A stretch of DNA of 64,000 bases from Candidatus Moraniibacteriota bacterium. GTDB lineage: Bacteria > Patescibacteriota > Minisyncoccia > Moranbacterales > GWC2-37-73. A model generated the notes under the pieces. It had not been told where the DNA came from, did not search any database, and saw nothing but the letters and a program-made list of their open reading frames with translations. Shown piece by piece: positions 1 to 64,000 of the stretch. Where the stretch lies: the NCBI GenBank assembly GCA_003507445.1, contig DNVR01000019.1, forward strand, positions 1,367-65,366, in the 5' to 3' direction. The translations under genes were made by a program, and so were the position numbers. Within the stretch, counting starts at the first letter, position 1. Each line of letters starts with the position of its first letter.

Positions 1-45
1 GATAACCTTGTCTACGACCGCGCTGGGAAAGTTGCTGGATACGCG

Positions 46-1623
46 ATGCCGTTTCTTAAGGGCTTTGATGTCCTTCTGAGTTACGGTGACCGAGCTTTTG
101 GGCAAGCGGTGCCCTATGATCAAAAAATGGGAATCTGCTTGGGGTTGCATGAGTCTTTACGACAAACGCACCCCCTCGGAGTTATTTTCGGAGACTTCAA
201 TGATCTCAACATTCTCGTAAGGGGATCCGAAGCATGGATCATTGATGTCGACAGTGCTCAGTTTGGATCGTATTTGTGCAGGGTGTTTACCGAGAAATTT
301 GTAGACCCACTGCTTTGCGATTCCACTGGCAAGCGTCCGATGCTCAATCGTCCATTCAACTCCGACTCAGACTGGTATGCCTTCGACGTCATGTTGATGG
401 CAACCTTGCTTTACGTTGGTCCCTACGGCGGAATTTTCAAGCCTGGGGACAAGAGCAAGCTTGTCCCTCATGACCAGCGACCACTCAAACGAATTACTGT
501 TTTTCATCCGGATGTAAAATATCCCAAACCTGCAGTGCATTGGAGGGTTCTGCCTGACGATCTATTGCAGCATTTTCACCAGCGATTTGAAAACGATGTT
601 AGAGGGCAAACCCCTCTTGCATTGCTGGAAAAAATGCGGTGGACAACGTGTTCCAACTGTGGAATTGAGCATGCCAGAGCAATGTGCCCGGAATGTTTCG
701 TTGCTCCACCAGCCGCCATCAAGGAGGTAACCGTCGTGCGTGGCATTGTCATTGCAAGCACAATATTCAAAACAAAAGGAGTCATCCTCCATGCTTCCTA
801 CCAGGAAGGTAACTTGCGGTGGCTCTACCATGAAAATGGAGAATATCGTCGCGAGGGTGGTGCAGTTGTTACGCAAGGAAAACTCGACCCGCAGGTGAGA
901 TATCGAATTAAGGACAAAAAAACCCTGATTGGCAAGGAAAACATCGTTGTTATCCTTAGCCCGGGAGAACAAATGGAACGTGTTGTTGTTGACATGTACG
1001 GCCAACTGCCTATCTTTGACAGCAACGACAAGTTTCACTACTGGTCACAAAACGGCCAGCTACGCCGCAACGATCCAATGGGTGAGGAATATATCGGAGA
1101 CGTGCTGCAAAACCAGACCTTGTTCTGGGTCGGGCCAACTTTTGGCTTTGGCTTTTACAGGGCGGGTGAAATTAGCATGGCATTCGTCTTCGACGCTCAA
1201 AGGAAACGCTCCCTTAATGACCAGGTAAATATTCAACCCATACGCGGACAACTAGTCGACGCCACATGCATTTTCAGTCCAAAGTATGCGTGGTTTTTTA
1301 CCACTAGTTCAGAGAGTGGCAAGCTGATGAATCGCTGCACATTGATTGAAGCAAGTGGCAAGGTTTTATCTACCGCTGAGACTGAAAAAGGCAGCGATCA
1401 CTGGTTAGGAAATATCAGAGGTTCTTGTGCTATTAACAAGTTCCTGCTGGTTCCAACTGATGAAGGTATCGTCAGAGTCGAAGAAGATAATTCGCAACTG
1501 ACTGAAGTAAAAAAATTCCCAGACACTGAGTCGTTTGTTGATTCAAGTTCATTCCTTTACCCTGGTGCTGATGGCTTGTACGTCATAAGGCGTCAGGAAA
1601 TAATCCGACTGAAATTAAGTTAG
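46..1623 (+). CDS. Protein-kinase-like-fold protein with a central CxxC...CxxC zinc ribbon. The reading frame is open to the window start, so the gene is probably 5'-truncated.
   Basis: The motifs FGDFNDLNILV / IIDVDSAQFG / DWYAFDVMLMATLL resemble kinase catalytic-loop, DFG and subdomain IX regions. The zinc ribbon reads CSNCGIEHARAMCPEC. There is no in-frame stop between nt 1 and 46. GC is about 55%. Confidence 0.4.
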   Translation: MPFLKGFDVLLSYGDRAFGQAVPYDQKMGICLGLHESLRQTHPLGVIFGDFNDLNILVRGSEAWIIDVDSAQFGSYLCRVFTEKFVDPLLCDSTGKRPMLNRPFNSDSDWYAFDVMLMATLLYVGPYGGIFKPGDKSKLVPHDQRPLKRITVFHPDVKYPKPAVHWRVLPDDLLQHFHQRFENDVRGQTPLALLEKMRWTTCSNCGIEHARAMCPECFVAPPAAIKEVTVVRGIVIASTIFKTKGVILHASYQEGNLRWLYHENGEYRREGGAVVTQGKLDPQVRYRIKDKKTLIGKENIVVILSPGEQMERVVVDMYGQLPIFDSNDKFHYWSQNGQLRRNDPMGEEYIGDVLQNQTLFWVGPTFGFGFYRAGEISMAFVFDAQRKRSLNDQVNIQPIRGQLVDATCIFSPKYAWFFTTSSESGKLMNRCTLIEASGKVLSTAETEKGSDHWLGNIRGSCAINKFLLVPTDEGIVRVEEDNSQLTEVKKFPDTESFVDSSSFLYPGADGLYVIRRQEIIRLKLS

Positions 1624-1731
1624 GAAAAGCAAACGACAAGGAGGTGGTATCTACAAATTAGTTTTGATGTTTTGTGGAGTATTTAATGTTTAGAAATTCA
1701 AACTCAAGCAGCACAAAAAAAGGAGAATACC

Positions 1732-2793
1732 ATGAGCCAGAGAAATCCCAGTAAGTATGAAACGATCATCCCTCCTCATTTCAATCCGGACAAAGTCGGC
1801 GAGGTTTGGAGGGTTGATTACAACGGCCTTGCCCCCGTCGCCCAGCAGTGGGCCGCGGCGCAGGACATCAAAGCCGCCGTCACCGATCGCATGCGGATCT
1901 GTCTGATGCCTATCGACGTCCAGAATACCTTCTGCATCCCCGGCTTCGAACTGTATGTCGGTGGGCAGAGCGGTACCGGAGCAATCGATGACAACAGGCG
2001 CCTGGCGGAATTCACTTACCGCTACCTCAAAATCCTGACGGCGATCACGCCCACACTCGACACCCACACCGCCATGCAGATCTTCCACCCCTTCTTCTGG
2101 ATCAATGAAAAGGGCGAACACCCGATTGGCGGAGCAACACTCATCTCCCTCGAGGACGTTCAAAAAGGCGTCTGGCGGGTAAATCCGGCAGTTGTCTTCA
2201 GCGTTACGGGCAACAAAGATATGTACCCGGCGCTCCAGGCACATGCACTTCACTACACGAAACGCCTGACCGAGGACGGCAAGTACGCTCTCATGATCTG
2301 GCCTTATCACGCGATGCTGGGAGGAATCGGGCATGCCCTGGTCTCCTCGTGCGAAGAAGCTTTCTTCTTCCACAACATTGCCCGCCGTAACCAGACTGGC
2401 TTCGAGATTAAAGGTGGCAACCCACTGACCGAAAACTACAGCGTGCTTCGTCCCGAAGTGCTCGACGGTCCGTCCGGCGCTCCCATCGCTTCGAAGAACT
2501 CCGTGTTCTTCAAGAAGCTCCTAGATTTCGACGCAATCATTATTGGCGGCCAGGCCAAGTCACATTGTGTGGCTTGGACAATCGACGACCTGTTGAATGA
2601 AATCAAGGCCAAGGATCCCAGACTGGCTCAGAAGGTGTATCTTCTCGAAGACTGCACCAGCCCGGTCGTGCTTCCTGGCATCATCGATTTCACCGACATG
2701 GCGAACACCGCCTTCAATCGTTTCCGGGATGAAGGGATGCACGTCGTCCGCTCCACCGATCCGATCGAGGAATGGCCGGGGATGAACCTCTAG
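1732..2793 (+). CDS. Isochorismatase-family cysteine hydrolase, atypically long at 353 aa.
   Basis: Has the Asp motif LMPIDVQNTFC and a catalytic-Cys context IIGGQAKSHCVAWTIDD typical of the isochorismatase/nicotinamidase fold. An RBS, AAGGAG, sits upstream of the ATG. Confidence 0.55.
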   Translation: MSQRNPSKYETIIPPHFNPDKVGEVWRVDYNGLAPVAQQWAAAQDIKAAVTDRMRICLMPIDVQNTFCIPGFELYVGGQSGTGAIDDNRRLAEFTYRYLKILTAITPTLDTHTAMQIFHPFFWINEKGEHPIGGATLISLEDVQKGVWRVNPAVVFSVTGNKDMYPALQAHALHYTKRLTEDGKYALMIWPYHAMLGGIGHALVSSCEEAFFFHNIARRNQTGFEIKGGNPLTENYSVLRPEVLDGPSGAPIASKNSVFFKKLLDFDAIIIGGQAKSHCVAWTIDDLLNEIKAKDPRLAQKVYLLEDCTSPVVLPGIIDFTDMANTAFNRFRDEGMHVVRSTDPIEEWPGMNL

Positions 2794-2835
2794 GTTAATC
2801 CAAACAAAAAACCACAACAGACAAGGAGAGAAGAC

Positions 2836-3711
2836 ATGAGCCAGACAGCACTTAACGCATTGTTCCAGAACGCAGCAGCAGACGGAGGACTTTCTCCGGC
2901 CGCCATGCAGGCACTCAATGTGAACGATATCGGAGCTCAAATCCAGGCAGGTCTCGGCGTTTCCGTCGACGACGTCCTGGCATCGGAAGTGGTCATCGTG
3001 ACCATGATGCCCGATGATTCCGGATCCATTCGTTTCGCCGGCAACACGCAGTTCGTGCGCGACGGCCACAACGCCGTCATTGATGCACTGAAAGATTCGA
3101 AACAGAAAAACGGCATCCTTATGCACACGCGTTATCTCAACGGTAACGTTCTGTTCCCCTACGTGAACATCGACCAGGCCGTGCGGATGGATTCCAGTAA
3201 CTACAACCCGAACCTCGGAACCCCGCTCTTCGACCAGACTCTCGTTTTGCTCGGCACCGTGCTGGCAAAAACGCAGGAGTTTGCGGACAACGGCATGCAT
3301 TGCCGGAGCGTTACCTGCCTGGTTACTGACGGCGACGACGAGCATTCGACTCGTGCCGATGCAAGGATGGTTCGCACCGTCGTCAGCGACATGCTGCAGA
3401 CGGAAAACCACATAATAGCCGGCCTCGGCATCGACGATGCCCCGGAAGAGTGCAGAAGCTGCGGTTGCAAAACGCTGCGCGAAACCGAGCTGACGGTCAA
3501 TACCTGTCCCAAGTGCGGAGCGGGTTTCCGTCGCACCAATTTCGAGAAAGTTTTTCTGGAGATGGGCCTGCTCAAAGAGTGGATCCTGACCCCGAAGAAC
3601 ACCCCGTCCGACATACGCAAAGCCTTCCAGATGTTCTCTCAGAGCGCAGTCCGCGCATCCCAGGGAGCGGCAAGCTTTTCGCAGACGGCCGTCGGCGGAT
3701 TCGGAAATTGA
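2836..3711 (+). CDS. VWA (von Willebrand factor A) domain protein with a MIDAS motif and a C-terminal zinc ribbon; possibly TerY-like.
   Basis: MIDAS motif DDSGS (VVIVTMMPDDSGSIRF). VWA core ...VTCLVTDGDDEHS. C-terminal CRSCGC...CPKCG. RBS AAGGAGAG upstream. Confidence 0.6.
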   Translation: MSQTALNALFQNAAADGGLSPAAMQALNVNDIGAQIQAGLGVSVDDVLASEVVIVTMMPDDSGSIRFAGNTQFVRDGHNAVIDALKDSKQKNGILMHTRYLNGNVLFPYVNIDQAVRMDSSNYNPNLGTPLFDQTLVLLGTVLAKTQEFADNGMHCRSVTCLVTDGDDEHSTRADARMVRTVVSDMLQTENHIIAGLGIDDAPEECRSCGCKTLRETELTVNTCPKCGAGFRRTNFEKVFLEMGLLKEWILTPKNTPSDIRKAFQMFSQSAVRASQGAASFSQTAVGGFGN

Positions 3712-3772
3712 TCCGAAAAAATGAAATGTATTTTATGAAGTGAAATGATATTGTGTCGCAACGCAAAATCCA

Positions 3773-3803
3773 AGGAGATAGGCAACCCTATCTCCTTTTT
3801 TTA
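3773..3803 (+). terminator. Rho-independent terminator after the VWA gene.
   Basis: Hairpin GGAGATAGG-caac-CCTATCTCC followed by a T7 run. Confidence 0.7.
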
Positions 3804-3925
3804 TTATTCATTTTTTCATGGAAATGATTGACAACGAATCCCGTGTATGATAGTTTTTAATATCAATTTTATTACATCGTATCAAAAATTGATGTTGTTA
3901 TTTCAACGACAAAAGGAGGGAGCCT

Positions 3926-4408
3926 ATGATATTCGACTTGTATGACGAGGGAGATGTGCGAATTGTTCGCGATGCATTCAAGGGAAAAATGGTTGGACTG
4001 ACATCAGGAAGCTTCGACATGTTTCATGTTGCACATGAGCAATATCTTCAATGCTGTCGCAGACATTGCGGGCATGAAGGCATTTTGATTGTAGGCGTGG
4101 ACTCGGATCACCTTATCCGGCAAAGAAAAGGCAAGAAGCGCCCCATAATTCCTGAGTCAGATCGTCTTCAGTCGGTTGCCGGTCGCAAGGGTGTGGCAGC
4201 AGCATTTATTCTCGGGACTGTCGATGACTTTGGTCGTGCGGCAGAAATCCTGGGAATAAAATTCATTTTCAAGAACCAGGAGTATGAAAAGATTGCCGTT
4301 CTTGGCGCTGAACTTCCCGGAGTTGAATTGGTCATTGTGCCAGACTTTCAACGAACGGAATCAACAACAGCACTGATTGAAAAGGTTTTAAAGACACACA
4401 CGAAGTAA
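3926..4408 (+). CDS. Cytidylyltransferase-like nucleotidyltransferase domain protein.
   Basis: GLTSGSFDMFHVAHEQYL matches the (H/T)xGH-type motif of the cytidylyltransferase family, as in glycerol-3-P cytidylyltransferase and RfaE domain II. RBS AAAAGGAGGGAG upstream. Confidence 0.55.
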   Translation: MIFDLYDEGDVRIVRDAFKGKMVGLTSGSFDMFHVAHEQYLQCCRRHCGHEGILIVGVDSDHLIRQRKGKKRPIIPESDRLQSVAGRKGVAAAFILGTVDDFGRAAEILGIKFIFKNQEYEKIAVLGAELPGVELVIVPDFQRTESTTALIEKVLKTHTK

Positions 4409-4437
4409 AAACATTTTTTGCTTACATGATGAAATCA

Positions 4438-4472
4438 AAGGCGCGCCCCGATTGGGAAACGCGCCTTTTTTA
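4438..4472 (+). terminator. Rho-independent terminator.
   Basis: Hairpin GGCGCGCC...GGCGCGCC followed by TTTTTT. Confidence 0.7.
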
Positions 4473-4545
4473 TTTGAAAAAAGCATTACTTAAAGCAATA
4501 TTACAAAAGATAACTATGGCGTAACACAGAGAGGGTACCATATAG

Positions 4546-4580
4546 TTGACAAAGTAATAATAAAGGAGTATTATGCCAAT
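4546..4580 (+). promoter_or_regulatory. Sigma-70-like promoter: TTGACA, 17 nt, TATTAT.
   Basis: Perfect -35 TTGACA with a 17-nt spacer and a TATTAT -10, upstream of ORF 4604. Confidence 0.5.
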
Positions 4581-4603
4581 ATAATCAAATAATACAAAAA
4601 AAT

Positions 4604-4981
4604 ATGTCAGAATTCAATTTTGAGCTATTTACCGGTCAAGGAAGCAAATTTAATGTTGCTGTAAGTATATCGAAACCGGGGATATTATCGTTTACTTCCG
4701 GAATGTACAAAAAATATGAACTTTATAACTACCGTGGGGCACAACTATTGTTTGATAAAGATAAAAAAGTAATAGCAATTAAGTTACACGAGGAACAATC
4801 TAAGGATATGTTCAGTTTGAGACACCGCAAAGATAATAAGGGTGGTTTTATAGCATCCAAATCATTCATATTTGCCTACGATATAGATAAAAATTTTGGA
4901 AAAAGATACCTACCAGAAGAAATTGAACATCCTGAATTGGGAAAGATGCTTATAGTTGATTTGAATAAGCTATTGAATTAA
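4604..4981 (+). CDS. Hypothetical protein, 125 aa.
   Basis: ORF with its own promoter; no recognisable motifs. Confidence 0.4.
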   Translation: MSEFNFELFTGQGSKFNVAVSISKPGILSFTSGMYKKYELYNYRGAQLLFDKDKKVIAIKLHEEQSKDMFSLRHRKDNKGGFIASKSFIFAYDIDKNFGKRYLPEEIEHPELGKMLIVDLNKLLN

Positions 4982-5282
4982 GAGTTCAAAAAAACAAAAA
5001 ACCTCCGGCGCCAACCGAAGATTTTGCTAAAAGCAAATCGTGCTTTTATTATATTCAAATTAGCATAGCGTTTTTAATCTGGCAAGCGGTTGTTGAAAAA
5101 ATAATATCAATAAAAAAATAATTTAAAAACTATGAATCAGAAATTGCCCATATAAAAAGATGCAAAATACGTGAATATTCTGCATCTTTCCTATAAGCAT
5201 ATAATGCTCTTGTTGCTATTAGTATTATATCAGGTTCTTGAATATTTACAACTTGTTATAATCATTAAATTTAATCAAAAAA

Positions 5283-6398
5283 ATGGATGTTGAAATTGAT
5301 TTTCTTCCGGTTGGTGAAAATTCACAGAGTGGTGATGCAATAATTTTGAGATACGGTAATCTCAATGGCTCAAGAAATGAATATAGTGTTGTTGTTATTG
5401 ATGCTGGTTTTAGGGAAACAGGTGAACAAGTAGTTCGCTACTTGGCAGATAATTATCAGACTGATCATGTTGACTTGATTGTATCAACTCATCCTGATAA
5501 TGATCATTCGGCTGGCATACTAGTTCTGTTGGAAAAAATAAGCGTAGGAAAAATTTGGATGCATAAACCGTGGAATCATACTGCAAATATATCTGAGTTA
5601 TTCAAACACCATGCGGTTTCTGATGCTGGTGTCGAAAGAACTATCAAGAAATCCTTGCAAACAGTCAAGACAATCGAACAACTTGCCGAAAAAATGGGCG
5701 TTGCAATTGTGGAACCATTTACAGGGCTTAGGGATGAGCAAGGAGGACTCTTGGTCTTGGGTCCAGATGAAGAATTCTATAAAAATGAGTTACTTCCAAA
5801 TTTTCGCTGTACGCCAGAACCAGTAGATAATTCTCTTGCAAAAATAATCAGCGACGAACTTAGAAAATTTACTGATTCTATAAAAGAATTTGTAGATGAA
5901 AAATGGGAAATTGAAACACTTGACCATGGCGGTACGACAAGTGCTGAAAATAATTCAAGTACGATATTGCATTTGAGTGTTGGCGAAGACCATTTTTTAT
6001 TTACGGGTGATGCTGGGCAGCCAGCGCTGGAGAGGGTTATCGTATTGCTTGATTCGTATAATTATGATTATTCGAAAATAAAGTTAAAGCAAGTCCCTCA
6101 TCACGGCAGTCACAGAAATGTCAATCCTCTCATCTTGGACAAATTAATTGGTCCTAAATTGCCCAAAGAGGAATCAGAAAAAGTTGTCAAATATGTAATT
6201 GTTTCAGTTTCAAAAGAGGAAAACGAAAAACATCCGTCAAAAATAGTTACGAATGCCTACAAGAGAAGAGGTGGACCTGTGTATACTACACGTGAGGGAT
6301 TTAAATATTATGGCAGTAATAATGCACCAAGAAGAAATGCATATGGTGCCGTTGCACCATTGCCATTCTTTGATAAGGTGGAAAAACATAACGATTAA
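5283..6398 (+). CDS. MBL-fold metallo-hydrolase, ComEC/Rec2-type beta-lactamase-like domain, standalone.
   Basis: HxHxDH motif STHPDNDHSAG; KQVPHHGSHRNVNP matches the ComEC-type MBL signature. Confidence 0.7.
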   Translation: MDVEIDFLPVGENSQSGDAIILRYGNLNGSRNEYSVVVIDAGFRETGEQVVRYLADNYQTDHVDLIVSTHPDNDHSAGILVLLEKISVGKIWMHKPWNHTANISELFKHHAVSDAGVERTIKKSLQTVKTIEQLAEKMGVAIVEPFTGLRDEQGGLLVLGPDEEFYKNELLPNFRCTPEPVDNSLAKIISDELRKFTDSIKEFVDEKWEIETLDHGGTTSAENNSSTILHLSVGEDHFLFTGDAGQPALERVIVLLDSYNYDYSKIKLKQVPHHGSHRNVNPLILDKLIGPKLPKEESEKVVKYVIVSVSKEENEKHPSKIVTNAYKRRGGPVYTTREGFKYYGSNNAPRRNAYGAVAPLPFFDKVEKHND

Positions 6399-6402
6399 AT
6401 TT

Positions 6403-7095
6403 ATGCTAAACAAATACAGTACTTACGCAAGATTTTTTCCTGCCGTGCTTTCCCTTATTCCAATATCATTGCTTTCACATTTTTATCTTTATGAAAAAAT
6501 TCCAAAGCTAATTGATTCAATCATTCTCACTAAAATAGCTGGTGATTTTTCTGTCCTTCTTATTTTTGTTTATTTTGTCATGCAGACATCGAGATATGTG
6601 AGCAAGAAATATTTTCAAGGTAATTATTTCAAGAACGAATCACATTTTCCGACCACGAATTATCTTTTGTGTTCTGACGCTACTTACTCAGAAGATTACA
6701 AACAGAAAATCAAAAATAAAGTTGCCACGGATTTCAGCATGACTTTCCTGGACGAGTTTTCTGAAAAAATGGATGAGGAGTCCGCACGAAAAAAAATTGT
6801 TGAAGCAGTTAATATGATAAGAAGTAAGGTGAAAAATGGGCGTTTGTTGTTGCAGCACAATATAGAATATGGATTCGTAAGAAATTTGCTTGGCGGACTT
6901 GCAATCTCGATACCCATTTCCGTGTTCAATGTGGTGTTGTTCATGTTCTTGGAAAATATTATCGCACTTGTTCTTTCATGCGTGTTGTTGTTGATTTTCT
7001 TAACTCTGTTCTGGTTCAGTGAGGATATCCTGATTTATTTTGCGCATAATTACGCAAAAGTGCTGTTTAACGAATTCCTTTCGGACGAAATGTAA
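6403..7095 (+). CDS. Integral membrane protein, translationally coupled to the MBL-fold gene.
   Basis: ATG lies 4 nt after the MBL stop. Several hydrophobic helices at the N- and C-termini. The upstream part of ORF 6253 overlaps the MBL gene out of frame. Confidence 0.45.
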   Translation: MLNKYSTYARFFPAVLSLIPISLLSHFYLYEKIPKLIDSIILTKIAGDFSVLLIFVYFVMQTSRYVSKKYFQGNYFKNESHFPTTNYLLCSDATYSEDYKQKIKNKVATDFSMTFLDEFSEKMDEESARKKIVEAVNMIRSKVKNGRLLLQHNIEYGFVRNLLGGLAISIPISVFNVVLFMFLENIIALVLSCVLLLIFLTLFWFSEDILIYFAHNYAKVLFNEFLSDEM

Positions 7096-7562
7096 GCACT
7101 GGAAATAGAGAGCGAAAATTTTTTCTTCGACTATTGCAAATCAAGCATGAGTAGCGATTTGTTTTCGGGTTCATCTAAAAAGAGTTGTAAAATAATAACA
7201 AAAGCATGCAAATATAGATCATGCCATCAAGGCGCGCACTCGATCAAGATTTGCTTTAACTGAGTCCCAATTGTTGGAAATTCCTTCAATAGAAAGGGCA
7301 AAATCGTTCACTGGTGCATCCTTGACTCCCGACCATGTGAAAAAATCCACCTTTTCGGTGGGTTTTTGCTTTTATGAAGTGAAAAATATTTAAGTGCTAT
7401 TTTTTGGAAAGTGTTTTTTACTAGTTTTCCTTTATTAAACCTTTAGTTTCTATAAGAAATTGGGTTAGAATTCAGGCGAGTGATATGTTGACCTAAATTT
7501 TAAATCATGTTATTTTTATATGTCCGCAGCGCGGCAAAATAAAGCTAAAAAGGAGGAGTACC

Positions 7563-8018
7563 TTGAAAAACGAAATCAACAATAAAGAGGCATCTGCAAA
7601 GCTTTTTAAGAATTTCACGAGGGCCAACAGGGAATTGGATGTTTATTTCCTGGCTATGGTTTTCTTTATGACCACGGATCAGGAAACCAAGAGTACATGG
7701 TTTTTCAAAACAGTGAAGAAAATCTACGAGCTTTCCATTAAGCATAATATGCCACGAGGGCATATTGAAGAGATTTATAGATGCTTGGCATTGAAAGCAA
7801 CTGGTCTGGATGAACTACTGTATACTCTCAGCAAGTTCGATAGTGATAATCCCAACACTCTCATAAAACCCAACCTTCAGAATAGAATCAGAAATATATG
7901 CGATGATCCTTGCGAGTTGCTGAAAATTTCACGCAAGTATATCACAGACGGCAACGTAGAATTTGTTGAATTCGTTACATCGTATGCTTCTGAGCTTATA
8001 GACGAGGAAATCCACTAA
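7563..8018 (+). CDS. Hypothetical protein, 151 aa, TTG start.
   Basis: Strong RBS AAAGGAGGAG 7 nt before the TTG; no recognisable motifs. Confidence 0.4.
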   Translation: MKNEINNKEASAKLFKNFTRANRELDVYFLAMVFFMTTDQETKSTWFFKTVKKIYELSIKHNMPRGHIEEIYRCLALKATGLDELLYTLSKFDSDNPNTLIKPNLQNRIRNICDDPCELLKISRKYITDGNVEFVEFVTSYASELIDEEIH

Positions 8019-8237
8019 GGAGAATCTCCAGAGTTAGAAAGGCAGCTTGAACAATTCGGCTGCCTTTTATTTTTTTATAAAAATCCTATTTAAGTTATTA
8101 TTTTCTCAAATCTGGAATATAAATATATTTATCTTTCTTTTGAAACACAGTTCTAACATCATCTACAGTCCGCTTTCATTTGTAAAAAAAATGATTATGT
8201 GCTTAAATTAAGCCATAAATATGAAATTATAAAAATT

Positions 8238-8459
8238 ATGGCTGAGGAAAAATACGTGCATAGTTATAAGGTTATGTATGAAAAAGACGCCAAGGACGGC
8301 ATTATTTATTTGGATAGTAAACTTGACAGAGAATATGCCAAAGTGTTTTTTGTATATGCAAAAGAAAACGGCACGGCACCTTTTGAAGATCAGGACGGGA
8401 AGAAATACGAGTTGTTATATGAAAAAGGGGTGTATATGTTGACCAGGAAGGGTTTTTAG
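8238..8459 (+). CDS. Small hypothetical protein.
   Basis: ORF only (MAEEKYVHSYK...). Confidence 0.25.
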   Translation: MAEEKYVHSYKVMYEKDAKDGIIYLDSKLDREYAKVFFVYAKENGTAPFEDQDGKKYELLYEKGVYMLTRKGF

Positions 8460-8467
8460 GAAAAATT

Positions 8468-8614
8468 CACCCCAGTTAAATAATTTTAAAAAATAGTAAT
8501 TTTTTAAAATTAAGATTTGGGATTTAGTTGAATACATCAAAATTGAGAAAAAAATATAACAAAATAAGGTGTTGCTATTTTAAGAATAGACCCAAATCTT
8601 ATTTAACGGGGTAA
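8468..8614. repeat. Palindromic element, long copy A, of the CACCCCAGTTAAATAA...TTATTTAACGGGGTAAA family; it abuts the nth start codon.
   Basis: Near-identical arms to the copy at 27530-27664. Outer inverted repeat CCCCAGTTAAATAA / TTATTTAACGGGG; inner inverted repeat AAGATTTGGG / CCCAAATCTT; internal palindrome AATTTTAAAAAATAGTAATTTTTTAAAATT. Confidence 0.75.
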
Positions 8615-9259
8615 ATGAGTTATCGCTTAAAAATTGATAATAGAAAAAAGATTGCCTTGGTCGTGGCTCGTGAGCTTCGAACGCTTTTTCCTGATGCAAA
8701 AATCGCACTTAATTTCAGCAATTCTTGGGAGCTTTTGGTAGCGGTTATTTTGAGCGCGCAGTGCACTGACAAAAAAGTGAATGAAGTAACTGAAAAACTT
8801 TTCAAGAAATACAAGACGCTGGATGATTATGTGAATGCTTCTCAGTTGGAATTTCAACAAGATATTTTTCAGACAGGTTTTTATCATAACAAAGCTAAAA
8901 ACATTTTAGCTACTGCCAAAATAATTAAAGAAAAATATAAAGGTAAGATTCCCTGTACAATGGAGGAATTGATTCAGTTGCCTGGAGTTGCTCGAAAAAC
9001 TGCTAATGTTGTGCTTGGGAGCGTTTGTGGTGTTTATGTGGGGATTGCAGTGGACACGCACGTCAGAAGACTTTCTAATTTGTTGGGACTTAGCCCTGAA
9101 AAAAATCCTGATAAGATTGAAAGAGATTTGATGCAGATTTTCCCTAAACAAGAATGGCCAAAAATAAGTTACCGCTTGATTGAATATGGCAGAAAATATT
9201 GCCCAGCGAAAAAACACAGTCATTCTGAATGTCCACTGACTAAAATTCTTAAAAATTAA
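8615..9259 (+). CDS. nth: Endonuclease III (DNA-(apurinic or apyrimidinic site) lyase).
   Basis: HhH-GPD motif LPGVARKTANVVL and the overall Nth fold pattern. Confidence 0.85.
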   Translation: MSYRLKIDNRKKIALVVARELRTLFPDAKIALNFSNSWELLVAVILSAQCTDKKVNEVTEKLFKKYKTLDDYVNASQLEFQQDIFQTGFYHNKAKNILATAKIIKEKYKGKIPCTMEELIQLPGVARKTANVVLGSVCGVYVGIAVDTHVRRLSNLLGLSPEKNPDKIERDLMQIFPKQEWPKISYRLIEYGRKYCPAKKHSHSECPLTKILKN

Positions 9260-9264
9260 AAAAT

Positions 9265-10389
9265 ATGCTTTCTTATATTGAAATTTCCAAAGAAAATTTG
9301 CTGCATAATTTCGAATTGATTCGAGGGTATATTCATCCTGAAGCAAAAGTTATTTGTGTTATAAAAGCCAATGCGTATGGGCATGGTCAAAATGAAGTTG
9401 CACAAATTCTTGAAAATTATGCTGATTATTTTCAAGTTGATGATGCTCAAGAATTAAAATTGCTGAGAGAAGTTTCTAAAAAGAAAATTTTAGTCCTGGG
9501 CTTTGTGGCTGAAAATGAAATAGAAGAGGCTTTGCGATTGGATGGGATTTTGGCTGTGTATGATTTGAAGCAAGTTGAAAAAATTAGTGAGATTGCAAAA
9601 AAGCTTAATAAAAATGCCATTATTCATATCAAAATAGACGCTTGTCTTGGAAGACAAGGCGTGCTCGTGGAGGATGCGCAAAAATTTGCTCAAGATATTT
9701 TGAAATTTGAAAATATTGAAGTGGATGGAATTTATTCTCATTTTGCAAACATTGAGGATACGAGCGATTTTTCACACGCGCAAAAACAAATCGATGCTTA
9801 TCGAAAAGCGCTGGAAATATTTTCCGAAGCTGGTTTTAAGGATGTAAAATCGCACATTTCTTCTACTGCCGGAACTTTGGTATATGAAAAAAATGAGTTG
9901 CAATCTTCTTTGGTAAGATTAGGTATTGGCCTGTATGGCTTGTGGCCATCTGTTGAATTGAAAAATAAATTTGAAAAAAATGATTTCAAGTTAAAACCTG
10001 CTTTGCGCTGGGTAACTCATATTGCGCAGGTTAAAACGCTTCCAGCGAATTATTCGATTGGATATGGGCTTACGTATATTACATCAAAAGAAATGAAGGT
10101 GGCGGTAATTCCACAAGGTTATAGCGATGGATATGACAGAGGACTTTCAAATGTTGGCGAAGTTTTGATAAAGGGCACTCGCTGTAAGATTTTGGGTCGC
10201 GTGGCGATGAATATGTTTGTGGTGGATGTTTCGCACCTTGCTGATGTTGCAGTTGAAGAAGAGGTTGTTTTGCTGGGAAAGCAAGGGGAGGAGGAAGTAA
10301 CAGCAGAAGAAATAGCTGAAAAAACAGGAACGATAAATTATGAAGTTGTGGCGAGAATTTCTGCTCTGCTGCAGCGCATCGTCTTGTAG
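9265..10389 (+). CDS. alr: Alanine racemase.
   Basis: PLP-binding motif VIKANAYGHG. Confidence 0.9.
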   Translation: MLSYIEISKENLLHNFELIRGYIHPEAKVICVIKANAYGHGQNEVAQILENYADYFQVDDAQELKLLREVSKKKILVLGFVAENEIEEALRLDGILAVYDLKQVEKISEIAKKLNKNAIIHIKIDACLGRQGVLVEDAQKFAQDILKFENIEVDGIYSHFANIEDTSDFSHAQKQIDAYRKALEIFSEAGFKDVKSHISSTAGTLVYEKNELQSSLVRLGIGLYGLWPSVELKNKFEKNDFKLKPALRWVTHIAQVKTLPANYSIGYGLTYITSKEMKVAVIPQGYSDGYDRGLSNVGEVLIKGTRCKILGRVAMNMFVVDVSHLADVAVEEEVVLLGKQGEEEVTAEEIAEKTGTINYEVVARISALLQRIVL

Positions 10390-10460
10390 GATAAATGCTT
10401 TTTTTTGAAAAGTTAAATCTAAATGTCGCGTATGTAAATATATGCGCGCTGAGATGAAAA

Positions 10461-11069
10461 ATGGAAAAAGAAAAAGAATTGAACATATACGCTGAAAAAA
10501 CTGATGAACAACTCGTCGCGCTAACGCTCAAAGACGAGAATTTTTATGCAATTTTGATTGAGCGATATGAAGAAAAACTTACGAGGTATATTTTGAGAAT
10601 TTCCGGAGGATCGAAAGAAGATGTCGAAGACACTTTGCAAGACGTCTTTATTAGCGCATATAAAAATCTTAATGATTTTGATCCTGATTTGAAATTTTCT
10701 TCTTGGATTTATCGCATCGCTCATAATAAAGTCATTAGTCATTTCAGAAAAATAACAGCGCGTCCAAAAACAGTGACATATGAAGGAGATGGGCAACTGC
10801 TTAATATTTTGGCTAGCGATCTTGATATTGCCAGAGATTTGGAAAGGAAATATACAGGAGAAGAAGTCAGGAGCATTCTTGAGGAGTTGGATGAAAAATA
10901 TAGGGAAGTTTTGGTTCTTAAGTTTTTGGAGGAAAAGGATTACAAGGAAATTTCTGATATTTTGGAAAAACCAATGGGAACAGTGGCAACACTTATAAAC
11001 AGGGCTAAAAAACAATTCAAAGAAAAATCACTGAGACGGGAAGCACAAACTCTAAAACCTAGAACCTAA
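10461..11069 (+). CDS. RNA polymerase sigma factor, sigma-70/ECF-like (regions 2 and 4).
   Basis: Region 2 DVFISAYKNLNDFDPDLKFSSWIYRIAHNKVISHFRK; region 4 YKEISDILEKPMGTVATLINRAKKQF. The C-terminal TLKPRT is encoded by an (AACCTAR)n heptamer array. Confidence 0.8.
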   Translation: MEKEKELNIYAEKTDEQLVALTLKDENFYAILIERYEEKLTRYILRISGGSKEDVEDTLQDVFISAYKNLNDFDPDLKFSSWIYRIAHNKVISHFRKITARPKTVTYEGDGQLLNILASDLDIARDLERKYTGEEVRSILEELDEKYREVLVLKFLEEKDYKEISDILEKPMGTVATLINRAKKQFKEKSLRREAQTLKPRT

Positions 11070-11086
11070 TACCTAAAACCTAAAAA
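11052..11086. repeat. (AACCTAR)n heptamer array, overlapping the sigma gene stop.
   Basis: CTAAAACCTAGAACCTAATACCTAAAACCTAA. Confidence 0.8.
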
Positions 11087-11087
11087 A

Positions 11088-11897
11088 ATGACAAAATTCA
11101 GTGAAAGTATTATTGGCAAAATCAAGTGCGAGCACATCGCTCCTGTTCCAAGGTGGCATTTTTTGCTTAAGGGTGGTGTTTTTTGGACACTCTTTGGATT
11201 TTCGATGATATTAGGAAGTCTTTCTTTTAGTGTTATTGTGCATATTGTGAGATCCGGAGATTTTGGAGTTTGCGATCATTTGCAAGGAAATTTAATAACT
11301 TCAGCCGTGATGCTCCTTCCTTATTTCTGGCTCGTTTTCCTAACCCTTTTTATAATAGTTGCTTATATTAACTGGAAATGTACCAAGAATGGATATCGCT
11401 TTAGAAGGCGTTGGATAATTTTAGTTGGGATATTGCTCAGTATCATTTTCGGCATTATTTTTTATGCCATTGGAATGGCAACAAAAGTTGATAATTTGAT
11501 GACCAAAACCATTCCTCTCTATGACATATCAAAACATAATGCACGTAAGGAGCTTTGGCTTCAACCTGAAAGTGGTTTGCTTATTGGAAAAATTATTGAA
11601 ATAGATGAGGTTGAAGAAAAAATTGTTCTTAAGGATGAAGAAGGAAGGGAATGGATTGTTGCGGACAGGGCTGTTGGTTGGGAGGATGATGACTTAGAAA
11701 GAAAGGGAAAGATTATTAAGGTTGTTGGCAAAAAAATAGGAGAATCTGAATTTGAAGCCAATGAAATTAGGAGATGTAATGATTGCCAAGACGATGAAGA
11801 TATGGGAGAAGTTGATGAAGAATTGGCGAAAAAAGAAGCTTCTAAGAATACCCATCGAAATATTATTATAGACGAGGAGGATTCAAGAGAAGAATAA
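11088..11897 (+). CDS. Membrane protein, putative anti-sigma factor partner of the upstream sigma gene.
   Basis: Immediately downstream of the ECF-like sigma gene. Has a cytoplasmic N-terminus, transmembrane helices and an acidic, Cys-containing C-terminus. Confidence 0.4.
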   Translation: MTKFSESIIGKIKCEHIAPVPRWHFLLKGGVFWTLFGFSMILGSLSFSVIVHIVRSGDFGVCDHLQGNLITSAVMLLPYFWLVFLTLFIIVAYINWKCTKNGYRFRRRWIILVGILLSIIFGIIFYAIGMATKVDNLMTKTIPLYDISKHNARKELWLQPESGLLIGKIIEIDEVEEKIVLKDEEGREWIVADRAVGWEDDDLERKGKIIKVVGKKIGESEFEANEIRRCNDCQDDEDMGEVDEELAKKEASKNTHRNIIIDEEDSREE

Positions 11898-11912
11898 GAT
11901 TGGTTTTTTTTC

Positions 11913-13088
11913 TTATTTTATCAATTCAGTTTTTTCTAATGCTTGCTTGATTAGTGTTGGAATGTCCAATTCTTTTTCTGCTTCTAAAACCTCCCAAAGT
12001 TTTGCTCGCGTTTCTGGTTTTTTGGGCATCAAACGAGTGCAGCAATCATCATGAGGTTGAATGGAAATATCGTAAGTGCCAATAGTCTTGGCTTTTTGCA
12101 TAATTTCTTCTTTGTCCACTCCGATTAGCGGTCTAAAAATTGGTAAAGTTGCAGCCTCGCTCACTGCTAAAATGTTTTCGAGTGTTTGCGAAGCTACTTG
12201 TCCGATTGAATCTCCCGTGATGAGTGCCAAGCACTTTTCTTTTTTAGCAAGAACTTCGGCAATGCGAATCATCATTCGGCGATAAAGAATTACGCGAAAT
12301 CTTTCCGGAGTTTTCATCATAATTTCTTTTTGCACGTCGGCAAATGGAATTAGATATAATCTGGTGGAGCTGCCAAATTTTTTAAGTTCTTGAGAAAGTG
12401 CGATTACTTTTTCTATGGAAGCTTTGGATGTGTATGGTGCGCTGTGAAAATGAGCATAGCGAAGTTGCACTCCGCGCCTGAGTATTTGAAAAGCGGCCAC
12501 GGGAGAATCAAATCCGCCAGAAAGCATCGCCATAGCTTTGTTTCCAGTGCCAACTGGCATCCCGCCAATCCCAGAAATTTTTTCAAGCGATACAAGTGCA
12601 AACTCATTAAGAATAAAAATTTTGCATTCGCAGTCGGGGTTTTTCATGCTGACCGATTTTTCTCCGTTCAATTTATCATAAATATATCCCCCAACTTCGC
12701 GATTGATTTCCTCTGAAGTCATTGGAAAATTTTTATTGGATCTTTGCGTTGTCACGCGGAAAGTTTCAAATTTTTCTTTGCTCATCATCTTCCAACAGAA
12801 AGTTTTTAAGGTCTCAATGTCTTGTGGAACACTGGTTGCGAAAGAAAAATTAGCAATACCAGGGGTATGCATCAGTGCGTTTTTAATCTCATTTGGATTT
12901 TTGAGACCATTCTCATTTAATTTAATCAAGATCCCACCAGACATTTTTTTAACATAGTCAAAACCACTCGGACAAAAATTGTTGAGTTGAGATTTGATAT
13001 TTTCAATCAATTGCTTCTCAAAGAAGTTGCGATTTCCGCCTTTGAGGGCAATTTCACCATAATGTATGAGAATGTGATCTTGTTTCAT
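11913..13088 (-). CDS. thiI: tRNA 4-thiouridine synthase / tRNA sulfurtransferase.
   Basis: THUMP-like N-terminus and PP-loop AMAMLSGGFDSPVAAF. Confidence 0.85.
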   Translation of the reverse strand: MKQDHILIHYGEIALKGGNRNFFEKQLIENIKSQLNNFCPSGFDYVKKMSGGILIKLNENGLKNPNEIKNALMHTPGIANFSFATSVPQDIETLKTFCWKMMSKEKFETFRVTTQRSNKNFPMTSEEINREVGGYIYDKLNGEKSVSMKNPDCECKIFILNEFALVSLEKISGIGGMPVGTGNKAMAMLSGGFDSPVAAFQILRRGVQLRYAHFHSAPYTSKASIEKVIALSQELKKFGSSTRLYLIPFADVQKEIMMKTPERFRVILYRRMMIRIAEVLAKKEKCLALITGDSIGQVASQTLENILAVSEAATLPIFRPLIGVDKEEIMQKAKTIGTYDISIQPHDDCCTRLMPKKPETRAKLWEVLEAEKELDIPTLIKQALEKTELIK

Positions 13089-13373
13089 AAACCTATTGAT
13101 AACACGAAAAAAGGCACAAGTAAAGAAGATACAGTCTTTTCAACTAAGGTTTAGATGTGCAAAAATCCTTTTTTGCTTACAGGTGCATTCTCAAATCGCT
13201 GCGAGGCAGTCAAGAGAGCGAAGCCGAGTGATCTTGACGGTCGAGGTAGATTTGATATTTGATTGGCTCATAGACAGGAGGCTAAAAATCTGCTATAATG
13301 GATATAGTTATTTGAAAAGACGGGTGCAAAGCCTGTCTTTTTGTCTTTTTATAAACCAATAACAAACAAAAAT

Positions 13374-13577
13374 ATGAATTTTGATCAACCATTCTTAGAA
13401 CCTGTCAAAAAGCCGATAAGCAGGAGGGAATTTTTGACGGGGGAATGGGATGACCAAGAAGAATCAAAAAAGAAATTAGCAGACGAATCAAAAGATGAGA
13501 TTGATAAGATTGTTGATGGTATAAAAGAAAAGGAAATTAGCCGCAGAAATTTATTGACTGGCAAATGGTTCAACTAA
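13374..13577 (+). CDS. Small protein with a duplicated ISRR(E/N)(F/L)LTG(E/K)W motif.
   Basis: Two copies of a Tat-like RRxFLTG motif, each without a following hydrophobic region. Confidence 0.3.
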   Translation: MNFDQPFLEPVKKPISRREFLTGEWDDQEESKKKLADESKDEIDKIVDGIKEKEISRRNLLTGKWFN

Positions 13578-13599
13578 AAAATAAGATTGCAAAGCTATT

Positions 13600-15144
13600 A
13601 TGGAAAAATTTGAATCCCATTTTGATGCTAGTGCAGAATTAAAAAATGTAAGACATTTGGATGATAATGAAAAGGAGTTGTCCAAGGAGGACAGATTGAA
13701 ATTGAGAAAAGAAAGACTCGAGGATATTAAAAAAAAATTGGCAGACCAAATGATAGGAATTGCACAAACGAATGCTGGACTTGAAAGTCTTGTTTTTTCA
13801 GGTGAGGAATTGACTATAGAAAAATTGAACGACTTTCTTGAAAAATCCATTTTAGTTCACAAACTTGCCCCCTGGCAGATTGAATATTACAAAAAAGCGA
13901 TTGAAAGGGTTGTCGAAAGAAACATCTTGGTGAATAGATTTTTTGCAGAAAATTGCGAAGGAAAAACAGATGAGGAATTTTTTGAATTTATTTTTGATAA
14001 AAAACCACACGGTAAAATTTTAATTGAAAAAGGAGCTCTTTGCCCAATAATAACTTGCTGTGAAGAAGATTTTTCATATATACGCTCACTTAATTTTGTA
14101 GAAAAAATGAACTCAGGCGATAATGGTGGCATAAATAGTAAACAGGTACAAAATATAGTTGGCGTAATGATGCGATTTTCTCCAGATGTTTATCCTAAAT
14201 TTGTCTCCTTCGGAAGCACGCTCGTTGTTGTAAAACTGCCCGGCAATACTGAAGAAAAAACTGCCGGAACTATTATTCACGAAGAAAAACACGTTCTGGA
14301 CAGGATGGTATTTTCAGATGAAAAGCGTAACATTGCTGAGAAAACACAGGCTGATCTGACGAAGATGGTGGAAGGCTTCAATGACATTTCCGATGAAGAG
14401 CTTGATCACTTAAGTCCCAAAGAGTTTGTTGAACGCTTTACAATCAAGCCTATCGAAAAGCAGCTAGATGGGTTGCGAAAAATTTCTGAAGAAATTGCCA
14501 GAGAAGAGATTCTTGCTTATTACAAGGAGGGTTTTAATGTAGATCATCTTTATGCAATTCTTTCTAGTTCGTATGAGGGAACTGGCTATGGCGTTATTGA
14601 CGAGATGACTATACGGGGATTTGAGCAACACCTTGAGACATTTTCAGGTGTCGAGCAAGAAAAGAAAATTGCATTGGAATTTTTTAAAGATATACATAAA
14701 AAAGAAGAACAAGATTATACTAAGCATCTGTCGAGGGGAATAGATGCGATAAGAAGACTTGAAAATATAGGAATTTCAAGAGGTGAAATTATTGGACTTT
14801 TTGAAACTGAGTCGCTTGCAAATTGGAATAAAATTTTTGAGAGAATAGAAAAAAGTGATGTGTATTCAAAAAAACGTAATATACATTCATTGGAACTGTA
14901 TCTAAAAAGCACTGAAGATAATATTGAAAGTCATAAAGAAATTATAGCTGAAGCATTGCAGCAATTAGAAGAACCCTCTGAGAGAAACCATCTTTACAGC
15001 TTTTGGCAAAATTATCACAAGCAAAAATATGCAACATATGAAGATGCTTTGAAATTTTTTCTTGAGTCCAACAAAAAGTATCTTGACGAGTCATTGGCAA
15101 GGAAAAGAGAATTGAAGCAGCAAATATCTGAGCTTGAAAAATAG
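13600..15144 (+). CDS. Hypothetical 514-aa protein with an HExxH motif; possible zincin-like metallopeptidase.
   Basis: HEEKH in TIIHEEKHVLD; coiled-coil-rich termini. Confidence 0.4.
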   Translation: MEKFESHFDASAELKNVRHLDDNEKELSKEDRLKLRKERLEDIKKKLADQMIGIAQTNAGLESLVFSGEELTIEKLNDFLEKSILVHKLAPWQIEYYKKAIERVVERNILVNRFFAENCEGKTDEEFFEFIFDKKPHGKILIEKGALCPIITCCEEDFSYIRSLNFVEKMNSGDNGGINSKQVQNIVGVMMRFSPDVYPKFVSFGSTLVVVKLPGNTEEKTAGTIIHEEKHVLDRMVFSDEKRNIAEKTQADLTKMVEGFNDISDEELDHLSPKEFVERFTIKPIEKQLDGLRKISEEIAREEILAYYKEGFNVDHLYAILSSSYEGTGYGVIDEMTIRGFEQHLETFSGVEQEKKIALEFFKDIHKKEEQDYTKHLSRGIDAIRRLENIGISRGEIIGLFETESLANWNKIFERIEKSDVYSKKRNIHSLELYLKSTEDNIESHKEIIAEALQQLEEPSERNHLYSFWQNYHKQKYATYEDALKFFLESNKKYLDESLARKRELKQQISELEK

Positions 15145-15499
15145 CAGCTGCTTGAGAAAAATTCCAGACACGTTTTTAATTTTAGTGATTTCAGCTCTGA
15201 TTGCAACAGGACTTGAAAAAATTGATTCTTGCATTATGTGGGGGTATATTGAACTGATTTAATAAACCAGTTTTTTATATGCAGAAAAGGTTAGATGAAG
15301 TCGTAGAAAAATTTAAAAGTAGTTAAATAACTCTCGAAGCATACTGGGCTATTTGTGATTTTGCAAAAATAATTGAAACACGTTCTAAATTTGTTGAAGA
15401 AGCTGTATTGTTGCCTTCTTTTTTATTGCCTAAATTAAGTATTTACTGTACGATTTACTTTATGAACTTTTAACTTTAGAATTTTACGAACTTAAATTT

Positions 15500-16552
15500 A
15501 TGGCTTTACAAATAGGAATTGTGGGGTTGCCAAATGTGGGGAAATCAACCCTTTTTAAGGCATTAACGGAAAATCCAGTAGAAATTAGCAATTATCCATT
15601 TTGCACTATTGAACCTAATGTTGGTGTGGTAAAGGTGCCAGATGAGCGCTTGGATAAACTGTCGATAATGTCAGAAACAGAAAAAATCGTGCCAGCAGTG
15701 GTGGAATTTGTGGATATCGCTGGAATTGTGAAGGGGGCATCTGAGGGAGAAGGTTTGGGCAACAAATTTTTGGCTAATATTAGGGAAGTTGACGCAATTG
15801 CTCAAGTTGTGCGAGTTTTTGAAAATTCTAATATTACTCACGTGCATAACAAAGTTGACCCTCTTGAAGACATCGAAATCATCAATACTGAGCTTATTTT
15901 GGCAGATCTTGAAACCGTGACAAAAAGAATGGAAAAATTGGCCAAAGATGCACGTGGAAATGATAAAGAGGCTCAATTCAAGCTTATCATAGCGGAAAAA
16001 ATTAAAAATACCTTAGAAAAAGGTCTTTTGGCTAATATGACAGACATTGATTTTGAGGACCAAAACACCAAAATTGCCGTGCGAGAGCTGCAATTGCTCA
16101 CAATGAAGCCATTTTTGTATGTCTATAATGTTTCTGATGTTAATGAAAAATTGCCGGATATTTTGGAAAACAGAAGGCACGTTAAGTTGGACATTAAAAT
16201 TGAGGAAGAATTGATTGAGATGAGTGAGGAGGAAAAGGCTGAAATGGAGCTAACTTCCCACATTAATGATTTGATTGTTGAGGCGTACGACTTGTTGGGG
16301 CTGCAAACATTTATCACTACTGGAAAAATTGAAACAAGAGCTTGGACAATAAAAAAAGGTGCTACGGCGCCCGAAGCAGGCGCTGCAATTCACACTGATT
16401 TTCAAGAAAAATTCATTCGAGCCGATGTTATTATGTGGGACAAACTACTCGAAATCGGTTCCTGGGGTAAGGCTAAAGAATTAGGCGCGGTTAAAACTGT
16501 TGGCAGGGATTATGTGATGACAGATGGGGAGGTAGTAGAATTTAAAGTTTAA
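15500..16552 (+). CDS. ychF: Ribosome-binding ATPase YchF (Obg-family GTPase).
   Basis: G1 motif [14 protein letters not shown] and a C-terminal TGS domain. Confidence 0.9.
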
Positions 16553-16572
16553 TCGCCAGCTGGCGATTAAAC
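16553..16572. terminator. Palindromic terminator AATCGCCAGCTGGCGATT.
   Basis: Perfect hairpin immediately after the ychF stop. The same CGCCAGCTGGCG palindrome recurs at 28812-28827. Confidence 0.55.
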
Positions 16573-16777
16573 TTTAAATTAATTTCCAAATCCCAAATCC
16601 CAATTTCCAAACAATAAGTTTCTTACTTTCTTAAAAGTGCTAGCGCAAGCTAGTCTTTTTGTATTTTTGGTATATGTTTTATGTTCCATGCTTTATGACT
16701 CTTTACTGTTTTATGTTATATGATTTTGTGATATAATTGTGATAAGAATGAAACTGCTAAATATCTTATAAAATATA

Positions 16778-17758
16778 ATGATAAATTTAAAACAAAGAAT
16801 TTACGATGAGCTGAATTTAAAAAAACAAGCTGATGAGCTCGGGGTTAAAGTTTGGCAAGCGCCTAGTTTTTTGTTTATTGTGATGGGTTTTATTATTGTT
16901 GTTGCGATGACGGCGGTGTATGTTGTGTCTATAAATTATGATTATCCTGAGATTGTGGTAATCAGTGAATCTTTGGTGGTTGTTTTGCTTTTTACGATCG
17001 GGAGTTTTATTATCAGAACTGTGGAAGAAGTGGCCAAAGCAAACAAAATGAAAACAGAATTTGTTTCAATTGCTTCACATCAACTTAAAACTCCTATTTC
17101 TGAAATGAAATGGCAAATAGAGTTGTTGTTGATAAAATTTTCCACAGGACTCAGCGTTAAACAAACTGAAATAGTAAATGAAATTGCGCATTCAAGTGAA
17201 AAAATGGGAAGACTTGTTAATGATTTGTTGGATGTGGCTAGAATTGATCAGGGACAGTTGGCACTTGCCAAGGAAGAAATTAATTTTTGTGATTTGGTTG
17301 ATGATTCAGTTCAGTCGCAAAAGATTTTTGCTAAAGCCAGAAATATTGATTTGGCAACATCTTGCAATGTGGACAAGTTGATGGTGCTTGTCGATAAGAG
17401 ACGACTCTCTGTTGTGCTTGATAATCTTATTTCTAATGCGATTAAATATATTGATGGCAATGGTAAGGTGGAGGTTGTCGTTGAAAATGCTGATGGTTTT
17501 GCTCAAGTTTGCGTTAGGGATGATGGCGTGGGTATTCCAAAAAATGAACAAGATAATATTGCTAAGAAATTTTTTCGTAGCAATAATTCAATTAAAAATA
17601 GAACTGATGGAACTGGGCTTGGATTATATATAGCCAAAAATATCGTAGAGCAATCAGGTGGAAAGTTGTGGTTTAAATCAATTGAAAATGTTGGTAGTGA
17701 ATTTTATTTCTCAATTCCATTGGTTGATAATGAAAAAAATAATTTAAATTTTAAATAA
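16778..17758 (+). CDS. Sensor histidine kinase (HisKA plus HATPase_c domains).
   Basis: H-box SIASHQLKTPIS; G-boxes DDGVGIP and GTGLGLYIAK; N-terminal transmembrane helices. Confidence 0.8.
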   Translation: MINLKQRIYDELNLKKQADELGVKVWQAPSFLFIVMGFIIVVAMTAVYVVSINYDYPEIVVISESLVVVLLFTIGSFIIRTVEEVAKANKMKTEFVSIASHQLKTPISEMKWQIELLLIKFSTGLSVKQTEIVNEIAHSSEKMGRLVNDLLDVARIDQGQLALAKEEINFCDLVDDSVQSQKIFAKARNIDLATSCNVDKLMVLVDKRRLSVVLDNLISNAIKYIDGNGKVEVVVENADGFAQVCVRDDGVGIPKNEQDNIAKKFFRSNNSIKNRTDGTGLGLYIAKNIVEQSGGKLWFKSIENVGSEFYFSIPLVDNEKNNLNFK

Positions 17759-17814
17759 AAATAATGTTCTTGATCGGTTCGAAAATATTTTCGTGTCGGT
17801 TGTGAGAAAAGTTT

Positions 17815-18186
17815 ATGGCAAAGTTATTGATTATTGAAGATGATCTTGTTCTGCAAAAAGCCCTTAGTGAATATCTCACCTCTGAAGGTTTTGAGGTTGA
17901 ATGTGCAGAAGATGGGGAAATTGGCGCCAAGTTGGCCTTAACTGGAAAACCAGATTTGATTTTGCTGGATATTGTTTTGCCAAAAAAAGATGGATATGCA
18001 GTGCTTGCAGAAGTGCGAGCAGATGAAAATTCAAAGAATATCCCTATAGTGCTGCTAACAAATCTCGGAAGTATTTCTGATGTTGAAAAGGCTTTGGAAT
18101 TGGGCGCAACGACTTATCTTGTAAAAGCTGATTATAAATTGGAAGAAGTTACTGCCAAAGTTAAAGAACTCTTGCATATCAAATAG
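17815..18186 (+). CDS. Single-domain response regulator (CheY-like receiver only).
   Basis: LLIIEDD...DLILLDIVLPKKDG...K motif set; no output domain. Confidence 0.8.
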   Translation: MAKLLIIEDDLVLQKALSEYLTSEGFEVECAEDGEIGAKLALTGKPDLILLDIVLPKKDGYAVLAEVRADENSKNIPIVLLTNLGSISDVEKALELGATTYLVKADYKLEEVTAKVKELLHIK

Positions 18187-18244
18187 CATAGGCTATAAAC
18201 GTACAAAAGGCGTACAAAAATACAAAAATACAAAAATACAAAAA

Positions 18245-18287
18245 CCCCAGTTAAATAGTGAGGGTTACCGTAATTTAACGGGGTAAA
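18245..18287. repeat. Short palindromic element of the same family (CCCCAGTTAAATAG...TAATTTAACGGGGTAAAC), upstream of pilB.
   Basis: Shares both arms with the long copies. Confidence 0.65.
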
Positions 18288-18310
18288 CAAAAATAAAAAA
18301 CAGAAATCCC

Positions 18311-20059
18311 ATGCGAATTGAAAACAAACAGTTGAAGGATTTTCTTTTGGATTCCAGCTTGTTGGATGCTGGAATTATAGAAGAGAATTTTAAAATTTCT
18401 TCGGAGACCAATCAAAAATTGGGAGATTTGTTGGTGGAAAAAAAGTTAATGAATGAAATTGAACTTCAGAAACTGTATTCATATATTTTAGGCATTCCGT
18501 TTGTTAATTTGGAAAAAGAAACCATCACGACGGATATCCTGCAAATTATTCCAGAGCCTATTGCAAAAAAATATGGGATTATTGCTTTTGAAAAAAACGG
18601 TAATGATTTGAAAGTTGCAATGAAAAATCCTGAGGATTTGCAAACCATTGATTTTATTAGAAAAAAAACAGGATTGAAAATTATTCCTTGTCTTACAAAC
18701 GAGGAAAGTATTAAAGCAATTCTCAAGCAATACGAAAAAAGTTTGAAAGCTGAATTTGGTGATATTATCAATAAAAATGCTGATGATGTCACTGTTGGAA
18801 ATGACGCGGAAAGTTTGGAAAAAATTGCACAAGATTTGCCAATAATCAAAATCGTGGACACCTTGCTTAAGCACGCCATTTTGCAATCTGCTAGTGATAT
18901 TCACATTGAACCAGGGGAAAAAGAAGTTCGTGTGAGATATCGTATTGATGGTGTTCTTCATGATGCGATGACACTTCCAAGACAGGTTTTGGAGGGGCTT
19001 GTTGCTCGTATTAAGGTTTTGTCCAATCTTAAATTGGATGAACATCGGTTGCCACAAGATGGACGTTTTAAGATTGAAAAAGAAGGATATAAAATTTCTT
19101 TTCGTGTTAGTATGTTGCCAGTTTTTGAAGGAGAAAAAATCGTAATGCGTTTGTTGGACGAAACATCCAAGGGACTAACTCTTGAAAAAATGGGGCTTAG
19201 CGGTAATGCTTTGGAGGTCGTGCATAAACATATTAAGCGTCCTAATGGGATGGTGTTAGTAACAGGACCAACTGGATCTGGAAAAACGACAACATTGTAT
19301 ACGATTATGGACATTTTAAATACTACAGAAGTTAACATTAGTACGGTTGAGGATCCAGTTGAATATCGCATGACCAGAGTTAATCAAACTCAAACCAATG
19401 CTAAAATAGGAATGACATTTGCAGCAGCACTTCGCAGTCTTTTGCGTCAAGATCCGGACATCATAATGGTGGGAGAAATTCGCGATGGAGAAACAATGCA
19501 AATTGCAGTGGAAGCTGCGATGACAGGACATCTTGTGCTTTCAACTTTACATACTAACAGCGCAGCAGGAACACTCCCTCGTCTTTTAGATATGGGCGCG
19601 GAAGCTTTCTTGGTCGCTTCAACGGTAAATGTTGTTATTGGCCAAAGACTTGTGCGAAAATTATGCAATGAATGTAAGACCCCTTATACGCTCGACGAAA
19701 AGGAAGTGAAAACACTTGGTGCTAATTTTGATATGGCTGCTATTTTGGAAATGCTTAAAAAAACACCCGAATTGGGGGAAATTGTCAATGCAAAAAGCAC
19801 TTGGAAAAATTTGAATTTTTATCATGCTAAAGGTTGCGAGCAATGCAATAATGAAGGGTATCATGGACGTTTGGGAATTTATGAAGTATTGGAAATGGAT
19901 GAGACAATTGGAAAATTGATAACCTCTAATGCTTCATCTGATGATATAGAAAAAAAAGCCAGAGAAAATGGGATGCGTACGATGGGAGAGGATGGTTTTA
20001 TAAAAGCAATCCAAGGAATCACTTCAATTGAAGAAGTGATGAGAGTAACGAAGGAATAG
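18311..20059 (+). CDS. pilB: Type IV pilus assembly ATPase PilB/GspE.
   Basis: N-terminal GSPII_E_N-like domain and Walker A VTGPTGSGKTTTLY. Confidence 0.9.
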   Translation: MRIENKQLKDFLLDSSLLDAGIIEENFKISSETNQKLGDLLVEKKLMNEIELQKLYSYILGIPFVNLEKETITTDILQIIPEPIAKKYGIIAFEKNGNDLKVAMKNPEDLQTIDFIRKKTGLKIIPCLTNEESIKAILKQYEKSLKAEFGDIINKNADDVTVGNDAESLEKIAQDLPIIKIVDTLLKHAILQSASDIHIEPGEKEVRVRYRIDGVLHDAMTLPRQVLEGLVARIKVLSNLKLDEHRLPQDGRFKIEKEGYKISFRVSMLPVFEGEKIVMRLLDETSKGLTLEKMGLSGNALEVVHKHIKRPNGMVLVTGPTGSGKTTTLYTIMDILNTTEVNISTVEDPVEYRMTRVNQTQTNAKIGMTFAAALRSLLRQDPDIIMVGEIRDGETMQIAVEAAMTGHLVLSTLHTNSAAGTLPRLLDMGAEAFLVASTVNVVIGQRLVRKLCNECKTPYTLDEKEVKTLGANFDMAAILEMLKKTPELGEIVNAKSTWKNLNFYHAKGCEQCNNEGYHGRLGIYEVLEMDETIGKLITSNASSDDIEKKARENGMRTMGEDGFIKAIQGITSIEEVMRVTKE

Positions 20060-20185
20060 TTTAAGGCAATGTCAAATTAAAAATTAAAAATATCAAATCC
20101 AGGACGATGCCCGTATGATTTCTTGATATTTAACATTTGACATTCATTTGAAATTTGGAATTTAAAATTTGAAATTTTTTAGATT

Positions 20186-21409
20186 ATGCCTAAATATATT
20201 TATACAGCTAAGAGTTATAGCGGCGAAACCAAAGGCGGGGAAGCTGTAGCTCAAGATGAAAAAAATCTCGCGCAACAATTGCGCAGCGAGGGCTTTTTGG
20301 TTACTTCAATATCTCTTGTGAAAGAAGTTGATGCCAACAGTGTTAGTGTGAAATTTTTAGACAGATTTCAAAGTGTGCCGCTTAAGGAAAAAATGGTTTT
20401 TGCTAGAAATTTAAGTATTATGGTTGCTTCGGGATTAACTGTTTCTCGCGCAGTGAACAATCTGGCTTTGCAAACTCAAAACAAAACATTTAGAAAAATT
20501 TTGTTGGAAATATATGAAGAAATTCAAAGCGGAAAAGCATTGAGTGAGGGATTGGCCAAGTTTCCTAATATTTTCGGCGAGTTGTTTGTTAATATGGTTA
20601 AGGTTGGAGAAACTGCTGGTAATTTGGATGAAGTTTTGAAAATAGTTGCTGTTCAGTTGGAAAAAGAACATGATTTGAAGAGCAAGGTTAAAGGTGCGAT
20701 GATTTATCCTGCTGTAATTTTGGCAGTGATGGTTATTATTGGAATAATAATGTTGACATTTGTTTTGCCAAAATTGTTGAGCGTGTTTAAGGATATGGAT
20801 GCTGAATTGCCTGTTATGACGCAAATGATTGTTAATCTTAGCAATTTGCTAAGAAATAATGGACTTTTGGTGGCTATTGTTTTTGTTGCGGTTACTCTTT
20901 TTCTACAATATTTCTTGAGACAACCCTTGGGCAAAAAAACCTTAAGCTGGGTTTCTATCAAATTTCCAATTTTTAGTCCGCTTGTTAAACAAGTAAACTG
21001 CGCACGTTTTGCTAGGATTTATAGTTCACTTTTGAAAAGTGGAGTTGGCAGCGTTGAAGCGCTTAAAATAATTTCACATACGCTTACCAATTATTATTAT
21101 CAAAATGCACTGCTGGGAAGTATTGAGGATATTCAAAAAGGTGTTGCGCTTAGTAAGGTGCTTTCCGATAATCAGGATATTTTTCCAATTTTGGTATCCC
21201 AAATTGTGCAGGTTGGAGAAGAAACCGGAAAAACAGAAACCGTGCTTTTGCAATTGGCAGAATTTTATGAAGACGAAGTTGATCAGATTACTAAAAATTT
21301 ATCAGCTGTTATCGAACCACTTTTGATGGTTGTTATTGGTAGCGCTGTTGGTTTTTTTGCAGTAGCAATGTTACAACCGATGTATAGTATGATGGACAGT
21401 GTTAAGTAA
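20186..21409 (+). CDS. pilC: Type IV pilus / T2SS platform protein PilC/GspF.
   Basis: Duplicated GspF-like domains with polytopic membrane topology. Confidence 0.85.
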   Translation: MPKYIYTAKSYSGETKGGEAVAQDEKNLAQQLRSEGFLVTSISLVKEVDANSVSVKFLDRFQSVPLKEKMVFARNLSIMVASGLTVSRAVNNLALQTQNKTFRKILLEIYEEIQSGKALSEGLAKFPNIFGELFVNMVKVGETAGNLDEVLKIVAVQLEKEHDLKSKVKGAMIYPAVILAVMVIIGIIMLTFVLPKLLSVFKDMDAELPVMTQMIVNLSNLLRNNGLLVAIVFVAVTLFLQYFLRQPLGKKTLSWVSIKFPIFSPLVKQVNCARFARIYSSLLKSGVGSVEALKIISHTLTNYYYQNALLGSIEDIQKGVALSKVLSDNQDIFPILVSQIVQVGEETGKTETVLLQLAEFYEDEVDQITKNLSAVIEPLLMVVIGSAVGFFAVAMLQPMYSMMDSVK

Positions 21410-21421
21410 ATTTAAAATAAA

Positions 21422-22777
21422 GTGAAAATTTTTAGAAAAATAAAAAAAGTAAAAGAAGGCTTCTCATTGATAGAGGTTTTAATCGTGATGTTTATTGCTG
21501 CGGTTGCTTTTACGTCTTTTTATACTGTAGCTACATTTGGTACAAAATATATTATTGAATCAAAAAACAGATTAGCTGCTGTCGCATTTTTAAATGAAAG
21601 AATGGAGATCGTTAGAAATCTAGAATATAGTGATGTTGGGATGGAGGGAAGTATTGATGTTGATGGTATTCTTCCACAGGAAACTGATGCGATTGCAAAT
21701 GGACGCTCATATCATATTTCTAATTCAGTTGCATATATTGATGATCCCTTGGATGGTGTATGGCCAGCAGATACAATTCAGAATGATTACAAAATTGTCA
21801 GAGTAGTCGTTTCCTGGAATGATAGTAATGGGCAACTGCAAAGCGTGTCTTCATCGTCACGTTTTGTGCCACCTGGACTTGAAACTAGTGTGGGCGGTTC
21901 TCCTCTTTCAATTAATGTTATTGATGGCACAACGCTACTTCCTATCTCGCAAGCAACTGTTCATATAACAAATAATACGATGTCTCCTCCAATTGATGAT
22001 ACGATACAAACTGATACTAATGGGCACATTATGCTACCCGTCGCTAAAATATCCAATGATACCCATCTGTCAATCACAAAAACTGGTTATGAAACAATTG
22101 AGACTATGGATTCTTCGCCAACGTTCGTTCCTATCTATGGGCACGTTAATGTTATTGAGGGTTTTCTTAATACCTATAATTATTTGCAAAACAAATTGGG
22201 AGATCTTATTGTAAAAACTGCTGATTATCAAGGTAATCCAGTGGGCGATCTCGGGTTTACTATAGGTGGAGGAAAGGTTATCGGGCACGATGAAGTTGAA
22301 GTTGAAATTTTTAGTATGGCAAACGAAACAGGCACAACAAATGCGACTACTGGAGAAAAAGAATATTCCGATATAAGTTCGGGAAATTATTCCATTTTGA
22401 TGAGCCCTGATGATCAGTATGAGTTTATAGATTATGACCCATCTGTTTCTCTTGCTTTTCTTGTTCCTGACAGTATTACAACACATACGCTTCGCGTGGC
22501 TGATAAAAATATTAGCGCATTATTTTTGACAATTGTCGATATAGAAGATATGGCACCAATTGCAAATGCTAAAGTGACATTAACTGACGGAGGAACCGAT
22601 ATTTTTACTGAAAAATTAAGCTCATTAAGAGGTGTTGTTTTTTATCCTGATGATGCGGCAACTTTGGAAAATAAAGAATATACATTAAAAGTTGAAGCTG
22701 ATGGATACAATCAAGACACTAAAACAATAAATATTTCCAACCTGACTCACATTGGAGTGAGTTTAACAAAATTATAG
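21422..22777 (+). CDS. Prepilin-type N-terminal cleavage/methylation domain protein (large pilin-like protein).
   Basis: KEGFSLIEVLIVMFIAAVAF class III signal; GTG start. Confidence 0.7.
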   Translation: MKIFRKIKKVKEGFSLIEVLIVMFIAAVAFTSFYTVATFGTKYIIESKNRLAAVAFLNERMEIVRNLEYSDVGMEGSIDVDGILPQETDAIANGRSYHISNSVAYIDDPLDGVWPADTIQNDYKIVRVVVSWNDSNGQLQSVSSSSRFVPPGLETSVGGSPLSINVIDGTTLLPISQATVHITNNTMSPPIDDTIQTDTNGHIMLPVAKISNDTHLSITKTGYETIETMDSSPTFVPIYGHVNVIEGFLNTYNYLQNKLGDLIVKTADYQGNPVGDLGFTIGGGKVIGHDEVEVEIFSMANETGTTNATTGEKEYSDISSGNYSILMSPDDQYEFIDYDPSVSLAFLVPDSITTHTLRVADKNISALFLTIVDIEDMAPIANAKVTLTDGGTDIFTEKLSSLRGVVFYPDDAATLENKEYTLKVEADGYNQDTKTINISNLTHIGVSLTKL

Positions 22778-22778
22778 G

Positions 22779-23417
22779 ATGCAAAAAAGAAAAAAAAATT
22801 TGAAAAGCGGGTTTACTTTGGTAGAAACACTTATTGCAATCGCTCTTTTTTTGTTGGGTACGCAAGCGACAGTGCTTGTTTTCGCCAAAACAATGAAGAG
22901 TAAGGCGTACACCTTGGAAATGGGCAGGTCATCTTTCGTTGTTTCGCGTTCTATGGGAGATCTGACTCAATATCTCAGGCGAGCCAGACAATCAGACGCG
23001 GGATCGTATCCTATTATTTCAGCTGATGATAATGATTTGGTGGTGTATTCTGATTATGATAAGGATGGTGATACTGAAAGATTGCATATTTATTTGACGG
23101 ATAATAAAGTTTATATGGGAGTTAGAAATCCATCTGATAGTTTTCCTGTAACCTATGCATCAGGTGACGCAGAAACTTTTCAATTGGCTGACCATATTAT
23201 TAACTCAACTGATGATGCAATGTTTTCATATTATGACAGTGCATATACTGGCGAATCTGATGATCCGCCGGTTGACACTCCAGCAGATGTTTCAGAAATT
23301 CGTTTGGTAAAAATATTTTTAAAAATTAATATCGATCCAAACAGAGCGCCAGACAATATTCAACAGGAAACTTTTGTAGAACTTAGAAATTTAAATGATT
23401 ATGATAGAATTCATTAA
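22779..23417 (+). CDS. Pseudopilin / minor pilin.
   Basis: KSGFTLVETLIAIALFLLG prepilin signal. Confidence 0.7.
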   Translation: MQKRKKNLKSGFTLVETLIAIALFLLGTQATVLVFAKTMKSKAYTLEMGRSSFVVSRSMGDLTQYLRRARQSDAGSYPIISADDNDLVVYSDYDKDGDTERLHIYLTDNKVYMGVRNPSDSFPVTYASGDAETFQLADHIINSTDDAMFSYYDSAYTGESDDPPVDTPADVSEIRLVKIFLKINIDPNRAPDNIQQETFVELRNLNDYDRIH

Positions 23418-23423
23418 TTTTTT

Positions 23424-24953
23424 ATGATTAATTTTAGATTTAAAAAAAACCAATTAAATAATTTGCCTACGGCAGAATTTAACGGGGTAAATACAAAAAG
23501 GGGAAGTGCTTTGGCTATGGCCTTGGTAATGATTGTTATTGTTGCAATCACTTTAACTTCACTTCTTGGATATATTTCATCTCAAATAAGATATAGCAAG
23601 GACAGGGTTGAGCGCGAGCGAGCCTTTCAGGTCGCTGAAGCTGGAGCTTATTATTATAGGTGGTATTTGGCGCATCAAGTTTCAGGAAAAACTGCGGCTC
23701 AAATTGAGGATTTTTGGCAAAATGGAAATCCTATTGGAGTTACTGATCCATATTCTGGAACATTTAATGATTCAGAAAATATGCCTGTTGGAGAATATGA
23801 ATTAAATGTTGATCCTCCAGAAGATGGTTCAACAATTGTGACTGTCACATCAACAGGTTGGACAAATAATAAGCCAAATATTAAACGCACTGTGCAGGTG
23901 AGATTTCGCAGACCTTCTTGGAGTGAGTATACTTTCTTATCTAACAGTTTTTTAAATTTCGGAAATCAATCGACGGTGTATGGAAAAATTCATTCTAACG
24001 ACGGAATTCGTTTTGATGGACTAGCTTATAACGTTGTTAGTTCTGCCAAAGCAAGATTTAACGACCCATCTATTGGTGGGAGTTCTCTGGATTTCGGAGT
24101 TCATACAACAGTAACTCCTGCAGATGATCTTGCTCCCGCATATCCTTGGCCGTCAGGAACCGTTCCTGTTCGAAGTGACATTTTTATGGGAGGTAGGGAG
24201 TTTCCTGTTCCCGAAGTTAGTTTTTCTGGTGTTGCTACTGATCTTGATAATATGAAAGCTCAAGCGCAGGCAGGCAGCGGTCAGTATTTTTCTGCTATAG
24301 CAACAAGTAATGGTAAGGCAGGGGGGAGAAGAGTTATTTTAAAAGTTGACGGGACTTATGATATTTGCGCAATAAGCAAAGCCAATGAAACAAATCATAG
24401 TATTTCAAAATATTGGAAAAATGATATGAGTGGAACTTGCGACACTTGCAGTGGAGCTTGCGCAACAAATTACCCAATCGTTAATAATGGGTTAATTTTT
24501 GTGGAAGATAATATTTGGGTTGAGGGTTCCATAAACAATAAAAGATTAACAATTGCTGCCGCTAATTTGTCTGGAGGATCAAATCAAGCAGATATTTATA
24601 TTGGAATAGGCAATGATAATTTGCGACTTGCTGCTTATGATTGCGCTAATATGCTCGGGCTGGTGGCACAAAGGGATATACGAGTTCTTAGTTATTGCCC
24701 AGAGGATTTCATTGTGGATGCTGCTTTGCTTGCTCAAACAGGTCTTGTGGGTATTGTTAATGGCACATCGGGAGTAAAAAACTCACTGACGTTTAATGGT
24801 GCGATATCATCATATTTGCAAACATTCTTTTTTAATGGAGTTAGCGGCTTTGATGACAGAACTTATAACTTCAACAATAAACTTTTAGATTGTCCACCGC
24901 CGTATTTTCCAACTGGCACGGAATACGCAATAGATCTTTGGGATGAGTTATAA
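23424..24953 (+). CDS. PilX-like minor pilin; true start uncertain.
   Basis: RGSALAMALVMIVIVAITL resembles the PilX_N domain. The first ~90 nt overlap a diverged copy of the TTTAACGGGGTAAA element, so an alternative TTG start near 23511 is possible. Confidence 0.5.
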   Translation: MINFRFKKNQLNNLPTAEFNGVNTKRGSALAMALVMIVIVAITLTSLLGYISSQIRYSKDRVERERAFQVAEAGAYYYRWYLAHQVSGKTAAQIEDFWQNGNPIGVTDPYSGTFNDSENMPVGEYELNVDPPEDGSTIVTVTSTGWTNNKPNIKRTVQVRFRRPSWSEYTFLSNSFLNFGNQSTVYGKIHSNDGIRFDGLAYNVVSSAKARFNDPSIGGSSLDFGVHTTVTPADDLAPAYPWPSGTVPVRSDIFMGGREFPVPEVSFSGVATDLDNMKAQAQAGSGQYFSAIATSNGKAGGRRVILKVDGTYDICAISKANETNHSISKYWKNDMSGTCDTCSGACATNYPIVNNGLIFVEDNIWVEGSINNKRLTIAAANLSGGSNQADIYIGIGNDNLRLAAYDCANMLGLVAQRDIRVLSYCPEDFIVDAALLAQTGLVGIVNGTSGVKNSLTFNGAISSYLQTFFFNGVSGFDDRTYNFNNKLLDCPPPYFPTGTEYAIDLWDEL

Positions 24954-25133
24954 AAACACAAAATAATTGTAGAAGAAAACAGAAAAACGCAGAACTAAAA
25001 TTATGAATTATTGATAAAATAGTGTAGAATTAAAAAATACAAAATAAATAAACAAATATAAAAATAGTAATAAGAATTTTGTAGCGGGCGTATTTTATGT
25101 TGTATGCTACATGATTCATGCTATATGAATTAA

Positions 25134-26225
25134 ATGTCTTTTCTTAATAAAAAAATATTTAATGACAGTCTTGATGTTTTTGGATTGGATTTGAGTGATT
25201 TGTCTGTCAAAATTGTTAATCTTGAAAGTGATGGCACATCTGAATATGTGGCAAGTTATGCTACAGTAATGCTTGCCAATGGCGCTATCGTTGATGGGGA
25301 GATTCAACAAAAAGATCAAGTTGTGGCTGCAATAAAAAAGGCAGTTGAAATTGCTGGACCTGAAAAAATAAAAACCAAAAAGGTAATCTGTTCTTTGCCT
25401 GAAACGAAAGCATTCTTACGCATCGTTTCAATTCCTCAAATGAGTGACGATGAGCTTAATGAGGCGGTAAAATGGGAAATGGAAGCTAATATCCCGCTTA
25501 CGCTTGATCAAGTTTATTATGATTGGCAGGTAATTCCAGCGGAACTTCTTTTTGAGAAAAATAAGGTAAATTTATTAGTAGTGGCAATTGCTAAAGCTGC
25601 TGTTGATCAAACGATAGAAGTTTTGGAATTGGCAGGTCTTGAACCCGTTGGTTTGGAAATAGAATCAATAGCTCAAGCAAGAAGTTTGCTTTTGGAAAAA
25701 AATGAAAAGGAAACAATATTAATTGTGGATATTGGAGATAGGCGAACGAGCTTTTCTGTTACTAAGGGCGGTGTGCCGTGTTTTACTTCGAGTATTCCTC
25801 TTTGTGGACAATCATTGACCGATGTTATTTCAAAAGGGATGAATATTGGCTTTGAGGAAGCAGAAAAAATTAAACTTTCCTATGGTATTGGGGATGATTT
25901 TAAAAATGATACTCTTTTCAAATCAGTAAAGCCAGTTTTGGAAAATTTTTCTCAAGAGATAGAACGCTCCATTGATTTTTTTGTAACAGGACTTAAATAT
26001 TCCGACAGCATTGATAAAATAATAATCTGTGGTGGTGGAGCAAACACAAAGGGCATCGTGCCGTATTTATCGAAAAAATTAGGCAGAGAAATTCAACTTG
26101 GAAATCCATGGATAAATATGAATCTTGGTAAAAATTTGCCAATAATTGAAAAAGGGCACTCGTTGCAGTTTTCAACAGCGGTAGGACTCGCTCTTAAAGG
26201 ATTACATTATGAAGATATATCTTGA
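25134..26225 (+). CDS. pilM: Type IV pilus assembly protein PilM (actin-like ATPase).
   Basis: N-terminal FGLDLSDLSVKIV motif typical of PilM; actin-fold phosphate motifs. Confidence 0.8.
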   Translation: MSFLNKKIFNDSLDVFGLDLSDLSVKIVNLESDGTSEYVASYATVMLANGAIVDGEIQQKDQVVAAIKKAVEIAGPEKIKTKKVICSLPETKAFLRIVSIPQMSDDELNEAVKWEMEANIPLTLDQVYYDWQVIPAELLFEKNKVNLLVVAIAKAAVDQTIEVLELAGLEPVGLEIESIAQARSLLLEKNEKETILIVDIGDRRTSFSVTKGGVPCFTSSIPLCGQSLTDVISKGMNIGFEEAEKIKLSYGIGDDFKNDTLFKSVKPVLENFSQEIERSIDFFVTGLKYSDSIDKIIICGGGANTKGIVPYLSKKLGREIQLGNPWINMNLGKNLPIIEKGHSLQFSTAVGLALKGLHYEDIS

Positions 26226-26772
26226 TTTATTGCCAAAACAAAGAAAAACAGAATTAAAACGAAAAAAACTATTTCGTAGAATTTTGCGTGAGGAATTTTT
26301 GTTTTTGCTCCCGATAATTTTGTTTATTATAATTTTGTTTAATATTTTTTATTTGCTTTCTATTGAGCGCAATGCTTCTTTGGCTGCAAAATCAGCAGCT
26401 GAGTCGCAAGATAAATATCAAGAACTTAGCTTGTATGAAGAAAAATTTAAACAAGTTAATGAGAATGCTTCAAAATTAGTGAAAATTCAAGAAGGTCATT
26501 TTTATTGGGCGGAAATTTTTAACAAACTGAGTGCTGCCACGCCAGAAGAAATTGCAGTTACAGATTTTTCAACAAAAGATCGCAATGTATATCTTGTTGG
26601 AAAAGCCAAAAGCCGCGATGTGCTTTTGGAATTTAAGGATGAACTCGAAAAGAACGAATGCTACGAAAATATAAATGTTCCACTATCTAATCTTGTTGTG
26701 AAGAATGATATTGTTTTTCAAATGGATTTCTTAATAAAAATGGATTGTCTAAAGAAAACCCTAGTTAAATAG
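26209..26772 (+). CDS. pilN: PilN-like pilus assembly protein.
   Basis: LLPKQRK...transmembrane...coiled-coil layout; overlaps the pilM stop. Confidence 0.6.
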   Translation: MKIYLDLLPKQRKTELKRKKLFRRILREEFLFLLPIILFIIILFNIFYLLSIERNASLAAKSAAESQDKYQELSLYEEKFKQVNENASKLVKIQEGHFYWAEIFNKLSAATPEEIAVTDFSTKDRNVYLVGKAKSRDVLLEFKDELEKNECYENINVPLSNLVVKNDIVFQMDFLIKMDCLKKTLVK

Positions 26773-26830
26773 TGCGGGGTACCGCCCTATTGAATAAAAA
26801 AGTTCAACAGGGTAAACAATTTAACGGGGC
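26759..26830. repeat. Short palindromic element (CCCTAGTTAAATAGTGCGGGGTACCG...TTTAACGGGGCGAG) spanning the pilN stop and the pilO start.
   Basis: Arms match the family; it supplies the pilN C-terminal codons. Confidence 0.6.
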
Positions 26831-26838
26831 GAGAAATA

Positions 26839-27516
26839 ATGAAGAATTTTTTACACAAACAACGTGAAATTATCGCAATACTGGCTTATGTGGCAGTTGT
26901 TGTTGGTATTGTTTACTTTGCCATTTTTCCCTTACTTGGTCGTATAAATAGTATTAATGATGAGATTCAGCAAGAAACAATGAAACAAGAAAGTGTGAAG
27001 CTGCATATTGAACAACTTCCAAAAATACAAAAACAATATGAAGCATTGCAAGCAAGCGGAGATTTGATGGATGTGCTTTTGAATAAAGACAAAGCGGTTG
27101 TTTTGATAGAGAGACTTGAAAAGTTAGCTGATAGTACCGGCAATGAAATAACAATTGCGGTGCAACAGGAAACTGCGCCTGTTAAAAAAACTCAAACAAA
27201 AACAGCAACAGCTGCCGCTGTCGAGGATACCCTTGTTGCGAATCTGCCAAGCGCTGATTATCTTGAAATGAAAATAAGTCTAAATGGAAGTTATAACTCA
27301 ATCATTGAATTTATTGATTTGCTCGAAAAATTTGAATACTACGCTGATATTATTGAAATTAAAATCAATAAAGAAGAAGCGAATGTTTCAACTGTGAATA
27401 GCGCAACTGTTGGAATGTTTTCACGATCGTCATCTGTCACAAGCAAACAACCTGAAAAATCCTTAAAAAGGGGAGAGCTAGCAGCTTCTTTGGGGGTGGT
27501 ATTTTATACGAATTAA
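26839..27516 (+). CDS. PilO-like pilus assembly protein.
   Basis: Single N-terminal transmembrane helix plus coiled coil, positioned after pilN. Confidence 0.45.
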   Translation: MKNFLHKQREIIAILAYVAVVVGIVYFAIFPLLGRINSINDEIQQETMKQESVKLHIEQLPKIQKQYEALQASGDLMDVLLNKDKAVVLIERLEKLADSTGNEITIAVQQETAPVKKTQTKTATAAAVEDTLVANLPSADYLEMKISLNGSYNSIIEFIDLLEKFEYYADIIEIKINKEEANVSTVNSATVGMFSRSSSVTSKQPEKSLKRGELAASLGVVFYTN

Positions 27517-27529
27517 TAATAAGAGAATT

Positions 27530-27664
27530 CACCCTGTTAAATAATTTTAAAAAATAGTAATTTTTTAAAATTAAGATTTGGAATAATAAGGTGAAAAAAT
27601 AAGAATTAATTTAAATAAGCTGGTGCTCTTTATTGAAGAGTCCAAATCTTATTTAACAGGGTAA
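27530..27664. repeat. Palindromic element, long copy B; it abuts the start codon of ORF 27665.
   Basis: CACCCTGTTAAATAATTTTAAAAAATAGTAATTTTTTAAAATTAAGATTTGG...CCAAATCTTATTTAACAGGGTAAA. Confidence 0.75.
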
Positions 27665-27985
27665 ATGCAATTTGATTTTAAAAAATTAACAACGAACAAT
27701 GGGCAGCTTTTTTCTACGGTTGTAATTTTTTGGCAAAAAATTTATAAAACGGTATTCTTTGTTTTTTTGACAATAGTGATTTTATTGAGTGTTTATGTAT
27801 GGCAAAGGAGCTTATCAGGAGGACAATGGAGCGCGGAAAAAAAACAGGAATTTTTGGATGCACAAAATAAAGGTGTGGTTTTCAAGGAGAGCGTTTTTAA
27901 CAAGGCACTTTCAGACGTCGAGATGCGAAAACAAGAAAACGTTAGCGAAAGTAAAGGGATAAAGGATATTTTTAAAGATTACTAG
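27665..27985 (+). CDS. Small membrane protein, last gene of the pilus cluster.
   Basis: One transmembrane helix, VVIFWQKIYKTVFFVFLTIVILLSV. Confidence 0.4.
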   Translation: MQFDFKKLTTNNGQLFSTVVIFWQKIYKTVFFVFLTIVILLSVYVWQRSLSGGQWSAEKKQEFLDAQNKGVVFKESVFNKALSDVEMRKQENVSESKGIKDIFKDY

Positions 27986-28020
27986 GACTTTATTATTGGA
28001 AAAACTCTCAGCAAAAATTA

Positions 28021-28045
28021 AAAACCATCTAACGATGGTTTTTAA
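28021..28045 (+). terminator. Terminator hairpin.
   Basis: AAACCATCT-aac-GATGGTTTTT. Confidence 0.5.
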
Positions 28046-28053
28046 AATATTTG

Positions 28054-28128
28054 TGCGCCTTGAGAGATTCGAACTCCCGACCTATTGTTCCGAAGACAAT
28101 CGCTCTATCCAGCTGAGCTAAAGGCGCA
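28054..28128 (-). tRNA. tRNA-Arg(TCG).
   Basis: Cloverleaf by hand: acceptor GCGCCTT/AAGGCGC, anticodon loop CTTCGGA. Confidence 0.7.
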
Positions 28129-28160
28129 AAATGTCTCGAATTTTTTGTGAAATATGTGCT

Positions 28161-28234
28161 GGGCGAGTACTGGGAATCGAACCCAGATTCTCGGTACCAC
28201 AAACCGATGTCTTAGCCGCTAGACGATACCCGCC
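28161..28234 (-). tRNA. tRNA-His(GTG).
   Basis: Extra 5' G pairing with discriminator C; anticodon loop TTGTGGT. Confidence 0.75.
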
Positions 28235-28302
28235 ATATTTAAATAAAAAAACTTCTTTTTGTTTAGAAATTAGAAATTAAAAATTAAAAATTTCTCAACA
28301 TG

Positions 28303-28374
28303 TACCCTCAGCAGGAATCGAACCTACATAACAAGCTTAGAAGGCTTGTGTTCTATCCATTGAACTATGAGGGC
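28303..28374 (-). tRNA. tRNA-Arg(TCT).
   Basis: Anticodon stem CAAGC/GCTTG, loop CTTCTAA, T-loop TTCGATT. Confidence 0.7.
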
Positions 28375-28438
28375 ATATTAATTCCCTGCAAGGGAACTGG
28401 TGGGTTATGCAGGATTTTCACCCCGTCACTAACCTTTG

Positions 28439-28511
28439 TGCGTCCAGTAGGATTCGAACCTACGACCGTCGGCTTAAGAGGCCGCTGCTCTACCAACTGA
28501 GCTATAGACGC
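28439..28511 (-). tRNA. tRNA-Lys(CTT).
   Basis: GCGTCTATAGCTCAGTTGGTAGAGC...CTCTTAA...GGTTCGAATCC...TGGACGCA. Confidence 0.75.
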
Positions 28512-28515
28512 ATAT

Positions 28516-28782
28516 TTATTTTTCTAGTTCTTTTATCTTGTTTCTTATAAATTCTCTACCACGGAAGCTTTTCAGTTGTTTTTCTCTGTCCATTGCTTCT
28601 TTCCTTGTTTCAAATTTTTCATTATAAACCAGTTTCCATTCGCCCTTATTTTTGCTTGTATACGAGGTATTTTTATTTTTCAGTATGCCGTTATGTCTCA
28701 ATAACCTTGTTTTTATGTCGTTTGTTTGGCCTATGTAAATTTTTTCATTCAAGCTATTTTTTATAGCGTATGCAAAGTACAT
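28516..28782 (-). CDS. GIY-YIG (URI) nuclease domain protein, UPF0213/YhbQ-like, 89 aa.
   Basis: YFAYAIKN...KIYIGQTNDIKTRLLRHN...WKLVYNEKFETRKEAMDREKQLK. The longer ORF-track N-terminus (to 28863) would translate a tRNA-like fragment, so it is probably not coding. Confidence 0.65.
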   Translation of the reverse strand: MYFAYAIKNSLNEKIYIGQTNDIKTRLLRHNGILKNKNTSYTSKNKGEWKLVYNEKFETRKEAMDREKQLKSFRGREFIRNKIKELEK

Positions 28783-28794
28783 ATTTTTATAGTT

Positions 28795-28850
28795 GACCGT
28801 CGGCTTAAGAGTTCGCCAGCTGGCGAATCTACCAACTGAGCTAATAACCC
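28795..28850 (-). pseudogene. Chimeric tRNA-Lys(CUU)-like 5' fragment.
   Basis: GGGTTATTAGCTCAGTTGGTAGA + palindrome TTCGCCAGCTGGCGAA + CTCTTAAGCCGACGGTC. Identical to tRNA-Lys except that the anticodon-stem 5' strand is replaced by the palindrome. No T-arm or acceptor 3' strand. Confidence 0.5.
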
Positions 28851-28920
28851 AATTTTTTAACAACTAGCCAAGTATATCAGCTTTCTTACACTTAGTCAAT
28901 CCACATATTTAATATCTTGG

Positions 28921-30246
28921 TTAGTTTTTTTCAGCGGCTCTTGCAATATCACGCAATGTTTTTTTGTATGCTTTCCACTCATCTTCGGACCAATTTGATG
29001 GTTTGGCACTGAGGGTCGGTCCACCCGGATGTGGATATTTATAAGGCGATCCGTATGAACTGTTAAAGACATCTGTGATAAATTCACTGCCATCACTTTT
29101 GAAAACATGTTGAGTGAAGTGTGCTTTGAGTGAGCCATCAGGTTGTCTGTCTGTGGTATATGGTCCATCGACTGTAACTTTTCTCCCATCATCAGTGCCA
29201 TAAAAGCTAAAAGTAAGTTGAGTACCTTCTATTCTTGCTTGAATTAATATGTGATTTGGAGTGTTATTAAGAAATCTTAAGTCTGGATTAGGAACATATA
29301 CCGTAGCATCCATTCCTTGTGGATTGTAATATGAAACTGGATAAGCGTGATTTCTACGCGCTGTTATTTTTAAGCCAGAATAAATGGCCGCCCTAAAAGC
29401 TGTTGAAGAAACTTGGCAAATTCCTCCACCAAATTCAGGCTCCGTTACACCTTGTTTAATTACAAGTTCAGGAAGATAACCATGCTCAGCATCAACCTCG
29501 CCAAGATTTTTCACAAATGAAAATTCCTCTCCTGGTTTAATAAGCAGACCATTAAATCTTTGAGTTGCAACTTTAATGTTGAAAACTCGATTGCCAGGAG
29601 ACCCTTTAAAATTAGAAGTTCCTTCGCCGATAAGAGATGAGATTCCAAGATCATTAACATCTCCATAGTTTGTGTCGGATTTTTTTATGTCAAAAGGCAG
29701 CGCTATGATCTGCTCAGTTTTGAAATTGTATTTATTTAAAGCATCTGTGATAACTTCGAGACTTTTTTCTATGTTGAGAGTTATTCCTTTTTGAGATTCT
29801 GAAAAAGTGACAACTTTGCCATTTTCCACTTTAAATTTTGCATCTATCGGATCTTTATTTACTTTTCTCGCCAAATCTTCAAGGTAGGATTGAATAGTTT
29901 GTGTGTCTATGTTTGGCTGAGAGGATAATTGCAGGTGTTGGCGCTGAATTTTGGTGAGTGTGAGTTCACAAAAAAGTTTGTTAACCGGACAAAATGAAGA
30001 ATTTTCAAATTCTCCTTTTGCGCTTGGTGAAAGTGAAAAAGAAGTGGTATAAAAAACCCACTTATTAAGCAGATCATCCGACACAACTTCCGAATATTGA
30101 TCAACAGAAAGTGTTGTGGTTGGAACGCTGGCTATTTTTGTTACAGCTTGGTCTTCGGCAGCTGAAACTGCACAGCCAATTGTAAGAAAAATTACGATTA
30201 AAAATGCTATATAAGAATATTTACGCATAAGTTTAGCATACTGCAA
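28921..30246 (-). CDS. VanW-family protein (YoaR-like), with signal/transmembrane anchor.
   Basis: VanW core FGGGICQVSSTAFRAAIYSGL. Confidence 0.75.
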   Translation of the reverse strand: MQYAKLMRKYSYIAFLIVIFLTIGCAVSAAEDQAVTKIASVPTTTLSVDQYSEVVSDDLLNKWVFYTTSFSLSPSAKGEFENSSFCPVNKLFCELTLTKIQRQHLQLSSQPNIDTQTIQSYLEDLARKVNKDPIDAKFKVENGKVVTFSESQKGITLNIEKSLEVITDALNKYNFKTEQIIALPFDIKKSDTNYGDVNDLGISSLIGEGTSNFKGSPGNRVFNIKVATQRFNGLLIKPGEEFSFVKNLGEVDAEHGYLPELVIKQGVTEPEFGGGICQVSSTAFRAAIYSGLKITARRNHAYPVSYYNPQGMDATVYVPNPDLRFLNNTPNHILIQARIEGTQLTFSFYGTDDGRKVTVDGPYTTDRQPDGSLKAHFTQHVFKSDGSEFITDVFNSSYGSPYKYPHPGGPTLSAKPSNWSEDEWKAYKKTLRDIARAAEKN

Positions 30247-30273
30247 AATTTGGAATATAACAAGAGTAAAGGC

Positions 30274-30390
30274 AGGTTTTAGGTTCTAGGTATTAGTCTC
30301 TAGAATTTTTTATTAATTAAATAAAAAAGAAGACAACCTGTCTTCTTTTTTATATAAACCTAGCACCTAGAACCTAATACCTGGAACCTG
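30274..30390. repeat. Two inverted (AACCTAR)n heptamer arrays flanking the hsp20 terminator.
   Basis: AGGTTTTAGGTTCTAGGTATTAG ... CCTAGCACCTAGAACCTAATACCTGGAACCTG. Confidence 0.75.
30323..30352. terminator. Bidirectional terminator hairpin, serving hsp20 on the minus strand.
   Basis: AAGAAGACA-acc-TGTCTTCTT flanked by A and T runs. Confidence 0.6.
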
Positions 30391-30393
30391 TCT

Positions 30394-30903
30394 TTAGAAT
30401 CCGCGAACTTGAATACGTTTAATTTTTGTTGTGTCTGCTTTTGGTAGACGGATAGTTAAGATGCCATTTTTAAGTGATGCTTCTGCTTTGTCAGAAATGA
30501 TATCGACAGGAAGAACAACAGAGCGTGAGAAATGACCCCAATAACATTCTTGGTAATAATAGTTTTCGCCGTTTACAATTTCTTCGTTCTTTCTTTCTCC
30601 CTTGATGGTTACCATATCGTTGTTAATCGAAACATCCAAATCTTCAGGCTTCACACCTGCAATGGTTGATTTGATAACAATTTCGGTGTCAGTTTGGTAT
30701 ACATCAATTGTGAGCTGACCTTCTGCGTCAGAAGAAAAATTTTCTTCCTCCACAAAAACAGAGCGTTGAGGTTGAGCGTTCATAATCATTTCAGTTTCTT
30801 CCTCTTCGGCATAGATAGGCATAGTCGATTCTCTTCGCTCGTCTGGCTCAATTGATGTTGCTCCAGTTACGCGCTCAAAAAATGATTTTTTTGTTTTCAA
30901 CAT
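30394..30903 (-). CDS. Hsp20/alpha-crystallin small heat-shock protein.
   Basis: GILTIRLPK...IKRIQVRGF C-terminal signature. Confidence 0.85.
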   Translation of the reverse strand: MLKTKKSFFERVTGATSIEPDERRESTMPIYAEEEETEMIMNAQPQRSVFVEEENFSSDAEGQLTIDVYQTDTEIVIKSTIAGVKPEDLDVSINNDMVTIKGERKNEEIVNGENYYYQECYWGHFSRSVVLPVDIISDKAEASLKNGILTIRLPKADTTKIKRIQVRGF

Positions 30904-31022
30904 AATAAATTTTATGTAAACCCTTGATCAAAATGACCACTGATTTCCCCCTGTTTAAAAATTAAGTTATATGAATATTATATGATGATTTTCAGTCCCG
31001 CGCAAGACCCGTCACTCAAGAG

Positions 31023-31598
31023 CTACGAGTTAAGTTTTTTGTTGATCCTGATGAAATTTATAATATTAATAAGAATCAAAAGTCCAAGTAAGGCAAAAAT
31101 TGCGTAATTTAAGATAGGCGTGCGATTTAGGATTAAAAGGTTATATGCGCTATGGAAAAAAACGACTAGCATTATGGCTTGGATAGCCGTGCTTAGCCTT
31201 TTTGGGTTTTTTATTGCAGTGATATATCCAATAAGACCGGCAGTTCCAATGTGGATGGTTGCAATTTCAGCTAAAAACTTAACATCAGGAATAATACCTG
31301 TTGCTATTATTAAAATCAGTTCAACTGAAAAAAATCCAAGACCAACCAAAAATGAATTTGTAAGATATGATCTTCCAAGAGACAACATTTCTATTCGCCT
31401 GGAAATTACAATATATTTAAAAACTTCTTCCACAAAAACCCCGATGATAATAAACTGGGGGATTATAAAAAGCTCCAAAAAAGAAATGTTAGATGGCTGG
31501 CTGGATCGCATTGAAAAACCGATAAAAATTATTAGCTCCACAATAAGCGCGCCCAATGCTGCGATTATTCCCCAGAAAAATGATTCAAGTTTATGCAT
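31023..31598 (-). CDS. CPBP-family intramembrane glutamic endopeptidase (CAAX protease-like).
   Basis: Motifs EEVFKYIVISRR (EExxxR) and FFHSAYN (HxxxN) in a polytopic membrane protein. The overlapping plus-strand ORF 31120-31683 is rejected. Confidence 0.65.
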   Translation of the reverse strand: MHKLESFFWGIIAALGALIVELIIFIGFSMRSSQPSNISFLELFIIPQFIIIGVFVEEVFKYIVISRRIEMLSLGRSYLTNSFLVGLGFFSVELILIIATGIIPDVKFLAEIATIHIGTAGLIGYITAIKNPKRLSTAIQAIMLVVFFHSAYNLLILNRTPILNYAIFALLGLLILINIINFIRINKKLNS

Positions 31599-31654
31599 AG
31601 AACCAATACTAAACTACGAAATTAATACGAATCTACAAAGATCATTTTTGATGT

Positions 31655-34267
31655 TTATTGCAAAGATGCTAAATGCTTTTTGAGCTCAGCTAATTCAACT
31701 TGTTTTTTGGCTAGAGTTTCTTTTTGTTGAGAAATCACTTGCTCAGGAGCCTTGGACACAAATTCCTTGTTGCCAAGTCTTGCTGCTGAGCCAGCGATAA
31801 ATTTTTCAAGGTTAGCTATTTCTTTTTCAGCTTTGTTTTTTTCTTTTTCAACATCAACAAGACCATCAAGCGGAATTTTTATGATACATTCTCCCACAAC
31901 TCTCTGAATGAAATCGCCAATAAGTATCTCGTTAAATTTGATAACAGAAACTCCTGCTGATTTTTTTATAAAATCTGCGTTGTTTGATATTACTTTTTTG
32001 GATAATTCAGAAGTTGTTTCTACCCAAAGTTCTATTTTTTTGGCGGATTCTATGTTTTTTTCTTTTCTGACATTTCGTATTGTTTTGTTGAGTGATAATA
32101 CAAATGGAAAATATGAAGAGGTTTTTGCCTGCTTGTTTTCTTCGTAAGCTGGCCATTCAGAAATCATCAGCAATTCCTTCTCTCCTGCCAAAGTCCAAAT
32201 GTGTTCCGTCACGAATGGAATAAAAGGATGCCACAATTTGAGCAATTTGTCTAAAACATATCCCAGCATCTTGTCGTTTTTTTCTATTTTTTGAGCTTCA
32301 ATATATCCATCTGCAAATGAATTCCAAGTGAAAGTTTTTAATAAATCAGCTGCAACAGAGATTTGTTTGCTTTCAAATAGTTGATTTGTTTTTCCGATTA
32401 ATTCGTTTAAGCTGTCAGTAATCCAGCGGTCTGCTTCAGAGTTTATATCTTCCTTCGAAATTTCTTCAACTAATTTGAAATTTTCTTGTGAGAGGCAATA
32501 GCGCGAAATGTTCCAAAGTTTGTTGGCAAAATTTCTGAAGGTTTCAATTTTTTCTTCGTATAGACGTGAGTTTTGACCAGGAGCAGAGTCCATAATAAGG
32601 CTCATACGCAATGCATCGGCGCCAAATTTTTCAATAACAGTGAGTGGATCAATCCCATTTCCTCTTGATTTGGAAAATTTGTGTCCATCTTTGTCCAGCA
32701 CTAGTCCAGTGAAAAATAAATTTTTAAAAGGTATTTTTCCTGTCGTATAAAGACTCATCATTATCATTCGCGATGACCAGAAGAATAGAAGATCGCGTCC
32801 CATAACCATTGTGTTTGTTGGATAAAAAGTTTCAAAATCTTTTTCTTTTGATTTTAGTGTAGTGTAAGCCCATTGCCCAGAGGTAAACCAAGTATCAAAA
32901 GTATTTTCATCTCGAGTTAATTTTTTTCCTTGGCAATGAGGACAAGTAGTTGGTTTTTCAAGTGAAACAATATATTTTTCTTGACCGCAATTTTCGCAAT
33001 ACCAAACAGGGAATTGTGGTCCCCACCAAATTTGGCGAGAAATGCACCAGTCGCGCATATTATCAAACCAGTCGATGAGAATTTTTTGAAAATTATTTGG
33101 AAAAATTTCAATTTCATTTTTTTTGATAGCTTCAATCGCTTTCTTTTTTAATGAAAAGTTTTTAGCATCAACATTAATAAACCACTGACTTGAAGTCAAA
33201 GGTTCAATGATGGTTTTGCAACGTTCGCAAATTGAAACGCTGTGCGTCATTTCCTCAATTTTTTCTAGTAAGTTTAATTTTTCTAAATCTTTGACAATTT
33301 CTTCTCTTGCTTCATGTGTGGTAAGTCCTGCATATTTTCCGCCAAGTTCTGTGATCAGTGATTTTTCATCAATAATTTGAATTTCATCTAGTTTGTGATC
33401 CTTGCCGATTTCCCAGTCGAGAGGATCGTGTGAGGGTGTGATTTTTACAGCCCCAGTTCCAAAAGATAAATCAATGCGCTTGTCTGCAATGATTGGGATG
33501 ATTGTGTTTTGCAATGGCAGGACAACATTTTTTCCAACTAATTTTAAATAGCGTTTGTCTTTGGGGTTAACTGCCACTGCAGTGTCTCCCAACATTGTTT
33601 CAGGACGCGTGGTTGCAACTGTAATAAATTCGTTTGAATTTTCAATTGGATATTTGATAAAATATAATTTCCCAGGAGTTTCCTTGTGCAGAACTTCCAC
33701 ATCAGAAAGAGCAGTGCCGCAGCGCGGGCACCAATTGATGATTCTTTTACCTTTATAAATCAAACCGTCTTCGTGCATTTTCACAAAAGTTTCAAGTGCG
33801 GTTTTGAGCACATCAGGGTCAAGCGTGAATTTTTCTCGTGACCAATCAGCAGAGATGCCAATCTTTTTTTCTTGGCTACGCATATAGTTGGCGCGATCAA
33901 TACAAAAGGCATAAGTTTTTTTGTAAAAATCTTCTCGTCCAATTTCTTGGCGAGAAAGTCCAAGTTCGGCTTGCAATTTTTTTTCAAAAACAACTTGAGT
34001 TTGAATCCCAGCATGATCTTTCCCAGGCAAAAGTAAAGTTTTTTTGCCGTTCATTCGAGCGTAGCGACCAAAAATATCCATCACAGTGTATCCACTGGCA
34101 TGCCCGATGTGCAGTTCGCCGTTAGCATTTGGTGGTGGAAGAATGTTGCAATAGTTCCCACTCGTATTTTTCAGATTTTCCGGCGCAAAAAAACCGCTCT
34201 TTTCCCAGCGCGCATAAATTTCATTCTCAACTTTTTGCGGTTCATATATTTTTGGAAGTTCTTTCAT
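31655..34267 (-). CDS. valS: Valine--tRNA ligase.
   Basis: HIGH motif PNANGELHIGHA, KMSKS motif KFSKSRGN, C-terminal coiled coil. Confidence 0.95.
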   Translation of the reverse strand: MKELPKIYEPQKVENEIYARWEKSGFFAPENLKNTSGNYCNILPPPNANGELHIGHASGYTVMDIFGRYARMNGKKTLLLPGKDHAGIQTQVVFEKKLQAELGLSRQEIGREDFYKKTYAFCIDRANYMRSQEKKIGISADWSREKFTLDPDVLKTALETFVKMHEDGLIYKGKRIINWCPRCGTALSDVEVLHKETPGKLYFIKYPIENSNEFITVATTRPETMLGDTAVAVNPKDKRYLKLVGKNVVLPLQNTIIPIIADKRIDLSFGTGAVKITPSHDPLDWEIGKDHKLDEIQIIDEKSLITELGGKYAGLTTHEAREEIVKDLEKLNLLEKIEEMTHSVSICERCKTIIEPLTSSQWFINVDAKNFSLKKKAIEAIKKNEIEIFPNNFQKILIDWFDNMRDWCISRQIWWGPQFPVWYCENCGQEKYIVSLEKPTTCPHCQGKKLTRDENTFDTWFTSGQWAYTTLKSKEKDFETFYPTNTMVMGRDLLFFWSSRMIMMSLYTTGKIPFKNLFFTGLVLDKDGHKFSKSRGNGIDPLTVIEKFGADALRMSLIMDSAPGQNSRLYEEKIETFRNFANKLWNISRYCLSQENFKLVEEISKEDINSEADRWITDSLNELIGKTNQLFESKQISVAADLLKTFTWNSFADGYIEAQKIEKNDKMLGYVLDKLLKLWHPFIPFVTEHIWTLAGEKELLMISEWPAYEENKQAKTSSYFPFVLSLNKTIRNVRKEKNIESAKKIELWVETTSELSKKVISNNADFIKKSAGVSVIKFNEILIGDFIQRVVGECIIKIPLDGLVDVEKEKNKAEKEIANLEKFIAGSAARLGNKEFVSKAPEQVISQQKETLAKKQVELAELKKHLASLQ

Positions 34268-34376
34268 GTTTTTTCTTTATATAAAAGCTTTAATATGTAT
34301 CTATCTTAGCAGGATAAGGGATATTTTTCAAGAATGTAAATGCGGAAAGGGCGATTGTGATACAATCGCCCTTTTT

Positions 34377-34700
34377 TTAGGGTTGCGTTAATTCCTCAAT
34401 TATCGCATCTCTTAGCTCCTGCGAAAGTGAGGACTTTTGAATTTGCAACACAAATAATTCAATGTCTTTTCCGAGAGTCTCCGTTATGAATGTTGACAGG
34501 AGAATTTGAGGTTGCAAATCTTTGCTGTCGGAAAATATTTCTCCGAGCTGTTGAATGTAATGGCCTGTAGCATTCATTGCTACATCTTTCTTAAATATGC
34601 CAGCACATTCATTGATGGATCTGATTAGTGAGGGATCTCCATTAGTAACCACATAGACTTGATAAAGCATTCTTGCAATCGTGCTCATTTTAGGTCTCAT
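34377..34700 (-). CDS. Hypothetical protein, 107 aa.
   Basis: ORF only. Confidence 0.3.
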   Translation of the reverse strand: MRPKMSTIARMLYQVYVVTNGDPSLIRSINECAGIFKKDVAMNATGHYIQQLGEIFSDSKDLQPQILLSTFITETLGKDIELFVLQIQKSSLSQELRDAIIEELTQP

Positions 34701-34760
34701 GTCGACCCTCCTTTTAAGTTGCTAGTATCATGGTATATCTATATCTATCTTTGCACATAT

Positions 34761-35927
34761 CTATTTCATTTTCAAGTTGGCAGCTGGCTGAATTGTTTTC
34801 CAACCATCAAGAGCCTTTTTCTTTTGCACTTCTGACATTTTTTCCCAGCGAAAAGATGTTGCAGCTGCAATCATGGCAGCATTGTCGCCAGTCAGATTGG
34901 TATTTGGTATTTGGTATTTGGTATTTGGCAGAGATTGTTGAATTGCGATTTGCAATTGCTCGCGAAGTTCGGTGTTGGCGCTGACGCCTCCGGCCAGTAA
35001 AATTGTTTTAGGATTGTAAAGCTCAGCAGCTTTCAAGGTTTTTGCAATAAGAACATCTATACAGGCTTGTTGAAATTCGTGGCAAACTTCGGCAATATAT
35101 TTTTTATTTTTCAATAAATCAGGATTCTTTTTCGTTTCATATAAAACAGCAGTCTTGAGCCCAGAAAAAGAAAAATTAAAATTTTTCTTGTGCAGCATCG
35201 GACGAGGGAATTTTATTTCATATTTTGAATTACTTTCAACTTTCAACTTTCGACTTTTAACTTGTGTCGCACATCGTGCGACAGCTGGACCACCTGGGTA
35301 ACCTATATTTAAAATGCGGGCGACCTTGTCAAAAGCTTCTCCAACTGCATCATCCACGGTTTGTCCGATTATTTCATATTGCAAATGATCTTTCATTAAA
35401 ATAAGTTGTGTATGACCGCCCGATACGACCAAGCATAAAATTGGGAAATTAATTTTTGGTGATTTTCGATTTTCGATTTTCGATTTTCGATTGGTTATTT
35501 TTGGATTTTCAATCGCCAATCGTAATTCGTCATTTGACAATTGTTTTATGAAATTGGCGTAGATGTGTCCCTCAATATGATGAATTCCAATTAGGGGCTT
35601 TTCCCAGAGATAGGAGAGGGTTTTGGCATAGTTAACCCCCACTAGAAGTGCAGGAATAAGCCCAGGACCACTTGTGACACTGATTGCATCCAACTGGCTT
35701 GGCGTTATTTGCGCCTCTTCCAGAGCCATTTTCAGAAGCTTGGGGAAGTTTTTGAGGTGTTCTCTGGCTGCAAGATTTGGCACAACTCCGCCCCATTTGG
35801 CATGTAATTTTACTTGAGATGAAACTTGGTTTGTAAGAACCCTGAGCCCCTTTTTTGAACTGCACAAAATAGCGATAGCTGTTTCATCGCAGGAGGTTTC
35901 TATGGAAAGTATTAGGGTATTTGACAT
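34761..35927 (-). CDS. tsaD: tRNA N6-adenosine threonylcarbamoyltransferase TsaD (Kae1 family), carrying three in-frame heptamer-repeat insertions.
   Basis: LSIETSCDETAIAI, VSGGHTQL and DNAAMIA match TsaD. Insert peptides NPKITNRKSKIENRKSPKIN, KSRKLKVESNSKYEIK and LPNTKYQIPNTN are encoded by 7-nt tandem repeats. Start taken at MSNTLIL; the ORF track offers an earlier Met at 35960. Confidence 0.85.
   Translation of the reverse strand: MSNTLILSIETSCDETAIAILCSSKKGLRVLTNQVSSQVKLHAKWGGVVPNLAAREHLKNFPKLLKMALEEAQITPSQLDAISVTSGPGLIPALLVGVNYAKTLSYLWEKPLIGIHHIEGHIYANFIKQLSNDELRLAIENPKITNRKSKIENRKSPKINFPILCLVVSGGHTQLILMKDHLQYEIIGQTVDDAVGEAFDKVARILNIGYPGGPAVARCATQVKSRKLKVESNSKYEIKFPRPMLHKKNFNFSFSGLKTAVLYETKKNPDLLKNKKYIAEVCHEFQQACIDVLIAKTLKAAELYNPKTILLAGGVSANTELREQLQIAIQQSLPNTKYQIPNTNLTGDNAAMIAAATSFRWEKMSEVQKKKALDGWKTIQPAANLKMK
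34898..34922. repeat. Heptamer tandem repeat (TTGGTAT)n inside the tsaD CDS.
   Basis: 3.5 copies, in frame. Confidence 0.9.
35233..35263. repeat. Heptamer tandem repeat (CTTTCAA/CTTTCGA)n inside the tsaD CDS.
   Basis: About 4 copies, in frame. Confidence 0.85.
35461..35492. repeat. Heptamer tandem repeat (GATTTTC)n inside the tsaD CDS.
   Basis: 4.5 perfect copies, in frame overall. Confidence 0.9.
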
Positions 35928-36032
35928 AAGTATGGTATTATTGTAGTATTCAACTTCCAATTAATGGCTTTGGGACACAATAATTTTCAGACGTTTCGCG
36001 TAGTAGTAATAATCGTTAAGCGATTTTACCAT

Positions 36033-36806
36033 ATGGCAACGAAAATGAAAAGCCTAATCAAAAAGCCGATTTTGCGCAGCACTGCGCTTTTGCAAGGCGC
36101 TGCCAAACAACCAATTCTCTTTAGACGTAAGAACGATTTGTCCTGGAAAAATTCTGATTCGCAGACAATTCTGAAAGAAGTTTTGGTGCAACAAGACAGC
36201 CCAATTTTTTTCAGAAGAAATGCTGATTTGGATCGCTTGAAAGATTTGAGCGACAATGATCTTATCGTTGTTATCCGCGCGCAAAACAGGGAAGCATACA
36301 AGGAACTTTTTGCTCGTTATCAAAAAAAACTCTTCGTCTATATTTTTCATTTGGTTGGAAACAGAGATGAAACTGAGGATATTTTGCAGAATGTTTTTTC
36401 CAAGACATATAAAAGCATTGAACATTTTGATACTGCACGAAAATTTTCTTCTTGGATATATCGTATCGCGCACAACGAGTCAGTGAATTTTTTGAAAAGA
36501 AAAAGCAAGAGATATACAGTTTCTTGGGATGACATTTCAACAAGCAAGGACAAATTGGACACAGCAACAAATGAAGAGCGACCTGAAGAAAAAATGGAGC
36601 ATCAAGAAATCGTGAAAGAAATAGACTACGCTTTGAAAAAAATTCCTGCAAGGTATCAAAAAGTTTTGCAGATGCGATATTTTGACGAATATTCTTACGA
36701 AGAAATTGGAAAAATTCTCAAAAAACCCGTTAACACAGTCGGAACACTCATCAATAGAGCCAAAAAGAAGCTGCTTGAAGTGGTGCAGGAAGAAGAGCGA
36801 AAATAG
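36033..36806 (+). CDS. RNA polymerase sigma factor, sigma-70/ECF-like, with N-terminal extension.
   Basis: Region 2 ILQNVFSKTYKSIEHFDTARKFSSWIYRIAHNESVNFLKR; region 4 YEEIGKILKKPVNTVGTLINRAKKKL. Divergent from tsaD. Confidence 0.75.
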   Translation: MATKMKSLIKKPILRSTALLQGAAKQPILFRRKNDLSWKNSDSQTILKEVLVQQDSPIFFRRNADLDRLKDLSDNDLIVVIRAQNREAYKELFARYQKKLFVYIFHLVGNRDETEDILQNVFSKTYKSIEHFDTARKFSSWIYRIAHNESVNFLKRKSKRYTVSWDDISTSKDKLDTATNEERPEEKMEHQEIVKEIDYALKKIPARYQKVLQMRYFDEYSYEEIGKILKKPVNTVGTLINRAKKKLLEVVQEEERK

Positions 36807-36893
36807 TTAAACTATTGATTTATTTTTTGTTTGTGTTAAACTATCCACTGTTACTGTTTTAAAGGCTTTTTGAGCTTTTTTTATTTAAATAAT

Positions 36894-36965
36894 GGCGCCA
36901 TCGTCTAGTGGTTAGGACACCAGGTTTTCATCCTGGTAACAGGGGTCCGATTCCCCTTGGCGCTA
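36894..36965 (+). tRNA. tRNA-Glu(TTC).
   Basis: GGCGCCATCGTCTAGTGGTTAGGAC...CCAGGTTTTCATCCTGG...GGGGTCCGATTCCCCTTGGCGCTA. Confidence 0.8.
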
Positions 36966-36974
36966 CACTCTTCA

Positions 36975-37003
36975 AAAAGAGGCTTGTAAAGCCTCTTTTT
37001 TGT
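36975..37003 (+). terminator. Terminator after tRNA-Glu.
   Basis: AGAGGCTT-gta-AAGCCTCT followed by TTTTTT. Confidence 0.7.
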
Positions 37004-37102
37004 ATTGACTAATTAGCCAAAATATGCTATTCTTATGCGTTGTACCTGAACAAAAGAATATTCAATTCACATATTCCAAACAACCACGAAAAGGAGAATG
37101 TC

Positions 37103-37843
37103 ATGGACAAAAAATTAGTGGAAAAGAGAAATTCTTTCATTACAGTAGCGGTTGAAAATGCATCCCTTCAAGCACTTGTTGCACTCGTGCTTGCGCCTGC
37201 CACAATGGCGCAGAAAGTCGACAATGAAATCAAGAAAAGGATTTCTGAAGACGGAAACGATTGCAAGGAAATTCCTCACTGGATTAAACTTTTCACTTCG
37301 ATGGGTTCAACACTTGCAGACACGCACACGAAAGATTTCTTCAAGGTTCTTCACGATAGTGACTATGCCTTCTCCATGATTGACCTGAAAAACTTTCTGT
37401 TTGCCTTCGGCATCGGAAGGAGCCACAGCGACAAGGTCAACAAGCTTTTCCTTCAGCACGAACACACCAGCGAAAGTGATATACTCGAAGTTATCGACAA
37501 ACTTTCGCCCATGAGCCGTGAGTATTTTTTCAAGAAATACCTGCCCGAAGGACGACTTTCAAGACTTGGTTATGCTCACTGCATGAAGTACCGAGAAATT
37601 GGCAGTGACGCTATGAAAAGTTTCGAAAGTATATCCAGTGAAAATGATGACATGGAAGAGTTGAAGAAGCACATGCTCGCAGCTCTCTGCAACAGGGACA
37701 TCCACGAGAATGTCTTCGATTTCATGCTCACACTGAAAATGCTTTCGCGGGAGGAAGTGACTGCTCTCTCCGAGCAAGACGGTATGAAACAGCTCGCGAA
37801 ACGCGCTCTAAAAAACAATTTGGAACCTCGTGAAGAGGATTAG
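37103..37843 (+). CDS. Hypothetical protein, 247 aa, first gene of the tRNA-Glu islet.
   Basis: RBS AAAGGAGAA before the ATG; GC about 45%; no recognisable motifs. Confidence 0.45.
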   Translation: MDKKLVEKRNSFITVAVENASLQALVALVLAPATMAQKVDNEIKKRISEDGNDCKEIPHWIKLFTSMGSTLADTHTKDFFKVLHDSDYAFSMIDLKNFLFAFGIGRSHSDKVNKLFLQHEHTSESDILEVIDKLSPMSREYFFKKYLPEGRLSRLGYAHCMKYREIGSDAMKSFESISSENDDMEELKKHMLAALCNRDIHENVFDFMLTLKMLSREEVTALSEQDGMKQLAKRALKNNLEPREED

Positions 37844-37857
37844 AAAGGGAGAGCATT

Positions 37858-38541
37858 ATGGAAAATAATCTTAAAGGATATGTGAAATTTACCCATGCCA
37901 TTATTGGCAAATATTCCGATGAAGACATGCTTCCCATAAGGGAGCACGACATCCACGCTATCGAAGAACTTCTATCCTCACGGCTCGGAGAAAAACACAT
38001 CAAGGTTTTACACATGAGCTTCGGACTTGATGGGCAGGAAGCAACACGGGCAGAAATTGCAGATATACTAAACATCTCGCAAAGTCGCGTAGGTCAGCTT
38101 GAAGAAAAAGCTTTGCGAATTCTTCGGCATCCTGCGAACAGCAATGTTTTCAAAAAGCTCTACAGGTCTCATTTGGAAGCAATAATAGCGCGTCAAAGAA
38201 AGGATTTGACAGAGGCATACAGCTCGCGAGATAGTGTCGAGAAAGAGCTGAACAAAACAAGGATGCTCAAGCAGTTGAATGAGGAAGCTCTATTTTGTAC
38301 AAACAGGGAGGTGTGGAAATCGCTTGTCCGCGACATGCACGAATACATCATAGAGGACATTCCGCATTTTTCCGTAAGAACCCAGAGATGTCTGAAAGAA
38401 AATAACATCATAAAGGTTCGGGATTTAGTTCGCAAGACAGAAGAAGACTTGCGCTCATTCCCACAGTTTGGAGCCAAGAGCTTCAATGAAGTGAAGGACT
38501 TCCTTTACCATGCTGGTCTTGAACTTTCAAAAGAAGAATAA
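37858..38541 (+). CDS. Fusion protein: sigma-70 region 4.2-like HTH at the N-terminus plus an RNAP alpha-subunit C-terminal-domain (alphaCTD)-like HhH domain at the C-terminus.
   Basis: N-terminal LGEKHIKVLHMSFGLDGQEATRAEIADILNISQSRVGQLEEKALRILRHP aligns to sigma-70 region 4.2 (...KVLRMRFG...RERIRQIEAKALRKLRHP). C-terminal SVRTQRCLKENNIIKVRDLVRKTEEDLRSFPQFGAKSFNEVKDFLYHAGLEL aligns to E. coli alphaCTD ([52 protein letters not shown]) at about 23/51 identities, including R265, G296, K298 and S299 equivalents. No sigma region 2. Confidence 0.6.
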   Translation: MENNLKGYVKFTHAIIGKYSDEDMLPIREHDIHAIEELLSSRLGEKHIKVLHMSFGLDGQEATRAEIADILNISQSRVGQLEEKALRILRHPANSNVFKKLYRSHLEAIIARQRKDLTEAYSSRDSVEKELNKTRMLKQLNEEALFCTNREVWKSLVRDMHEYIIEDIPHFSVRTQRCLKENNIIKVRDLVRKTEEDLRSFPQFGAKSFNEVKDFLYHAGLELSKEE

Positions 38542-38573
38542 ATGCATCAAACGGTTGCTTCAATAGAAGCTAC

Positions 38574-38601
38574 GACGACCCACCTAGAGGTCGTCTTTTT
38601 T
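38574..38601 (+). terminator. Terminator.
   Basis: GACGACC-cacctaga-GGTCGTC followed by TTTTTTT. Confidence 0.65.
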
Positions 38602-38607
38602 TATGTT

Positions 38608-38776
38608 CCATTCTTCACTGGCAGATGCAAAATACTCGTTTCAAGCATAAACTTCTGCAGTTTCAATTCTATTTCTAAACAAAGCCCACTCTTTTAACTC
38701 TTGAATTAAAGGGTTCCAAGAATTTCTAACTTGGGCTACACTCATAAAAAAGAGGTTATTTGAGGCCTCTTTTTTG
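38608..38776. repeat. ~170-bp repeat, copy 1; its 3' ~45 bp duplicate the tRNA-Glu 3' end plus terminator.
   Basis: CCATTCTTCACTGGCAGATGC...CTTGGGCTACACTCATAAAAAAGAGG...CCTCTTTTTTG. Matches 39627-39797 (about 75%) and TTGGCGCTACACTCTTCAAAAAGAGG... at 36957-37003. Confidence 0.7.
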
Positions 38777-38834
38777 TTTTGTCTCATTTTAGCTGGAATT
38801 TTTAACTGTTTGATGTTAACTTTATATTACAATT

Positions 38835-39599
38835 ATGAAGAATTTTATTATTTCGCCAATTGCAAAAAAAATTATAGTCCGCTTTAGCAATAAGTGCGTC
38901 ATCCTGCCATTGGATATTCAGGATAAGGTTGATGCTTATTGGGATGAACTTATCAAGAGTGGAAAAAATTATAAACGAGGAGAGGTTTTCACTGTGACAA
39001 AAAAAGAGGAATTTGAAGACCGTATTGATATTTTGGTTGAAAAAACTGATTATGCACATTACCTTTATTGTCAGAATATTGATGCTCTTGGAGAAAATGG
39101 AGTGCATATTATTCATACTGCGGCATTAGTGGAAACATCAGACGAAAAGATTATTTTTGGCAAGATGGGGAATCAAACTTCTCGCAGTGAAATACATCAG
39201 CTCTGTGGTGGTGGCATTGATAACAATGACTTGCGAGATGATATTTTTGACTTGAATCATAATATAAAAAAGGAACTCGAAGAAGAACTGGGCATCAATA
39301 TTGATGACAGTAAGCGAATTGAAACATTTGGACTTGCTTATTTTAAGGAGGGTGGTCCAACTAATAAGATGACCGTTACATATAAAGTAAAACTCAATGA
39401 AACAAGTGAGGAATTTATGGAAAAATACAATGAGTTTGTTTTGTATTTGAAGAAAAACAACAAACTGCCTGAGTTTGGAGATATTATTATCTTGAATAAA
39501 GATAAAAAATCTCTTAATGATTTTTTTAACAAAAATGATATTAGACTTGATGAATACATGAGACCCCTGTTTGAATATATTAGTAAACATAGCTTTTAG
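38835..39599 (+). CDS. Putative NUDIX-family hydrolase.
   Basis: Nudix-box-like GGGIDNNDLRDDIFDLNHNIKKELEEELGINI (Gx5Ex7-like...ELEEELG). Confidence 0.4.
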   Translation: MKNFIISPIAKKIIVRFSNKCVILPLDIQDKVDAYWDELIKSGKNYKRGEVFTVTKKEEFEDRIDILVEKTDYAHYLYCQNIDALGENGVHIIHTAALVETSDEKIIFGKMGNQTSRSEIHQLCGGGIDNNDLRDDIFDLNHNIKKELEEELGINIDDSKRIETFGLAYFKEGGPTNKMTVTYKVKLNETSEEFMEKYNEFVLYLKKNNKLPEFGDIIILNKDKKSLNDFFNKNDIRLDEYMRPLFEYISKHSF

Positions 39600-39626
39600 C
39601 TCAACCTTAAGTATTTTGCATAAATT

Positions 39627-39797
39627 CCATTCCTCACTGGCAGATATAGAATACTCATTTCAAGAATAAACATCGGCAGTTTCTAATTGTTTTCTGAATA
39701 TAGCCCATTCATTAAGCTCTTTAATAATAGGGTTCCAGTTCAACCTAACTTGGGCTACAAACAAAGAAATCTCCGCTTTAATGAGGGGATTTTTTGT
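39627..39797. repeat. ~170-bp repeat, copy 2.
   Basis: CCATTCCTCACTGGCAGATAT...CTTGGGCTACAAACAAAG...GAGGGGATTTTTTG. Confidence 0.7.
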
Positions 39798-39926
39798 TTG
39801 TCTTGCACCAAGAGTGGAATCGGACGGGTATTTTAAATAAAAAAAGGAGACCGCGTTAAGCAATCCCCGAAATGTTGTGAGCCCCATATTATGCCACAAC
39901 AAACACTTTGTGTGATGCCGATGGGG

Positions 39927-40457
39927 CTAGGCTTTCTTTGAAAATTTAACAGGGATGAGTTCCCCTGCACCGAGACGAAAATTTTTGTTGCCAATTATTT
40001 TCATCTCGACTCTTGGGTCAACTAGGCGTTGCAAACGCGCACAAGCGACGATAATATTTGCAAAAAAACTTGAAAACCCAAGTTGTGTTCCAACTGAGAA
40101 AATATAATCATTAAATTCTCGTTGAAACATAATCTTTTGAAAAACATTGAGATGATATTCTCGAGAAATAGTAAACCGAGACAACTCAACACAATTCAGT
40201 GGCAGGTTGCTGTGTTGTGGGAAAAGAAAATCCTCAACAGGCAACCTTGCTCTTCTGCGATCGATAAGACGACAGCCTCCAATAACTTGCTTGTCATACA
40301 TAATAATGTAGTGGCAGCAGTTGTTGGCGTCATATTTGTCTTTCTCTAATCGCTCCTCATTTTCTGGCTCTGCCTGCATCTCTTCAACATAGCGCTCATA
40401 ACGTATGCGAAAATATGCATTAATCATCGCCGGATCGTTTGTTAGAATAAATTGCAT
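39927..40457 (-). CDS. GNAT-fold N-acyltransferase (autoinducer-synthase/N-acyl amino acid synthase-like).
   Basis: YIIMYDKQVIGGCRLIDRR...CVELSRFTISREY pattern; GC about 45%. Confidence 0.4.
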   Translation of the reverse strand: MQFILTNDPAMINAYFRIRYERYVEEMQAEPENEERLEKDKYDANNCCHYIIMYDKQVIGGCRLIDRRRARLPVEDFLFPQHSNLPLNCVELSRFTISREYHLNVFQKIMFQREFNDYIFSVGTQLGFSSFFANIIVACARLQRLVDPRVEMKIIGNKNFRLGAGELIPVKFSKKA

Positions 40458-40630
40458 ATCAGCCTCCTTTTTTGAGTTTGCCTGACGGCAAACTTTTTAT
40501 AGGTGTAGGTGGCTGGTTACCCCTTTTTTAAGGTAACAAAACAGCATACTCCTATTTTGGGAATTTGTCAATAGCAAGCATTATTGATAAATCCTTGAAT
40601 AAAAGAGGTATTTAAGATATAATTAGGGAT

Positions 40631-41221
40631 ATGGAACAAACAGGACAATACATTTTTGAATTCTTGCGGCACTATGGCTATTGGGCAATGTTGCCTTTGA
40701 TGATTGTTGAAGGGCCAGTGGCGACTATTATTGCTGCGATGCTGGCGTCACTTGGCGCTTTTGCGTGGCCGGTGGTTTTGCTATTTTCAATTTTGGGGGA
40801 TATTATCGGAGACGTGCTTTTGTATGGAGCGGGGTATAAATGGGGAATTGGATTTGTGCGTGGATTTGGAAAATATATGGGAATCACGGAAAGTTTGGTT
40901 TTGAGGATGGAAAAATATTTTGAGGCTCACGGTGGTAAAACAATTTTTGCAGTCAAATCAACCACAGGGCTTTGTTGGGCAACCTTTGCAGCAGCTGGAA
41001 TTGTGAAAATGGATTTCAAAAAATTTGTGAAATATTCAATTCTTGGTGGTTTTGTTTGGAGTGGAACCTTGGTTGCAATGGGATATTTCTATGGTTATCT
41101 TTGGAAAGAAATGAAACAATATATCAGCTGGATTGGCTGGATCATTGCTGCTGTGGCAATCGTTTCTTTTATTGTCATCACGCTTTATAAAAAGAAACAG
41201 TCAGGGAAGTTTGTGGAGTAG
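40631..41221 (+). CDS. DedA/VTT-family membrane protein.
   Basis: GDIIGDVLLYGAGYKWG signature. Confidence 0.8.
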   Translation: MEQTGQYIFEFLRHYGYWAMLPLMIVEGPVATIIAAMLASLGAFAWPVVLLFSILGDIIGDVLLYGAGYKWGIGFVRGFGKYMGITESLVLRMEKYFEAHGGKTIFAVKSTTGLCWATFAAAGIVKMDFKKFVKYSILGGFVWSGTLVAMGYFYGYLWKEMKQYISWIGWIIAAVAIVSFIVITLYKKKQSGKFVE

Positions 41222-41290
41222 GAATTTTTCAAAAAAGACAGAATAATGCTTTAAGATTGTATTATGCGTTAGGAATTAAAAACCTCATGT

Positions 41291-42037
41291 ATGACAGTCT
41301 TTTTTATTTTCCCTCATCCTGACGATGAAACGATTTTTGCTGGCGGAGTGATTCTGCGCCATCTTACTAATGGCGACAAAGTTGTTTGGGTTTGCGCCAG
41401 TTTTGGCGAGAGAGGAGGAGAGGCCACAAAAAGATCCCCAAAAAATTTTTATGAAATGTTCAGACTCGCGGGAAAATTTCCAATCTTATTGTTTGCACAA
41501 AAAGCTGTTGTTTATTGGTTGGGTATTTTCAGGAAGCCCAGTACAAGACTTGCTGAAACAAGAAAGAGAGAGGCAAAAGAAATTGCTGATAGGCTTGGAG
41601 TGAAAGATTTGATTTTCATGGAAATTTCAGATATGCGTTTTGGATGGAACAAGAAAAAAATTATTGAAAATCTGAAAAAATATATTAATGAAATGAAGCC
41701 GGATATTATTTATACGATGTTCTCCGATGGAATAACGGGACATCCTGATCATGTCGCACTTTCGAGTTGCGTTGTTCAGATTGTGCGTGAGGCCGAGGCG
41801 GCAGGGCCCAAATTATTTCTCACAACATTTTCAAATGAGATTATAGATAAATATAAGCTTCCACTTTTTGGAATGCCTGAAAAAAATATTTCCAAAATAG
41901 TTAAACTTTCACCTGTGGAACTTGCAAAGAAAAAACAATTAATCTCCCTTTATGCCAGTCAATCATATCTTTGGAAAATTTTCCTTGAAAAATATCCTGA
42001 AATTTTAGCAGTGGAATTTCTTGTTGAATATTGTTAA
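41291..42037 (+). CDS. PIG-L/LmbE-family N-acetylglucosaminyl deacetylase.
   Basis: FPHPDDETIFAGG and GHPDHVA motifs. Confidence 0.7.
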   Translation: MTVFFIFPHPDDETIFAGGVILRHLTNGDKVVWVCASFGERGGEATKRSPKNFYEMFRLAGKFPILLFAQKAVVYWLGIFRKPSTRLAETRKREAKEIADRLGVKDLIFMEISDMRFGWNKKKIIENLKKYINEMKPDIIYTMFSDGITGHPDHVALSSCVVQIVREAEAAGPKLFLTTFSNEIIDKYKLPLFGMPEKNISKIVKLSPVELAKKKQLISLYASQSYLWKIFLEKYPEILAVEFLVEYC

Positions 42038-42120
42038 TGAGCAGTACCATTGACTTTTTGCAGAATTAATTGTATTGTTTATCGTTCTTTTACATATCTA
42101 ATTTCAAGGGAGGATACACA

Positions 42121-43089
42121 ATGAAGATATTACTTTCGGATTGGCATCTGGCTCCTTTTCGGGTTGAGAAGTTTTTGACTCAAAAAAGGAATTTTATTGA
42201 AATAATTATCCAATATTTCGCAAAGAAATTTGAGGATAAAGAAAAAGAGGCAAAAATGCTTGAAAGCATCCGGCTTGTTGTAAAGAAGGAAAATATCAAA
42301 GTCGGATATTTCAACGGCGATTTTATGGAATCACGAAGAACTGAACGGGGCATGAACACAACGGAGGATTTGGAAAAGGCACTTGAATTGAAAGCATACA
42401 TCATGAAAAAACTCGGTTTGATATTGGCTTTTTTTAATCTTGGGAATCATGAATCTGGGTATGACTTGCCACTTTGCACTGATGCAGAGAAAGGTATTAA
42501 CTGGCAGGCCATAAAAAACTTCCTTGTTTTTACGGAAGCAGAAGAATTATATTGCTCATTTTATGAAGATAATTCCAAGCTTATTTTCGTGCCGTACATT
42601 TTTTCCGAAGAAAAGGCTCGCGACTTTGATCTTGATGCCGAGAAGAAAATATTTTTAGGCAGAATGAGAGAAGATCTCAAGGAAGATATTCCCACAATTT
42701 TATTGGTTCATGATCCTGATTCATTTGATGATGTTGAGTTGCTTGGATTGATTCGGGAAAATCGTGAAAAAATAAAATTTATATTCTTCGGACACTATCA
42801 TTCTTGGATAAACTTGTTTTTCATGAGAATCATGGTCAATGTTTATGGTAGAATTCTTCTTTTTCCTTTTAGGTGCTTTGTGGATCTGTTCTTCTTTGCG
42901 CTTACAAAGGGAGATGTACATATTGTCAGAGAATTGGGTATATATTTTCGAAAACGAAAAAATATACCAACGATCATAAGAGAATTGGGAGCCGTGCTTA
43001 TTCCTGCACCAACTGGTACGGTTGGTATCGGAGGCGGGTATTTGGTTCTTGACCTCGGAAAAGGAACATATGAAAAGAAAAAAATATGA
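42121..43089 (+). CDS. Calcineurin-like metallophosphoesterase.
   Basis: LVHDPDS and FFGHYHS motifs. RBS AAGGGAGGA before the internal ATG at 42121, so the ORF-track start at 42070 is probably too early. Confidence 0.55.
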   Translation: MKILLSDWHLAPFRVEKFLTQKRNFIEIIIQYFAKKFEDKEKEAKMLESIRLVVKKENIKVGYFNGDFMESRRTERGMNTTEDLEKALELKAYIMKKLGLILAFFNLGNHESGYDLPLCTDAEKGINWQAIKNFLVFTEAEELYCSFYEDNSKLIFVPYIFSEEKARDFDLDAEKKIFLGRMREDLKEDIPTILLVHDPDSFDDVELLGLIRENREKIKFIFFGHYHSWINLFFMRIMVNVYGRILLFPFRCFVDLFFFALTKGDVHIVRELGIYFRKRKNIPTIIRELGAVLIPAPTGTVGIGGGYLVLDLGKGTYEKKKI

Positions 43090-43216
43090 AAGGAGGCCAG
43101 AGTTAATCATGGCATAGTGATTGTCTGTAAATAATGCATTCGGGGATGCTCTATGGAGTGGCCCCTTTTTTTCTTGCAAAAAAGCTTGATTAAGCGTAAA
43201 ATCAAGAAATAATATT

Positions 43217-44059
43217 ATGGTGAGAAGACTTGTAAAATTTGCAGGAAAGGCCATGGGAAAGGCAAAAAGTGTGCTTTTTGCGGATCCAAGGCTTTTATAC
43301 AAAGAAGAACGGCATCTTGTGAATCAGCCGTTTTTTTTCGTGGGCAATAATGGTAAAGGAATTTTGCTTGTGCATGGTTGGACATCAACGCCATATGAAG
43401 TGCGAAGATTGGGAAAATATCTCAATGAAAATGGCTACACGGTCTTGGGAATTCAACTTGCTGGACACGGAAGTGTGCCAAAAGATTTGGAAGGAATAAA
43501 ATGGCAAGATTGGATTTTGGATATTGAAAATGGTTATGCGGAATTGAAAAAAACTTGCGAGAAGGTGTATGTCGGAGGGACTTCAATCGGTGCAAATCTG
43601 GCGATGGAGTTTGCCAAAAAAGAAAAAAACATCGCAGGATTGATTTTAATGGCCACGCCGTATAGATTGAGATACGAAGAGATTGTTGTGTCTTTTGCAA
43701 AAACATTAAAAATGTTTAAGAAATATCACAAAAAATATTATCCTCCGACTTTTGGTGTTTCAACCACCATTACAAGATTGATTTCATATCAGTCTTATCC
43801 AATTTCTAGTTCACTAGAAACTTTTTCCTTAATTAAGGATTCAAGAAAGAATCTGGAGCTGATAACTCAGCCTATTCTTATTATGCAATCAACACACGAT
43901 CACATTGTTCAAAAAAATAGCTTGGAAAATATTTATAAGAAAGTTGGCTCTGAAATAAAAAAGAAAAAATATATTGAAAAAGCATATCATACTTTCATTT
44001 CGGATATTAAAAACGAGCACGTGTTTAGGGATATATTGGAGTTTTTAGAAGTAAATTAA
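43217..44059 (+). CDS. Alpha/beta-hydrolase (esterase/lipase).
   Basis: HGWTSTP, then a GTSIG nucleophile elbow, then a late His. Confidence 0.6.
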   Translation: MVRRLVKFAGKAMGKAKSVLFADPRLLYKEERHLVNQPFFFVGNNGKGILLVHGWTSTPYEVRRLGKYLNENGYTVLGIQLAGHGSVPKDLEGIKWQDWILDIENGYAELKKTCEKVYVGGTSIGANLAMEFAKKEKNIAGLILMATPYRLRYEEIVVSFAKTLKMFKKYHKKYYPPTFGVSTTITRLISYQSYPISSSLETFSLIKDSRKNLELITQPILIMQSTHDHIVQKNSLENIYKKVGSEIKKKKYIEKAYHTFISDIKNEHVFRDILEFLEVN

Positions 44060-44099
44060 GATTTTTGACGCAGGTTGTCTTGTGTTTTCGTTGCTATTT

Positions 44100-44215
44100 T
44101 CAAATTTCCAATATCAAATTACTAATTTCTAATCAATGTCCAATTTCCCAATTCCCAAATTTTTGACATTTTGATATTAGAATTTTATTGGAAATTAGAT
44201 ATTAGAAATTAGAAA
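44100..44215. repeat. AT-rich heptamer-based inverted repeat cluster of the (AAATTAG / TTTCCAA) family.
   Basis: ...CCAATATCAAATTACTAATTTCTAAT...ATTAGATATTAGAAATTAGAAATTGAG. Related arrays at 16583-16612, 20061-20180, 28266-28291 and 61236-61330. Confidence 0.6.
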
Positions 44216-44270
44216 TTGAGAAACATATTGAATCTCTCAAATATTATTTTTATTGATGGCTTAAAGTATT

Positions 44271-45479
44271 ATGAACATCGCTATCTTCACTAATAATTAC
44301 CTCCCTAATCCTTTTGGCGTTTCGATGTCGATTGAAAGTTTTCGCAGGGAATTTGAAAAACTCGGCCACACGGTGTATATTTTTGCCCCTGATTTTAAGG
44401 ATTATGTTGATGAAAATAAGAATGTTTTCAGATATCCTGCCTTGGATTTGAAATTTAAAAATATTCGTTTTCCAATTGCAATTCCATATTCCTACCGTAT
44501 CGATAGGATTTTGGAAAGTTTAGAAATTGATGTGATTCATTCTCAACATCCAAATTTGTTGGGATGGCAAGCAAGAAGATGGGCAAAGAAAAAAAATGTG
44601 CCGCTTATTTTCACGTGGCACACATTGTATGATCAATACGCACATTTTGCACCTTTTATTCCCAGAAAATTGGCTGCTTGGTGGACGATTAAAAACGCCG
44701 TGAAATACGCAAACAGGTGCGATCAGATTATTGTGCCAACCAAATCAGTCAAAAAAATAATAACTGATTGGGGAGTGCGAAATGAAAATATTCAAGCAGT
44801 TGCGACAGGTGTTGAAGAAAGTTTTTTTCAAAATACTGATAGGGTTGGAACGAGAAAAAAGTTTGGTATTGAAGATGATGAAGTGGCGCTGCTGCTTCTT
44901 TCCAGATTAACAACAGAAAAAAATGTTGAATTTTTGGTGCGAGCAGTTATTAAAATTTTGAAAAAAAATGAAAAAATTTACCCTGTTAAATCCGCGATAG
45001 ATCGCGGTGCGGAGCAATTTAACAGGGTGAAGTTTATTTTAGCTGGGGAAGGACAAGAATTGCCAAAACTTAAAAAAATGATTGTTAATGCTGGATTGAT
45101 AAATAAAGTTGTTTTTTCAGGGATTGTGCAAAGAGAAATTACAAAAAATATTTTCGCAGCTGCTGATATTTTTGTGTATGCTTCAAAATCAGAAACACAG
45201 GGGATGATTTTAACTGAGGCAATGTGCTTGGGTCTTCCTGTTGTAGCTGTGGCAGCAACAGGTGCGATAGACATTGTTGGCAATCAAATCACTGGATTAT
45301 TGGTAAAGGAAAATGAAGATGAATTTGCAAGTGCTGTTGAAAGATTGATAAATGATGTGGAACTCAGAAAGCGATTTTCAGAAAATGCCGAAAAAATTGC
45401 CAAAGAAAATTACACAGCTCCTATTTGTGCTCAAAAAATGCTAGAGATTTATCAAAAAAATATTGGAACAAAAAAATGA
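44271..45479 (+). CDS. Glycosyltransferase family 1 (GT4).
   Basis: N-terminal MNIAIFTNNYLPNPFGVS and C-terminal ETQGMILTEAMCLGLPVVA. Confidence 0.8.
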   Translation: MNIAIFTNNYLPNPFGVSMSIESFRREFEKLGHTVYIFAPDFKDYVDENKNVFRYPALDLKFKNIRFPIAIPYSYRIDRILESLEIDVIHSQHPNLLGWQARRWAKKKNVPLIFTWHTLYDQYAHFAPFIPRKLAAWWTIKNAVKYANRCDQIIVPTKSVKKIITDWGVRNENIQAVATGVEESFFQNTDRVGTRKKFGIEDDEVALLLLSRLTTEKNVEFLVRAVIKILKKNEKIYPVKSAIDRGAEQFNRVKFILAGEGQELPKLKKMIVNAGLINKVVFSGIVQREITKNIFAAADIFVYASKSETQGMILTEAMCLGLPVVAVAATGAIDIVGNQITGLLVKENEDEFASAVERLINDVELRKRFSENAEKIAKENYTAPICAQKMLEIYQKNIGTKK

Positions 45480-46018
45480 TTCTAGGCAAAAATTTTTATA
45501 AGCAAAACACTTTGGATGTTGCTAAGAAATTGTTGGGCTGTGTTTTGGTTCGCAGGATTGGAAAAAAAGAAATTCGCGCTGTTATCACTGATGTGGAAGC
45601 ATATATGGGTGAGGATGATTTGGCGAATCACGCCTCTAAAGGCAGGACGCCAAGAACTGAAATTATGTATGGAGCAGCTGGTCATTCGTACGTGTATCTT
45701 GTATATGGAATGTACAATGTGCTCAATATTATTACTGAGAAAAAAGATTTTCCTGCTGCAGTTATGATTAGAGGGATAAAAATAGAAGGTGTTGATTACA
45801 AAAAAACCAATGGACCAGGAAAACTTTGCCGACAATTGCAGATAGATCGCAAACTTAATGGGTGGGATGTGACGAAAGGGGAATTGTTATGGATCGAGCG
45901 TGGCAAGAAGGTTGTTGATGTGATAGAAAGCAAGAGAATCGGCATTGATTATGCCAAACATTGCAAGGATTATCTTTGGAGATTTACTCTCCCAGAATAT
46001 GCTGGGAAGAAAAAGTAA
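45476..46018 (+). CDS. mpg: DNA-3-methyladenine glycosylase (Mpg/AAG family).
   Basis: ITDVEAYMGEDDLANHASKGRTPRTEIMYGAAGHSYVYLVYGMYNVLNI. The ATG overlaps the preceding stop (ATGA). Confidence 0.8.
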   Translation: MILGKNFYKQNTLDVAKKLLGCVLVRRIGKKEIRAVITDVEAYMGEDDLANHASKGRTPRTEIMYGAAGHSYVYLVYGMYNVLNIITEKKDFPAAVMIRGIKIEGVDYKKTNGPGKLCRQLQIDRKLNGWDVTKGELLWIERGKKVVDVIESKRIGIDYAKHCKDYLWRFTLPEYAGKKK

Positions 46019-46106
46019 ACTCGCTGTGTAGTAATAGTTGCGTTGCTAAAAATTAATTAATAAAAATATCTGCAGTGCGTATTTTTTGATACATGCTTCA
46101 TGATAT

Positions 46107-46712
46107 ATGCTATATGATATGGTTTACGAAGCAAAAAAATTTGATCATCTGCTGGGTTTGGATGGTTTTTCAGATGAACTACTTAAAAATCATTTCACCT
46201 TGTATGAAGGTTATGTGGCAAATACAAACAAGGCGGTTGATACAATTGTAAATCTTTTGGATCAAGATAAGACGGCCACGCCGGAATATGCAGAGGTTAT
46301 GCGCAGATTCGGTTGGGAGTTTAATGGGATGCGACTCCATGAATTGTATTTTGAAAATATGATGAAAGGTGGTTCGACATTAGAAAAGGAAAGTGAACTT
46401 GGCAAAAAAATTGTTCAGCAGTTTGGTTCGCTTGAAAGATGGGAAAAGCATTTTCGTGCAACTGGTGCAATGCGGGGAATCGGTTGGGTCGTGCTATATC
46501 AAGATGATGTTACCGGTACGATGTATAACGTGTGGATTAATGAACATAACGAAGGGCATATGACTGGCGCAACACCACTTTTAGTTATGGATGTTTTTGA
46601 ACATTCCTATATGATTCAATATGGCCTAAAAAAAGTTGATTACATCGAAGCGTTTTTTAAAAACATCTGCTGGCACGTTGTCAGCGCAAGGTTTGCACAG
46701 GCGAATGCGTAG
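46107..46712 (+). CDS. Fe/Mn superoxide-dismutase-fold protein with one metal ligand substituted.
   Basis: C-terminal LVMDVFEHSYMIQY matches SOD DVWEHAYY; GWVVL...VWINEHN also matches. The N-terminal KHH ligand region is replaced (TLYEGYVANTN). The start may instead be the ATG at 46119. Confidence 0.6.
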   Translation: MLYDMVYEAKKFDHLLGLDGFSDELLKNHFTLYEGYVANTNKAVDTIVNLLDQDKTATPEYAEVMRRFGWEFNGMRLHELYFENMMKGGSTLEKESELGKKIVQQFGSLERWEKHFRATGAMRGIGWVVLYQDDVTGTMYNVWINEHNEGHMTGATPLLVMDVFEHSYMIQYGLKKVDYIEAFFKNICWHVVSARFAQANA

Positions 46713-46834
46713 ATGTTCTTAGAAATTTGTAATAAAAAATCTCCAGGATAGATCTGGAGATTTTTTAACTTATGAGTCCATTGTACAAGGATGCTTGAAC
46801 TGGGTTTATAAAAAAATATTATTTAATTCAATGC

Positions 46835-47374
46835 TTAATTTTGAATAATTTCTTCAACTGCTCTTGCTACATGCTCATTCCAATCATGTCCAGCTTCAAC
46901 TTCGATAATTTTAAAATTATTAACTTTCAAAATTTCAACATTTTTCTTATCACAAAAATAATCATCATGCTTGCCTCGAATTATAATAATATTTTCTTTT
47001 GGAATTTTTTTCATTTGCTCAAGAACATCAACTTCAAGTAATAATAGAATTTGTTTAAAAGTATGCAACCAATATTTCACCGGAGCTGCTTTCCTAATTT
47101 CAAATCCCTCAAAAATTAAAAAACGTATCCAATTTACAAAATGCAGCAAGAAGCATCTTCTCTTAATCAATGGATTTATAAAAATAAATTTATAATCATT
47201 TCCGACATTTAAATTAAGAATATGGTTAGCGCCTAAACTATGACCGATAAAACATTTTGTATTTATTGGAATCTCATTATGATCATTTATCCAAATATCC
47301 AATCCATTATAGCTTTTATAATTTTTGACACATTGGATTGTTCCGGGAACCAAACATACATTATATTTACTCAT
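46835..47374 (-). CDS. Small alpha/beta-hydrolase-like serine hydrolase.
   Basis: GHSLG nucleophile motif; late HD. Confidence 0.45.
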   Translation of the reverse strand: MSKYNVCLVPGTIQCVKNYKSYNGLDIWINDHNEIPINTKCFIGHSLGANHILNLNVGNDYKFIFINPLIKRRCFLLHFVNWIRFLIFEGFEIRKAAPVKYWLHTFKQILLLLEVDVLEQMKKIPKENIIIIRGKHDDYFCDKKNVEILKVNNFKIIEVEAGHDWNEHVARAVEEIIQN

Positions 47375-47597
47375 AGTTGATTATTATTTAATATCATTAT
47401 TGTTATTTTAACACAATTTATCCGCATTTTTCAGTCACACAAAAAACGGCTCTGTAAAAACGTTTCTTATAAATTTGAGCCCCTTGCGTAATGACGTTCG
47501 AACTGGGTTTATGCAAAAGTGTTTTATAATTAATTATAAATAAAAAAAACGGCTCCTCACTTTGCAGTGAAGAGCCTAATTACATTTTACGGATCTA

Positions 47598-47795
47598 TTA
47601 TTTATAGCCATATTTTTTAAGGAAAGCATTTGAAGCCACTAAGGCAACAACAGCAATCCAAAACATTCTCCAACTTATGGGTTGGATGAGATTTGAGAAA
47701 CCGTCGTAAAGGCCACATATAAGCAATGTTCCTAAAGCGAGTAAGGACAGTACCATAATAATGGCCGCCAGAGTAATTGAAACTTTTTTCATCAT
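47598..47795 (-). CDS. Small membrane protein, 65 aa.
   Basis: RBS AAAAAGGAGAA before the ATG; two transmembrane helices. Confidence 0.45.
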   Translation of the reverse strand: MMKKVSITLAAIIMVLSLLALGTLLICGLYDGFSNLIQPISWRMFWIAVVALVASNAFLKKYGYK

Positions 47796-47834
47796 GAATA
47801 TTCTCCTTTTTAACTGCCTTTTTGGTTATTGGTA

Positions 47835-48665
47835 TCAGCGCCATTCTTTCATTTCTATTATGAAATTCTTTCTTGCTCTGTAATAATCCTCGGAGTGTTT
47901 ACTCTCTCCTTCCACGTTGAGAACTGATTCAATCTCCTCAATGCCAGCATAGGGAATCAAACCAGCTTCAAGCATATGACGAAGATCAGTTATATCATAA
48001 TTCCTCATTGATCGCAGCTTGTAGTAGGCTGTCTTGAGAGGACTTGCAACATTTAGTACGCTGCCTTGAAATTCTACAACCTCAGAATAAAACCAACGTG
48101 CTGGCAATACTTTTTTGCCCCAACTTAATGGATTTCCAAGCTCGTTTCTTCTGATGATATGGACATTAATGAAGCTCAGTGGCTTATCTTTTTGAATTAA
48201 GCCATTTTCATCAACGGCAATAATCCAGAAAAGGTAAGTTTCAGCCGTTGAAAATTCTTCCCAGTCAACACGTTTCATGAACATTGTTTCTCGACTCTGA
48301 ACTCCAAGCGTGACGAACAGGCCGTAACCTTTTCTCTCAATCCACTCTTGCAAACTTTTCAACTGAAACTCTTCTACTGCTAAATCAAGATCTCTATGCT
48401 CTCCAATGAAATCACCTAGCAAAATAGAAACACTAAGGCCACCATCAACTATCCAACTTAACCCAGAACAGTCAAAAAGTTTTTCCAGCTCGCATAACAT
48501 TGTGATGATCTGAAGTCTCCTTTCCTTCGTTAAGGCTACCCTAGTTCCATCTTCCAGGATTTTCTTTTTTTCAAAACCACCGTCGGTTTTAAAAGGGAAA
48601 GGTTGAAAGATGTTTTCTTTCGGGCAAAGATTCTCTTCAAAAAGACAACCATGTAATCCTTTCAT
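47835..48665 (-). CDS. Pol-beta-superfamily nucleotidyltransferase, resembling antibiotic (aminoglycoside/lincosamide) nucleotidyltransferases.
   Basis: WIVDGGLSVSILLGDFIGEHRDLDLAV (hGS...DhD motif); GC about 45%. Confidence 0.45.
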   Translation of the reverse strand: MKGLHGCLFEENLCPKENIFQPFPFKTDGGFEKKKILEDGTRVALTKERRLQIITMLCELEKLFDCSGLSWIVDGGLSVSILLGDFIGEHRDLDLAVEEFQLKSLQEWIERKGYGLFVTLGVQSRETMFMKRVDWEEFSTAETYLFWIIAVDENGLIQKDKPLSFINVHIIRRNELGNPLSWGKKVLPARWFYSEVVEFQGSVLNVASPLKTAYYKLRSMRNYDITDLRHMLEAGLIPYAGIEEIESVLNVEGESKHSEDYYRARKNFIIEMKEWR

Positions 48666-49036
48666 GTCTTACTCCTTTGTGTAATTCCTGATTGAGATTA
48701 TAAATCACATTGTGATTGTTTTTAAAAGAATATAATACACTATCAACAAATGAAAAGAATGTCAATATTAACAAACAAAAAACAGCTCAACAGAGCTGTT
48801 TTTTGATTATTTTGAGCGGGTAGGGTTGGAATTCCGCGTCGTTTGTTCGTCGACACTCACAAACTCCTTGTCCGCGGCAGAGCTGAATGCTCGTATTCCT
48901 CGCATTCATCTACGCACGCTGCGAAAATCTCCTGTTGAAGATTTTCTAGCTCACTTCTGCCGGTTCGATTCCCACTATTTCAATTATAATAAAACAAAAC
49001 AAGGTCCCAAAAAGGACCTTGTTTTGTTTTATTTTG

Positions 49037-49108
49037 AGCGGGTAGGGGGAATCGAACCCCCCTCCTCAGCTTGGAAGGCTGATATAATAGCCACTATACG
49101 ACACCCGC
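49037..49108 (-). tRNA. tRNA-Trp(CCA).
   Basis: GCGGGTGTCGTATAGTGGC...CAGCCTTCCAAGCTG...GGGGGTTCGATTCCCCCTACCCGCT. Confidence 0.7.
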
Positions 49109-49283
49109 CTTCGTTACACTTCGGCGGGCAAGCCCGCACGACGCAACTCTTTTCGAACTCTTACTATTATATATAAAAATAAAGTTTTGTCTAGGGCTGT
49201 GGGCGAGTTTAAGAATTTAAAGCCCCTTTTTTCTTTTTTTGATTTATGTTAGGATGTTTAAGTAATTTTTAACAGTTTAAACT

Positions 49284-49799
49284 ATGGAAAATAAAAAAGT
49301 TCTTGTGATGCTGATAGTGATTGTTGCGATTGTGTTGGGATATATGCTTTTTGCTAGCAAGTCCGCAAGCGCTCCTGTGACAAAAACTGAAACCGAAAAA
49401 GTAGCGTTGCAAGAAACCAAAAAGGCAACACAATCAACAATAACTAATCAATCTAATGAGACAAAAAAACCTATGGAATTAGAAATCAAAACAACTCAAG
49501 AGGGAACTGGCGATCGTGTGGTAAGATCAGGCGATAACATTGCCGTTCACTACACTGGAAAACTGACTGATGGAACCAAATTTGATTCAAGTGTGGATCG
49601 AGGGACTCCTTTTGAATTTCAAATTGGACAAGGAATGGTAATTGCCGGTTGGGAACAAGGTCTTTTGGGAATGAAAGTTGGCGAAAAACGAACACTAACA
49701 ATTCCATCTGAAATGGGATATGGAGCGCGAGGAGCAGGCGCAGTCATTCCGCCAAATGCAACCCTTGTTTTTGATGTGGAATTGATTTCGATCAAATAG
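49284..49799 (+). CDS. FKBP-type peptidyl-prolyl cis-trans isomerase with N-terminal membrane anchor.
   Basis: [16 protein letters not shown]...[22 protein letters not shown]...[11 protein letters not shown]. Confidence 0.85.
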
Positions 49800-49825
49800 T
49801 TTTCAAAAACCAAATAAAAACAGTA

Positions 49826-49858
49826 AAAGAATCTTCCTTTTTTTGGGAAGATTTTTTA
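49826..49858 (+). terminator. Terminator after the FKBP gene.
   Basis: GAATCTTCC-tttttttg-GGAAGATT followed by TTTTT. Confidence 0.6.
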
Positions 49859-49962
49859 CTTTGCCTTTTTCCTTTTGAGGCACGCTTCGCAATCGAAGAA
49901 CTATGATCGCTCGCTAAGAGTTTGCTGTCGCTCTCTGTTGCCTCAAAAGGAAAAAGGTAAAG
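49859..49962. repeat. ~104-bp element bounded by 24-bp inverted repeats (CTTTGCCTTTTTCCTTTTGAGGCA / TGCCTCAAAAGGAAAAAGGTAAAG).
   Basis: 23/24 complementary termini enclosing a GC-richer core with a CTTCG-caat-CGAAG hairpin. Confidence 0.6.
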
Positions 49963-50030
49963 TAAAAATTTCAAAAACTTTGTTTCGCGTGTAGCTCAAT
50001 AAAGTAATATATATCTACGTATTTAGATTA

Positions 50031-51260
50031 TTGCAAATTTTTCAAATATGCTATATTATAGATAGCTTTAAGTGCAATTTCGATTCAGAATTTAAGCTGA
50101 TTGCTGTAAATATAAAGAGAATGCTTTTTCAAGAGAAAAAAACAGAAACATCATACAAAAATAACAAAAATGATGTTATTTTATATCGCGATTTAAACAA
50201 AAGGGAGGAAATTGTTTCCCCCAGTTTTGATATGGAGAAAAAAACATACAAAAAGATTTTGAAAATATTTTTTATTGATCATTTTCATCTTCTTTTTAAA
50301 TCAGCAGCTCTTAATCATTTGCGTATTCAGCAGTGTAAGAACAAATCTAAGGTAGGAGATGTTTGCAATTTTAATTTCGATTCATATTCTCAACTTAAGC
50401 GTTATCAAAAAAAAGTCAGATTGTTTACTTTTAGCACATCTTTCACTGCGGCGCTGATTTTTGTTGTAGTGGCTGGTTTTCAATTGGTTGATATTCGGCA
50501 GGGGAAAAGTGCAACTTTTGGATGGCTGCAAACAGATTGGAGTGGTGGAGCAGACGTTGTGGCAACTGCTAATCACACAACAAATCAAAATGGTTGGACT
50601 AAGTTTTTTTCTAAAGATGCTGATGTAGATACAAGTAGTGGAGAAATGAAAATTGCTGGTGTGCCTGATTCCTTTGTGACAACTTCAGACACAGATTTTA
50701 ACGCTTTTGCAAAAACACAATCCTTTGTTAGTGGAACAGGTGCGGCAGGAATAATTTATGCTCAAAAACCTGATGGTGGAAGTTGTACTACGAACACAGA
50801 GTGCGCAAATGATTGGTGCAATGTAAATGTTTGTGCCAATCCTTGGACAATTGGCCCTTGCGCTGGATTTGCAGTATATAAAGAAGATAGTGGATCTCTA
50901 ACAAATCCTGGTACCTGGACTTGGAAAACAGCTAATACTGATTGCACTGCCCCTCAATGCTCACCTGTTGATGGTTATGACAGTTTGGTTGCAGATAATA
51001 ATGTTGATTTTTCTCTTTATCCTGCACGCAATGCTTGTAAAGCTCTGGGTGGTCGCTTGCCAACCAGAAATGAACTTTTGTGTATTTATAGCAATAAAGC
51101 GAGCTATGTTGGTGCGTTTAATACCAGTGGTGCTTTGTACCAAGCTTCCCAGGAAGCTGGTGTGGACAGAATATTGTACGTTAGAATGAGTGATGGCTTT
51201 TCAAATCTAGCAGGAGTTCAATATAAAACTAGTTGGAACAGAGTTAGATGTATAAAATAA
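50031..51260 (+). CDS. Membrane-anchored Cys-rich extracellular protein with a C-terminal C-type-lectin-like/DUF1566-like domain; start uncertain.
   Basis: Transmembrane helix LFTFSTSFTAALIFVVVAGF; C-terminal ARNACKALGGRLPTRNELLCIY motif. A later in-frame Met is a plausible start. Confidence 0.45.
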   Translation: MQIFQICYIIDSFKCNFDSEFKLIAVNIKRMLFQEKKTETSYKNNKNDVILYRDLNKREEIVSPSFDMEKKTYKKILKIFFIDHFHLLFKSAALNHLRIQQCKNKSKVGDVCNFNFDSYSQLKRYQKKVRLFTFSTSFTAALIFVVVAGFQLVDIRQGKSATFGWLQTDWSGGADVVATANHTTNQNGWTKFFSKDADVDTSSGEMKIAGVPDSFVTTSDTDFNAFAKTQSFVSGTGAAGIIYAQKPDGGSCTTNTECANDWCNVNVCANPWTIGPCAGFAVYKEDSGSLTNPGTWTWKTANTDCTAPQCSPVDGYDSLVADNNVDFSLYPARNACKALGGRLPTRNELLCIYSNKASYVGAFNTSGALYQASQEAGVDRILYVRMSDGFSNLAGVQYKTSWNRVRCIK

Positions 51261-51272
51261 AAGCAGTATAAA

Positions 51273-54200
51273 ATGTTTTTGAAAAATAAATTAAAATTAA
51301 AATTGTTTTTGTCCGCAGTATTTTTTTGCAGCGCTCTTTTTGTTTTCTCAATTGAAGATGCTAAAGCATACACATATTCGGCTAGCGCAATTTCTCCTGT
51401 AAAAACATATGCTTCGCAAGTTTCTTTTGGCACAATTTCTTGGACTGAAGTTTCTTCCGCGACTGGTATAAGTCCGCGACCAGCAAATTCTTTGATTGCG
51501 ATGGAGGTGCGAGCTGGAAATTCTGTTGTTCCTGATGAAACCTGGACTAATGGTGGAAATTGGACAGCTGTTACTAACGGACAAAGCCTATCTTTTCTTA
51601 GTGGTAATCAATATCTTCAATATCAAACCATTTTTTCCTATGACGACTTAAGCAATATGCCGGGGATTTCTGATGTGACAATAGCTTCAACAGCTTATCC
51701 TGTTGGTGTTTATAATCTCGTTAGTTCTCCATATGACTCTAATGATGTAGCCAATCTGTTGGCAGAAATAAAATGGAATGAGAATGTTCCAGTTGGCGCA
51801 AATGTTAAATTTCAGATGCGCAGTGCTCCTGATAATGCTGGTGCTCCAAATTGGGCAGCTGGCAGCGGTTGGTGTGGACCGTTAAACTGTGCCGCTACAA
51901 CGGCTGACGCTGATTATGCAACTGATTTTTATGAAAACACGCCAACAGGAGAAAGTTCAAACCCTGTTCACATAACAGGAAACAATGATCAATGGATTCA
52001 ATATATCGCTTGGCTGGAAAATGATAGCACAGCTATTACCCCAATTCTTTCAGATGTCACATTGACGTATGTTGTTAATATTCCACCTCAAGTGCAAAGC
52101 GTGAGCGCAATTCAAAATTCTGATGGTACGGTAACGGTAAATTATGAAATAAAAGATCCGGACACGAGCACTGGAATTTTAAATGGATCACTGGACACTT
52201 TTCTTGAATATTGCACAGCATCTTGTGATAGTCCTGGAAGTGAAACTTGGACCAACACTAGCGCACTGACTGGCAACTGGGGATTGTTAGTGGTTCAAGA
52301 AGAAAGTTTCACTGCATATTCCCTTGTTTGGACTCCTAAAACAGATTATTCAAATCAATATAATGCTAATATGAAAGTTCGTGTTGGCGTGAATGATAAT
52401 GAAGCTGCCAACAATGTGGCTTATGGAGAATCTAATGGTTTTATTTTGGATACTAAAAACCCAACCAATGTTGGAGTTGTTATTGATCACACCAAGTCTT
52501 CAAATAATCTGACACTTACCACACCTGCTGACGATTCACTTTATCAAATCGCATATTCCAATTATTCAGACTTTAGAGATGCATCTTTCGAGGATTTTCC
52601 TGTGGATAATGAAAAAACATATAGCACCTTAACTTCTGATCCTGCTACTGTGTATGTTCGAGTGAAAGATGAAAAAAATAATTATACCGACATTAGCGCA
52701 ACCACTCCAACGCAACCGAGTCATATTGTTTATTACGACACTTCAAATGAGGCTTCAAATGAATATCGCGAATTCGTTGCTTGGGACGCTGTGCCAGCTG
52801 AACAAGTCGGTAGCGGTTTTGCAAGTTACGATATTTATCGCGCGGAAAGATTGGAATCTGATAGTACTGCCACGCCAAGTTTTAGTTATTTGGATTCTAT
52901 TGCTGATCGCAGTACCAACTTTTTTACTGATTTGAATTTGGATAATAGTAAACATTATTATTATAAAGTTTTTGTTAAAGATGTTGCTGGAAATATTTCT
53001 CAATATTCTTCAGTTGTTGATGACAATCCAAATGGTCAAGGAGGATCAGATCAGACGCCGCCAACTTTGTCGAATGTAACTGTCTCAAATATTAACACTA
53101 CTAGCGCAACCATAACTTGGAACACTGATGAACTTTCAGATTCGAGTGTGGGTTATAGTGAAGACGTTGCATATCTGCCAGAAAGAGGACTGGCTTCAAT
53201 GGTTACGGCTCACGAAATCGTGCTTACCAATCTTGACCCAGGAACAACTTATAATATTCGTGTTAAGTCTCATGACAGTGTTGGAAATCTTGGGCAGAAT
53301 GACAAAGATAATCCTGGCTCGACTTCTATTCCAAATTTTACTTTTGAAACTTTGCCAGGACCTGCAATTTCAGGTGTCACCGTTCCTAATATTTCAAACA
53401 ATCAAGCCACAATAGACTGGAAAACTAGCACGGATTCTTCAAGCTACGTTGTTTATTCCGACACTATTTCTGGTGGGGCACTTGTAAATCCAAAGGAGTT
53501 TGGGACACCAGAACTTGTGGGCAGCCCTGTTGATGGAAAATATTCTCATTCTCAAACCATCACAACTTATAGCGACCTGCCGCTGGTGCCAAACACGAGA
53601 TATTATTTCTATGTAAAATCTGTCGACGGCGATGGGAATGTTTCTATTGATAACAATGCCAGTATGTTTTATGAACTTCTTACCACTGAAGACAATGATC
53701 CTCCAATAATATCCGATATTGAAACACCACTGATAACAAAAGATGGGGTTATCGTTTCTTGGACAACCAACGAGCCAGCCACAAGTAAAGTTTCTTATTC
53801 CACTACAAGCAGCGGTCCATATAGCGAGGTTGTGGAAGTGCTTACCTACGATCGTAGTCATTATGTGATATTGGGAGATCTTGATTCGGACAAGGATTAT
53901 TATTTCAAAGTGACTTCTGTGGATATAAATAATAATTCTAAAACAACAGAAGATCAGGAAACATTTAAAACGTTGAAAAATGTTGAATTTCAACATGATC
54001 CAATTTCTGCAATTACTTTTGCAGATCCAAATCCATCGATAATTACTGACACAGTAGCTGTCATTTCATTTAATACGGATCAAAACGCCAACTGTTTTGT
54101 TGAATATGGAACTGTGTCGGAAAATCTTGTTGCTGTGCCTGCAAAAGAGGGCGATGATATTTTTAATAGAGGACACAACATTCAAATCGATGGTCTTATT

Positions 54201-55535
54201 TTTCAAACAAAATATTATTACAAAGTTACTTGCGAAGATAATCTTGGCAATGTGATTTCTTCTAGCGAAAATGATTTTACGACCAAAGAAAAAAATTACA
54301 CATTGACGGGCATAGAGGATTTGATAGATTCAACAGTTCCAACAATTTCCAATGTTAAAGTCGCTGATATTAGCGGTGAAAGTGCCACTATAAGTTGGGA
54401 TAGCAATGAAAAAGCCAATAGCACGGTGAGATATGGAATTGCTGATGTTTCCGAGGTTGCTGCCAGTGATAGCGTCGTTAATAGTAGCAAGGATAATTAT
54501 GTAACTTCGCATTCAGTTGTGCTTGGTGGTCTTATTCCTGCTACCAGATATGTCTTTATTGTTTCATCTATTGATAAATCTGGTAATATTGCTCAATCAT
54601 CGCAAGACAATTTCACTACATCTTCGCCATCTTCCATTTCTTTTATAAAAGCGCAATCAAAAGAACTGGGACAGGCAACAATCACTTGGAAAACCAGCGC
54701 GGAAACAACTTCAACAGTGGAATATGGTTTGTCTACAAGTTATGGAGAGAAAAAAGAATCCACCTCTCTTACCAATGATCACTCGCTGAATCTCTCGGGT
54801 CTTAATCAAGGAAACACATATCACTTCAGGGTCAAAGGAAAAGATAAGGATGGAAAATTTTATGCTTCTTCTGATCAAACTTTTGATCCCAAATCGCCTC
54901 CTGTGATTGAAAATATTATCATAGATGAAATAACTGAGCACAGCGCAACCGTTTCTTTTTCTACCAATGTTCCAACTGATGCTACAGTGGCTTATCAAGA
55001 TGCGCAAAATAATGATAACTCAGGAACTCAAGGCGATCCTGATCTTACTATTGATCACAAGGTAAAGCTTATTGGATTAAATTCCGGAACAACATATCGC
55101 ACCACAATTAATGTCAGAGATGAACAAGGAACGCAATCAGTTCAAGTTGCCAAGGATATAATAACCAGCAGTGATGAAAATGCCCCGAAAATTGATAATG
55201 TTAAAACTGACAGTGCACTAACGCAATCAGACAAAGTGCAAGCAATTATTTCTTGGAAGACTGACGAACAAGCAACTTCGAGTATTTTGTATAAAGAGGG
55301 TAGAAATGGTGAAGAAAAAGAGCTTAAAATCACTGACAATTTGACCACGGGGCACATTGGCGTTATCACGGTTTTCAAGCCAGGGACAGTATACAATTTC
55401 AAAGTAAAATCTATCGATGCTTCTGGCAATGTCGCTGTTTCCAATGATTTCGCACTTCTTACACCAAGGAAAAAAGAAAATATCATTCAAATTATCATCG
55501 CAAACTTCACAGAAATTTTTGGATGGGCAAGATAA
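51273..55535 (+). CDS. Giant (1420 aa) secreted surface protein built of about 10 fibronectin-type-III-like repeats.
   Basis: Signal peptide MFLKNKLKLKLFLSAVFFCSALFVFS. Recurring module PxISNVxV.NI..xSATISW.T.E.A.S.V.YG...Y......LV..HS..L..L.P.TTY.F.V.S.D..GN. Confidence 0.7.
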   Translation: MFLKNKLKLKLFLSAVFFCSALFVFSIEDAKAYTYSASAISPVKTYASQVSFGTISWTEVSSATGISPRPANSLIAMEVRAGNSVVPDETWTNGGNWTAVTNGQSLSFLSGNQYLQYQTIFSYDDLSNMPGISDVTIASTAYPVGVYNLVSSPYDSNDVANLLAEIKWNENVPVGANVKFQMRSAPDNAGAPNWAAGSGWCGPLNCAATTADADYATDFYENTPTGESSNPVHITGNNDQWIQYIAWLENDSTAITPILSDVTLTYVVNIPPQVQSVSAIQNSDGTVTVNYEIKDPDTSTGILNGSLDTFLEYCTASCDSPGSETWTNTSALTGNWGLLVVQEESFTAYSLVWTPKTDYSNQYNANMKVRVGVNDNEAANNVAYGESNGFILDTKNPTNVGVVIDHTKSSNNLTLTTPADDSLYQIAYSNYSDFRDASFEDFPVDNEKTYSTLTSDPATVYVRVKDEKNNYTDISATTPTQPSHIVYYDTSNEASNEYREFVAWDAVPAEQVGSGFASYDIYRAERLESDSTATPSFSYLDSIADRSTNFFTDLNLDNSKHYYYKVFVKDVAGNISQYSSVVDDNPNGQGGSDQTPPTLSNVTVSNINTTSATITWNTDELSDSSVGYSEDVAYLPERGLASMVTAHEIVLTNLDPGTTYNIRVKSHDSVGNLGQNDKDNPGSTSIPNFTFETLPGPAISGVTVPNISNNQATIDWKTSTDSSSYVVYSDTISGGALVNPKEFGTPELVGSPVDGKYSHSQTITTYSDLPLVPNTRYYFYVKSVDGDGNVSIDNNASMFYELLTTEDNDPPIISDIETPLITKDGVIVSWTTNEPATSKVSYSTTSSGPYSEVVEVLTYDRSHYVILGDLDSDKDYYFKVTSVDINNNSKTTEDQETFKTLKNVEFQHDPISAITFADPNPSIITDTVAVISFNTDQNANCFVEYGTVSENLVAVPAKEGDDIFNRGHNIQIDGLIFQTKYYYKVTCEDNLGNVISSSENDFTTKEKNYTLTGIEDLIDSTVPTISNVKVADISGESATISWDSNEKANSTVRYGIADVSEVAASDSVVNSSKDNYVTSHSVVLGGLIPATRYVFIVSSIDKSGNIAQSSQDNFTTSSPSSISFIKAQSKELGQATITWKTSAETTSTVEYGLSTSYGEKKESTSLTNDHSLNLSGLNQGNTYHFRVKGKDKDGKFYASSDQTFDPKSPPVIENIIIDEITEHSATVSFSTNVPTDATVAYQDAQNNDNSGTQGDPDLTIDHKVKLIGLNSGTTYRTTINVRDEQGTQSVQVAKDIITSSDENAPKIDNVKTDSALTQSDKVQAIISWKTDEQATSSILYKEGRNGEEKELKITDNLTTGHIGVITVFKPGTVYNFKVKSIDASGNVAVSNDFALLTPRKKENIIQIIIANFTEIFGWAR

Positions 55536-55667
55536 TTTGAAAATCAAAATGCAAAGAACAAAAAAATTCTCATTAACTTGAGAATTTTTTGTTGTATTTC
55601 CACCCCTTTTGTCTTTTTTAAAAATATGCAATAATATTTAAGGTAAATTATTAAGAAAATATTTTAT

Positions 55668-56015
55668 ATGCGAATAATCGATGAAGAAGTTAAGAAAACA
55701 CAGGAGATTTTTAAGGTGTTAGAATTAACATCAGCGCAGATAAAAGAGCATACTGAAAAAATAAAAAATGCATTATTGATGGATATGGTTGCAGAAGCTT
55801 TTGCAGAAAAAGGTCAAATGATGGAAGATGCAAATTTTACACAAGACGACGTTGAAGATTTTTTGACTGATAATTATGAAGAAGGGGAGATTGCAGAAAT
55901 TTTAAGCAGGGTTTCGCGCGATGTGATTGTGGAATATTTTTCAAAAATATTAAAAGGTGCTGCTGAAGATAAAATTGAAAAAGTAAATGAGATTTTGACG
56001 GCAAAGTTTGAATAG
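55668..56015 (+). CDS. Hypothetical acidic protein, 115 aa.
   Basis: ORF only. Confidence 0.35.
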   Translation: MRIIDEEVKKTQEIFKVLELTSAQIKEHTEKIKNALLMDMVAEAFAEKGQMMEDANFTQDDVEDFLTDNYEEGEIAEILSRVSRDVIVEYFSKILKGAAEDKIEKVNEILTAKFE

Positions 56016-56208
56016 CATTTCAATTTTCGTATTTTTGAAAAAGATGTATAATGGGTGGGTATTTAAATGGGTATTTAATTTGTTAATAATTGTAATAATA
56101 TGATTTTGTATAATAAATTTGCAGGTATTGAACCAGAAGAGGATGAAGACGACGAAGATTGTGGCGACTTCGGTTGTTAGATAGAAGGAAAATAAAAAAT
56201 TGTTTTTA

Positions 56209-56238
56209 AACCACCTTGTTTTATGAGGTGGTTTTTTG
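56209..56238 (+). terminator. Terminator.
   Basis: AAACCACCT-tgttttatg-AGGTGGTTTTTTG. Confidence 0.6.
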
Positions 56239-56278
56239 TTGAGAAAGATTATTGTGTGTCTTAACGTATTGCATAATG

Positions 56279-56340
56279 ATACCCTCAGGGGGTATTTGAC
56301 AAGAAATACTGTGTGGGTGTAATATACCCCTAGAGGGTAT
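56279..56340 (+). promoter_or_regulatory. gdhA promoter (TTGACA, 18 nt, TAATAT) bracketed by two 17-bp palindromes of the form ATACCC-N5-GGGTAT.
   Basis: ATACCCTCAGGGGGTAT (56279-56295) lies immediately 5' of the -35. ATACCCCTAGAGGGTAT (56324-56340) overlaps the -10. Extra GGGTATTTAA half-site repeats at 56056-56078. Confidence 0.55.
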
Positions 56341-56405
56341 TGCTGCACAAGGCGGAATTTTAAATTTCCAAATAATAAGGAAGATAACTTTTAATAAAAA
56401 ATAAT

Positions 56406-57644
56406 ATGAAAAATGATGCATTTGCAAGTGCGATGAGCCAACTTGAGCAAGTTCAGAAACTTATAAAAATAGATAAAAATATTTTTGCACAACTTCAAAG
56501 CCCGCAAAGAATTTTGGAAGTTTCAATTCCAGTTAAGATGGATAATGGTAATATTCAAGTTTTTACAGGTTATCGAAGTCAGTTTAATGATGCGCGAGGA
56601 CCCTTTAAGGGCGGAATAAGATTTCATCAGGATGTGAATGTTTCAGAAATAAAAGCACTCAGCGCATGGATGACTTGGAAAACTGCCGTGGTCGGAATTC
56701 CTCTTGGTGGCGGAAAAGGCGGCGTGATTGTTGATCCAAAAAAACTTTCTGAAAATGAATTGGAAAAACTTTCACGTGGATATGTGCAGGCTATTTTTAA
56801 ATTTATTGGACCTAATTTGGATATACCAGCTCCTGATATGTATACTGATCCCAAAATTATGGGTTGGATGCTGGATGAATATGAAAAATTAGCTGGTTTT
56901 CATATCCCAGGGGTAATAACTGGGAAACCTCTTTCTATCGGAGGCAGCAATGTTAGGGGTTATTCTACTGCACAAGGAGCTTTTTATGTTTTGAAAGAGG
57001 CTGTGAAAAAAATGGGAATTCGAAAAGATGCAACTGTTGCCATTGAAGGTTTTGGTAATGCTGGGGCTCATTTGGCTCAGATTTTGCAAAAAAATGGTTT
57101 TAGAATTGTTGCGCTTAGCGATTCAAAAGGGATGATTGTAAATTATATGGGACTAGATGTTGAGCAGGTAAAAAAGTATAAAGAAAAAACAGGAAGTGTG
57201 GTTGGATATCCTGGTGCTGAAAAAATTAAACATTCACATATCATTGCACAAGAAGTTGACATCTTGATTCCTTCCGCATTAGAAAATTCAATAACTGTAG
57301 ACAATGTTAAAACAGTAAAAGCAAAATTAATAATAGAAGTGGCCAATGGACCCATAACTCCTGGGGCGGATGCGATTTTGGCAAAGAGAAATATTATGAT
57401 TGTGCCAGATATTTTGGCTAATGCTGGAGGAGTAGTTGTGAGTTATTTGGAACAAGTTCAAAATGCATACGGATATTATTGGAGTGAGGAAAAAGTTTTG
57501 AAAAAATTAGAGCAAATTATGAAGGAATCGTTCGCATATGTTTGGGAACAAAAAATGAAACATAATACCACAGTCAGAATGGGTGCGTATGTGTTGGCCA
57601 TTAATCGTGTATCACGGGCAATGGTTGATCGGGGTAGGATGTAA
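56406..57644 (+). CDS. gdhA: NAD(P)-specific glutamate dehydrogenase.
   Basis: GGGKGG catalytic lysine motif IPLGGGKGGV; GFGNAG Rossmann motif. Confidence 0.9.
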   Translation: MKNDAFASAMSQLEQVQKLIKIDKNIFAQLQSPQRILEVSIPVKMDNGNIQVFTGYRSQFNDARGPFKGGIRFHQDVNVSEIKALSAWMTWKTAVVGIPLGGGKGGVIVDPKKLSENELEKLSRGYVQAIFKFIGPNLDIPAPDMYTDPKIMGWMLDEYEKLAGFHIPGVITGKPLSIGGSNVRGYSTAQGAFYVLKEAVKKMGIRKDATVAIEGFGNAGAHLAQILQKNGFRIVALSDSKGMIVNYMGLDVEQVKKYKEKTGSVVGYPGAEKIKHSHIIAQEVDILIPSALENSITVDNVKTVKAKLIIEVANGPITPGADAILAKRNIMIVPDILANAGGVVVSYLEQVQNAYGYYWSEEKVLKKLEQIMKESFAYVWEQKMKHNTTVRMGAYVLAINRVSRAMVDRGRM

Positions 57645-57760
57645 AAATTTTGAATTTGGTTTTTTATCAAAAAATCGTCAATTAATGGCGGTTTTTTGCT
57701 CTATGCAACAAGTGAAGAAAGTTGTATGTTTGATGTAGTAGTAGTTATATCGTTAAAATT

Positions 57761-59929
57761 ATGAAAAAGAAGGCTATCAAAAAGAACAAATCTCGATTTC
57801 ACTATCCTAAGCAAGTTGTGCTGGGGATTATTGACGCTGGCTTGGTAATGTTGATTGCTGGGATCTGTTTTGTGGCTTGGGTGTATTATTCCGCGACTCC
57901 TGCAGCGAGCCAGTTGGCAGAAAGAAAAATTTCCGAAACCTCGGTTTTGTATGATCGAAGTGGCGAATATGCTTTATATAAATTGTATGGCGAGGAAAAT
58001 AGGAAAATAGTCTCGCACAGTGAGATTCCAGATGTTGTGCGAAATGCGACGATTGCAACTGAGGATGCCAATTTTTATCGTCATATCGGTGTTGATCCGC
58101 TTGCAATATTAAGAGCGGTTAAAATTAATTTTGAAAATAATGGCATAAGACAGGGAGCATCAACCATCACCCAACAACTTGCTCGAAGCGCTTTTCTTAC
58201 TTCGGAGCGAACAATGAAGCGCAAGTTTTTGGAAGCAGTTTTTGCTTTGAAGATTGAACGACACTACAGCAAAGATGAAATTCTTGATCAATATTTAAAC
58301 CAAGTGCCATATGGTTCGAATGCCTATGGAATTGAAACCGCCAGCAGGACATATTTTGACAAAGCCGCTAAGGATTTAACATTGGATGAAGCAGCTTTTT
58401 TGGCTGCACTTCCAAAAGCACCGTCATATTATTCTCCGTACAGCACACATAAGGGGGAGCTTGCATATCGTCAAAAGAAAATTCTTGAGCGCATTTCTGA
58501 GCTTGAACTTGCCTCGCAGGAAGACGTGACCAATGCGCTTGCAATCGACACATTTTCAAAAGTAAAACCTTTGGTCAATCCTATCGTCGCACCTCATTTT
58601 GTGTTCTTTGTCTTGGAACAGCTTGAAAAAAAATATGGCAAAGAGTTTTTGCAAACAGGTGGACTTAAAATTTATACAACGCTTGATTACGAATTGCAAA
58701 AAATGGGAGAGGATGTTGTTGAGCGAGGAGCTGAAAAAAATATAGCCAGAGGAGCAACCAATGCGGCACTGGTAGCGGTCAATCCAAAAGATGGAGAAAT
58801 TTTGGCGATGATTGGAAGTAAAGATTTTTATAACAAGGCTATTGATGGAGAAGTAAACATTGCTACAACCTTGCAACAACCAGGATCTTCATTCAAGCCT
58901 TTTGCATATGCCACCGCATTTGAAAAAGGTTATCAGCCGGAAACAAAAATTCTTGATGCGCCGACAAATTTTGGGCCAGACGGAAGTGGTCGAAATTATG
59001 TTCCGAGAAATTATGACGGAAAATTTCATGGACTTTTGAGTATGCGCGAAGCGTTGGCACAGTCGCTTAATATTCCAGCTATCAAAACTTTGTATCTTGC
59101 AGGAATTGATAGCACGATTGAATTAGCTCATCGACTTGGCATCACAACGCTTAATGATCGCAATCGTTATGGTTTGTCTTTGGTAATTGGTGGCGGAGAT
59201 GTGAAATTGGTGGATATGGTCAGTGCCTTTTCTGTTTTTGCTAACGACGGTGTGCGCAATCCTTCACACAGCGTAATTAAAATAGTTGATAGTAAAGAAA
59301 AAACAATTGAACAAGCGGAGTACAATCCAATTCGAGTGCTTGATGTTCAGATTGCACGCAAGATTGATTCAATACTTTCAGACAATAAAGCTCGCACTCC
59401 AATTTTTGGACCAAGAAGTCCGCTTATACTTGCAGATGGAAGACCAGTGGCTGCCAAAACGGGAACGACACAGGAATTTCGCGATGCTTGGACTGTTGGG
59501 TTCACTCCGCAAATCGCAGTTGGTGTGTGGGCAGGAAACAACGATAATCGTCCTATGAAAGCTGGCTCTGACGGAGTTTTCGTGGCAGCGCCAATCTGGA
59601 ATGAATTTATGACCAAGGCGCTTGCAAATCAACCTAGAGAAACTTTCATTGCATATGACACTTATCAGCAAAACAATGATCCGACAAAAATTGCTGAAGG
59701 CGATTCAACAAATCAAGATGTGAGAATGAAAATAACTTATTATAACAATAAGACCGGAAAAAAGATTTCTGAGGAAAAAGCAAAAAAAATAGATCCTAAA
59801 AAAGTTGATAAGAGGGTTGAATATATTATCGTCAATGACCCAAGCATTATCCCACCAAAAAATTCAGTCAGTGTCGCAATGCCTTCGCCAACTGACCCTA
59901 TGTATAAAAATTGGACAATGCAGCCTTGA
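57761..59929 (+). CDS. Class A penicillin-binding protein (transglycosylase plus transpeptidase).
   Basis: GT51 motifs ATEDANFYRHIGVD and RGASTITQQLAR; transpeptidase SSFKPF, SLN, KTGT. Confidence 0.9.
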   Translation: MKKKAIKKNKSRFHYPKQVVLGIIDAGLVMLIAGICFVAWVYYSATPAASQLAERKISETSVLYDRSGEYALYKLYGEENRKIVSHSEIPDVVRNATIATEDANFYRHIGVDPLAILRAVKINFENNGIRQGASTITQQLARSAFLTSERTMKRKFLEAVFALKIERHYSKDEILDQYLNQVPYGSNAYGIETASRTYFDKAAKDLTLDEAAFLAALPKAPSYYSPYSTHKGELAYRQKKILERISELELASQEDVTNALAIDTFSKVKPLVNPIVAPHFVFFVLEQLEKKYGKEFLQTGGLKIYTTLDYELQKMGEDVVERGAEKNIARGATNAALVAVNPKDGEILAMIGSKDFYNKAIDGEVNIATTLQQPGSSFKPFAYATAFEKGYQPETKILDAPTNFGPDGSGRNYVPRNYDGKFHGLLSMREALAQSLNIPAIKTLYLAGIDSTIELAHRLGITTLNDRNRYGLSLVIGGGDVKLVDMVSAFSVFANDGVRNPSHSVIKIVDSKEKTIEQAEYNPIRVLDVQIARKIDSILSDNKARTPIFGPRSPLILADGRPVAAKTGTTQEFRDAWTVGFTPQIAVGVWAGNNDNRPMKAGSDGVFVAAPIWNEFMTKALANQPRETFIAYDTYQQNNDPTKIAEGDSTNQDVRMKITYYNNKTGKKISEEKAKKIDPKKVDKRVEYIIVNDPSIIPPKNSVSVAMPSPTDPMYKNWTMQP

Positions 59930-59940
59930 GTATTAAATTA

Positions 59941-59976
59941 AAAAAACAGTCTTACGCAAAACTTATTTGCGTAAGA
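59941..59976. terminator. Bidirectional terminator.
   Basis: CAGTCTTACGCAAA-actta-TTTGCGTAAGACCG. Confidence 0.6.
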
Positions 59977-59990
59977 CCGTGAATGATAGT

Positions 59991-60332
59991 TCATGCAATT
60001 GCAAGAAATATAGCTCCAGCGCTAAGTGGAACAATGGCTGGAATCAATCCCTGCATTCCATATTTGTATGATGCAAGGCATAAGAAAAAAATAAAGCAGC
60101 CCAATGCCAGTGACAAAATACTGTTGTTGCCAGTGGAAAGAAATGCGACAATTTTTTTCAATGGATTATTTTCAAGAACTCTGAAGACATGTGGGATTAG
60201 CAAGATGATGATAAAAGATATTATCAAGACATCCGTCGTGGTCGTCTTTTTTTGCAATTCGTTAAAGAAAATCCCGAAACTTATTTGGACTTCTTCTGAC
60301 CACTCAAATGGTGCAAAAAAATTTACATTCAT
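59991..60332 (-). CDS. Small integral membrane protein, 113 aa.
   Basis: RBS CCAGGAGGT before the ATG on the minus strand. The overlapping plus-strand ORF 59983-60336 is rejected. Confidence 0.5.
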   Translation of the reverse strand: MNVNFFAPFEWSEEVQISFGIFFNELQKKTTTTDVLIISFIIILLIPHVFRVLENNPLKKIVAFLSTGNNSILSLALGCFIFFLCLASYKYGMQGLIPAIVPLSAGAIFLAIA

Positions 60333-60439
60333 GTGAACCTCCTGGGATTCTATTGCAAAGCAATAGATAATTTGAACAACTCAAAACATCTTACTACAAA
60401 AAAATGCATTTGTCAAGCTGGGTGGCTTTGTGCTAGTGT

Positions 60440-61231
60440 GTGGTTATGAATAGACGAAATATTATAATTATCAGTGTTTTGTGCTTATTGGCTGTCCCTA
60501 GCCTTTATTTTGGCCTGAAAAAAGTGCAAGAATACAAAAAAACAGTTCAAATAAGCGTGACTGATTTGCAGGAAAACAATGACAATCAACAAATTGAAGA
60601 GGAAGAGAAATCAATTGAAAAAGCTGTTAATAATGACAATGCAGAAGTTGTTGAAAATCAAGAAAAAGAAATTGCAGCGCCAAAAGTTCCAGAAAAAGTA
60701 ATAGAAGAAAAGAGGGTTGAACCAAAAAAAACAAATCCGCCAGCTGAAGAAGAAACAAAAGTAGAAGCAGGAAAAATTGTCGACAAATTAATTTCGTGGG
60801 GCTTTACAAAATCTTCCGGAAGAACAATAGATACCGTTATTGTTCATTCATCTTATGATGCACTTGGAGACGACCCGTATAGTGTTTCTGGAATTATTGC
60901 TGAATACAAGCAATACAATGTTTCTGCGCACTATTTGATTGCGCGCGATGGCACCGCTTATCGTTTGGTAACGGATCAAAACATCGCTTGGCACGCAGGT
61001 GTTAGCAAAGTTCCGGATGGACGAACAAACGTAAATGATTTTTCAATTGGTATAGAGATGATCAACACAAAAGATGGGAAATATACTGATGATCAATATT
61101 CTGCATTGAATTCTTTGATTGCAACATTGAAGAAAAAATATAAAATAAAATATATTCTTGGCCACAATGAAATCGCCCCCGACAGAAAGACTGATCCGTG
61201 GGGAATTGATTGGAATAAAGTTAATCGATAA
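60440..61231 (+). CDS. N-acetylmuramoyl-L-alanine amidase (Amidase_2/PGRP family) with N-terminal anchor.
   Basis: AHYLIARDGT...AWHAG...NDFSIGIEMIN...ILGHNE. Confidence 0.75.
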   Translation: MVMNRRNIIIISVLCLLAVPSLYFGLKKVQEYKKTVQISVTDLQENNDNQQIEEEEKSIEKAVNNDNAEVVENQEKEIAAPKVPEKVIEEKRVEPKKTNPPAEEETKVEAGKIVDKLISWGFTKSSGRTIDTVIVHSSYDALGDDPYSVSGIIAEYKQYNVSAHYLIARDGTAYRLVTDQNIAWHAGVSKVPDGRTNVNDFSIGIEMINTKDGKYTDDQYSALNSLIATLKKKYKIKYILGHNEIAPDRKTDPWGIDWNKVNR

Positions 61232-61353
61232 TAAATTCCAAATTAAAAATTAAAAATTTCAAATAAATTCCAAATGATTAAATTTTAAAAATTGGGCATT
61301 GGAAATTTGGTATTCATTTGATATTTGTTATTTGGACTTTGAAATTAAATACT

Positions 61354-61614
61354 ATGATTCTGCAAATATCTTTAGATGGTAATGACATAAAATTGACATT
61401 AAAAGATGGTCGAAAGATTGTTGATGAATTGTCGTGGAATGATGAATATACCTTGAGTGAAAAACTGCTGCCAAACATTGATGAGCTGCTTAGAAAAAAT
61501 AAAATTTCCAAAAGCAAAATAGAAAAAGTGACCACAAAAATTAGTAAAACTTCCGGCGTGACCAGCGCACGAATAGTGAGGACAATTGCAGCAGCCTGGA
61601 ACCTGGGAAATTAG
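61354..61614 (+). CDS. tsaB: TsaB (YeaZ)-like protein, N-terminal domain only (truncated/minimal).
   Basis: MILQISLDGNDIKLTL...LLPNIDELL...KISKTSGVTSARIVRTIAAAWNL parallels the TsaB N-terminus (...GPGSFTGLRIG...A.G). Only about 86 aa. Confidence 0.5.
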   Translation: MILQISLDGNDIKLTLKDGRKIVDELSWNDEYTLSEKLLPNIDELLRKNKISKSKIEKVTTKISKTSGVTSARIVRTIAAAWNLGN

Positions 61615-61744
61615 CTTATTAGGCTTTATCTTCTTAGGTGACATGAAGTTTTTTTATCTGGAATTTTCTAAAAAGCTAAAAAGCTAATGCCTAAAAAGCT
61701 GTTTGATTGGACAAGTAGTGAAATTTATGCTATACTTAAATGGT

Positions 61745-61828
61745 AATAGAGGACGGGTGCAAACCCCATTAGAAATGAATCAAATTGATAATTTCTAACG
61801 GGGCAAGACCTCGTCCTCTTTCTTTTTA
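61745..61828 (+). ncRNA. Candidate structured 5'-leader / cis-regulatory RNA, with a promoter-like TTGGAC, 18 nt, TATACT just upstream.
   Basis: Nested hairpins: outer AGAGGACG/CGTCCTCT, an inner 13-bp stem CCCCAUUAGAAAU/AUUUCUAACGGGG, a small GGGUGCAAACCC hairpin, then a U-run; it lies 15 nt before the ATG of ORF 61843. Confidence 0.3.
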
Positions 61829-61842
61829 ATAAATGAAAATCC

Positions 61843-62145
61843 ATGACAACAAAACAAAATAAAAAAGAAACAAAAAGCACTGACTGGAAAGGTTTAGTGC
61901 AAGGCTTTGTGGGTAATATGCTGGAACAGCTGAGTGAAAACGTTACAACTCGAGTTCATGTTTGGACAAAACAAATGAAACGCAGAGCAGTTGGAGGAGT
62001 TGTGATGCTACTTGGCGCAACATATTTTCTAACTGGTTTGTCTGATTATACCGGTAGTTTTTTTGGAGAAAATTTCCCTGGATTCGGATATTTACTTGTT
62101 GGAGCATCGGCACTATTGATAGGATATTTTGTTAGTAGGAAATAA
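61843..62145 (+). CDS. Small membrane protein, 100 aa.
   Basis: Two C-terminal transmembrane helices. Confidence 0.45.
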   Translation: MTTKQNKKETKSTDWKGLVQGFVGNMLEQLSENVTTRVHVWTKQMKRRAVGGVVMLLGATYFLTGLSDYTGSFFGENFPGFGYLLVGASALLIGYFVSRK

Positions 62146-62184
62146 TTTTTTTAATTCATTTTTAATTAAATAATAAAAAACAAA

Positions 62185-62439
62185 ATGAACAAGAAACAAA
62201 TCAAGAAGGTCGTGAAAAAAAATGTGGAAAAAGCACAAGCATCAGGAGCTGAACTTCAAAAGATGGCTCTTAAGGAATATGACAAAATTAAAAAACAAAT
62301 GGACGCAACTTCAAAAAAAGTTGAAGTCTATGTGAAAAAGAATCCAGCCAAAGCTGCTGCAATTTCTGCCGGCATCGGTATGGCTCTTGGCGCAGTTGCT
62401 GGAATTCTGGCTGCTGGAGGAAAAAAGAAGAAGAAATAA
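62185..62439 (+). CDS. DUF883 (ElaB/YqjD/YgaM)-like membrane-anchored protein.
   Basis: C-terminal VEVYVKKNPAKAAAISAGIGMALGAVAGILAAGGKKKKK matches the family's ENPW...G.G...G C-terminal anchor. Confidence 0.55.
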   Translation: MNKKQIKKVVKKNVEKAQASGAELQKMALKEYDKIKKQMDATSKKVEVYVKKNPAKAAAISAGIGMALGAVAGILAAGGKKKKK

Positions 62440-62656
62440 CCTGTCGCTCACGAGCGACGGGTTAAACCAGTCAGTCGAGACTGACAGGTTAATCTTCATA
62501 TAATATACAGATAGCTAACAAATTGAAAAATCCTGCTCTTGTTGAGTGGGATTTTTCTTATTGTAATATAATATTCCATCACACATATGCCAAAACTATG
62601 CGGTCGTCGAGTTTTGGTATATAGAAATAAGCTCTGAATTTTATTTGAATTTTAAA

Positions 62657-62686
62657 AGCCTGCTCCATTCGGGGCAGGCTTTCGTG
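62657..62686 (-). terminator. Terminator of purN (minus strand).
   Basis: GCCTGC-tccattcgggg-CAGGC, with a T-run on the minus strand. Confidence 0.55.
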
Positions 62687-62703
62687 CTGTGTTAGTAGCA
62701 ATG

Positions 62704-63342
62704 TTATCGCGGGTTGAATTTTTTAGGTGCAAGAATGCGGACAACTCTCGAATCATTTGTAAGGCGCAGTCTATGCTGCGCAAAAAGTTTTATAGCTTCT
62801 GAATATATGACGTGTTCTTTTTTTAGAATGCGTGCACTGAGAGAATCTTCGTCATCATTATCAAGCACTGGTACAATCGCTTGAATAATTATAGAACCTG
62901 TATCAACTTTTCCTTTATCAACAAAGTGTACGGTGCATCCAGAATATTTGACTCCATACTCGAGTGCTTGAAGTTGAGCATGAAGACCTGGAAAAGATGG
63001 CAGGAGTGATGGGTGAATGTTCATGATGGCATTTGGAAAGGCGTCTATTAAAACATCATCAATAATCCTCATATAACCAGCCAAAACAACAAGTTGAACC
63101 CCGTGCAACTTGAGCACTTCAATAATTGCTTTGTTGTAACTCTTTTTACCGGCATACTCTTTGGGATTAAGATAGAAAGTTGGAATTCCTCTTTTTCGCG
63201 CAATTTCTATGACTGGTGCATTTTCAATATCACTTATGACGCAGACTACTCTTGCCTGCAAAATGCCACTGTTGCAATTGTCGTCGATAGCTACAAAATT
63301 GCTACCCCTGCCTGATGCCAATACGCCTAATTGTAATTTCAT
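62704..63342 (-). CDS. purN: Phosphoribosylglycinamide formyltransferase.
   Basis: ASGRGSNF, VLAGYMRII and NIHPSLLPSFPG motifs. Confidence 0.8.
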   Translation of the reverse strand: MKLQLGVLASGRGSNFVAIDDNCNSGILQARVVCVISDIENAPVIEIARKRGIPTFYLNPKEYAGKKSYNKAIIEVLKLHGVQLVVLAGYMRIIDDVLIDAFPNAIMNIHPSLLPSFPGLHAQLQALEYGVKYSGCTVHFVDKGKVDTGSIIIQAIVPVLDNDDEDSLSARILKKEHVIYSEAIKLFAQHRLRLTNDSRVVRILAPKKFNPR

Positions 63343-63483
63343 GTCGTGTTTCTCCTCTCAGGTTTATTTTGATGTAAAAAAGCAAGTGTTTTTATATTTG
63401 TGAGTTTAATCTAGCGGTAAACCTGTATTTAGTCAATGCTTATAGCGCTTGAAGGGATTTTTAGAAACTAAGAAGCATAAATC

Positions 63484-63512
63484 TAAAACCTAGAACCTAG
63501 AACCTAAAACCT
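63484..63512. repeat. (AACCTAR)n heptamer array upstream of purN.
   Basis: TAAAACCTAGAACCTAGAACCTAAAACCTG. Confidence 0.8.
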
Positions 63513-63786
63513 GTGCTATTGACACTTTTTCGTATCTGTGTTAACTTACTTGTACATTCTAGCTTTAGGAAAGAACTTCTACTTTTTGCATTGTTTTTGG
63601 GTGAAAACAGCGCACAAACTTTTTGTCAAATTAAAGTGTTAAAATGCTTTAAAATGACACTTTTTGTCAAAGGATAAATGACTAAAAACATACAACTTAA
63701 TTAAATAGTCTTAACCAAAAACTCGCTGCGAGCTTTTCGTTTTTGCGTCGAAAAGAACTAGTGAGAGTTGTTTTTATGGTAAAAGA

Positions 63787-64000
63787 GAAGAAAGCACTAA
63801 AGGTGAAGGAGACTTATGCGTCTACCTCATCCCTGTCTAAAAGAAAGTTTTTCAAAAAGCAGTTGATGGTGTCGTTGCCTAATCTGATTGAAGCTCAGAT
63901 CGACGCGTATCAGTGGTTTTTGGATAGAGGTCTTCGGGAATTGTTCGATGAAATCAACCCAATTAGTGATTTCACTGGAAAAGATTTAGAGCTTTCGCTC
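63787..64000 (+). CDS. rpoB: DNA-directed RNA polymerase beta subunit, N-terminal fragment (runs off the window).
   Basis: ...[51 protein letters not shown] matches the conserved RpoB N-terminus. Confidence 0.8.

Follow-up and report, generated by a model that had tools for sequence, protein, structure and literature searches.

The two repeats that lie downstream of the tRNA-Glu gene in the window (the whole 64-kb stretch of Moranbacteria DNA that was analysed) are very probably attR-type junction scars, left behind by two successive integrations of related large serine recombinase (LSR) elements into that tRNA gene's 3' end. The repeats would mark two integration events because each appears to be the tail of an LSR gene, severed at integration and left at the far junction. 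Sequence comparison documents three things that bear on this reading: the homology of the tails to the LSR C-terminus, the existence of empty, occupied and free forms in relatives, and the presence of the native tRNA-Glu terminator after the second tail. The original prediction had correctly recognized the tRNA gene and two real repeats, each of which ends a cargo islet. The features of the region are as follows.

36894-36965/6, plus strand: intact tRNA-Glu(UUC) gene (ARAGORN call; Rfam tRNA, 63.2 bits)
36962-36966, plus strand: putative attB crossover core, the last tRNA bases GCTA plus C at +1 (from sequence junctions)
36967-37033, plus strand: left arm of islet A, with ACTC, a hairpin/T-run terminator and a promoter-like site ahead of A1 (aligns with 38741-38788)
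about 36970-37001, plus strand: the hairpin/T-run terminator of the islet A left arm
37005-37033, plus strand: promoter-like site TTGACT-17-TATTCT upstream of A1
37103-37843, plus strand: A1, 246-aa hypothetical protein, islet A cargo
37858-38541, plus strand: A2, 227 aa, fusion of sigma-70 region 4 with an RNA polymerase alpha-CTD-like domain, islet A cargo
38574-38601: A2 terminator
38606-38740, minus strand: orphan recombinase tail 1, the right end of islet A and predicted P arm of attP (from translation, tblastn and native LSR tails)
38741-38792, plus strand: left arm of islet B, with ACTC, a terminator (38744-38777) and a short flank (homologous to the islet A left arm)
38835-39599, plus strand: B, 254-aa hypothetical protein, islet B cargo, 32% GC (from the ORF list)
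39625-39759, minus strand: orphan recombinase tail 2, the right end of islet B
39760-39799, plus strand: native tRNA-Glu terminator, the predicted B' arm of attB
39800-39830, minus strand: convergent pseudo-tRNA remnant (GTCCGATTCCactCTTGGtGCaAgAC in the minus-strand sense), copying the T-loop and the acceptor's 3' strand of tRNA-Glu in inverted orientation

The direct repeat (38606-38740 and 39625-39759) is 135 nt long and aligns without gaps at 77.8% identity. When read on the minus strand, both copies keep an open frame with the stop at the same codon, and translation identifies the repeat as the native C-terminal tail of an LSR gene (VAQVRNSWNPLIQELKEW..., then the stop) with its 3' flank; the repeat comprises 32 codons with their native stop and a flank of about 35 nt. 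The codons of tail 1 run from 38739 down to 38641 and read VAQVRNSWNPLIQELKEWALFRNRIETAEVYA and a stop, after which a conserved 3' flank of 35 nt ends in CTGCCAGTGAAGAATGGAAC; those of tail 2 run from 39758 down to 39660 and read VAQVRLNWNPIIKELNEWAIFRKQLETADVYS and a stop, again followed by 35 nt of flank. The pentamer GCTAC lies at 38735-38739 in tail 1 and at 39754-39758 in tail 2. Both tails match the C-terminal 33 residues of complete 523-aa LSRs, P0008 and P0023 among them, and a tblastn search of the window with the P0008 C-terminus matched 38739-38674 (77% over 22 aa, E = 3e-5), with a second match at 39791-39693. The native tails of 15 LSR homologues carry the same motif as the window repeats, the WN...ELxEW motif is intact in both window tails, and all orphan tails that were compared retain the frame and the stop. 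The differences between tail 1 and tail 2 are distributed 9/3/13 over the codon positions, with pN/pS of 0.53 and no indels, a pattern that fits divergence within the functional genes of two related elements and not decay in place. The Resolvase, Recombinase and zinc-ribbon domains of the LSR are absent from the window itself; no LSR body was found in its 64 kb and no integrase between 36967 and 39759 or in the rest of it, in agreement with the original prediction that the islets contain none.

The recombinase genes of relatives are LSR genes, since the L010 and L013 proteins match Pfam Resolvase (6e-32), Recombinase (1e-11) and Zn_ribbon_recom (1e-7), the gene matches a PHROG integrase (5e-83), and the AlphaFold (AF2) model of P0008 (pLDDT 89.8) has helices 340-387 and 393-436 as a long coiled-coil hairpin and finds as its top Foldseek matches in the PDB the SPbeta-type complexes 9dxd/9dxh (E = 6e-20), Bxb1 (9iu2), PhiC31 (9rah) and LI (4kis). 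The family is widespread in candidate-phyla-radiation (CPR) bacteria; that the hosts are bacteria is clear from TsaD, the sigma-70 factor and records of Moranbacteria/Parcubacteria. A tRNA-antisense tail (...LVAPRGIEPLLPG and a stop) closes 100 of the 120 best LSR homologues, whose median length is 506 aa, and the native tail (...WNQLIxELKEW...) closes 15, with a median length of 528 aa. Free or circular forms encode the full 523-aa LSR, and in the free forms L019, L020 and L023 body and tail read contiguously through ...KSSLVPQVRNSWNQLI... to the stop. The ends of L023 overlap by 127 nt, and L022 is a circularly permuted version of it with 100% identity, indicating a circle of about 6.5 kb with a full LSR; in L019 the full LSR adjoins a GP3_package gene. 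In integrated copies the native tail is missing, and the frame runs on through about 12 antisense-tRNA codons (...VAPRGIGPLLPG and a stop). The recombinase ORF overlaps, in antisense, the 3' end of the same tRNA-Glu in L010, L025 and L026 and that of a tRNA-Arg in L024, and in all of these an orphan tail lies 4-6 kb from the LSR in the same orientation. Judging from these sequences, the attP of the family lies within the 3' end of the LSR gene itself, about 33 codons before the stop, and the predicted attP (for example that of P0008 or of the L023 protein) contains ...AAATCTTCTTTGGTACCCCAAGTTAGAAA....

The empty tRNA-Glu site that the original prediction would lead one to expect in relatives is present, with the same flanks, in L011, L015 and L016, where the tRNA runs directly into its terminator. 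The terminator of the L011 empty site corresponds to 39760-39799 of the window: tail 2 is followed by AACAAAGAAATCTCCGCTTTAATG..., which is the sequence directly 3' of tRNA-Glu in L011. The terminator after repeat 2 is therefore the native, ancestral terminator of tRNA-Glu, and not a copy of it as had been supposed. It differs from the terminator now found 3' of the tRNA, is 92% identical to L027 1565-1650, and lies 2.8 kb from tRNA-Glu with two insertions intervening. At the same tRNA-Glu site, L010 and L026 carry intact elements of 4-6 kb with a recombinase. The L015 empty site reads ...GTTTTTGTACTTGGTAGC (terminator flank) directly joined to GCCAAGGGG (antisense tRNA); in L010 an L015-type flank is joined to the tail (...TTGGTAGC followed by CCAAGTTAG), and the tRNA is fused to the LSR body. 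We infer a crossover core of GCTAC or TTGGTAGC from the L010/L015 and window/L011 junctions. The backbone around the site (ValRS-TsaD-sigma...DedA-hydrolase-GT4) is conserved across loci, and the interval that holds tRNA-Glu varies from 0.7 to 8.8 kb among them. The pseudo-tRNA remnant at 39800-39830 is part of the ancestral flank, outside the islets, and fuller copies occur at the same position in L010, L012, L015, L016, L027 and L030. Islet order and structure are identical in 17-20 near-identical contigs.

The original prediction read the end of each repeat as a copy of the tRNA 3' end and its terminator; the repeat is no copy of the tRNA, and the resemblance extends to the terminator for repeat 1 only. 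The tRNA end and flank (36955-37014) align with the end and flank of repeat 1 (38729-38788) with a local score of 36, the best match in the window, compared to 8.8 +/- 1.6 (maximum 17) for shuffled sequences; repeat 2 has only CTTGGGCTACA in common with the tRNA end, and a terminator resembling the present tRNA flank follows repeat 1 only. Because the tRNA-like stretch of the repeats is 11 nt long with a 1-nt deletion (CTTGG-GCTACA against CTTGGCGCTACA), the tRNA 3' end is not functionally re-created, contrary to the earlier proposal, and the stretch belongs to the 3' end of the LSR gene. The core common to tRNA and repeat amounts to only about 5-8 bp (GCTAC / TTGGTAGC). The proposed elevation of GC content applies to islet A, at 42.8% rather than 45% (in the top 6% of 1.6-kb windows), but not to islet B, which at 31.6% is below the window mean of 37.2%. 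The GNAT-like gene that follows had also been called GC-elevated; its GC content is 39.4%, and islet A alone is counted as elevated.

The cargo of the two islets is unrelated. A1 belongs to no family in Pfam, PHROG or PADLOC; only five homologues were found, of which the single one with a named source is from Moranbacteria, and homologues are present at the same locus in L015, L027 and L030. A2 has the Pfam domains Sigma70_r4 (7e-11) and RNA_pol_A_CTD (8e-15), an architecture also seen in other proteins. The NUDIX-like label previously given to B gains no support from Pfam, PHROGs, PADLOC or PDB sequence searches, in which B matched nothing; tblastn gave no match in any of 16 related loci, and a single-sequence AF2 model was unusable (pLDDT 38.5).

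The integration model can be set out as follows. An LSR element would recombine its attP, within its own gene, with an attB formed by the last bases of the tRNA (core GCTAC), leaving the tRNA intact. On integration, about 12 antisense-tRNA codons would come to follow the recombinase body, and the native tail, made up of one predicted C-terminal helix, the stop and some 35 nt of flanking sequence, would be stranded at the other end of the element, beside the original tRNA terminator. Islet B would have entered first and be the older, with islet A entering second at the still-intact tRNA. The recombinase body and the P' half-site may have disappeared later from both islets or may never have been there, and both islets would now be fixed, immobile cargo in this lineage. 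Several observations stand against this account. There is no trace of a recombinase body in either islet, and an autonomous element should have it abutting the tRNA; the left arm of islet A (36967-37033) contains no recombinase sequence. The left arms of the two islets are about 75% alike over roughly 55 nt, and such a shared ACTC-terminator-promoter arm is unexpected from two independent deletions. By eye, the left arm has no evident resemblance to the P' half-site of autonomous elements (the L010/L023 attP sequences). Finally, L030 has A1 with an intact tail but no recombinase, and has it at a copy of the pseudo-tRNA instead of at the tRNA itself; in L015 (with a degenerate tail, between 160-bp direct repeats) and in L027, A1 occupies other places in the locus. 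These placements of A1 indicate that the history is more complex than two simple insertions.

Some of the same observations would be accommodated if the islets were recombinase-less cassettes or satellites, mobilised in trans now or recently and forming an integron-like array at tRNA-Glu, which we consider unlikely. An islet circle would then carry an attP-like site, with the tail joined to the ACTC-terminator arm, and a helper serine recombinase would insert it. In its favor, unrelated cargo sits between sharply bounded, conserved ends in both A and B, each tail is intact with the family motif retained, the recombinase-less unit of A1 plus tail recurs at a different att copy in L030, A1 is located at other positions of the locus in L015 and L027, and autonomous elements and circles of the same family exist in related genomes and metagenomes. 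However, the left arm has, by eye, no evident likeness to the autonomous P' half-site, so that the attL of the islets would be without a proper half-site. Among the 17-20 contigs with identical proteins, none showed a circular or an empty variant; no free copy of the tail joined to the ACTC arm was found by the peptide search (three relatives) or by the viral and metagenome pattern scans (none), and no helper recombinase is present in the 64-kb window. The sharp inner boundary of the tail needs no special explanation, since the conserved recombinase module of autonomous elements stops at that point too. Less probable still is a single integration whose ancestral scar, a tail with its flank, was copied locally (by unequal crossing-over, for instance), with the cargo between the copies replaced later. 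The tails are alike and so are the left arms, and the 160-bp direct repeats of L015 show that large local duplications do occur at this locus. Against this, the 22% divergence of the tails consists mostly of third-position changes with no indels and with the ORF, stop and motif kept, unlike neutral decay; the cargo genes show no relationship and have different GC contents (42.8% against 31.6%); and the neighbour of tail 2 is the native terminator, that of tail 1 an element-type arm.

The repeat might also have been a generic intergenic (REP/MITE-like) repeat or a small RNA gene whose likeness to the tRNA end is incidental, since it is short, non-coding by gene-caller standards and adjacent to terminators, with weak sub-threshold Rfam matches nearby. 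This reading is effectively refuted by copy number, database scans and LSR homology. The conserved blocks of the repeat occur exactly twice each in the 64-kb window (the chance expectation for a 19-mer probe from it is 0.04 in the window), and no Rfam family is matched at threshold. A peptide search led to three relatives, all at the same locus, and pattern scans gave no viral matches and three metagenome matches, each of which fell in an LSR gene or at the syntenic locus. The repeat is not a dispersed element of the REP/MITE type, and its homology to the 3' end of the LSR gene is unambiguous.

The reading as two LSR integrations can be compared with several known systems. The region resembles Islander-type tRNA islands and prophages in the insertion at a tRNA 3' end with preservation of the tRNA, in the displaced att fragment at the far end, in the tandem arrays and recombinase-less remnants, and in the empty sites of related genomes. 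Those islands use a tyrosine integrase and typically involve 30-45 bp of tRNA sequence, whereas the present recombinase is an LSR, the shared core spans about 5-8 bp, and most of the displaced fragment codes for recombinase. The fragment shared with the intact tRNA is only the 11-nt CTTGGGCTACA with its 1-nt deletion, no integrase is present in the window, and the enzyme of the intact relatives is of the serine family. The "classic attL/attR signature" originally proposed thus stands as regards tandem elements that target tRNA-Glu, but not as regards a long tRNA duplication of the tyrosine type. According to the Islander paper, no integrase of the serine family was known to use tRNA genes as targets (PMC4383910), and in a 2024 mycobacteriophage study 10 of 13 attB sites in M. 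smegmatis are those of tyrosine integrases, all overlapping tRNA or tmRNA genes (PMC10865867). The enzyme shares with the large serine integrases (PhiC31, Bxb1, SPbeta, A118/LI, TP901-1) the Resolvase, Recombinase and zinc-ribbon domains and the long helical hairpin, as well as short att sites with imperfect dyad symmetry and a tiny common core. Several features set it apart from the PhiC31/Bxb1 type: attP would lie inside the stretch that codes for the enzyme itself, integration targets a tRNA 3' end, about 12 antisense-tRNA residues replace a predicted helix made of the final 33 residues, and the window retains severed tails only.

A site inside the integrase's own gene, with two gene pieces flanking the element at a tRNA, is also characteristic of the SSV-type "suicidal" integrases of archaeal viruses and plasmids, and an att site inside the recombinase ORF, with the gene split by integration, is likewise found in the LSR family. 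The SSV-type enzymes are archaeal tyrosine recombinases; here the enzyme is a bacterial serine recombinase, and because only the last 6% or so of the protein is removed, its catalytic and DNA-binding domains stay intact. In the integration-dependent immunity of mycobacteriophage BPs and its relatives, attP is inside a phage ORF, so that integration gives an altered C-terminus and distinct "free" and "integrated" forms (PMC4557955, PMC10865867). That arrangement is alike in both respects, but the split gene of BPs is a repressor and its integrase a tyrosine recombinase, whereas here the serine recombinase itself is split. In the tycheposons of Prochlorococcus (Hackl et al., preprint) there are tandem repeat junctions, and a minority of elements have an LSR. 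Such tRNA cargo arrays likewise have tandem cargo beside a tRNA, content that varies between close relatives and some units that lack a recombinase; in the window islets, by comparison, the left junction has no obvious recombinase half-site.

A more speculative, and rather improbable, extension is that the exchange of LSR tails acts as a state switch, that orphan tails are usable partners, and that tRNA-Glu serves as an integron-like platform for cargo. If the switch were real, a free element would make a full-length integrase with the C-terminal helix and an integrated element a variant ending in a Pro/Gly-rich antisense-tRNA peptide, and this might tilt the enzyme toward excision or away from it, either with a directionality factor or in the absence of one. 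If the platform were real, orphan tails next to recombinase-less cargo might stay usable as recombination partners, and tRNA-Glu would accrete and exchange cargo islets in the reduced genomes of CPR bacteria.

The window has a low GC content (37.2%), and within it the gene for an ECF-type sigma factor ends 88 nt before tRNA-Glu. Two tandem cargo segments, islet A (genes A1 and A2) and islet B (gene B), lie 3' of the tRNA gene in the following order:

36894-36965/6, tRNA-Glu(UUC), called by ARAGORN and Rfam
hairpin terminator, then a promoter-like site
plus strand, gene A1, no known family
37858-38541, plus strand, gene A2, 227 aa, fusion of sigma-70 region 4 and RNA polymerase alpha-CTD domains
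terminator, then repeat copy 1
second terminator
gene B, the single gene before repeat copy 2, no known family
repeat copy 2, then third terminator
minus strand, FeeM/GNAT-like gene, followed by a DedA-family gene

The original prediction of islets closed by a direct repeat beside tRNA-Glu was largely real, with corrections to the cargo. Both islets had been called GC-elevated; this holds for islet A (42.8%) but not for islet B (31.6%). The NUDIX-like label for gene B found no support in profile and PDB sequence searches, and a single-sequence AF2 model of it was too poor for a fold search. The GNAT-like gene reported after the array is present but lies outside its att boundaries. This acyltransferase gene (39927-40457), the PIG-L deacetylase gene (41291-42037) and the metallophosphatase gene (42070-43089) are without counterpart in all seven syntenic relatives, and are lineage-specific insertions flanking DedA on both sides. 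Dozens of full-length proteins of 200-240 aa in the representative library resemble A2 at 30-40% identity; its sigma-70 region 4 is a helix-turn-helix, and the combination with an alpha-CTD is a recurring and, as far as we can tell, undescribed architecture.

An ungapped alignment of the two repeat copies (38606-38740 and 39625-39759) gives 77.8% identity, and their conserved blocks each occur exactly twice within the 64-kb window. Each had been described as ending in a copy of the tRNA 3' end plus terminator. The end and flank of copy 1 are indeed the best match to the tRNA end and flank anywhere in the window (score 36; shuffles, 8.8 +/- 1.6), but all that copy 2 has in common with the tRNA end is CTTGGGCTACA, and the terminator behind it differs. 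On the minus strand the copies encode the peptides VAQVRNSWNPLIQELKEWALFRNRIETAEVYA and VAQVRLNWNPIIKELNEWAIFRKQLETADVYS, which stop at the same codon. A profile search with the two peptides matched only both window ORFs and one protein of a relative, P0003, whose contig (L009) carries the same TsaD-sigma backbone with the unit inverted, directly after sigma.

The source of these peptides is found in related genomes. With the sigma factor as query, a search through one genome per species identified seven syntenic Moranbacteria/Parcubacteria loci, which share the backbone ValRS-TsaD-sigma ... DedA-hydrolase-GT4-SOD and have tRNA-Glu intervals of 0.7 to 8.8 kb. In the relative L010, the interval is a ~5-kb element that opens with this tail sequence on the plus strand (12051), continues with an ImmA/XRE pair and small membrane proteins, and carries at its far end the gene for a large serine recombinase of 503 aa, in which the domains Resolvase, Recombinase and Zn_ribbon_recom are present. 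At its 3' end this gene has 12 codons, VAPRGIGPLLPG followed by the stop, that are the antisense of the tRNA-Glu 3' end.

Homologues of the L010 recombinase number 910 at E <= 1e-30, and by source names and record titles the members of this large family belong to Moranbacteria, Kaiserbacteria, Paceibacteria and other Parcubacteria-group (CPR) bacteria. Among the best 120 of these 910, 100 have the tRNA-antisense ending ...LVAPRG(I/V)EP... (median 506 aa) and 15 have a native ending, ...LV.QVRNSWNQLIxELKEW... (median 528 aa), the sequence found in the window repeats; the remaining 5 end otherwise. The long form is found on non-integrated DNA: L019 has a 523-aa gene followed by a GP3_package gene, and L023 (6,639 nt) has a 127-nt terminal overlap and is a circular permutation, 100% identical, of L022, arguing for a circle of ~6.5 kb. 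The short form is found where the ORF runs into a tRNA gene, at tRNA-Glu in L025 and L026 and at tRNA-Arg(UCU) in L024, and in all three an orphan tail lies 4-6 kb upstream of the short-form gene in the same orientation. With L010 counted, the family's targets are the 3' ends of tRNA-Glu in three loci and of tRNA-Arg in one. An AlphaFold model of the full-length protein (102 homologues; pLDDT 89.8), whose best PDB matches are the SPbeta, Bxb1, PhiC31 and LI integrases, places the tail as a predicted C-terminal helix, residues 499-522. In the region 11475-12829 of L024, the tRNA-Arg(UCU) has the serine-recombinase element at its 3' end and a tyrosine integrase gene on its 5' side, so that two recombinase families meet at one tRNA.

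The repeat is the severed end of a recombinase gene. Tails 1 and 2 differ by 22% with no indel, the differences fall 9/3/13 over the codon positions and pN/pS is 0.53, which suggests that the two would have diverged as parts of functional genes. The open frame, the stop near codon 33 and the W-N...E-L-x-E-W motif are kept in all nine orphan tails examined, although the tail in L030, another relative, is without the first conserved tryptophan. A further motif, CTGCCA-N6-8-(G)AATGGAAC, lies ~40 nt past the recombinase stop (window 38606-38625 and 39625-39644; equivalents in L009, L010 and L023). It is conserved in orphan tails and free elements, marks the end of the conserved module, and may be a protein-binding or regulatory site.

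Several other readings of the repeat and its surroundings were rejected. An RNA gene or riboswitch found no match in Rfam, which in E-value mode over 36000-41000 returned only the tRNA and sub-threshold noise; nor is the repeat tRNA-like or a split tRNA, as no acceptor/T-arm register fits and ARAGORN finds nothing there. The similarity running past an in-frame TGA raised the possibility of UGA recoding, but ValRS and other long genes are uninterrupted under table 11; the TGA is the native stop of the recombinase, and the sequence beyond it is a conserved 3' flank. What resembled a tmRNA 5' end at 39800-39830 (GGAAUCGGACGGG) is the reverse complement of the tRNA-Glu T-arm, with fuller copies in the relatives L010, L012 and L015. 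A scan of the viral collection with the tail pattern gave no match.

The attachment sites can be read by comparing empty, occupied and free forms. On the recombinase-sense strand, the empty site of L015 runs from the terminator flank, ...GTTTTTGTACTTGGTAGC, into the antisense tRNA, GCCAAGGGGAATCGG. At the L010 junctions, the L015-type flank meets the tail (...CTTGGTAGC joined to CCAAGTTAGAAATTC) and the recombinase body meets the tRNA (...AAATCTTCTTTGGTAGC joined to GCCAAGGGG). The free attP in L019, AAATCTTCTTTGGTACCCCAAGTTAGAAAC, has imperfect dyad symmetry. Because CTTGG-GC is retained in every tail and CTTGGCGC in the tRNA, we infer from these sequences that exchange takes place on the 3' side of position 69 in the tRNA and inside GCTAC (positions 70-73 and +1), and the tRNA would therefore survive without the element carrying a long tRNA copy. 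With attP inside the recombinase's own gene, each integration would rewrite the C-terminus of the enzyme and strand a recognisable coding tail at the far junction.

Tail 2 joins AACAAAGAAATCTCCGCTTTAATG..., a sequence that lies directly 3' of tRNA-Glu at the empty site L011 and is 92% identical to L027, and therefore everything from the tRNA to 39759 is inserted relative to the ancestral state. This junction, together with the intact elements at tRNA-Glu in L010 and L026, bears out the central interpretation of the original prediction, that tRNA-targeting integrative elements formed the array. Two related units would have inserted successively at the same tRNA, B first and then A; tail 1 joins an ACTC-terminator arm resembling the arm now 3' of the tRNA, the outcome expected from such successive insertion. 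This arrangement recurs in every contig with an identical copy of the sigma protein (17 contigs) or of A2 (20 contigs), and so the islets appear to be fixed in this population. The longest contig with these proteins measures 483,584 bp, and the source metagenomes are groundwater samples of the Rifle type.

In an autonomous element, the recombinase body should abut the tRNA. The two islets start with a similar terminator-promoter arm instead, and no recombinase body is present in the 64-kb window. By eye the left arm does not resemble the P' half-site (the half of attP opposite the tail), and nothing similar to the arm was found upstream of the L010 recombinase gene. A1 also occurs without a recombinase in three relatives: in L030 it comes after a direct copy of the tRNA 3' end that is part of a pseudo-tRNA unit, and it is closed by an intact tail, in L015 it has 160-bp direct repeats on both sides and a degenerate tail, and in L027 it lies between a pseudo-tRNA and DedA with no tail. 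Such units, the islets included, might be cassettes moved in trans, but the favoured reading is that they are old remnants reshuffled by local recombination. In L027, a close relative (A1 91% identical), the region 1222-1570 to the left of the native terminator also has a junction, GGCTACA/AACAAAG. Ahead of it, on the minus strand, lie what looks by eye like a divergent tail peptide (VADKSIAWDTFEKTVIRWLDVF) and an ORF of 86 aa; a by-eye reading of the ORF as a small terminase found no Pfam match. This region may be the end of a different element at the same tRNA.

The pseudo-tRNA unit spans ~170 nt and has a copy of the tRNA-Glu 3' end at each boundary, one inverted and the other direct; in most relatives it is convergent with tRNA-Glu across a shared terminator. 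It was located as follows:

L010, 11850-12012
L012, 11915-12062
L015, 11036-11235
L027, 1750-2090, two tandem copies
L030, 130-275
window, 39800-39830, a 31-nt remnant only

The recombinase of L013 is joined to this unit and not to the real tRNA, arguing that the unit acts as a second attachment site. The whole tRNA-Glu/terminator/pseudo-tRNA core, tRNA upstream promoter region included, is flipped in L010, L012, L013 and L026 relative to the window, L011, L015, L016 and L030, giving two states: a plus-strand tRNA on the sigma side, or a minus-strand tRNA beside DedA. Simple inversion between the tRNA and the inverted pseudo-tRNA was rejected, since a single crossover between visible repeats would not give the observed junctions. 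Directly upstream of the intact tRNA-Glu of L011 (10941-11285) is a second copy of the tRNA 5' half, its anticodon loop interrupted by a 30-nt hairpin, and after it comes an ORF that by eye is GIY-YIG-like; the arrangement resembles a partial duplication of the tRNA gene associated with an endonuclease.

Serine integrases are workhorses of genome engineering, and the targets usually described for them are protein-coding or intergenic sites. According to the Islander paper (PMC4383910), serine-family integrases were not known to target tRNA genes; the 10 attB sites of mycobacteriophage tyrosine integrases all overlap tRNA or tmRNA genes (PMC10865867). A 2021 review assigns an attP within the recombinase's own gene exclusively to archaeal tyrosine recombinases, and a Prochlorococcus study mentions an LSR-bearing minority among its integrative elements. 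The family described here shares with the archaeal self-partitioning tyrosine integrases an attP in its own gene, but it is bacterial and its enzyme is a serine recombinase. A literature search of incomplete coverage turned up no account of a family of serine integrases that has attP within the 3' end of its own gene and a tRNA gene as target, an absence that does not prove novelty.

What the severed gene end uncovers is a counterpart of the self-partitioning integrases that is bacterial, uses a serine recombinase and has tRNA 3' ends as its targets. In metagenome-assembled genomes, the orphan tail can serve as a simple bioinformatic marker of where such elements end. For tool development the family provides attB sites that are conserved and ubiquitous, and it is also a natural experiment on the role of the extreme C-terminus of a serine integrase. 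For the window itself, the finding accounts for an interval that is hyper-variable although the CPR genomes around it are syntenic and streamlined.
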